This document shows, in pieces, positions 1 to 29,823 of a DNA stretch of 29,823 bases. Position numbers and translations under genes: made by a program. The notes under the pieces are model-generated. The model was not told where the DNA came from. It ran no database searches and saw only the letters and a program-made list of their open reading frames with translations. The stretch comes from a virus (lineage: Duplodnaviria; Caudoviricetes), in IMG/VR virus record IMGVR_UViG_3300031644_001201, positions 1-29,823 of that record. One strand, given 5' to 3'. The number at the start of each line of letters is the position of its first letter. Positions within the stretch are counted from its first letter, which is position 1.

Positions 1-663
1 TCAGAGCCTCCTCACGACTGCGATCACGCGACCAAAGATGTGTAGCTCACCATCGTGCGCCACCTCGGGCGGGACGTTGGGGTTGTCGCTCAATATCTTA
101 ACGCTGCCGTCAGGCATAGGGCGAAGGCGCTTGATCATCCCGGTCTGGCCGTAAGCTATGGCCCAATAGAGATCGCTGAAGTTGGAGCCAATTGCTGAGC
201 GGTCGATCAGGATGACATCACCATCGCCGATCGTGGGCTCCATGGAATTGCCCAAGCCCTTGGCCCAGTAAAGCCGATCAGGCGGGCTGCGGGTGATGGA
301 GCGGAGCCAATCGCGCGGAAACAGCATGGTATCGACTTCATGCTCGACAATCTCGCTGTCCATGAAGGCTGCGCCAAGGCCGAAGTTGAGATCAATCGCG
401 GCAATTTCGACCATCTCGGGCGCAGGTTGTTCGAAGCTGGCGAGCGCGGCGGCCCCGGCGCGGGTCCAACCCGGGAACTTGGGAAAGGCACCCTGCAGCT
501 TCTCAATGGTGCGCTGGCTTAGACGAGTATCCACGATGCCCTTCACGGGCTTCCGCAGGGTCTCAGGGTCTACTTTTGCGCGCTTGGCGACTTCGGTCAG
601 GCTTACCCCGGCGTATTGGACCAGCGCTGTTATCAGCGCGGCGTCTTTCTCTACCCCTGACAT
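1..663 (-). CDS. CI/LexA-type phage repressor (N-terminal HTH + S24 peptidase)
   Basis: HTH SLTEVAKRAKVDPETLRK; S24 motifs GNSMEP (Ser) and IKRL (Lys), ILSDNP, IFGRV; divergent from a Cro-like gene. Confidence 0.92.
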   Translation of the reverse strand: MSGVEKDAALITALVQYAGVSLTEVAKRAKVDPETLRKPVKGIVDTRLSQRTIEKLQGAFPKFPGWTRAGAAALASFEQPAPEMVEIAAIDLNFGLGAAFMDSEIVEHEVDTMLFPRDWLRSITRSPPDRLYWAKGLGNSMEPTIGDGDVILIDRSAIGSNFSDLYWAIAYGQTGMIKRLRPMPDGSVKILSDNPNVPPEVAHDGELHIFGRVIAVVRRL

Positions 664-686
664 GGTGTGGCGCTAGCAAATAAAAT

Positions 687-749
687 TCCGAACACGTATC
701 CGAGATTTCTCCGTTTACAGCACGAGATTTCTCCGATATTCGTTCGGAC
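687..749. promoter_or_regulatory. Immunity region: divergent promoters and candidate operators
   Basis: CGAGATTTCTCCG at 701-713 and 723-735; TCCGAAC (687-693)/GTTCGGA (742-748) inverted pair; TTTACA (714-719)-17 nt-TATTCG (737-742) just ahead of ATG 750. Confidence 0.7.
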
Positions 750-1001
750 ATGGACCAGCAAACAATCGTTCAGGACATTGCCCGGCGCGCCAAGGCGTCT
801 CGCGTGTCCATCGCCGGGCTCTGCCGCCGTGCAGGTATCCACCCAGACACCTTCCACAACTGGAAGAAGACGGCGCGGAACCCCAATCCGCCGGGAGCGA
901 ACCTGCATTCGGTCGGGGCGCTCTATCGCGAGCTCGACAAGATCGACGCCGAGGATGCCAAGCGGCTGGCCCGGCGCGGTGGCAAGGCGGTGGCGGCATG
1001 A
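750..1001 (+). CDS. Cro/Ner-like HTH regulator
   Basis: 83 aa; SIAGLCRRAGIHPDTFHNWK HTH; first gene divergent from repressor. Confidence 0.85.
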   Translation: MDQQTIVQDIARRAKASRVSIAGLCRRAGIHPDTFHNWKKTARNPNPPGANLHSVGALYRELDKIDAEDAKRLARRGGKAVAA

Positions 1002-1273
1002 GCGCGCGCGGTTCATTGCCCCTTCCTCCCGAAGGCAAGGGTCTCGGGCGCTTCGCCAGCGCGGCGCATGCTGCATGGCTGAAGGCAGAAAGTCTGCGCC
1101 TCGCCGCGCTGTTCGGCATCGAGCATAGCGACGCGGTGACGATTGCGCGGCACTTCCGCGCGTATCCCGATCAGCGGCGGTCGGACGACCTCACCAAGCA
1201 CTGTGCGCTGACCTTGCGCGCTCGCAAGCGGTTCATGTCGCCCAGCAGCGGCAAGGCGGTGGCGGTATGAGCG
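981..1273 (+). repeat. 24-nt direct repeat GGCAAGGCGGTGGCGG(C/T)ATGAGCG at 981-1004 and 1250-1273
   Basis: 23/24 identical; each copy spans a stop/start (ATGA) junction. Confidence 0.85.
998..1270 (+). CDS. Hypothetical early protein
   Basis: ATGA-coupled to both neighbours. Confidence 0.65.
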   Translation: MSARGSLPLPPEGKGLGRFASAAHAAWLKAESLRLAALFGIEHSDAVTIARHFRAYPDQRRSDDLTKHCALTLRARKRFMSPSSGKAVAV

Positions 1274-1776
1274 GCGGCGGCTTCTTCGATAGGGCGCGGG
1301 CCAAGGCTGCGGCGTCTGGTGCAAGGGGTGGCTCCGAGCGTTTGCGACTGGCGCGGCTGAACGCTGCCGACCGTCCTGCGGACGCCGGTTTCGCGTCGAT
1401 AGCGGCAGCGCAGTTGGTGATCCGCAGGCTGAAGCTGCGGGCGGCATTAAACGATGCGCGCAAGTCAATCGAAGCACTGCTCGACAGCCTCGACCAGCAG
1501 ACGCAGGCGGATCGCGACGCGGTCTCTGCGTTGTTTGATCAAGCTGGGAATCTGATCCCGGACGCCGCTGAGTGTGTGCAGGGTAACCGCTCGGTCAATC
1601 CCATCGGTGGCGATGATGTGCGAGAGAAGGAGTTGCTGGAGGGCGTAAACCTGATCCTGCAGCTCCTCGATACGCTCGGCGTCGGTCTTCGGCATGGGCT
1701 GTTCTCCTCCAGTGAGAGGGCAAGGTCTAACCGGCCCGAAAGTGCCGCGCATCGTCTAAGTGGGGGTGTGGAATGA
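1267..1776 (+). CDS. Hypothetical early protein (overlaps an antisense ORF)
   Basis: ATGA-coupled at both ends; 3' part may be shaped by the antisense gene. Confidence 0.45.
   Translation: MSGGGFFDRARAKAAASGARGGSERLRLARLNAADRPADAGFASIAAAQLVIRRLKLRAALNDARKSIEALLDSLDQQTQADRDAVSALFDQAGNLIPDAAECVQGNRSVNPIGGDDVREKELLEGVNLILQLLDTLGVGLRHGLFSSSERARSNRPESAAHRLSGGVE
1465..1695 (-). CDS. Antisense small helical protein (76 aa, MPKTDAERIEELQDQVYALQQLLLSHII...)
   Basis: Strong RBS GGAGGAGA upstream of ATG 1695 on minus strand; natural amphipathic composition. Confidence 0.6.
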   Translation of the reverse strand: MPKTDAERIEELQDQVYALQQLLLSHIIATDGIDRAVTLHTLSGVRDQIPSLIKQRRDRVAIRLRLLVEAVEQCFD

Positions 1777-2798
1777 ACGCTCGTTCCAAGGGGCGCGCGG
1801 TGCGCGCCGACGCCCGCGTGATCAGCATCGATCCTGCCGACATCTTCATCCCCGAGCGCATCGGGTTTCTGCATCAGGACAAGGCTGCGGCGCTTGGCCG
1901 GTTGATGGCGGTGGATGGCCAGCGCGATCCGATCAAGGTGGTGCGGGTATTTCCGAGCAAGACGGTGGAGCAGTGCAAGGCCGAAGGCAACCGCCCTTGG
2001 CGTCTGGTGGTGGGTATGCACCGGCTGCAAGGTTGCATCCTCGAAGGGATCGAGGTGCTGGCCATTGAGGTCAAGGGCAAGCCCGAGGAGCTGGCCGAGC
2101 TTGAAGCTTCGGAAAACATTGACCGGCGCGATATTGGGCCGCTGGAAAAGGCCAAGTTCGTGGCTGCGATTGCCGATGCAGCGCGGGCGCGGGTGGCGGC
2201 GGAGCATGGCGAAGACCTGAGCAACCAGCAGCTGGCCATCAGGGCGCGCTGGGCGCGGGCAAATGACCCTTCGGCAGGCCTTCAGGGGCTGGAAAGGGCC
2301 ATCGAAGAGGAGACCGATGATACGTGTTCACAAAGTGAACGCGTATATGGGTGGCAGCAATCGGTTCGAGATGCATTCGGGCTTGGCCGCACTCAGACAT
2401 GGCAGTTCATTAAGCTCTACCGGATGCTGGTTCAGCCGTTCCCGGCGCTTGCCGAGCCGCTGGCCAAGCACCCGGTGGTGGGCGCAAACCTGACCCAGTT
2501 ACTCAAGATCGCCAGCCAACAGGATGAAGGCATTCGCGGCCGGGTGATTGAGGCGCTGATCGGCGACAACACGCTCACCGCTGACGCTGCGATCCTGCAA
2601 TTCGGCCAAACTGCACGAAGCGCGCCGCAGCGCGAAATGTACGCGCACGAGAAGCAATGGAGCGCGGTCCACAACAACTGGAAGAACATGGGCCTCACCC
2701 ACAAGCGCCAGTATCTGCCGAAACTTCTTTCGATGCTGACGCCCGATCTTAAGCGCGAGGCGCGCGATCTCCTTAACGAGGAGCTGGGCGATGCGTGA
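1773..2798 (+). CDS. ParB N-terminal domain protein with central HTH
   Basis: GQRDPIKV, WRLVVGMHRL, EASENIDRRDIGPLEKA resemble ParB/Srx motifs; HTH-like VRDAFGLGRTQTWQFIK. Confidence 0.85.
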   Translation: MNARSKGRAVRADARVISIDPADIFIPERIGFLHQDKAAALGRLMAVDGQRDPIKVVRVFPSKTVEQCKAEGNRPWRLVVGMHRLQGCILEGIEVLAIEVKGKPEELAELEASENIDRRDIGPLEKAKFVAAIADAARARVAAEHGEDLSNQQLAIRARWARANDPSAGLQGLERAIEEETDDTCSQSERVYGWQQSVRDAFGLGRTQTWQFIKLYRMLVQPFPALAEPLAKHPVVGANLTQLLKIASQQDEGIRGRVIEALIGDNTLTADAAILQFGQTARSAPQREMYAHEKQWSAVHNNWKNMGLTHKRQYLPKLLSMLTPDLKREARDLLNEELGDA

Positions 2799-3093
2799 AA
2801 GCAGAACGCAGCGTGCCGCCATAGTCATTGGTCGGGCCTCGGAGGAGCACAAAGAAAAGGCGCTGCGCCGGTGGCTAGCAGTCATCGAGACACAGATGCT
2901 TCAGGCCATGGGCCATACCGCCTGTTCCGCTGTGGTCGAAGTCGCTGTCCGACATGGAGTGTCTTCCAGTGCGATCTGGAGATGGCGCAGATTGGTTTAC
3001 GGCGAATACGAGCCGGTCCCCCAGCTTCGTTGCCTGCTCGACCAACGCGCAATCCGCAATTCCGAAATCCTGTCGCTTGAGGCGGTGCTGTGA
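2791..3093 (+). CDS. Stand-alone MuA I-beta-like HTH DNA-binding protein
   Basis: Gapless alignment to the transposase segment at 5680-5832, 18/51 identical by hand; RBS GAGGAG upstream. Confidence 0.7.
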   Translation: MRESRTQRAAIVIGRASEEHKEKALRRWLAVIETQMLQAMGHTACSAVVEVAVRHGVSSSAIWRWRRLVYGEYEPVPQLRCLLDQRAIRNSEILSLEAVL

Positions 3094-3230
3094 AGCCGCC
3101 GCTGCCCAGCGAGGCCGCGATTGCGCGCGAGATGAAGGAGACCGGGCTCGACCGGTTCCCGGCGATCCGCCGCATCCAGCAGCGCCGTGCGCTGACCGAA
3201 CAGCTTGAGAAGGGGAGGCTCTCCAAGTGA
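3090..3230 (+). CDS. Small hypothetical protein (46 aa; not in ORF track)
   Basis: GTG start overlapping upstream TGA; stop overlaps next GTG; MKPPLPSEAAIAREMKETGLDRFPAIRRIQQRRALTEQLEKGRLSK. Confidence 0.6.
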   Translation: MKPPLPSEAAIAREMKETGLDRFPAIRRIQQRRALTEQLEKGRLSK

Positions 3231-3724
3231 CGATGCTTGCGCCAAGGGAGCAGCAATTGCTGCGCTTCATCATCGGTTTTCAGGCCGCGCATGGGTTTGC
3301 CCCAAGCTACATCGAAATGGCGGATGGCATCGGCTTTTCCAGCACCGGCGATCTGGCCCGCTTGCTCGATAAGCTTGAAGACGAAGGCCATATCCGCCGC
3401 CTGTTCAGGCGCGCCCGTTCGGTTGAGGTGCTGGCCAGGCTGCCGATCCCGCAGGCACCGGACGGGTCGCCGCTTTATCTGGTGCCGGGTGTTCCCAAGG
3501 CGCTTCGTCTCACTCCCATGCAGAAAGCCGCTCTGGCTTTCATAACTGCATACCACCGCGATTTCGGCGTCAGGCCGACGCTGGATCAGATAGCCGACGG
3601 CGCGAAGCTCCGTTCGCATCAGGCAGCGTTCGCGATTGTGTGCCGCCTGCAGGAGCTCGGGCTGATCAAGACGCGCGAAGGCGGCAAGCGCGTGCTGAAG
3701 CCCGCAATCGAGGAGATCGTGTGA
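3227..3724 (+). CDS. Protein with two tandem LexA-type winged-helix DNA-binding domains, no peptidase
   Basis: LAPREQQLLRFI...GFAPSYIEMA...LEDEGHIRR...ARSVEVL and LTPMQKAALAFI...GVRPTLDQIA...LQELGLIK; RBS GGAGG 3214-3218. Confidence 0.85.
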   Translation: MTMLAPREQQLLRFIIGFQAAHGFAPSYIEMADGIGFSSTGDLARLLDKLEDEGHIRRLFRRARSVEVLARLPIPQAPDGSPLYLVPGVPKALRLTPMQKAALAFITAYHRDFGVRPTLDQIADGAKLRSHQAAFAIVCRLQELGLIKTREGGKRVLKPAIEEIV

Positions 3725-3975
3725 TGCCCCGGTTTGCGAGCAAGGCCGAGTATTTCCGCCACCACCGCAAGGTGATGGAGCTGGCGATGGAGCTGGGCGT
3801 CACCCCGATCGAGGCCGAGGCGCGCATGAAGGCGGTCGCGGCGCGGGAGCGCCACCGGGCCAAGATGGCGCGGCGCGGCCTGCGTTCGGCGCTGCCGCCG
3901 CTGAGCCTGCGCCCCGAAGCGCCGCAGCCGGTGAGCTTCGACCAATTCGATGCCCGCTGGATGATGAGGGACTGA
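3724..3975 (+). CDS. Hypothetical protein
   Basis: ATG overlapping upstream TGA, RBS GAGGAG; MPRFASKAEYFRHHRK... Confidence 0.75.
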   Translation: MPRFASKAEYFRHHRKVMELAMELGVTPIEAEARMKAVAARERHRAKMARRGLRSALPPLSLRPEAPQPVSFDQFDARWMMRD

Positions 3976-3978
3976 GCG

Positions 3979-4329
3979 ATGGGTGCTGCCAAGCCTTGCC
4001 TCGGCTATCCGAGCCGCACCGCCGCCGTGATTGGCCTGCGCCAGCAGGGGCTCAGCACGCGGCAAATTGCCGAAAGCATCGGCATCGAGCCGAAGACAGT
4101 TCTGGCGCTTGAGGTGGGCGCATCGCGGCCCAAGCGCGAGCGGAGCGATTACGAATATCTTGGCCGCGCGGTGCTTGTGCCGACCGATGTGCTTGATGCG
4201 CTGGGGCCTCATGCCGCCAAGCGCGGAATCTCGGTGAACGGCCTTGCCCGCCTGATCATCAGCACAGTGGTCGATGAGGGCATGATCGACGCGGTGCTCG
4301 ATGACGACGCCGAATGGGGGCGCGCATGA
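3979..4329 (+). CDS. HTH + ribbon-helix-helix-like DNA-binding protein
   Basis: LRQQGLSTRQIAESIGIEPKTV (HTH) and VLVPTDVLDALGPHAAKRGISVNGLARLII (RHH-like). Confidence 0.7.
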   Translation: MGAAKPCLGYPSRTAAVIGLRQQGLSTRQIAESIGIEPKTVLALEVGASRPKRERSDYEYLGRAVLVPTDVLDALGPHAAKRGISVNGLARLIISTVVDEGMIDAVLDDDAEWGRA

Positions 4330-4592
4330 GCGAGCTCTTCATCACCCGCCATGCGATCCGCCGCTATCAGGAGCGCGTTGCCAATGTGCCTGCGCCCGAG
4401 GTGTGGCGCGCGCTGGATTGCCGGGCAGTGCAGCTTGCCATCCAGATGGGCGCGCATTTTGTGCGGCTGGCGGGCGGCCAGCGCGCAGTGCTGCGCGAGA
4501 ACCGCGTCGTCACCATCCTGCCCAAGGAAACGCACGAAAGCGCGCTCGATCCGCGGCGCGATCCCCTGTTCGAAGATGGGGGTGAGGCATGA
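4326..4592 (+). CDS. Hypothetical phage protein
   Basis: ATGA-coupled; ITRHAIRRYQERV...VVTIL pattern common in small phage proteins. Confidence 0.75.
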   Translation: MSELFITRHAIRRYQERVANVPAPEVWRALDCRAVQLAIQMGAHFVRLAGGQRAVLRENRVVTILPKETHESALDPRRDPLFEDGGEA

Positions 4593-4858
4593 GCCTCGGC
4601 AAGCTTCGCAAGCGCGAATTCAACATCACCAGCGAGCTGCTCGCCGATCTCGCCCGGATTTTCGATGCCAACCCCGGCGAAGGAACGCCGCGCGTCATTG
4701 GCTACTACGATCGGGCGGGCGCACTTCGCCGCATCGTCGCCACATATCCGAATGGCTGGACGGTGACCGGCAACGTGAACGCCAGAGGCTACGTCACCAG
4801 CACGCGGTTTCGCTGCACCTTCAAAGCGATGGTGAGGGAGATCAATGCCCAAGGCTAA
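4589..4858 (+). CDS. Hypothetical protein
   Basis: ATGA-coupled, RBS GAGG. Confidence 0.65.
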   Translation: MSLGKLRKREFNITSELLADLARIFDANPGEGTPRVIGYYDRAGALRRIVATYPNGWTVTGNVNARGYVTSTRFRCTFKAMVREINAQG

Positions 4859-5306
4859 GCCTCATCCCGGCCAGCTCGGCTTTGACTTCGCGGCTCCCGC
4901 GCCTGCCAAGGGCGTGGCCGAGCTGGCGGGGCTTGAGCGGCAGATCAATGCTCTCGTCGGCACGGTGCTGGCGAGCGATCCGCGCCCGCGTGAGGTTATC
5001 GCTGCGGAGATGAGCGTGCTGCTCGACGATCATGTCAGCCGCGCGATGCTCGATGCCTATTCTTCGCCAGCGCGAACCGATCACAAGGTTCCGGCCTCGC
5101 GCCTGCTTGCGCTGCTGGTGGTGACCGATCGGCAGGATCTGCTCGATCCGATCATGCGCAAGATCGGCGCGGCGCTGCTGGTCGGCGAGGAAGTGAAAAC
5201 CGCGCGGCTCGGCCACCTGCAGCAGCTGATCCAGGCGGCGCAGGCCGAGATGAAGTCGCTGAGGGCCGATGCCCCGCAAATCAGAGAAGGTGGTGAGGAT
5301 GTCTGA
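4845..5306 (+). CDS. Hypothetical protein upstream of transposase (probable DNA-binding)
   Basis: RBS GGGAG; REVIAAEMS...VSRAMLDAYSSPAR HTH-like segment; overlaps MuA start. Confidence 0.75.
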   Translation: MPKAKPHPGQLGFDFAAPAPAKGVAELAGLERQINALVGTVLASDPRPREVIAAEMSVLLDDHVSRAMLDAYSSPARTDHKVPASRLLALLVVTDRQDLLDPIMRKIGAALLVGEEVKTARLGHLQQLIQAAQAEMKSLRADAPQIREGGEDV

Positions 5307-7299
5307 GTTTTTGCGCCCTATCGCTCCGCTACTTGAGGGCAGTGGTGCGCGCATCAACGAGGTGCCGTTCGAGCAGGACGCCTGGTTCACCGCCAGCGAG
5401 CTCGAAGACCTCGGCCTGCCCGGCCTGCCCGGCGACAAGCGTTCGATCAACCGGCGCGCCCAGACCGAGCGCTGGACATCGCGGCTCGGCCCGGATGGCC
5501 AGCTGCTGGTCCGCAAGCGCTGCGGGCGCGGCGGTGGGGTGGAATTCCACGCCAGCCTGCTGCCCGGCGAAGCGCGCATCGAACTGGCGCGGCGCGGCCT
5601 GATCCGCACCCGGCCCGAACCGGCCAGCAATGGCCTCGCCAGCGCCTGGGCGTGGTTCGACAAGCAGCCCAAGAAGGTGAAGGCCGAGGCGCAGCGGCGG
5701 CTCGACATCATCACCGCCATTGCGCTGCTGTGCGAGGCGGGATCAACCCGCACCTCGGCGATCGCGCAGGCCTGCGATGATCACGGCATCAGCCGCGCCA
5801 CGATCTGGAACTGGCTGCGCGCCGTTGAAGGGATCGAGCGCAGCGATTGGCTGGTCGCGCTCGCCCCGCGTCGGCAGGGCGGCGGTTGTGTCGCCGAAAT
5901 CCACCCCGAGCTGTGGCAGATTTTCCGCAGCGATTTCCTGCGCCCCGCCGCGCCGACGCTGACGAGCTGTTATTACCGCGTCGTCAATATCGCCCGCGAA
6001 AGAGGCCTGAAAGTGGCTTCTGAGCGCACCTTCAGAAGGCGGCTGGAGCGCGAGGTTCCCGCCGAAGTCATCCGCCTGAAGCGCGAGGGCGAGGAAGCCC
6101 TGCGCCGTTCGATCCCCGCCCAGCGCCGCAGCGTGGCCGAGCTTCACGCGCTCGAATGGGTGAACATCGACGGGCACAAGTTCGATGTTTTCGTACAACT
6201 GCCCGATGGCCGGGTGATCCGCCCGATCCTTGTGGCGATTCAGGATATCTACAGCCGCAAATTCGTCGGCTGGCGGCTGGGCGGTGAGGAAAGCGCGATC
6301 CAGACCCGGCTCGCCTTCGCCGATGTGTTCCGGAACTTCGGAATCCCGGCGCATTGCACGCTCGACAATGGCCGGGCGTTCGCATCCAAGTGGATCACCG
6401 GCGGCGCGAAAAGCCGGTTCCGCTTCAAGATCAGCCCTGAAGAACCGACCGGCCTGCTGACCGGGCTTGGCGTTCGCATCCACTGGGCGCTGCCGTTTCG
6501 CGGCCAGTCCAAGCCGATCGAGCGGGGTTTCCGCGATCTGTGCGAAAGCATTGCCAAGCACCCGGCCTGCGAAGGTGCCTATACCGGCAACAACCCGCAG
6601 GCCAAGCCCGAGAATTACGGATCGAAGGCGGTTGCCTGGGATCGGTTTGTCGCGCTGGTGGATGAAGGCATCGCGCTGCACAACGCGCAGCCCGGCCGCC
6701 GCACCGAAATGGCGCAGGGCCGCAGCTTTGATGATGTGTTCGCCGAAAGCTATGCCGCTGCCCCCATCGGTAAGGCCACGCCCGAACAGCTGCGCATGGC
6801 GCTGCTGGCGGCAGAGAACCGCCTGATCAACCGCCAGACCGGCGAGATCGAGCTGCACGGCAACCGTTACTGGCACCCCGAGCTTTCGGCCCAGCGCGGC
6901 GAGCGGGTGACGGTGCGCTTCGATCCCGACAATCTGCATTCCGAGATCCACGTCTATGATCTGGAAGGCCGGTACATCACCGCCGCCGATCTGATCGCCG
7001 ACACCGGCTTTGGCGATGCTGCCGGGGCCAAGGAAGCGGCCAGACGCGTGGCCGATTATCGCAAGCGCGCCAAGGCCATGGCCGAGGCCGAAGATCTGCT
7101 TTCCGCCGAACAGATCGCCGATCTGCAGGCGGGCGCACGCCCCGCGCCGACACCCAGCGCCGGGATTGTTCGCCCGGTGCGCCACGCCGCCCACCAGGCG
7201 CGCCAGAACACCCCGAAAACAGAAGCGGCCAGCGCTGATGTGCTGCCGATCGACCGGATGCGGCTTGGCCTCGCCAAGTTCGCCGCTGGCCAGAATTAA
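5299..7299 (+). CDS. Mu-like transposase A (DDE)
   Basis: Mu-type N-terminal DNA-binding domain (WFTASEL...LPGLP...RGGGVEFH), HTH domains, catalytic IDGH / LDNGRAF / SKPIERGF, C-terminal VRFDPDNL; ATG 5299 preferred over 5269. Confidence 0.95.
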   Translation: MSEFLRPIAPLLEGSGARINEVPFEQDAWFTASELEDLGLPGLPGDKRSINRRAQTERWTSRLGPDGQLLVRKRCGRGGGVEFHASLLPGEARIELARRGLIRTRPEPASNGLASAWAWFDKQPKKVKAEAQRRLDIITAIALLCEAGSTRTSAIAQACDDHGISRATIWNWLRAVEGIERSDWLVALAPRRQGGGCVAEIHPELWQIFRSDFLRPAAPTLTSCYYRVVNIARERGLKVASERTFRRRLEREVPAEVIRLKREGEEALRRSIPAQRRSVAELHALEWVNIDGHKFDVFVQLPDGRVIRPILVAIQDIYSRKFVGWRLGGEESAIQTRLAFADVFRNFGIPAHCTLDNGRAFASKWITGGAKSRFRFKISPEEPTGLLTGLGVRIHWALPFRGQSKPIERGFRDLCESIAKHPACEGAYTGNNPQAKPENYGSKAVAWDRFVALVDEGIALHNAQPGRRTEMAQGRSFDDVFAESYAAAPIGKATPEQLRMALLAAENRLINRQTGEIELHGNRYWHPELSAQRGERVTVRFDPDNLHSEIHVYDLEGRYITAADLIADTGFGDAAGAKEAARRVADYRKRAKAMAEAEDLLSAEQIADLQAGARPAPTPSAGIVRPVRHAAHQARQNTPKTEAASADVLPIDRMRLGLAKFAAGQN

Positions 7300-7316
7300 A
7301 GGAGGACCAAAGCACC

Positions 7317-8285
7317 ATGATCAACGTCACCCACCTGCCGGTCGATGTCGAAGAAGTCCGGATGTGGCTCGTCGGCTATCGCAATATGGCCGATCCGCCC
7401 ATCCCCTGGAGCCAGCTGGCCAAGGAAACCGAGATCCCGGCAGGCACGCTCCAGCCCTTTTCGGCGGGAACCTATCAGGGCAACAACGAGAAGATCGCGC
7501 GCAAGCTGTTCATGTTCCGCCAGTCGGTGGAGCAGCAGGCAGTGCGGCAAAAGACGCTGCCGACCAATCCCGGCTTCTTCCGGACCGATACCTCGCAGCG
7601 CCTGCAGATGCTGCTGGAAGTGGCGCACATGGGGCGCATCACGGTGGGCGCGACCGGCCCCGGCACCGGCAAGACGATGACCGTGCGCGAATATGCTGAG
7701 CGCGCGCAGCCGGTGTGGATCGCCACCATGAAGCCGAGCTGCGCCAAGCTCAACGCCATGATCATGGAGGTGCACCGCGCGCTGGGGCTTGAGCCGCGCA
7801 AGCTCACTTCGGCAGAAGCCTCGCGCATCGTGCTCGAACGGGTGCGCCAGCGGCGCGGCCTGCTGGTGATCGACGAGGCGAATTATCTCACCATCGAAAG
7901 CATCGAGGAGATCCGCAGCTGGCACGATGATACCGGCGTTGGCATCTGCCTGCTGGGCAACGAGGAACTGCTCGCCCGGATCGAGACCGGGCGGCACCGC
8001 GATCAGTTCGCCCGCCTCAATCGCCGGATCGCGATGCGGCACACCCAGCGCGTGCCGCTGCCGGGCGATGTGCGCGCGTTTTGCGATGCCTGGGGGATCA
8101 CCCAGCCCGATATCCGCCACTTCCTTGATACCATCGCACGCACGCCCGATTCAGGGGGCTTGGGCGAATGCCAGCAGCTGATCGAAAGCGGATCGATGCT
8201 GGCCGCCGCCGATGATCGCGGCCTGTCGCTGGCCGATCTGCGCGAGGCGCAGATGTATCGCGCGACGAAGTGGATCAAGGCATGA
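7317..8285 (+). CDS. Mu-like transposition protein B (AAA+ ATPase)
   Basis: Walker A GPGTGKT, Walker B LLVIDEA, GICLLGN; RBS AGGAGG; directly after MuA. Confidence 0.95.
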   Translation: MINVTHLPVDVEEVRMWLVGYRNMADPPIPWSQLAKETEIPAGTLQPFSAGTYQGNNEKIARKLFMFRQSVEQQAVRQKTLPTNPGFFRTDTSQRLQMLLEVAHMGRITVGATGPGTGKTMTVREYAERAQPVWIATMKPSCAKLNAMIMEVHRALGLEPRKLTSAEASRIVLERVRQRRGLLVIDEANYLTIESIEEIRSWHDDTGVGICLLGNEELLARIETGRHRDQFARLNRRIAMRHTQRVPLPGDVRAFCDAWGITQPDIRHFLDTIARTPDSGGLGECQQLIESGSMLAAADDRGLSLADLREAQMYRATKWIKA

Positions 8286-8476
8286 GCGCGCCGGGGTCCG
8301 TCCGCACCGCCGATCAGATGACAGCGTCTGAGCTGGTCGATCTGGCGTGGGATTACGCCGAGGATGACGCGTTCTTCAGCGCTGCCCGCTGCTTGCGCGC
8401 TGCGGCTGACAAGCTGGAGGCGCGTGGGCGCGTCTTGAGCCGCCAGCTTGGTGTTCCTCCGGAGCTGCGGCCATGA
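8282..8476 (+). CDS. Hypothetical protein
   Basis: ATGA-coupled at both ends. Confidence 0.6.
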   Translation: MSAPGSVRTADQMTASELVDLAWDYAEDDAFFSAARCLRAAADKLEARGRVLSRQLGVPPELRP

Positions 8477-8604
8477 TCCCGCGCTTCAGCATCGCGCGCT
8501 GGGATGGCCAGGGCGACGGCCTGTTCTTCTACGCCGGTTGGTCGCTCGCCATCGAATGGCTTGGCCTGATCTTCGAGATCAACGCCGGGAGGGCCGAGCC
8601 ATGA
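8473..8604 (+). CDS. Small hypothetical protein (43 aa; not in ORF track)
   Basis: ATGA-coupled both ends, RBS GGAG; MIPRFSIARWDGQGDGLFFYAGWSLAIEWLGLIFEINAGRAEP. Confidence 0.6.
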   Translation: MIPRFSIARWDGQGDGLFFYAGWSLAIEWLGLIFEINAGRAEP

Positions 8605-8750
8605 TCGCCCGCATCCGCACCATCGTGCGCGAATTCGATGGCGAGTTCGGCCCCGGTGCCGCCGCCGCCGAAACGCGCTGGCTCATCTTCATCGTCCCTG
8701 CCGCGCCGCTGCTGCTGCTCGGCCTTGCCATCCTTTTGGGAGAACGCTGA
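8601..8750 (+). CDS. Small membrane protein (49 aa)
   Basis: RBS GGAGG; hydrophobic WLIFIVPAAPLLLLGLAILLG. Confidence 0.6.
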   Translation: MIARIRTIVREFDGEFGPGAAAAETRWLIFIVPAAPLLLLGLAILLGER

Positions 8751-9448
8751 TGGCTAATGTTGCTGCCAGGCGGGCCGCGCCCGCCACCTTCGCGCCCGAT
8801 CCGCGCCGCCGCGCGATGATCGCCAAGCTCCATGTCGCGCGCAAACAGATCGCGCTGGCCGAGGATGATTATCGCCAGATCCTGTTCGAGGAGACGGGCA
8901 AAACCAGCGCCGCCGATTGCGATGCGCGCGGCCTTGAGAAAGTGATCAAACGGCTGGAGGCCAAGGGCTTCAAGCCGCTGCCCAAGAAAGGCGTGCCGGG
9001 CGCGGCGCAGCACCCGATGGCGCGCAAGGCGCGGGCGCTGTGGATCAGCCTTTATCACCTTGGCGCGGTGCGCAATTCGTCCGACCGCGCGCTTGAGGCC
9101 TTCGCCCAACGCCAGCTCGGCTGCGAACGGCTGGTCTGGGCCAAACAGTCCGAAGCCTACCGCCTGATCGAGGCGCTGAAGGCGATGGCCGAGCGCAACG
9201 GCTGGCCGCAGGTGGATGCCAAGGGCAACAACCTTGCCCCGCGCCAGCTGGCCGAAGGGCTGTGCGAGGCGATTGTGAGCGCGCTCAAGGCGCGCGGTGA
9301 AGTGCCCGCCGACTGGACGCTCGACATCACCGCCTATCGCCTCGCCGGGATCGAGACCGGGGCGCAGGGGCAGATGGGCATCGAAGATTATCACCGCCTC
9401 GCCGCCGTGATGGGCGAAAAGCTGCGCGCAGCGGGAGGTGTGGAATGA
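8750..9448 (+). CDS. gemA: GemA / Mu gp16-like regulatory protein
   Basis: IAKLHVARKQIAL.EDDYR..L...TGKTS; KARALWISL; RLIEALKAM typical of the family. Confidence 0.88.
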   Translation: MANVAARRAAPATFAPDPRRRAMIAKLHVARKQIALAEDDYRQILFEETGKTSAADCDARGLEKVIKRLEAKGFKPLPKKGVPGAAQHPMARKARALWISLYHLGAVRNSSDRALEAFAQRQLGCERLVWAKQSEAYRLIEALKAMAERNGWPQVDAKGNNLAPRQLAEGLCEAIVSALKARGEVPADWTLDITAYRLAGIETGAQGQMGIEDYHRLAAVMGEKLRAAGGVE

Positions 9449-9801
9449 GCGAACCGACCTACAGCCCCTGCCCGGTCTGCGGGCAATACTCTCACAGCAT
9501 TGCGGGCGGTCTGCTGGAAGAAGCGCACCTGCATTTTGAGACCATGATCTCCCATCGCGGAGACGGGTTGCCGACGCAGCACGTCCACAACAGCGAGACG
9601 CGCGACATGGCCCAGCGGTTGCTTGCGGAACTCGCCGCCGCATTGCAGCGGGAGGCGAAGCTGCGCGAGGCGTTGGCCGACCTCCTTTCGTGGTTTCCGG
9701 AAAAGGCTCCGGCCCCCGAGTATCGCATAGAAGCGGGAGACCGGGGTGCGACCGATGCTGTTGAAGCGGGGCGTGCAGCACTACAGGAGACACAGCCGTG
9801 A
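9445..9801 (+). CDS. Hypothetical protein
   Basis: ATGA-coupled, RBS GGAGG; CPVC near N-terminus. Confidence 0.6.
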   Translation: MSEPTYSPCPVCGQYSHSIAGGLLEEAHLHFETMISHRGDGLPTQHVHNSETRDMAQRLLAELAAALQREAKLREALADLLSWFPEKAPAPEYRIEAGDRGATDAVEAGRAALQETQP

Positions 9802-9968
9802 ACGCGACCGCCATCCTCCGGCGCGTCGCGCCGCTGCTTTACTGGCCGGGCGAGGTAAACCGCTGCCCGCAGTGCAACAGCAAGGCCTGGCACGTCGGCC
9901 GCACCACTGCCGAATGCGCCCATTGCGGCCATCCGCTGCCCTTGGCGCAGGATACCGAAACCCGGTGA
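9798..9968 (+). CDS. Small zinc-ribbon protein (56 aa; not in ORF track)
   Basis: GTG start, RBS AGGAG; CPQC...CAHC. Confidence 0.7.
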   Translation: MNATAILRRVAPLLYWPGEVNRCPQCNSKAWHVGRTTAECAHCGHPLPLAQDTETR

Positions 9969-10141
9969 GCGACAAGCCTGCCTTTGATCGCATCTGGTTT
10001 TGGCGCGCGACGCTGCCCGAACGCAAAGGGCAGCGTTGCCGCATCCTTGGGCGCGGCACGATGAACGCATGCCGGATCGAATTCGAGGATGGCACCCGCC
10101 ACATCGTCTCGCGCTTTGCGATCAGGAAGATCGCACCTTGA
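9965..10141 (+). CDS. Small beta-rich hypothetical protein (58 aa)
   Basis: GTGA-coupled; ERKGQRCRILGRGTMNACRIEFEDG. Confidence 0.65.
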   Translation: MSDKPAFDRIWFWRATLPERKGQRCRILGRGTMNACRIEFEDGTRHIVSRFAIRKIAP

Positions 10142-10545
10142 CCATCCCGGCCGATCCTCTTCCCCAGGTGCTGGCCGATATCGCCATGATCGCGGGCGAG
10201 GAAGCGGCGCGCCGGGTGGCGGGCGCGGTGGGCGGGACGCAGGTCTATATCCCGCCGCATCCCGGCCCCGATCACTGGCTGGCCAAGCTCGTCGGGCTTG
10301 AGGCGGCGCGCCGGATCGCCGATCATTTCACTGCCGGTGTTGGCCCGGCACGCATCGAAATCCCGCTCGGCGATGCCGGTTTCATCGCCGCCCAGCAGGC
10401 GCGTTGCGATGCCATGCTGCTGGCCGGACGCAGCGAGCGTGACATCGCGCTTGCGCTCGGTTACACGATCCGCACAGTGCGCCGCCGCCGCGCCCGGATC
10501 AAATCGCTCGCCGATAATCGCCAGCGCGATCTGTTCCTGGGCTGA
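10138..10545 (+). CDS. Mor/C-family transcription activator
   Basis: LPQVLADIA..AGEEAA......GGTQVYIP and C-terminal HTH SERDIALALGYTIRTVRR; last early gene before lysis; TTG start overlapping upstream stop (start uncertain). Confidence 0.82.
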   Translation: MTIPADPLPQVLADIAMIAGEEAARRVAGAVGGTQVYIPPHPGPDHWLAKLVGLEAARRIADHFTAGVGPARIEIPLGDAGFIAAQQARCDAMLLAGRSERDIALALGYTIRTVRRRRARIKSLADNRQRDLFLG

Positions 10546-10568
10546 CAGCCGGACAAGTGTCCGGGGCG
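10546..10568 (+). promoter_or_regulatory. Candidate late-activator site CAGCCGGACA-AG-TGTCCGGGGCG
   Basis: Palindrome CCGGACA-N2-TGTCCGG; 21/23 identical to 18849-18871. Confidence 0.7.
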
Positions 10569-10601
10569 CGGTGCCCGCCAAATTCCACCATCCAGCGGTC
10601 T

Positions 10602-11195
10602 ATGACGACCGCACTTCTCTCCGAACGCATCCTGCTTGAAGTCGCCGAGCATGAAGGCCTCGTGCTCGAAGCTTACAAGTGCAGCGCTGGCGTGCTGACC
10701 TGGGGCTTTGGCGTCACCAACGCCAGCGGCCACACCGTTGATCGATACGACACAACCCGGGGCGGCCAGCGTTCCACCATCGAGCGCGCGGTGGAAATCT
10801 TCGAATGGCTGCTGCGCACCCGATACCTGCCGCAGGTGCAGGCCGCTTTCCGGGGCCGCGAGCTGACCGAGGCGCAGCTGGCTGCGGCGCTCAGCTTCCA
10901 CTGGAACACCGGCGCCATCCAGCAGGCGAGCTGGGTGCAGTCCTTCGTGCTGGGCCGCCGCGAGCGTGCCTGGGCGGAGTTCATGAACTGGTCGCGCCCG
11001 CGCGAGATCATCGATCGCCGCAAGGTCGAACGTGCGCTGTTCTTCGACGGGCGCTGGTCGCAGGATGGCGTGGTGCTGATCTATGATCGGGTCAACCCGC
11101 GCGAACCGCGCAATCCCGTCTGGTCGAGCGCGCGCGAGATCGACATCCGCGACGAGGTGCGCGCGGCGCTCACCAAGGCCGGGAGGGCGGCGTAA
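10602..11195 (+). CDS. Endolysin (GH24-like lysozyme)
   Basis: HEGLVLEAYKCSAGVLTWGFG, AALSFHWNTG, RRKVERALF. Confidence 0.9.
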   Translation: MTTALLSERILLEVAEHEGLVLEAYKCSAGVLTWGFGVTNASGHTVDRYDTTRGGQRSTIERAVEIFEWLLRTRYLPQVQAAFRGRELTEAQLAAALSFHWNTGAIQQASWVQSFVLGRRERAWAEFMNWSRPREIIDRRKVERALFFDGRWSQDGVVLIYDRVNPREPRNPVWSSAREIDIRDEVRAALTKAGRAA

Positions 11196-11848
11196 TGTGG
11201 CTATGGCTAAAGCTGCTGGCTTCAGGCGCGTTTGAGGGGCTGCTGAAAGGCCTCTCAGCGGCGGCTAAGTGGCTGCTGGTCGAATGGTGGCGCGCGCCGT
11301 TGATCCTGTTCGGGCTTGGCTTTGCTGTCATGGCCTTCATCCGCGTGCCCGCACTGGAGCGCGAAATCGCCGCCATCACCGCCGAGCGAGATGCCGAAGC
11401 TGCCGCCCACGAAGGCACCGTTGCCGCCTTTCTCGATGCCACCCGGCAGGCCGAGGCCAAAGCCCGCGCCAATGCGCTGCGCGTCCAGCGCGAACAGGAG
11501 ATCATCACCGATGCGACCGTTCAATATCTTGAAGCCGACCTTGCTGCTGTGCGCGCTCGCTTTGACCGCTTGCGGGCCGCATCGGCCCGAGCCGCTGCCG
11601 GCAGCGCCCCGGCAGTTGATCTGCCCGGCACCAGCGACGCCGCCGGCCGAATTGATCAGGCGGCCCCGGATCACCACCTTCGCACCGCCGGAGCGCTGAG
11701 CCCGCAGCCTGCCTGCCCGATCGGGCTGGTGTGCCTCACCATCGATGAGGCGGAGGCCGCCAGCGAGGACGCGCACCGTTTCAACCGGCTGATCGACTGG
11801 GTGATCGGCCAGAGCGCGGTCCGCTTCAACCCCGAGCCCCGGCCATGA
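11195..11848 (+). CDS. Rz-like inner-membrane spanin
   Basis: N-terminal TM, Ala-rich coiled coil, follows endolysin, contains embedded lipoprotein ORF. Confidence 0.75.
   Translation: MWLWLKLLASGAFEGLLKGLSAAAKWLLVEWWRAPLILFGLGFAVMAFIRVPALEREIAAITAERDAEAAAHEGTVAAFLDATRQAEAKARANALRVQREQEIITDATVQYLEADLAAVRARFDRLRAASARAAAGSAPAVDLPGTSDAAGRIDQAAPDHHLRTAGALSPQPACPIGLVCLTIDEAEAASEDAHRFNRLIDWVIGQSAVRFNPEPRP
11511..11699 (+). CDS. Rz1-like outer-membrane lipoprotein spanin (embedded, +1 frame)
   Basis: RBS AGGAG 11496-11500; signal MRPFNILKPTLLLCALA + lipobox LTAC; Pro-rich mature part. Confidence 0.8.
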   Translation: MRPFNILKPTLLLCALALTACGPHRPEPLPAAPRQLICPAPATPPAELIRRPRITTFAPPER

Positions 11849-12081
11849 GCATGTCGATGGATCTGGGGGAGCGCGGGCTCGAACGCGCCGAGACGTTCGA
11901 ACGGCTTTCGAACGAGGCGGCCGTCGCGCGCATCCGCAACAATCTGGCAGGGCTGGGCGAAGAATTCTGCATCACCTGCGGCGAACGGATCGATGCCGAA
12001 CGCCGCGCCGCGCTGCCATCGGCCAAGCGCTGCATCGATTGCCAGGGCAAGGCCGAACGGCAGAAGGCATCGCAGCGATGA
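11845..12081 (+). CDS. TraR/DksA-family C4 zinc-finger protein
   Basis: FCITCGERIDAERRAALPSAKRCIDCQ. Confidence 0.9.
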   Translation: MSMSMDLGERGLERAETFERLSNEAAVARIRNNLAGLGEEFCITCGERIDAERRAALPSAKRCIDCQGKAERQKASQR

Positions 12082-12521
12082 TGGATCACCTCAGCGCGCC
12101 GCTCAGCTTCGGCAAATTCCTGCAATTCTGGCTGCCGACGCTGGCCGTGGCCGTGGTGGTGCCCGATGTGCAGACGCCGCTGGGCGACCGGTTCCTGATC
12201 GATCTGGCGGGCCTGCCGGTGCCGATCGTCACCTGCATCCTTGGCGCGATCGGGATCATCGCCGCGCGCCCCTTCACCGTCCGGGCTGAGGCTGATCTCG
12301 GCTGGAAGCTGCGGCTGCTTGTCAGCTTCATCATGCTGATCGTGGTGCAGCTGTGGATCATCGAAAGCCGCCCCGGCTGGCTGTTCGCCTTTGTCGTCGC
12401 CATCGGCCTCGGCTTTTCCGGCTTCTCCCTGCTCGAACTGTTCGGCGAGCAGGTGAAGGAATTTCTGCGCCGCGCCTTTGCCGGGGCGGCTTCCACAATC
12501 AAAGGACCAGATGGCCCATGA
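12078..12521 (+). CDS. Multi-pass membrane protein, putative holin
   Basis: About four hydrophobic segments, basic C-terminus, next to lysis genes. Confidence 0.6.
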   Translation: MMDHLSAPLSFGKFLQFWLPTLAVAVVVPDVQTPLGDRFLIDLAGLPVPIVTCILGAIGIIAARPFTVRAEADLGWKLRLLVSFIMLIVVQLWIIESRPGWLFAFVVAIGLGFSGFSLLELFGEQVKEFLRRAFAGAASTIKGPDGP

Positions 12522-12946
12522 GCCCCGGAAATCTCCTCGAGCTGGCGATCATCGCCTTCATCATCATCAGCATCAGCGTGGTGGCATGGCGCGGCGGGGC
12601 GAAGAACCCTGTCAGCACCGGCAGCGTCGACAAGAAGCTGGATGAGATCAAGAGCTCGATCGACAGCGAGCTGAGCGGCGTGAAGGCCAAGGTCGGCGTG
12701 ATCGAGCAGCGGCTCGACAAGTTCGAGGAAGCGGTCGCCAGCGTGGCCGATATCAGGCGGCTGGAAAAGGCGGTGGAGCGGCTGGCCAAGGTGCAGGCCG
12801 ATCACGAATCGCGCCAGCGCGCCCTTTCGGACAAGCAGAGCGAACACGCCGCAATCTCGGCCAAAACCGCCGCCGCCGTCGATCACATCGACCGCAACGT
12901 CAATCTGATGATGTCGGTCGTCGTGCCCAAGGGGATGGAGAAGTGA
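12518..12946 (+). CDS. Membrane-anchored coiled-coil protein (Mu gp25-like position)
   Basis: N-terminal TM then heptad repeats; precedes gp26/gp27-like genes. Confidence 0.7.
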   Translation: MSPGNLLELAIIAFIIISISVVAWRGGAKNPVSTGSVDKKLDEIKSSIDSELSGVKAKVGVIEQRLDKFEEAVASVADIRRLEKAVERLAKVQADHESRQRALSDKQSEHAAISAKTAAAVDHIDRNVNLMMSVVVPKGMEK

Positions 12947-13251
12947 GTTTCGCGGCCAACCTTGCCGAGGGCATCGCGCGCGAGGCGCGGCTGTCGATTC
13001 TCAAGGCGCTGAGCCAGCAGGTCGATGGGCGGCTTTCCGACCTCATGCTCAAGAACATGCTCGACATCTACGGCTATCGCCGGGATCGCGACTGGATCCG
13101 CACCCAGATGCGCAAGCTTGCCGATCTGGGCGCGGTGAGCGTGGCTGATAGCGGCGAAGTGCTGTTCGCCCGGATCGAGGCGGCAGGCCGTGATCATCTG
13201 GAAGAGCGCAGCGTGATCGAAGGCGTGATGCGCCCGGGCGAGGCGCGCTGA
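12943..13251 (+). CDS. Mu gp26-like winged-helix protein
   Basis: RLSILKAL...G....RD.IR..M..L...G......G.D....R....GV.RP pattern; synteny. Confidence 0.78.
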   Translation: MSFAANLAEGIAREARLSILKALSQQVDGRLSDLMLKNMLDIYGYRRDRDWIRTQMRKLADLGAVSVADSGEVLFARIEAAGRDHLEERSVIEGVMRPGEAR

Positions 13252-13252
13252 C

Positions 13253-13849
13253 ATGGCGGCGCGCAAGCCCAAGCGGCGCGAGGGGCGCGGGCATCTGTCG
13301 TCGATCGACATGCTGCCCGATGAGGCCGAGGAGGATATCGTCTGGGCGCTGGAGCAATTGCGCGAACGCAGCCTGCCCCAGAACACCATCCTGATGGAAT
13401 TCAACGAGCGGCTGGCGGATAAGGGGATCGAGCCCATCAGCAAGAGCGCCTGGGGCCGCTATGCCGTGAGGAAGGCGATCCAGTTCCGCAAGCTGGATGA
13501 AGTCCAGCGGATCGGCGGCGAGCTGGTGCGCACGATGGATGCCAAGGAACCCGATCAGGTCACCGTGGCGGTGGCCGAGCTGATCAAGGTGGCGGTGTTC
13601 GAAGTGCTCGAAGGCGGCGAGGTGACGACCAAGGGCATCATGGAGCTGAGCCGGGCGCTGCAATCGGCAGTCGGCGCGCAGAAGGCCAGCGCCGAATATC
13701 GCGAGCGGCTGGAGAAGGAAGTCGCCGCCAAGCTGGCGAAGGCAGCCGACAAGGTCGGTGTTATGGCGCGCGATGCTGGTCTCAGCGCCGAGACGGTCGC
13801 GAAGCTGCGGCGTGAGTTCCTCGGGGTGCGTGAGAGCAAGCCCGAATGA
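13253..13849 (+). CDS. Mu gp27-like protein (DUF3486), putative terminase small subunit
   Basis: SSIDMLP, ISKSAWGRY, C-terminal AGLSAETV...R..FLG; upstream of TerL. Confidence 0.85.
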   Translation: MAARKPKRREGRGHLSSIDMLPDEAEEDIVWALEQLRERSLPQNTILMEFNERLADKGIEPISKSAWGRYAVRKAIQFRKLDEVQRIGGELVRTMDAKEPDQVTVAVAELIKVAVFEVLEGGEVTTKGIMELSRALQSAVGAQKASAEYRERLEKEVAAKLAKAADKVGVMARDAGLSAETVAKLRREFLGVRESKPE

Positions 13850-15492
13850 TCCCCGGCCCCACCAATCTTATCGAGCCTGATGAGCTCCCGACTGCCGATA
13901 AGGCACCGCCGCGTTCGCCAATCGATATGCTGATGCCTGGGATGCTGCCGCCTGAGGATTTCGATCCGCTGGCCGAAGGCATTCTGATGTTGCACCAGAA
14001 GGAGTGGATCGAGGACACCTCACCGCTCAAGCTCGGTGTGAAGGGACGGCGAACGGGCATTACCTTTGCCGAAGCTCTCGACAGCACGTTGATCGGCGCC
14101 GCGTCCAAAAAGGCCGGGGGGGATAACACCTATTACGTCGGCGACACGAAGGACAAGGGGCTGGAGTTCGTCGCGGTCTGCGCCCGCTTCGCCAAAACGG
14201 TGGCGAGTGAGGTGTTGGAGGTTGGCGAGTTCCTGTTCGAGGACAAGCAGGAAGACGGTAGCAGCAAGTTCATCACCGCTTATCGCATCCGGTTCGCCTC
14301 CGGCTTTTCGATCGTCGGTCTTTCAAGCAGCCCTGCAAACATTCGCGGCCTCCAAGGCCGGGTGGTGATCGACGAGGCGGCGTTCCACCGCAATGTCGCC
14401 GCCGTGATCGATGCCTGCAATGCCCTGCTGATCTGGGGTGGCGTGATCAGGATCATCTCGACGCATAATGGCGCGCTCAACGCGTTCAACGAGCTGATCA
14501 AGGAAACCGAAGCGGGGCAATACGATTACTCGATCCACCGCGTCACCTTCGATGATGCGGTCGCTAATGGGCTCTACGAGCGGGTCTGCCTGATGCGCGG
14601 AGAAACGCCCACGCTCGAAGGTAAGGCCGAATGGTATCGCCGCATCCGCCGCTCCTACGGGTCTCGTGTCGAGGCCATGCGCGAAGAGCTCGATGCCATC
14701 GCCCGCGAGGGCGAAGGTGTGCTGCTTCCGCTGGCGTGGATCGAGGCTTGCAGCACCGCCGAATACAAGGTCGCCCGCTGGAAGCCGCCCTATGAGGGGT
14801 TTGTGCACGCGCCCGAACACATCCGGCGCGGAGAGATGCAGCAGTGGCTCGACGCTAATGTTCGCCCGGTGCTGGAGCAATATGGCGAGGCTGGCCACAC
14901 CTGGTATCTCGGCGGCGATTTCGCCATGCGGCAGGATCGCAGTTCCTATCCCATTGGCTTTGTCGGTCAGGATCTGAAACGGCACGTCCCGCTGATCTTG
15001 GAAATGGCGCAATGCCCCTATGACCAGCAAAAGCAGGCGCTGTTCTGGATGGTCGATCTGGTCCAGTCGATGGGTGCGTTTGGCAATGGCGTCCTTGATG
15101 CCAACGGCAACGGGATGGTGCTGGCGCAGGAATCGGCGCAGCGCTACGGCTCAAACCGGATCGTCGAGCTGATGCCGTCTGCCGAGCACGCCCGAAAAAC
15201 CGGCCCACTCTTCCGCGCTGCGTTCGAAGACACGATGATCCTTATCCCGGCCGATCTCGATACCCGCAACGATCTTCGCCAGCTCCAGATGATCGGCGGC
15301 ATTGCAAAGATGCCAAGCCATGTGCGCAACGAAGGCACCGATGGCGGCAAGCGTCACGGCGATAACGCTGTGGCCCTGTGGAATTTCCACGCTGCCACCA
15401 AGATGGGCGATGGCCAGCGCTGGCGTCCGCTGATTGCTCCCGACACCGGCGGCAATGTCCTCGACCTCGATGCAAACTGGATCCCGGCATGA
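13846..15492 (+). CDS. terL: Terminase large subunit (Mu gp28-type)
   Basis: HQKEW, KGRRTGITFAEA, RGLQG.VVIDEAAF, IISTHNG, GGDF, DANGNG, HGD. Confidence 0.93.
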   Translation: MIPGPTNLIEPDELPTADKAPPRSPIDMLMPGMLPPEDFDPLAEGILMLHQKEWIEDTSPLKLGVKGRRTGITFAEALDSTLIGAASKKAGGDNTYYVGDTKDKGLEFVAVCARFAKTVASEVLEVGEFLFEDKQEDGSSKFITAYRIRFASGFSIVGLSSSPANIRGLQGRVVIDEAAFHRNVAAVIDACNALLIWGGVIRIISTHNGALNAFNELIKETEAGQYDYSIHRVTFDDAVANGLYERVCLMRGETPTLEGKAEWYRRIRRSYGSRVEAMREELDAIAREGEGVLLPLAWIEACSTAEYKVARWKPPYEGFVHAPEHIRRGEMQQWLDANVRPVLEQYGEAGHTWYLGGDFAMRQDRSSYPIGFVGQDLKRHVPLILEMAQCPYDQQKQALFWMVDLVQSMGAFGNGVLDANGNGMVLAQESAQRYGSNRIVELMPSAEHARKTGPLFRAAFEDTMILIPADLDTRNDLRQLQMIGGIAKMPSHVRNEGTDGGKRHGDNAVALWNFHAATKMGDGQRWRPLIAPDTGGNVLDLDANWIPA

Positions 15493-15653
15493 AGACTGGC
15501 ACGCATAATCTGGGCAGCAATGCCTTTTCGCACCGCACGCTGGTGCGCCTGTCGGATGGCTCGATGGTGATCCGGCAGATGTGCCACGGCAAGACTTCCG
15601 AGGTCACCTTGTCTGGCGATCAGATCGTGCTGTTCAAGGAGCTGCTGGCATGA
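15489..15653 (+). CDS. Small hypothetical protein (54 aa)
   Basis: ATGA-coupled to terL and portal. Confidence 0.55.
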   Translation: MKTGTHNLGSNAFSHRTLVRLSDGSMVIRQMCHGKTSEVTLSGDQIVLFKELLA

Positions 15654-17920
15654 ACTTCTTCACCAAGGCGCTTGCCCGCCTCACCAGTTCGCTCACCCAG
15701 ATGCGGCACGGCGCGCAGTCGCTGATGCTGGGCGGGCTGCTGCGCCGCACCCGGTTCGATTATCGCGGCGCGGTGGGCGATATGCTCGATGCCTCGGTGG
15801 TGACAGCGCCGGTCGGCTGGGTGCAGCGCGCGCTGCCCGAGGCCAATCTTGCCATGCGCGCCAAACTGGCCAGCGGCAAGGTTGACGAGATCGAGGATCA
15901 CCCGCTGCTCGATCTCATCCGCAATCCCAATCCGTTCTACAGCGATATCGCGCTGTGGGGCGCGACCGCGATGATGATGCTGCTCCATGGCAACGCCTAT
16001 TGGCTCAAGGTGCGCAGCGCCTCGGGCCGGGTGGTCGAGCTGTGGTTTGCGCCGAGCTGGATGGTCGAGCCCAAGCCTGCCAGCGATGGTTCGGCCTTCA
16101 TCGATCACTATGTCTACACGCCGGGCACCGGGTCTGGCCGCTATTACGTCCAGCCCGAGGACGTGATCCATTTCCGCAACGGGCTCAATCCGCGCGCGCC
16201 CTATCTCGGCCTGTCGCCGATGGATGGGGTGATCCGCGAGATCTTCGCCGACATGGAAAGCAGCAATTTCGTCGCCAGCCTGCTGCGCAACATGGGCGTG
16301 CCCGGCGTGGTGATCAGCCCCAAGACGGGCGGCATGGCCAGCCCCGATGATGTCGAGGCGACCAAGACCTGGTTCAAGCAGGCGTTCGGCGGCGATAACC
16401 GCGGGCAGCCGATGGTGATGGGCGCGCCGACCGAGGTGCAGCCCTTCGGCTTCAACCCGCAGCAGATGAACCTGACCGAGGCGCGCGATGTCGCCGAGGA
16501 GCGCGTCTGCGCTGCGATCGGGATCCCGGCCGCAGTCGTCGGCTTTGGCGCTGGCTTGCAGCAGACCAAGGTCGGCGCGACGATGGCGGAGCTGCGCAAG
16601 CTTGCCTGGCACAACGGCGTGCTGCCTCTGGCGCGCGCGATGGCGGACGAATTGCAGCGCAGCCTGCTGCCCGATTTCGAGCGCGGCAATCGCCGCATCG
16701 AGCTTTACTGGGATACCTCCGATGTGCTCGCCCTGCAGGAGGATGAGAACAAGGCGACCGAGCGCAAGCTCAAGGAACTGACTGCAGGCGCGATCACGCT
16801 TTACGATTATCTGGTCGAAACCGGGCGCGAGGCGGATGACAGCCACCGCTATTACCTGCGGCCCTTCTCGGTGATCGAAGTGCCGCTGGAGCTGGCCGGG
16901 CAAGGCGCGATGCGGCAAGTGGCGGCTCCGGCTGCGGCTCCGGCTGCGGATCCGGCGATCGAGCCGGAAAAGCGCCGCGCCCTGCCTGCGCCCAACCAGA
17001 AGTTGTACGATGAAATCGTACAACTGCCTGCGCCCGAGGTGAAGAATGGCGGCACCCCGCCCGAGGTTTCCGGTCGGCCTAACGCTTCGCTGCATGAGGC
17101 CAAGAACTCCGAAGACTGGCTGCCCGATGATGCCCGCGCCGCCAGCGCCGACGCGATCGCGCGCGGCGAGCAGTTCGTCACCATGCTCCAGCGGCAGGAA
17201 CGCGGCCTTCGCACCGGCTTTGAAAACGCGCTGCGCCCGGCGTTCGAAAGCTGGGGCGATCTGGCGGGGCGGATCGCGCGCGATGTGCTGATCGCTGGCG
17301 GGTTCAAGCAGGATGCGCGCGGGATCGAGACCAAGCAGGAAAGCAGCCTCATCCAGCAGATCATCGACCTGCTCAACCTTGAGGCGTGGGAACAGCAGCT
17401 CTCCAGCATCTATCAGGGCCAATATCTGCGGATCGCGCGCGAGGTGGCCAGCGCGGTCGAGGAATCGGGCTTCGGCACTTCGATCCCCGATCCGGTGATG
17501 CGCCAGATCATCGCCACCGGCGGCACGCGCGCCGGACTGGTCGATGTGCCGGGCCAGACCCGCGCCGCGCTGTTCGAGGCGCTGGCCGAAGGGCGAGCCG
17601 AAGGTGAAGGCGCGCAGGCGCTGGCCAACCGGATCGCCAACATGATCGAGGGCGGCCCCTGGGGCAATGCCGATACCCGCGCCCGCGTGATCGCCCGCAC
17701 CGAAACCAAGCACGCGCAGAACATCTCCACCATCGAGGCCGGGCGCGCCAACGGGGTGACCGAATTCGTGGTGTTCGATGGCCGCTTCGGCGAGCCGCGT
17801 TCCGAGCTCAGCCACATCGCGCGCGACGGCATGATCGTGTCGGCCGAGGATGCTTACACCATGGCCGCGAACATGCGGCCCAACTGCACCCTCAGCTTCG
17901 CGCCGAATTTCAGCCTTTAG
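15650..17920 (+). CDS. HK97-type portal protein fused to a Mu gpF/SPP1 gp7-like head morphogenesis domain
   Basis: HPLLDLI..PNP, LLHGNAY, EDVIHFR, YLGLSP, ERVCAAIGIP (portal); Ala/Pro linker; RARVIARTET and RPNCT (gpF-like); RBS AAGGAG. Confidence 0.85.
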   Translation: MNFFTKALARLTSSLTQMRHGAQSLMLGGLLRRTRFDYRGAVGDMLDASVVTAPVGWVQRALPEANLAMRAKLASGKVDEIEDHPLLDLIRNPNPFYSDIALWGATAMMMLLHGNAYWLKVRSASGRVVELWFAPSWMVEPKPASDGSAFIDHYVYTPGTGSGRYYVQPEDVIHFRNGLNPRAPYLGLSPMDGVIREIFADMESSNFVASLLRNMGVPGVVISPKTGGMASPDDVEATKTWFKQAFGGDNRGQPMVMGAPTEVQPFGFNPQQMNLTEARDVAEERVCAAIGIPAAVVGFGAGLQQTKVGATMAELRKLAWHNGVLPLARAMADELQRSLLPDFERGNRRIELYWDTSDVLALQEDENKATERKLKELTAGAITLYDYLVETGREADDSHRYYLRPFSVIEVPLELAGQGAMRQVAAPAAAPAADPAIEPEKRRALPAPNQKLYDEIVQLPAPEVKNGGTPPEVSGRPNASLHEAKNSEDWLPDDARAASADAIARGEQFVTMLQRQERGLRTGFENALRPAFESWGDLAGRIARDVLIAGGFKQDARGIETKQESSLIQQIIDLLNLEAWEQQLSSIYQGQYLRIAREVASAVEESGFGTSIPDPVMRQIIATGGTRAGLVDVPGQTRAALFEALAEGRAEGEGAQALANRIANMIEGGPWGNADTRARVIARTETKHAQNISTIEAGRANGVTEFVVFDGRFGEPRSELSHIARDGMIVSAEDAYTMAANMRPNCTLSFAPNFSL
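16982..17035. repeat. Perfect 11-bp inverted repeat flanked by a 12-bp direct repeat
   Basis: AGTTGTACGAT-GAA-ATCGTACAACT (17001-17025); CTGCCTGCGCCC at 16982-16993 and 17024-17035. Confidence 0.9.
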
Positions 17921-17930
17921 GAGTAGTCCG

Positions 17931-18626
17931 ATGCAGACCAAGAACCTGACCGTCAAAGAAATGGGCGAAAGCGGCAAGGGCCTCGCTATCCTCGCCCGCC
18001 TGTCCGAGATCGATCACGATGGCGACACCTACGAGAAGGGCGCCTTCAGCTGGAAGGGCGACCAGTGGTGCCCATTGCTGCCCGCGCATGATCGCTGGAA
18101 GATGCCTTTCGGCAAGGCCCGGGTCTATGAAGAGGGCGACATCGCCTATGCCGAGCTGCATCTCAACCTTGAGACCCGCGCCGGGGCTGACTGGCACAAG
18201 GCGCTGCTGTTCGATCTCGCGACCGGCCAGGCTGTGCAGGAGTACTCTTATGGCTTCGATGTGCTGGATGCGGACTATAAGATCGAGCCGGACAAGCGCA
18301 CCCGGGTTCTCAAGAAGCTCGACGTGCACGAGGTCTCCACCGTAGTTCGGGGCGCTGGGCGCAGCACCGGCACGGTGAACATGAAGGCGCTCAAGGAAGC
18401 TGGCTTCGCCCCGCTGATCGCCGGACTTGGCGAGCTGGCCGATGCGCTGGACGGCGATCCGGCTGCGCTTTCGGCGACCGGGCGCAAGCAGCTGGAGGAG
18501 ATCCACGCCGCGCTGGGCAAGGCTCTGGTCGATCCGGCGCAAGCCGAGGCTGACGCCAAGGCGCTGATCGAGGAGCAGATGGCGCGGCACCTGACCCGCG
18601 ATGCGCGGCTGCGCTTTGGCGGCTGA
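17931..18626 (+). CDS. HK97-family prohead protease
   Basis: D.DGD.YEKGAF, LLPAHD (His), YSYGF (Ser), HEVSTV; RBS AGGAG. Confidence 0.88.
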   Translation: MQTKNLTVKEMGESGKGLAILARLSEIDHDGDTYEKGAFSWKGDQWCPLLPAHDRWKMPFGKARVYEEGDIAYAELHLNLETRAGADWHKALLFDLATGQAVQEYSYGFDVLDADYKIEPDKRTRVLKKLDVHEVSTVVRGAGRSTGTVNMKALKEAGFAPLIAGLGELADALDGDPAALSATGRKQLEEIHAALGKALVDPAQAEADAKALIEEQMARHLTRDARLRFGG

Positions 18627-18750
18627 AAAGACACCCGCCAGAAACCCGCCAGAAAGCCTCAGGATTGCGTGAAGGCCCTCTGCCCGCCAAATTTCGGGCG
18701 AGGGCCTTCTTAGACCCTCTTAAATCGCCGCTGAGGGGCTTTTCATGCTG

Positions 18751-18789
18751 GCCCGCCAACCGGCATCTGCCGTGGCGGGCTTTCCTTTT
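18751..18789 (+). terminator. Rho-independent terminator after protease gene
   Basis: GCCCGCCA..CGGCA-TC-TGCCG-TGGCGGGC stem followed by TTTCCTTTT. Confidence 0.65.
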
Positions 18790-18848
18790 GCCTTGATGGC
18801 TCATCCGCGCTAATCATGGCGCATCCCGATACATCGCCATTTCCAATG

Positions 18849-18871
18849 CAGCCGGACATCTGTCCGGGGCG
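18849..18871 (+). promoter_or_regulatory. Candidate late-activator site CAGCCGGACA-TC-TGTCCGGGGCG upstream of capsid gene
   Basis: Second copy of the 10546-10568 palindrome. Confidence 0.7.
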
Positions 18872-18958
18872 AAGCGCTGCGCCCGATCCTCCACAACCGG
18901 CTTCGAGTTTCGAACCGGCCTTCGCCCCAGGCGGGGCCGCCAAGTGGAGATGACGGAT

Positions 18959-20290
18959 ATGCCGATCACGAATATGACCCTGGAGCAAGCCCAGGAAAGC
19001 ATGCAGGCGAAGTCTGCAGAGCTGAACACCCTGATGAAGGAAGCCGTCCGCGATGACGGCACCTATGACTTCGCCGGGGTGAAGTCGGTCAAGGACATCA
19101 AGAACAATTCTGACCTGGTGAAGGCGATCCGCGATCGCAACGCCGAGCTCGATGAGCTGGGCGAGTTCATCCAGGGCCAGCGCGAGATGAAGCAGGCCGT
19201 GCGCGATCAGGAAGTGCGCGAAAAGGGCCTGCGCGGTTTCCCGCTGCCGGGCGCTGGTGACGGCAATGGCGGCGGCGGCCTGCCTGCCAACATTGGCCAG
19301 TTCAAGTCGCTCGGTAAGCAGCTGGTCGAGGCGAAGGGTTTCAAGGAATGGCACGGCGGCTCGCGCGGTCCGGCCCTCGATCTGAGCTTCGACGATATGC
19401 TCGGCTCGGATTTCCTCGCCAAGGCGGCGCAGTTTGACACGATGGGCCGCAAGGCGCTGATGAGCACGACTGCGGGCTTTGCCCCTGAAAGCATCCGCCT
19501 GCCCGGCTTTGTCGAAGCGCCGACCCGGCCGATCCAACTGCTTGACATCCTGCCGATGGGCCGGGTGACGCAGGCGGCTGTGCCTTTCATGGAAGAAACC
19601 ACCCGCACCCATGCCGCGGCCGAAGTGGCGGAAGGCGGCACCTTTGCTGAAAGCACCTTTGCCTTCACCCAGCGTTCGACGCCGGTGGTTAAGATCGGTG
19701 ACAGCCTGCCGGTGACCGACGAGCAGCTCGAAGACGTTGCGCTGATCGAAAGCTACGTCAACGGCCGCCTCGCCTTCGGTGTGCGCCAGCGGCTCGACCA
19801 GCAGTGCATGATCGGCAACGGCACTGCGCCCAATCTGCGCGGCATCCTCAACACCGCCGGCATCCAGACTGCGGCGCGGGGCGCGAACCCGGTGATGGAT
19901 GCGATCTACATCGCGATCATCAACATCATGCTGACCGGCCGCGCCCAGGCGACCCACATCGTGATGCACCCGCGCGATTTCCAGCGTGTGCGCCTGACCC
20001 GGACTGCCGATGGCATCTACATCTACGGCTCGCCGCTTGAGGCTGGCCCGTCGCGGCTGTGGGGCCTGCCCGTGGTGCTCAACGATGTGCTGGCCGAAGG
20101 CACCGCGCTGATCGGCGCGTTCGAGCCGACCTTCATCACCCTGTTCGAACGGCGCGGCATCGACATTCAGGTCGGTTACGTCGCCAACCAGTTCATCCAG
20201 GGCGTCCGCACCATGCGCGCCGACATGCGCGCCGCGCTGGCGGTGTTCCGCCCGGCGGCGTTCCACACGGTCACCGACCTCGACGCCTAG
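18959..20290 (+). CDS. Major capsid protein, HK97 family, with N-terminal coiled (delta-like) domain
   Basis: AAEVAEGG, VTDEQLED, IGNGTAPNLRGIL, IVMHPRDF, RLWGLPVV, FRPAAF; start could also be 18944 or 18950. Confidence 0.93.
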   Translation: MPITNMTLEQAQESMQAKSAELNTLMKEAVRDDGTYDFAGVKSVKDIKNNSDLVKAIRDRNAELDELGEFIQGQREMKQAVRDQEVREKGLRGFPLPGAGDGNGGGGLPANIGQFKSLGKQLVEAKGFKEWHGGSRGPALDLSFDDMLGSDFLAKAAQFDTMGRKALMSTTAGFAPESIRLPGFVEAPTRPIQLLDILPMGRVTQAAVPFMEETTRTHAAAEVAEGGTFAESTFAFTQRSTPVVKIGDSLPVTDEQLEDVALIESYVNGRLAFGVRQRLDQQCMIGNGTAPNLRGILNTAGIQTAARGANPVMDAIYIAIINIMLTGRAQATHIVMHPRDFQRVRLTRTADGIYIYGSPLEAGPSRLWGLPVVLNDVLAEGTALIGAFEPTFITLFERRGIDIQVGYVANQFIQGVRTMRADMRAALAVFRPAAFHTVTDLDA

Positions 20291-20332
20291 GTTCCTCCCG
20301 AGGCCGGGGTGGGTGCCCCCGGCCTCAATCCC

Positions 20333-20379
20333 TCGGGGCCGATTGCTGACTAGTACTCCTGCAATCGGCCCCGACTTTT
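20333..20379 (+). terminator. Terminator-like hairpin after capsid gene
   Basis: 14-bp perfect stem TCGGGGCCGATTGC/GCAATCGGCCCCGA followed by CTTTT. Confidence 0.65.
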
Positions 20380-20431
20380 CCGGCGGCTTGGCCTGCCCTT
20401 CCCGAGCCGCCTGACAAGTCAGGAGAACCCC

Positions 20432-20689
20432 ATGAGCAACACCATTTCAGGCTTCCCGCGCACGGTCGCCACCGCAGTCGTGCGCGGTGGGCCGGTCGGC
20501 AACATCGAAGTGCCCGGCATCCGCCACGGTGATCAGCTGATCAGCGTCACCCAGATGACCGGCGCGCTCGCTCGCACCGATCGCTTCGCCAATGCCTCGA
20601 TCCCGGCAGGCAGCGAGAGCCGCATCGCGATGGCCACGGTCGACACCAGCGGCAGCTGGCTCGTCGTCACCTGGCTGCGCGGCCAGTGA
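20432..20689 (+). CDS. Small beta-rich protein, possible capsid decoration
   Basis: RBS AGGAG; follows MCP. Confidence 0.65.
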   Translation: MSNTISGFPRTVATAVVRGGPVGNIEVPGIRHGDQLISVTQMTGALARTDRFANASIPAGSESRIAMATVDTSGSWLVVTWLRGQ

Positions 20690-20726
20690 TCGCCCGATGA
20701 TCCGTTTTTCACAGGAGACCAAAACA

Positions 20727-20978
20727 ATGCCCCAGAACATGATCGCAGCTGAAAAGCTGTTCCTTGTCGCCGACAAGAGCGCACTGGTGCGCGAAGGCGA
20801 TGAACGCGCTGCATTTCTTTATGCGGTGCCCGGCGATGAAATCCCCGCCGATGCGGCCGAGATGTTCGGCCTCGTCGATGGTGCGCTGCCGGAAAAGAAG
20901 AGCGGCAAGGCTGGCAGCAAGGAAGCCAAGGCTCCGGTTGAAACCAAGCCCGCCGCCGCCGAAACCAAGGACGCCTGA
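20727..20978 (+). CDS. Hypothetical head-region protein
   Basis: RBS AGGAG; Lys/Ala/Pro-rich tail typical of small post-capsid genes. Confidence 0.7.
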   Translation: MPQNMIAAEKLFLVADKSALVREGDERAAFLYAVPGDEIPADAAEMFGLVDGALPEKKSGKAGSKEAKAPVETKPAAAETKDA

Positions 20979-20980
20979 TC

Positions 20981-21547
20981 GTGACGCTGCTCGCCCGGGT
21001 CAAGGAGCGCACCGGCACCGATCTTTCCGATGGAGAGATCACTGCGATGATCACTGCGATCTCGCAGGAGCTGGACGCGCGCTTTGGCCCGGCGGGCGAA
21101 ATGACGGTGCATCTCGGCGATGCGACCGATCCCGATTCCCGGTTCTGGAGCAATCTGCGGCTGGTGATCCCGGCCGACACGGCTGAGGCCATCACCATCA
21201 TCGAGCGCGATCCCGGCAATTCGGGCGCGGCGGTGGCTGCCACCACGCTCGATCCTGCCGATTATCGCGTGATCCATGGCGGGCGCACGCTCCAGCGGCT
21301 CACCACCGGGCCGAATGGCCGCCAGTTCTGGGCTCCGCTGGTCGAGGTGACTTACACCCCGCAGGGCCTCCAGGCGGCGCGCGACGAGGTGACGATCAAG
21401 CTGATCCAGCTCGATCTGTCCTATCGCGGGGCGCTGCGAAGCGAGAAGGCGGGCGATTACGCATTCACGCTTTCCGGCGACATGGCTGCCGATCGCGAAG
21501 CAATCCTGAAGACGCTGGCCGACCGGCGCGGGATGGTGATGGCGTGA
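20981..21547 (+). CDS. Head-tail connector/adaptor protein
   Basis: LARVKE, VEVTYT, SEKAGDY motifs; position. Confidence 0.7.
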   Translation: MTLLARVKERTGTDLSDGEITAMITAISQELDARFGPAGEMTVHLGDATDPDSRFWSNLRLVIPADTAEAITIIERDPGNSGAAVAATTLDPADYRVIHGGRTLQRLTTGPNGRQFWAPLVEVTYTPQGLQAARDEVTIKLIQLDLSYRGALRSEKAGDYAFTLSGDMAADREAILKTLADRRGMVMA

Positions 21548-21693
21548 GGGGCGGCGCGAAAATTGGCCCGATCAAGGCACGCTTTTATGTGCGGCGTTGG
21601 GCTTTGCCGCTTTTGCTTTTGTCGGTGTTGATCCCCTGCCGCTTCACTCGCTGGCTGGGTGGGCTCGCCGCCCGAGTGGAGTTCGGTGAGTGA
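21544..21693 (+). CDS. Small hydrophobic protein (49 aa; not in ORF track)
   Basis: GTGA-coupled at both ends; WALPLLLLSVLIPC. Confidence 0.5.
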   Translation: MRGGAKIGPIKARFYVRRWALPLLLLSVLIPCRFTRWLGGLAARVEFGE

Positions 21694-22037
21694 TCTCCGG
21701 CCGCCTCACCATGCGCGCCCGGATGGAGCGCGACACTGCCACCGGCACTGACAGCTGGGGCAATGCGCCGGTGCCCAATTTCACCGTGCTGCACAATGCG
21801 CTGCCGTGCTTCTTCTCGTCAAAGAACGCGCGCGAGCTGGTGGACGGCAGCAAGACGGCGATGATCGAGGATGCGCGGATCATGTTCGCGCTCAGCGCCG
21901 ATGTGCGCGAGGGCGATGTCATCACCACCATCACTGATCGCCGGGGCGCGCTGGTCGTTTCGGGCCGCCTCAAGATCGAAGGCCCGGTGCAGTTCAAGCA
22001 CAACCACCTCGAAGCCGCGCTGCAGAGGATCGGGTGA
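21690..22037 (+). CDS. Head-closure protein
   Basis: D.WG, ADVREGD.I pattern; position. Confidence 0.7.
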   Translation: MISGRLTMRARMERDTATGTDSWGNAPVPNFTVLHNALPCFFSSKNARELVDGSKTAMIEDARIMFALSADVREGDVITTITDRRGALVVSGRLKIEGPVQFKHNHLEAALQRIG

Positions 22038-22471
22038 TGAGCTCGCAATCGCTCAAGTGGCTCGGCCCGGCGCTCAGCGAAAAGATGCGCAAGGCGCAGA
22101 AGACCGGCGTCAATGCCACGATGGCCGCCTGCGTCCAGCACGCCAAGGCCAACCATCCCTGGCAGAACCAGACCGGGATCCTCGAAGGCTCGATCGATAT
22201 TGCGGATTTTGCGCGCGAAGATGGCGCGGGCGTTGCCGGGCGCTGGGGCTCGCAGGATGTCAAATACGCCCTGATCCACGAGCTCGGCGGCGTGATCCGC
22301 CCGGTGCGGGCCAAGGCGCTGCGGTTCCAGCTGCCCGATGGCAGCTGGCGCATGGCGACCGAGGTGACGATCCCGGCCCGGCCCTATCTGCGCCCGGCCG
22401 CCGATGCGATCTATCCGCAGCTCGCCGCCAATATCCGCAAGGCGTTCGAAAGCGCCGGAGGCGCGGCGTGA
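22037..22471 (+). CDS. Neck protein, HK97 gp10 / Mu gpG-like
   Basis: TG.LEGSI, YALIHELGG, IPARPYLRPA. Confidence 0.8.
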   Translation: MSSQSLKWLGPALSEKMRKAQKTGVNATMAACVQHAKANHPWQNQTGILEGSIDIADFAREDGAGVAGRWGSQDVKYALIHELGGVIRPVRAKALRFQLPDGSWRMATEVTIPARPYLRPAADAIYPQLAANIRKAFESAGGAA

Positions 22472-22899
22472 GCGCGGCGGCTGATCTTGAAGGCGGTCTG
22501 CGCGCCTATCTGCTCGGCATCGCGGCGCTGCAGCCGCTGGTCGATGGCTGGATCTTCAGCGGCGAGCTTCCGGCTGACCGCACCGCCCAGATGCCGCGCA
22601 AGGCGCTGGTGATCCGCAAATCGGGCGGCGTTTCCACCACCGGCGGCAGCTTTGTCGAGACCGACACCGCCCGCGTTGATCTGTTCGCCTTGGGCGAAAC
22701 CCCACGCGAGGCAGGCCGGGTGATGGCCGAGGCCGAGCTTGCCATGCGGCGGCTGCGGCGCGGTGTTCACGGCGGCTGCCTGCTGCACTCGGCCAATTCC
22801 GCCGGCGGCGCGATCGCCGGGCGCGAGCCGGGGACCGAATGGCCCCGCCAGTTCCAATCCTTCCAGGTCATGCACGGCCTGGTCGCCATCGAGGAGTAA
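22468..22899 (+). CDS. Tail terminator / completion protein
   Basis: GTGA-coupled, RBS GGAGG; LRAYLL...L..LV...IF, RVDLFA; precedes major tail. Confidence 0.7.
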   Translation: MSAAADLEGGLRAYLLGIAALQPLVDGWIFSGELPADRTAQMPRKALVIRKSGGVSTTGGSFVETDTARVDLFALGETPREAGRVMAEAELAMRRLRRGVHGGCLLHSANSAGGAIAGREPGTEWPRQFQSFQVMHGLVAIEE

Positions 22900-22905
22900 C
22901 CAATC

Positions 22906-23505
22906 ATGTCGTTTTTTGAGATCATCGGTGCGCCGCTGACCGTGTGGATCGCCCCGGCTGGCACCGACTTCCCGACCATCGCCGCCGCCCCGGCCTCGCC
23001 CTGGCTGCGGCTCGGCACCAATGGCGATCGCAATTATGATGTTGCGGGCGTCGAAGTGCAGCACAGCAAAACCTACAACAAGGTTCGCACCGCTGGTGCC
23101 ACCGGCCCGGTGACCGTGTTCCTCGACGAGGAAGACGTGATGTTCCGCCTCAGCCTGCTCGACATGACGATCGAGCAATATGCTCATGCGCTCAACAACA
23201 ACACCGTCACCACCGTTGCCCCGGCTGCCGGACAGCCCGGCCACCGTGCCATCGGCCTTTCGGAAGACGTTGGCCGCACCGCGCAGTTCGCGCTGCTGGC
23301 GCGCGGGCTTTCGCCCTACAATCCGGCGCTGGCGATGCAGTACGAGATCCCGCGCTGTTTCCAGTCGGGCGCGCCCAATCCGATCTTCCGCAAGGGCCAG
23401 CCCGCCGCGCTCCAGCTGACTTATGAAGCGCTCGAAAACGCTTCGGCGGTCAATCCGCAGCAGCGGCTGGGCGTGCTGCGCCAGGCGCACCTGCCCGCGC
23501 TGTGA
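22906..23505 (+). CDS. Major tail tube protein (non-contractile)
   Basis: VWIAPAGT..P, W..LG pattern; RBS GAGGAG; no sheath gene present. Confidence 0.75.
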   Translation: MSFFEIIGAPLTVWIAPAGTDFPTIAAAPASPWLRLGTNGDRNYDVAGVEVQHSKTYNKVRTAGATGPVTVFLDEEDVMFRLSLLDMTIEQYAHALNNNTVTTVAPAAGQPGHRAIGLSEDVGRTAQFALLARGLSPYNPALAMQYEIPRCFQSGAPNPIFRKGQPAALQLTYEALENASAVNPQQRLGVLRQAHLPAL

Positions 23506-23513
23506 GATCCGGC

Positions 23514-24002
23514 ATGAGCGACACCGCACCCCTGCTCAATCTCGATACGCTGATCGTCCGGCCCAAGATCACCATCGACGGCAAGCCGTTCGACATGATC
23601 CACCCGGACGAGATCAGCGTGATCGACAGCCACCGGTTCGGCGTCTGGGGACGCCGGATCGATGAGCTGCAGGCTCTGGCCAAGGATGACGAGGCCAGCC
23701 AGCGCGAGCTTGACGAGCTCGTCTTCACGGTGGCGCGCAAGATCCTGCCCGACGTGCCCGATGATGTCTTTGCCAAGCTCAGCGGCACGCAGCGATGGGC
23801 CGTCATCGATGTTTTTTCCGGGCTCCTGCTGCAAGCCAAGCTGAAGGTGGCAGGAGCGATCGGGACAGCGACGGGCGAGGTGCCGGAATGGCTGAGCCGC
23901 CTGACTGGGGCACCATCATTTCCCGGCTCCAGCGGTTTTATGGCGGGCAGCCGCAGGACTGGCTTGAGCGGGTTCCTGCGGCGCTGGTTCGCGCGTTCGT
24001 GA
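23514..24002 (+). CDS. Tail assembly chaperone (gpG-like)
   Basis: ITIDGKPF; between major tail and tape measure. Confidence 0.65.
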   Translation: MSDTAPLLNLDTLIVRPKITIDGKPFDMIHPDEISVIDSHRFGVWGRRIDELQALAKDDEASQRELDELVFTVARKILPDVPDDVFAKLSGTQRWAVIDVFSGLLLQAKLKVAGAIGTATGEVPEWLSRLTGAPSFPGSSGFMAGSRRTGLSGFLRRWFARS

Positions 24003-24319
24003 TCATGCTGCCGCGCCTTGAAGCCCAGGGCCAGATCGACGCGATCGTCGCTGCCCAGCTGGCCCAGCCGGTGAGCGGCGCCAATGATTTCCAAGTGCAG
24101 GCGCAGATCGAGCAGCGCGAGGAAATCATGGCGCGGCTGAAGGCCACGGTCCGCGGTGAAGCACCGCCGGAGCCCAAGCAGCTCGGCCCGCAAGAACTGG
24201 CGGCCATGGGGATCGGTGTGCGCACCGAAGAAGGCCCCGGCGCGGTGATCGCCGATCTTGATAGCTGGCTTGGCAACAGCCCTTCAGAACCTTCTGAGGA
24301 GCGTCTGAGCGATGGCTGA
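23888..24319 (+). CDS. Tail assembly chaperone second ORF (gpT-like, -1 frame)
   Basis: -1 frame open from at least 23795; own ATG 23888 with GAGG; overlaps TMP start. Confidence 0.6.
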   Translation: MAEPPDWGTIISRLQRFYGGQPQDWLERVPAALVRAFVIMLPRLEAQGQIDAIVAAQLAQPVSGANDFQVQAQIEQREEIMARLKATVRGEAPPEPKQLGPQELAAMGIGVRTEEGPGAVIADLDSWLGNSPSEPSEERLSDG

Positions 24320-26498
24320 GAAGCTGGGAGATGCCGTCCTAGAGCTGCGCACGGATGATAGCCGGTTCAATGCTGGCATCGCCCAGGCCGAAGGCCGCGC
24401 CAAGGTGCTGGGCGCGACGCTCGACAAGACTTCGGGCAGCTCGGTCAAGCTGGCAGCGGAGATGCGCCAGACCGGGCAAAGCGCAGCGCAGATGAGCGCA
24501 GGGTTCGATCAGGCCGGGCAGAAGGTCATCAATTCGGCGGGGCAGCAGCGCGCCGGGATGCAGCAGCTGAGCTTCCAGCTCAATGATATCGCCACGATGT
24601 ATGCGCTGGGCGCGCGGCCGATGCAGATCTTCGCCTCGCAATCGGGGCAGGTGATCCAGGCGGTGCAGATGATGACGGGCGGCACCAGCCGCCTTGCTGC
24701 CTTCCTCGGCGGGCCGTGGGGGCTGGCCATCACTTCGGCGGTGATCGTGCTGACCCCGTTCATCGGCAAGCTGTTCGAGGGAGAGAAGGCGCTCAAGGCA
24801 GTCGAATTCGCATCGGACAAGATGGCTGATGCGCAATCGATCCTTGGCAGCGTGATCGACACCACCACCGGCAAGATCAACACCCAGTCGCAGGCGCTGT
24901 GGAACCTTGCCCGGGCGCAGGCCGCCGCCGGGCGCATTGCCGCCGAGCGCGAAGCGGCGCAGGCCCGTTCGCAGCTGGCCGATGTGCGGCGCGGCTCACT
25001 GCAGCTGCAGGGCGGCATGGGCGGCGGGATCAACCTTGTGCGGCAGGGCGACGGCACGCAGGATGTGGTCGGCGATTTCATGGAAGGCCGCGTTGGCGCA
25101 TCCTTTGCCATCGGCACCCTGCGCAGCCGCCGCAACGCCGGGATGATCAGCGACGAGGCCTTTCTCAAGGCAGTCGAGCCGATCGTGAATTCGCAGATGG
25201 CCGAGCGCAATATCGAGGTTTTCACCAATCTCGAAGGCGCGCTGAATGGCGACCGGCAGGCCTTGCAGGGCTTTATGCAGCCGGGTTCTGCGGGCGGCGG
25301 GCGTAGCGGGCGCGAACGCGCAGGCCAAAGCCAGGAGGAAATCGACGCCCGCTTCCAGACCGATTTCGTGCGCGTCACCCAGCAGATCCTCAGCGCCCGG
25401 CTGCGCGTGGCGACCAGCGCCGAAGAACGCGCCGAGCTGCAGGCCCGCATGGTCGCCTGGGACGAGCGCGAGGCGATTGATGCGATTGCCGCTCGCAAGG
25501 ATCTGAGCGATGCCCAGAAGGCCGAACTGGAGGCCGCGGTGCGGCGGCTCGCCGATCGCGAGATCGAGGCCATCGAGTTCGACAAGAACATCCAGCTGGC
25601 CCGCGATGCGCAGGCGCTGGCTGATGAGCGCGCGCGCGGCGAGGCCGAGGCGCTCCAGAATTCCATGGTGCTCGCCGACACCGAGGCCCAGCGCAAGGCG
25701 ATCGCGCTGCGCCTGCTCGATGCCGAGGAGCGGCTCGAACGGCTGCGGCTTTCCACCATCATCGCCGCCGCCGAAACCGATGAGGCCGAGCGCCAGCGGG
25801 CGCAGCAGGCGCTGGCCAATCTCGATGCCAATGCCGCCGGTCGGCGCGCGGCTGTATCCCGCGCCAACGAGACCGAGGTCGAGCGTTACACCCGCAATCT
25901 CAACGCCACGCCCGAGATGATCAACGAGGCGATCGACGGGATCGGCATCGATGGGCTCGAAGCGCTCAACGATGGTCTCACCCGCGCGATCATGGGCGCG
26001 GAGAGCCTCGGCGATATGTTCAGCCGGGTGGCCGACCAGATCGTTGCCGATCTGCTGCGGATTGCGATCCAGCAAACGATCATCCGCCCGCTCGCCACGC
26101 TGCTGTTCGGCGGGACTGGCGGCGGCGGTGGCGGTGGTGGCCTGCTGTCGGCGCTGTTTGCCGGGCTGTTCGGCGGCGGTTTTGCCAATGGCGGGACCAT
26201 CGAGCGCGGCAAGTTCGGCATTGTCGGAGAGCGCGGGCCGGAGCTGGCCTTCGCCTCGGGCAGCGGGCTCGGCATCATGTCGAACGGCGAATCGCGCCGC
26301 CTGATCGGCACCCAGCAGGGCGGCGGCACCAGCGTTTCGATCCCCATCAATATCGATGCCACCGGGGCCGATGCCGCCGCGCTTGAGCGCGTGCGCAGCG
26401 AGATCGCGCAGCTGCGCGAGGAACTGCCCGAACGCATCGTTCGCACCGTCCAGGACGCGAGCGACCGGCGCATCATCAATGTCGGAGGCCTGCGATGA
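24312..26498 (+). CDS. Tape measure protein (lambda-like)
   Basis: QLSFQLNDIATM...PMQIFASQSGQ; Ala-rich helices; FANGG...IVGERGPEL. Confidence 0.9.
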   Translation: MAEKLGDAVLELRTDDSRFNAGIAQAEGRAKVLGATLDKTSGSSVKLAAEMRQTGQSAAQMSAGFDQAGQKVINSAGQQRAGMQQLSFQLNDIATMYALGARPMQIFASQSGQVIQAVQMMTGGTSRLAAFLGGPWGLAITSAVIVLTPFIGKLFEGEKALKAVEFASDKMADAQSILGSVIDTTTGKINTQSQALWNLARAQAAAGRIAAEREAAQARSQLADVRRGSLQLQGGMGGGINLVRQGDGTQDVVGDFMEGRVGASFAIGTLRSRRNAGMISDEAFLKAVEPIVNSQMAERNIEVFTNLEGALNGDRQALQGFMQPGSAGGGRSGRERAGQSQEEIDARFQTDFVRVTQQILSARLRVATSAEERAELQARMVAWDEREAIDAIAARKDLSDAQKAELEAAVRRLADREIEAIEFDKNIQLARDAQALADERARGEAEALQNSMVLADTEAQRKAIALRLLDAEERLERLRLSTIIAAAETDEAERQRAQQALANLDANAAGRRAAVSRANETEVERYTRNLNATPEMINEAIDGIGIDGLEALNDGLTRAIMGAESLGDMFSRVADQIVADLLRIAIQQTIIRPLATLLFGGTGGGGGGGGLLSALFAGLFGGGFANGGTIERGKFGIVGERGPELAFASGSGLGIMSNGESRRLIGTQQGGGTSVSIPINIDATGADAAALERVRSEIAQLREELPERIVRTVQDASDRRIINVGGLR

Positions 26499-27190
26499 TC
26501 CTGCCTTTTCCCGAAACGCCCAGCGGCATCGCCCGCGTCAATCTCGATATCGCCCGGGTGGATTTCGCCGCGCCGCAGGCGGGCGGGCGGCAGGGCGGGG
26601 TGCAGGCGGGCTGGCCGCTGTGGGCCGCGCGGTTCGAGCTGGACCGCAGCGATCCCGACAGCGCCGATCTGTGGCGCGCGTTTTTTGCGCGGATGCGCGG
26701 CCGCACCCGGCGGTTCTATTGCGGCGATCCGACGCGGCGGATGCCGAAGCTTTATCGTGCTGGATTTGCCGGGATGGCGCGCGCGGTTGGCGGGGCGTTC
26801 GATGGCAGCGCGCTCGGCTGGTCGCAGACGATCCTGCCCGGCGGCGATGCACGCATCACCCTGACCGGCCTGCCTGCGGGGCTGGAAATCAGCATCGGCG
26901 ATTACATCGGTTTCCTGTGGGATGCTGCCGGTGCGCCAGCAGGCAATTTCGACCGCCGCACGATGGCGCGCGCAGTGCTGCCCGCCACTGCCGGGGCTGG
27001 CGGCGTCGCGCAGGTGATCGCCGAGCCGCCGCTCGATCCGCTGGTGGTGCCAGCGGGCGCGGTGGCGGATTTCGTCAACCCGGTGTGCGTGATGCAGCTG
27101 GTGCCCGAAGAGAGCGAGCTCGGCCCGATCGGCAAGGGCGCGGCGCTGGGCGGCGGGCGGATCAGCGCGATTCAGGATCTGAGACCGTGA
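26495..27190 (+). CDS. Distal tail-like protein
   Basis: ATGA-coupled to TMP; WRAFFARMRG...F..GDP.R pattern. Confidence 0.7.
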   Translation: MILPFPETPSGIARVNLDIARVDFAAPQAGGRQGGVQAGWPLWAARFELDRSDPDSADLWRAFFARMRGRTRRFYCGDPTRRMPKLYRAGFAGMARAVGGAFDGSALGWSQTILPGGDARITLTGLPAGLEISIGDYIGFLWDAAGAPAGNFDRRTMARAVLPATAGAGGVAQVIAEPPLDPLVVPAGAVADFVNPVCVMQLVPEESELGPIGKGAALGGGRISAIQDLRP

Positions 27191-27200
27191 GGGCTTTGGC

Positions 27201-27845
27201 ATGAAGGTCTTCACCCCTGCCGCGCTGGCCGCGCTGGATAATGGCGATGCCATTGTCTCGGGTGCCGTGGAAATCGGATCAAACCCGCCGATCCGTGTGT
27301 GGGGCGGGCATGGCCCGATCACGTTTGGTGGCCGCACCTTCGAAGGCGTCGGCGATCGCGGCATTGCCCAGGTGGCAGGCGGCGCGCTGGGCGGTGCGGC
27401 GCAGAACATCACGCTGACGCTTTCGGGTATTGATCCTGAAACGCTGGCGCTGCTTGATGCCGATGCGGTCAAAGGCGCGTCCACCGTGCTGTGGCGGCTG
27501 ATCTTCGATGAAAGCGGCACCAGCCTGCTCGATTTCCATGTCTGGGCGCGCGGGCGGCTGGATACCCTTCCGCAGGAAGATGAAATCGGCGGCACGGCTG
27601 CGATCACGGCCCAGCTCGAAACCGCAGCGCGCGGCCTTGGCAAGCGCGGCGGGCGGATGCGCTCGGATGCCGATCAGCGCCTGATCGATCCCGCTGACGG
27701 GTTTTTCAAGAACGTCTCATTCGCCGCTGAGAAGCAGCTTTACTGGGGCGGGCGCAGGCCCGCGCGCGCCGGATCGGTGCTGCCCGGCGGCGGCGGCGGG
27801 ATCACCCCCGGCGGCGAGCTGTTCCCCGAAGTGAGGCTGCAATGA
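27201..27845 (+). CDS. Tail tip / hub protein
   Basis: VWGG.G, LTLSGID, DQR...P.D.FF, WG motifs. Confidence 0.7.
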   Translation: MKVFTPAALAALDNGDAIVSGAVEIGSNPPIRVWGGHGPITFGGRTFEGVGDRGIAQVAGGALGGAAQNITLTLSGIDPETLALLDADAVKGASTVLWRLIFDESGTSLLDFHVWARGRLDTLPQEDEIGGTAAITAQLETAARGLGKRGGRMRSDADQRLIDPADGFFKNVSFAAEKQLYWGGRRPARAGSVLPGGGGGITPGGELFPEVRLQ

Positions 27846-28255
27846 ACGGGCGCGATCTTCAGGCGCTGATCGCCATGATCGAAGCCCGGCAGGCGCGGCC
27901 TTTCCGCTGGGGCACGAATGATTGCGTGCGGTACGCGGGCGCTGGCATCGCGGCGCAGACCGGGCGCGATCCGCTGGCCGATGTGCCGCGCTGGAACAAC
28001 CGGCGCGAGGCATTGGCGATCACCGATCAGATGGGCGGGCTGATCGCTGCGCTTGATGCCCGGTTCGAACGCATCCCGCTCGCCTTCGCACAGCGCGGCG
28101 ATATCGCCGGGATCGAACATCGCCTGTTCGGCGTCGGCCTGATGATTATCGAAGGGCAGACGCTGGTCGGCCCCGGGCGGCACGGCAATCAGCGGCTGCC
28201 GCGAAGTGCGATGGAGATCGCCTGGTCTGCCCTCTCAGCCGGGGAGCGCGGCTGA
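27842..28255 (+). CDS. NlpC/P60-like tail tip protein
   Basis: PFRWGTNDC, AQRGDI. Confidence 0.75.
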   Translation: MNGRDLQALIAMIEARQARPFRWGTNDCVRYAGAGIAAQTGRDPLADVPRWNNRREALAITDQMGGLIAALDARFERIPLAFAQRGDIAGIEHRLFGVGLMIIEGQTLVGPGRHGNQRLPRSAMEIAWSALSAGERG

Positions 28256-29823
28256 TGCCCAAGCTGGTTGCCGCCGTTAAGCTGATCAGCGTCCTGATCG
28301 GATCGATCAAGGTGACGGCCTCGTTCAAGCTGATTGCCACCGTCGCGCTGGTCGGGTTCTCGCTGCTGAACAAGCCGGGGCGGCCGCGCCGCGATGCGCT
28401 GGCCGCCACCCTGCAGACCGGCGAAGTGGCCCGGCAGGGCGTGTTCGGGCGCGCGGCGGTGGCGGGATCGCTGGTCGATGCGTTCAATTTCGGCGGGAAA
28501 TACGGCACCGACTGGGAAGTGCTGGTGATCGCGCTCGCCGATCACCGCTGCGATGCGCTGGAAGGCTTCTTTGTCGATGATGCGTTCCACACCTTTACCG
28601 GCGATGGTGCGGTGCCGGGCTTTAACGGCCAGCTCGAAGTCTATTTCCGCGATGGCCGCTGGGATCAGGAAGTGCCCTCGATCCTCACCACGCATGGGCC
28701 GGGCTGGACGCCGAATGATCGCGGCCGGGGCGTCGCCTGGGCGGTGGTCGCCTACAAGGCCGATGACGAAAAGGCCAAGACGCCAATCTGGGAAGGGCGG
28801 CGGCCAAGCTTTCAGTTCGTGCTGCGCGGCCTTCGGGCCTATCAGGCGCGCAAGGATAGCAGCATTGGCGGCAGCGGCGCGCATCGCTGGGATAATCCGG
28901 CCACGCGCGAGTGGACCGAAAACCCGATCGACATCCGCCACACCTGGGTGCGCGGGATCTATGCCGGAGACCGGGTGAACCAGCCCGAGATGCTGCTGCT
29001 GGGGCGCGGCCTTTCGCCGATCGAAGCACCGCCGCAAAATGTGTTCGCCCGCGCCAATCTGTGCGACGAGCTGGTGGATGGCGAGCCGCGATATCGCATC
29101 GGCGGCGTGGTATCGGCGGATGAACCTTACATCGAGACCGAGAGCGATTTCGCGGCATCATGCGGCGGGGTGATTTCCCAGCCCGAGGGCGCGGTCGAGG
29201 TTGACCCGGGCGAGGCGCGCGCGCCGGTGGCCCATTTCACCGATCGCGATCTGATCGTCGGCAGCCGGGTGAGCTGGTCGGAGTTTCTCGGCATTGGCGA
29301 TGAAGGCTGGGTCAACACTGTCATCGCCCGGTTTGTCGATCCGGCCCAGCGCTGGCGGACGCGCGGTGCGCCGGTGCGCCGCGAGACGGCCGACATCATC
29401 GCCGATGGCGGCCCGCGCGAGCAGACGCTTACTCTCACACTTGTCACTTATCTGCGCCAGAGCGAGCGCCTTGCCGAAATCGCCCGGCGGCTCGGGCGCC
29501 TGTGGGCGCGCGGCACGGTGACACTGCCGCCGCGCTTTGCCGGGATCGAGGAAGGCGATTGGGTCACCTGGCAATCGGACCGCTATTTGAAGGGCGCGAC
29601 GCGCACCTTTCGGGTGGAAGCGTGGGGATCGGATCAAGGCTGGCGTCACCAGCTGACCCTGCGCCAGATCTCGGCGAGCGTTTTCAGCGACACCGCGCCG
29701 CTTGATGATGGCGTGATTGCCGCGCAGCAGCCTGCGCCGCCTGCGCTTCAGCCGCCGATTGCCGGGGCCTGGGCGCTTTCGGCCACCACCATCGCGGCGG
29801 GCGGCGTGCGCGTGCCTGCGCTG
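28255..29823 (+). CDS. Central tail fibre / host-specificity J-like protein (3' truncated; not in ORF track)
   Basis: ATG overlapping upstream TGA; reads open to window end (523 codons): VFGRAAVAGS, WTENP, ANLCDELV, RYRIGG. Confidence 0.85.
   Translation, partial: MPKLVAAVKLISVLIGSIKVTASFKLIATVALVGFSLLNKPGRPRRDALAATLQTGEVARQGVFGRAAVAGSLVDAFNFGGKYGTDWEVLVIALADHRCDALEGFFVDDAFHTFTGDGAVPGFNGQLEVYFRDGRWDQEVPSILTTHGPGWTPNDRGRGVAWAVVAYKADDEKAKTPIWEGRRPSFQFVLRGLRAYQARKDSSIGGSGAHRWDNPATREWTENPIDIRHTWVRGIYAGDRVNQPEMLLLGRGLSPIEAPPQNVFARANLCDELVDGEPRYRIGGVVSADEPYIETESDFAASCGGVISQPEGAVEVDPGEARAPVAHFTDRDLIVGSRVSWSEFLGIGDEGWVNTVIARFVDPAQRWRTRGAPVRRETADIIADGGPREQTLTLTLVTYLRQSERLAEIARRLGRLWARGTVTLPPRFAGIEEGDWVTWQSDRYLKGATRTFRVEAWGSDQGWRHQLTLRQISASVFSDTAPLDDGVIAAQQPAPPALQPPIAGAWALSATTIAAGGVRVPAL

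Follow-up and report, generated by a model that had tools for sequence, protein, structure and literature searches.

The stretch analyzed here, referred to in the following as the window, is the entire 29,823-nt IMG/VR record IMGVR_UViG_3300031644_001201. It derives from a Mu-like transposable phage, with genes for a repressor, a ner-like protein, a ParB-like protein, orfX, small proteins, MuA, MuB and GemA in that order (Table 1). The record begins at the repressor stop codon and includes neither phage end. The nearest relatives of its MuA come from Erythrobacter, Porphyrobacter, Citromicrobium, Sphingobium and Novosphingobium genomes, so that, judging by sequence, the host is likely a sphingomonad. 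The sequencing runs with window DNA were marine and salt-lake metagenomes; no RNA runs were among those listed. The head genes at 17850–20290 (prohead protease and major capsid protein, judged from the ORFs) look HK97-like rather than Mu-type.

Table 1. Features of the early region and transposition genes of the window.
Feature	Position	Strand	Remark
CI-type (S24 peptidase) repressor	1..663	-	From domain/profile searches; MuA I-alpha homology absent
Candidate early promoter (promoter-like site before ner-like gene)	657..686	+	1 found vs 0.6 expected by chance: weak
ParB-like gene	1773..2798	+	Directly followed by orfX
Ribosome-binding site of orfX, within the end of the parB-like gene	2778..2783	+	GAGGAG
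orfX (P0001), stand-alone MuA I-beta domain protein, 100 aa	2791..3093	+	
I-beta fold, orfX residues 1–86, counterpart of MuA 84–168	2791..3048	+	Structure comparison of model
Predicted recognition helix, orfX residues 58–66	2962..2988	+	W63 and W65 family-invariant, R64 family-typical
3' boundary block common to slot genes (last 12–13 codons of orfX)	3054..3093	+	Outside the domain
MuA transposase, full-length	5299..7299	+	I-beta at about 5641–5877
MuB ATPase	7317..8285	+	

The start of orfX overlaps the stop of the parB-like gene by 8 nt and its end overlaps the next start by 4 nt; with the ribosome-binding site, these overlaps bear out the original prediction that the gene is coupled. From 750 to 7299, all genes overlap or lie no more than 3 nt apart, and no sigma-70-type promoter was found in 600–5400 beyond the candidate in Table 1. 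Because this chain runs unbroken behind the candidate promoter, orfX is likely made together with MuA after induction or infection, from a presumptive early operon, and not by the quiet prophage.

Several other features of the early region were observed. A 13-nt near-palindrome occurs twice at 700–735, between the repressor and ner-like genes, likely as repressor operators. The protein encoded at 3227–3724 consists of two tandem LexA-type DNA-binding domains with no protease domain; its relatives are often two separate genes, or have just one of the LexA-type domains. On the minus strand, an ORF of about 76 aa (1695–1465) lies antiparallel within the early chain, overlapping the plus-strand ORF at 1267–1776. 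It recurs in many relatives at 34–57% identity and is a candidate lysogen-expressed gene, so the transcription map may be more complex.

Domain identity of the orfX protein

Residues 21–71 of orfX aligned without gaps to residues 128–178 of the phage's own MuA (DNA 5680–5832), with 18 of 51 positions identical (35%), exactly as originally predicted. The pair had a BLASTP E-value of 3e-7 and a Smith–Waterman score of 83, which none of 2000 shuffles attained (mean 34, maximum 62). At the DNA level, no similarity between orfX and its own muA was found (best E 0.07). Residues 115–178 of the own MuA align to positions 15–78 of the 4FCY chain, which is the I-beta part; Mu numbering corresponds to the chain position plus 76, the construct comprising residues 77–605 (PMC3562280). 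I-beta itself spans MuA residues 77–168 and binds the phage ends jointly with I-gamma, as described in PMC3362531.

The AlphaFold model of orfX, made from an 11-row alignment, had a pLDDT of 87, exceeding 90 for residues 11–80. Its top match among 48,161 PDB chains was MuA I-beta (MuA 88–165) with a Z-score of 12.0 and an rmsd of 1.5 Å, against 7.2 for the first non-MuA fold; according to the warning of the structure-comparison tool, Z-scores below about 13 can be common among helical bundles. The NMR structure of isolated I-beta gave Z 10.0 over residues 1–86, and across the I-beta structures (2EZK/2EZL and 4FCY) 78–85 residues aligned with an rmsd of 1.5–2.2 Å. The likeness thus extends past the 51-residue stretch, with model residues 1–86 matching MuA 84–168. 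The best four rows in Foldseek were all MuA, with E-values of just 8e-3 to 6e-2, and for the Atlas model of the homologue P0005, MuA clusters ranked first (TM 0.73–0.78). By sequence, the sole PHROG match of orfX was an N-terminal MuA family; a PDB sequence search gave no hits.

A profile built from 53 MuA I-beta rows alone matched all 17 family members (see below) with E-values of 1e-21 to 4e-12, and the reverse profile, built from the family, matched the I-beta domain of every full MuA among the loci. The I-alpha profile matched none of the 17, nor did the I-gamma profile (best E 0.045 in the 17-sequence set; 0.31 for orfX). The 100-aa ORF ends at 3093 without a match to DDE_2 or to the catalytic profile. 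Model and sequence comparisons confirm that orfX corresponds to a whole MuA I-beta domain, with the predicted five-helix fold and helix-turn-helix (HTH) of MuA residues 77–168, and lacks I-alpha, I-gamma and the catalytic part. The original prediction had described an intact, non-catalytic I-beta relative rather than a generic HTH protein, and this is what we found; its term "mini-MuA" does not apply, as orfX is a single subdomain.

Compared with MuA, orfX is a separate gene that lacks the I-alpha, I-gamma, catalytic and C-terminal domains, and most of the linker is lost; compared with I-beta, it has the same whole fold and keeps the HTH core and recognition helix, while the helix-1 aromatic motif is lost in the 17 core members and the family is more basic. 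Weak profile matches to IS66 TnpA and HTH_Tnp_1 covered the HTH only (26–36 residues, E 4e-4 to 6e-6) and fell below the curated cut-offs, at 20.4 bits versus 74 and 20.9 versus 24.1. The TnpE structure matched the model with Z 6.8, compared to 12.0 for MuA, and orfX has no IS context. A generic HTH or IS66/IS3 protein was excluded by these sub-threshold scores and by the drop in Z from 12.0 to 7.2.

Family, genomic position and origin

Protein searches yielded 16 stand-alone proteins of 79–116 aa, after two repeat-rich sequences (P0010 and P0012) had been removed as chance matches and P0008 replaced with its longer cluster mate P0019; the loci contributed P0032 (from L041) and the copies in L091 and L119, resulting in 19 members that are 21–89% identical. 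The survey of stand-alone copies suggested by the original prediction thus produced a family. Gene context was available for six members: those of the window, L002/L066, L041, L091, L118 (P0011) and L119. In all six, the stand-alone I-beta gene comes first after a parB-like gene, overlapping or abutting its stop codon, in a sphingomonad Mu-like phage with muA 2–3 kb downstream (partly readable in L118).

The gene is accessory. It was present in 6 of 34 distinct parB–muA intervals, a sample enriched by the searches, and its absence from the other 28 shows that it is dispensable; in the unenriched retrievals, 1 of 3, 0 of 22 and 1 of 17 loci had it. Genus searches, which scored only 12–23 candidates per genome, found one stand-alone copy in 19 matches (212 genomes) and three in 29 matches (301 genomes). 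A class-wide sample of 401 genomes gave 11 matches, comprising ten long frames, one shadow frame and no stand-alone copy, and when loci were scanned directly, with orfX, with P0013 or with alignment A1 as the query, only the L002 phage was retrieved. No longer fused forms were found among 7995 candidates, which is weak evidence, as full MuAs were missed too.

What follows parB behaves as a swappable cassette, in most relatives a methyltransferase gene or unrelated short ORFs; in L002, L118 and L119 the I-beta gene stands between parB and a methyltransferase gene. Contigs from three sequencing runs, among the matches listed, diverge from the window at 2793–2803 and rejoin it at 3054. The boundary block at the end of orfX is common to methyltransferase and other slot genes, and it was poorly modeled. 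These 40 nt close whichever gene occupies the slot in 16 loci, and since the changes within them are mostly synonymous, either the peptide or the ribosome site of the next gene may be under selection.

In one contig (run X16, among the matches listed), orfX differed by 10 synonymous and 6 non-synonymous changes, the six amino acid changes being identical to those of the cluster member P0017. The dN/dS ratio for this single pair was 0.18 (p 0.0015), and 0.10 in codons 15–82, from which orfX appears to be under purifying selection. The parB-like tail of the same contig gave 0.026, showing that selection on orfX is weaker.

In a tree of 90 columns, the 17 core members formed one branch (99/88), while all 19 together reached just 65/88. 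Grouping orfX with its own MuA was rejected by the AU test (p 0.002). A recent duplication of the own muA was ruled out by this result and by the missing DNA-level similarity. The original prediction of a paralogue of the transposase domain therefore stands as regards kinship to MuA I-beta, but orfX is a long-standing member of its family, as opposed to a recent copy. At its end, the copy in L119 retains part of the catalytic domain, with 30 of 37 nt identical to its own muA; across the recognition helix the two agree at 18 of 19 nt. This copy can be placed equally well with the family or with the clade of its own MuA. Since it keeps a catalytic-domain piece, we infer that the genes arose when the interior of a muA copy was deleted, an event that may have recurred. 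Two Novosphingobium copies retain MuA-like N-termini, one of them with the cognate helix. In three Roseobacter-group phages the transposase directly follows parB; an origin from such parB-coupled transposases was favored by the first tree, but not by the larger tree or the profile scores, and the AU test did not reject it (p 0.47). Decayed muA pieces, such as that in L123, look different, having no start codon and no parB context.

Recognition helix, phage ends and possible function

In MuA, R146 sets the end specificity. The residue at this position is W in all 19 members and in 49 of 75 MuAs, and the residue after it is R in 13 of 19 members versus 1 of 75 MuAs; this R and a family-specific R-W-L-L stretch could reflect a new target or partner. 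The mean net charge was +5.2 for the 19 members and +1.2 for 80 MuA I-beta domains (p 3e-10, with related rows that are not independent), orfX being the least basic member (+3). Positions matching MuA 93–97 and 159–160 have diverged in the 17 core members, which have also lost the helix-1 aromatic motif. In MuA, the contact of I-beta with II-alpha of the neighboring subunit includes residues 97 and 160 (PMC5961161). With the recognition helix kept and these interface residues diverged, the side facing the DNA seems to have been retained and the assembly side given up. Co-variation of the family helix with that of the cognate MuA was not found: 37 of 75 MuAs are more like orfX over the domain than its own MuA is, and L119 and L091 are the only members for which the cognate MuA helix is not surpassed by another.

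As the window contains no phage end, candidate sites were taken from relatives, in which left ends were located where homology begins at a TG. The first left-end site reads TG-N6-GACA-N7-YTRGA(G/C)T and recurs further in. Its distal half, presumably the I-beta half by analogy with Mu, fits 18 of 21 left ends, of which 17 had been found with a pattern favoring the motif and 4 with a weight matrix, two loci being too short. All four carriers of the stand-alone gene with a readable left end have it, and the MuA helices differ widely across loci that share it. Within the window the half-site occurs once, versus 5.45 times expected, so no internal operator of this type was seen. By sequence, the left-end architecture of sphingomonad Mu-like phages is conserved: at L028 1963–2190 and in 20 other loci, the terminal TG is followed by one site, a spacer of about 100 bp with an A-tract, and further sites.

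The reading we favor, though tentatively, is that orfX acts as a competitive damper of transpososome assembly at the phage ends; it builds on the fold, family, position, selection and absence of other MuA domains, to which it adds a proposed expression from the early operon, DNA binding, target and sign of the effect. Likely produced alongside MuA early in lytic growth, orfX would probably bind one half of the MuA sites. A single HTH without I-gamma should bind weakly, and the bound protein would slow assembly as a low-affinity competitor, occupying sites without being built into the complex because I-gamma and the catalytic domain are missing and the subunit interface has diverged. With a candidate half-site common to these phages, such an end-binder would not discriminate between the ends of its own phage and those of relatives in the same cell; tuning transposition and hindering a rival, the two roles originally envisaged, would be one activity and not two. 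Against a damper count the weak binding expected of one HTH, the family-specific R and R-W-L-L stretch, the missing co-variation of the helices, the low charge of orfX within its family, the 28 of 34 intervals without the gene and the weaker selection relative to the parB tail.

Some of these points would suit a DNA-binding regulator repurposed for a new target, such as a promoter of the phage or of its host, where orfX might work as a dimer or together with the ParB-like protein. This is possible, if doubtful: the family-specific residues within and after the recognition helix, the lack of co-variation, the constant adjacency to parB, the other small regulators in the operon and the I-beta-like domain fused to a Bro-N-type protein in L122 all agree with it. 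It fits less well with the W that is common to most sphingomonad MuAs and invariant in the family, the lack of enrichment of the end-type half-site inside the phage, and the two Novosphingobium copies with MuA-like N-termini and, in one, the cognate helix. The scar in L119, the Roseobacter-group transposases after parB and the freely swapped slot content would also be expected if orfX were the relic of a deleted second muA, kept as a harmless translatable spacer that couples parB to the next gene. We consider this improbable, given the single well-supported branch of 17 divergent members with the whole fold intact, dN/dS ratios of 0.10–0.18, the raised net charge and the different appearance of decayed muA pieces.

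The same fold and operon evidence could also describe a positive helper that sits on the ends or outer sites and assists in pairing the ends, protecting them or starting packaging. Co-expression with MuA in lytic growth would suit such a role, and PMC3820752 contains the proposal that the Mu repressor helps pair prophage ends; with no oligomerization domain evident, diverged interface residues and most relatives without the gene, a helper nevertheless seems quite improbable. Finally, a prophage-expressed immunity factor against incoming transposable phages could exploit the common half-site for cross-blocking, in a phage whose own repressor differs from the end-binding Mu type. This is very improbable, since orfX sits in a predicted lytic early operon, embedded among overlapping genes downstream of a candidate repressed promoter and with no internal sigma-70-type promoter found.

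The proposed damper resembles known inhibitors without belonging to them. The Mu repressor c (Rep) corresponds to the N-terminal I-alpha domain of MuA, and orfX, like Rep, is a phage protein without a catalytic part that shares homology with one of the DNA-binding domains of MuA. Unlike Rep, it matches I-beta, and no family member matched the I-alpha-type winged HTH; Rep is made in the lysogen from a divergent gene, whereas orfX lies, by position, in the rightward early chain of a phage with a CI/S24 repressor. For Rep, PMC3820752 gives an affinity for the ends below that of MuA, and titles in its reference list point to inhibition of transposition. As in the second group of inhibitors, an end-binding part of a transposase without catalysis would, in orfX, act as a brake. 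IS1 InsA, the IS3-family OrfA and the P-element KP repressor have such an inhibitory role. They are frameshift or deletion products of the very gene that encodes the transposase, with a sequence identical to it (for OrfA, a frameshift product, see PMC3219604), whereas orfX is a separate, long-diverged gene 2.2 kb upstream of muA (AU p 0.002). By analogy, orfX is best read as acting at ends as the Mu repressor or the IS-type fragments do, while being a member of neither group.

No description of a stand-alone I-beta protein, or of a dedicated, separately encoded end-binding domain that controls Mu-type transposition, was found in the literature searched, most subscription papers lying outside its scope. 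If orfX binds the ends, it would be a small, testable transpososome inhibitor, a handle on how cross-talk between phages with common end sites is avoided or put to use, and a natural example of a regulator derived from part of an enzyme, with the deletion scar retained in L119. The common end consensus makes such binding directly testable. A broader reading, rather unlikely in our view, is that in sphingomonad Mu-like phages the transposase is a recurrent source of single end-binding domains, which the phages keep as broad-range end blockers at the shared half-site, a phage–phage interference aimed at transposition; I-beta would have been carved at least once, perhaps two or three times, and I-gamma once.

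Other arrangements of MuA end-binding domains were seen among the loci. In a Sphingopyxis prophage, L040 5425–5937 (same in L019) encodes a stand-alone I-gamma joined to a C-terminal portion of unrelated sequence; this gene belongs to the early region, and an intact muA lies downstream of it. L070 11185–10586 (minus strand) encodes a 199-aa protein with I-beta and I-gamma only; it has no Mu genes nearby and sits in an ICE-like region by DGQHR-type and queuosine-pathway-like genes, labels that were judged from sequence. At L122 7240–6542 (minus strand), a protein whose N-terminal part we take to be Bro-N-like is fused to an I-beta-like C-terminal domain; its gene lies behind a Mu-type left end, a repressor and a ner-like gene in a small Mu-derived element.
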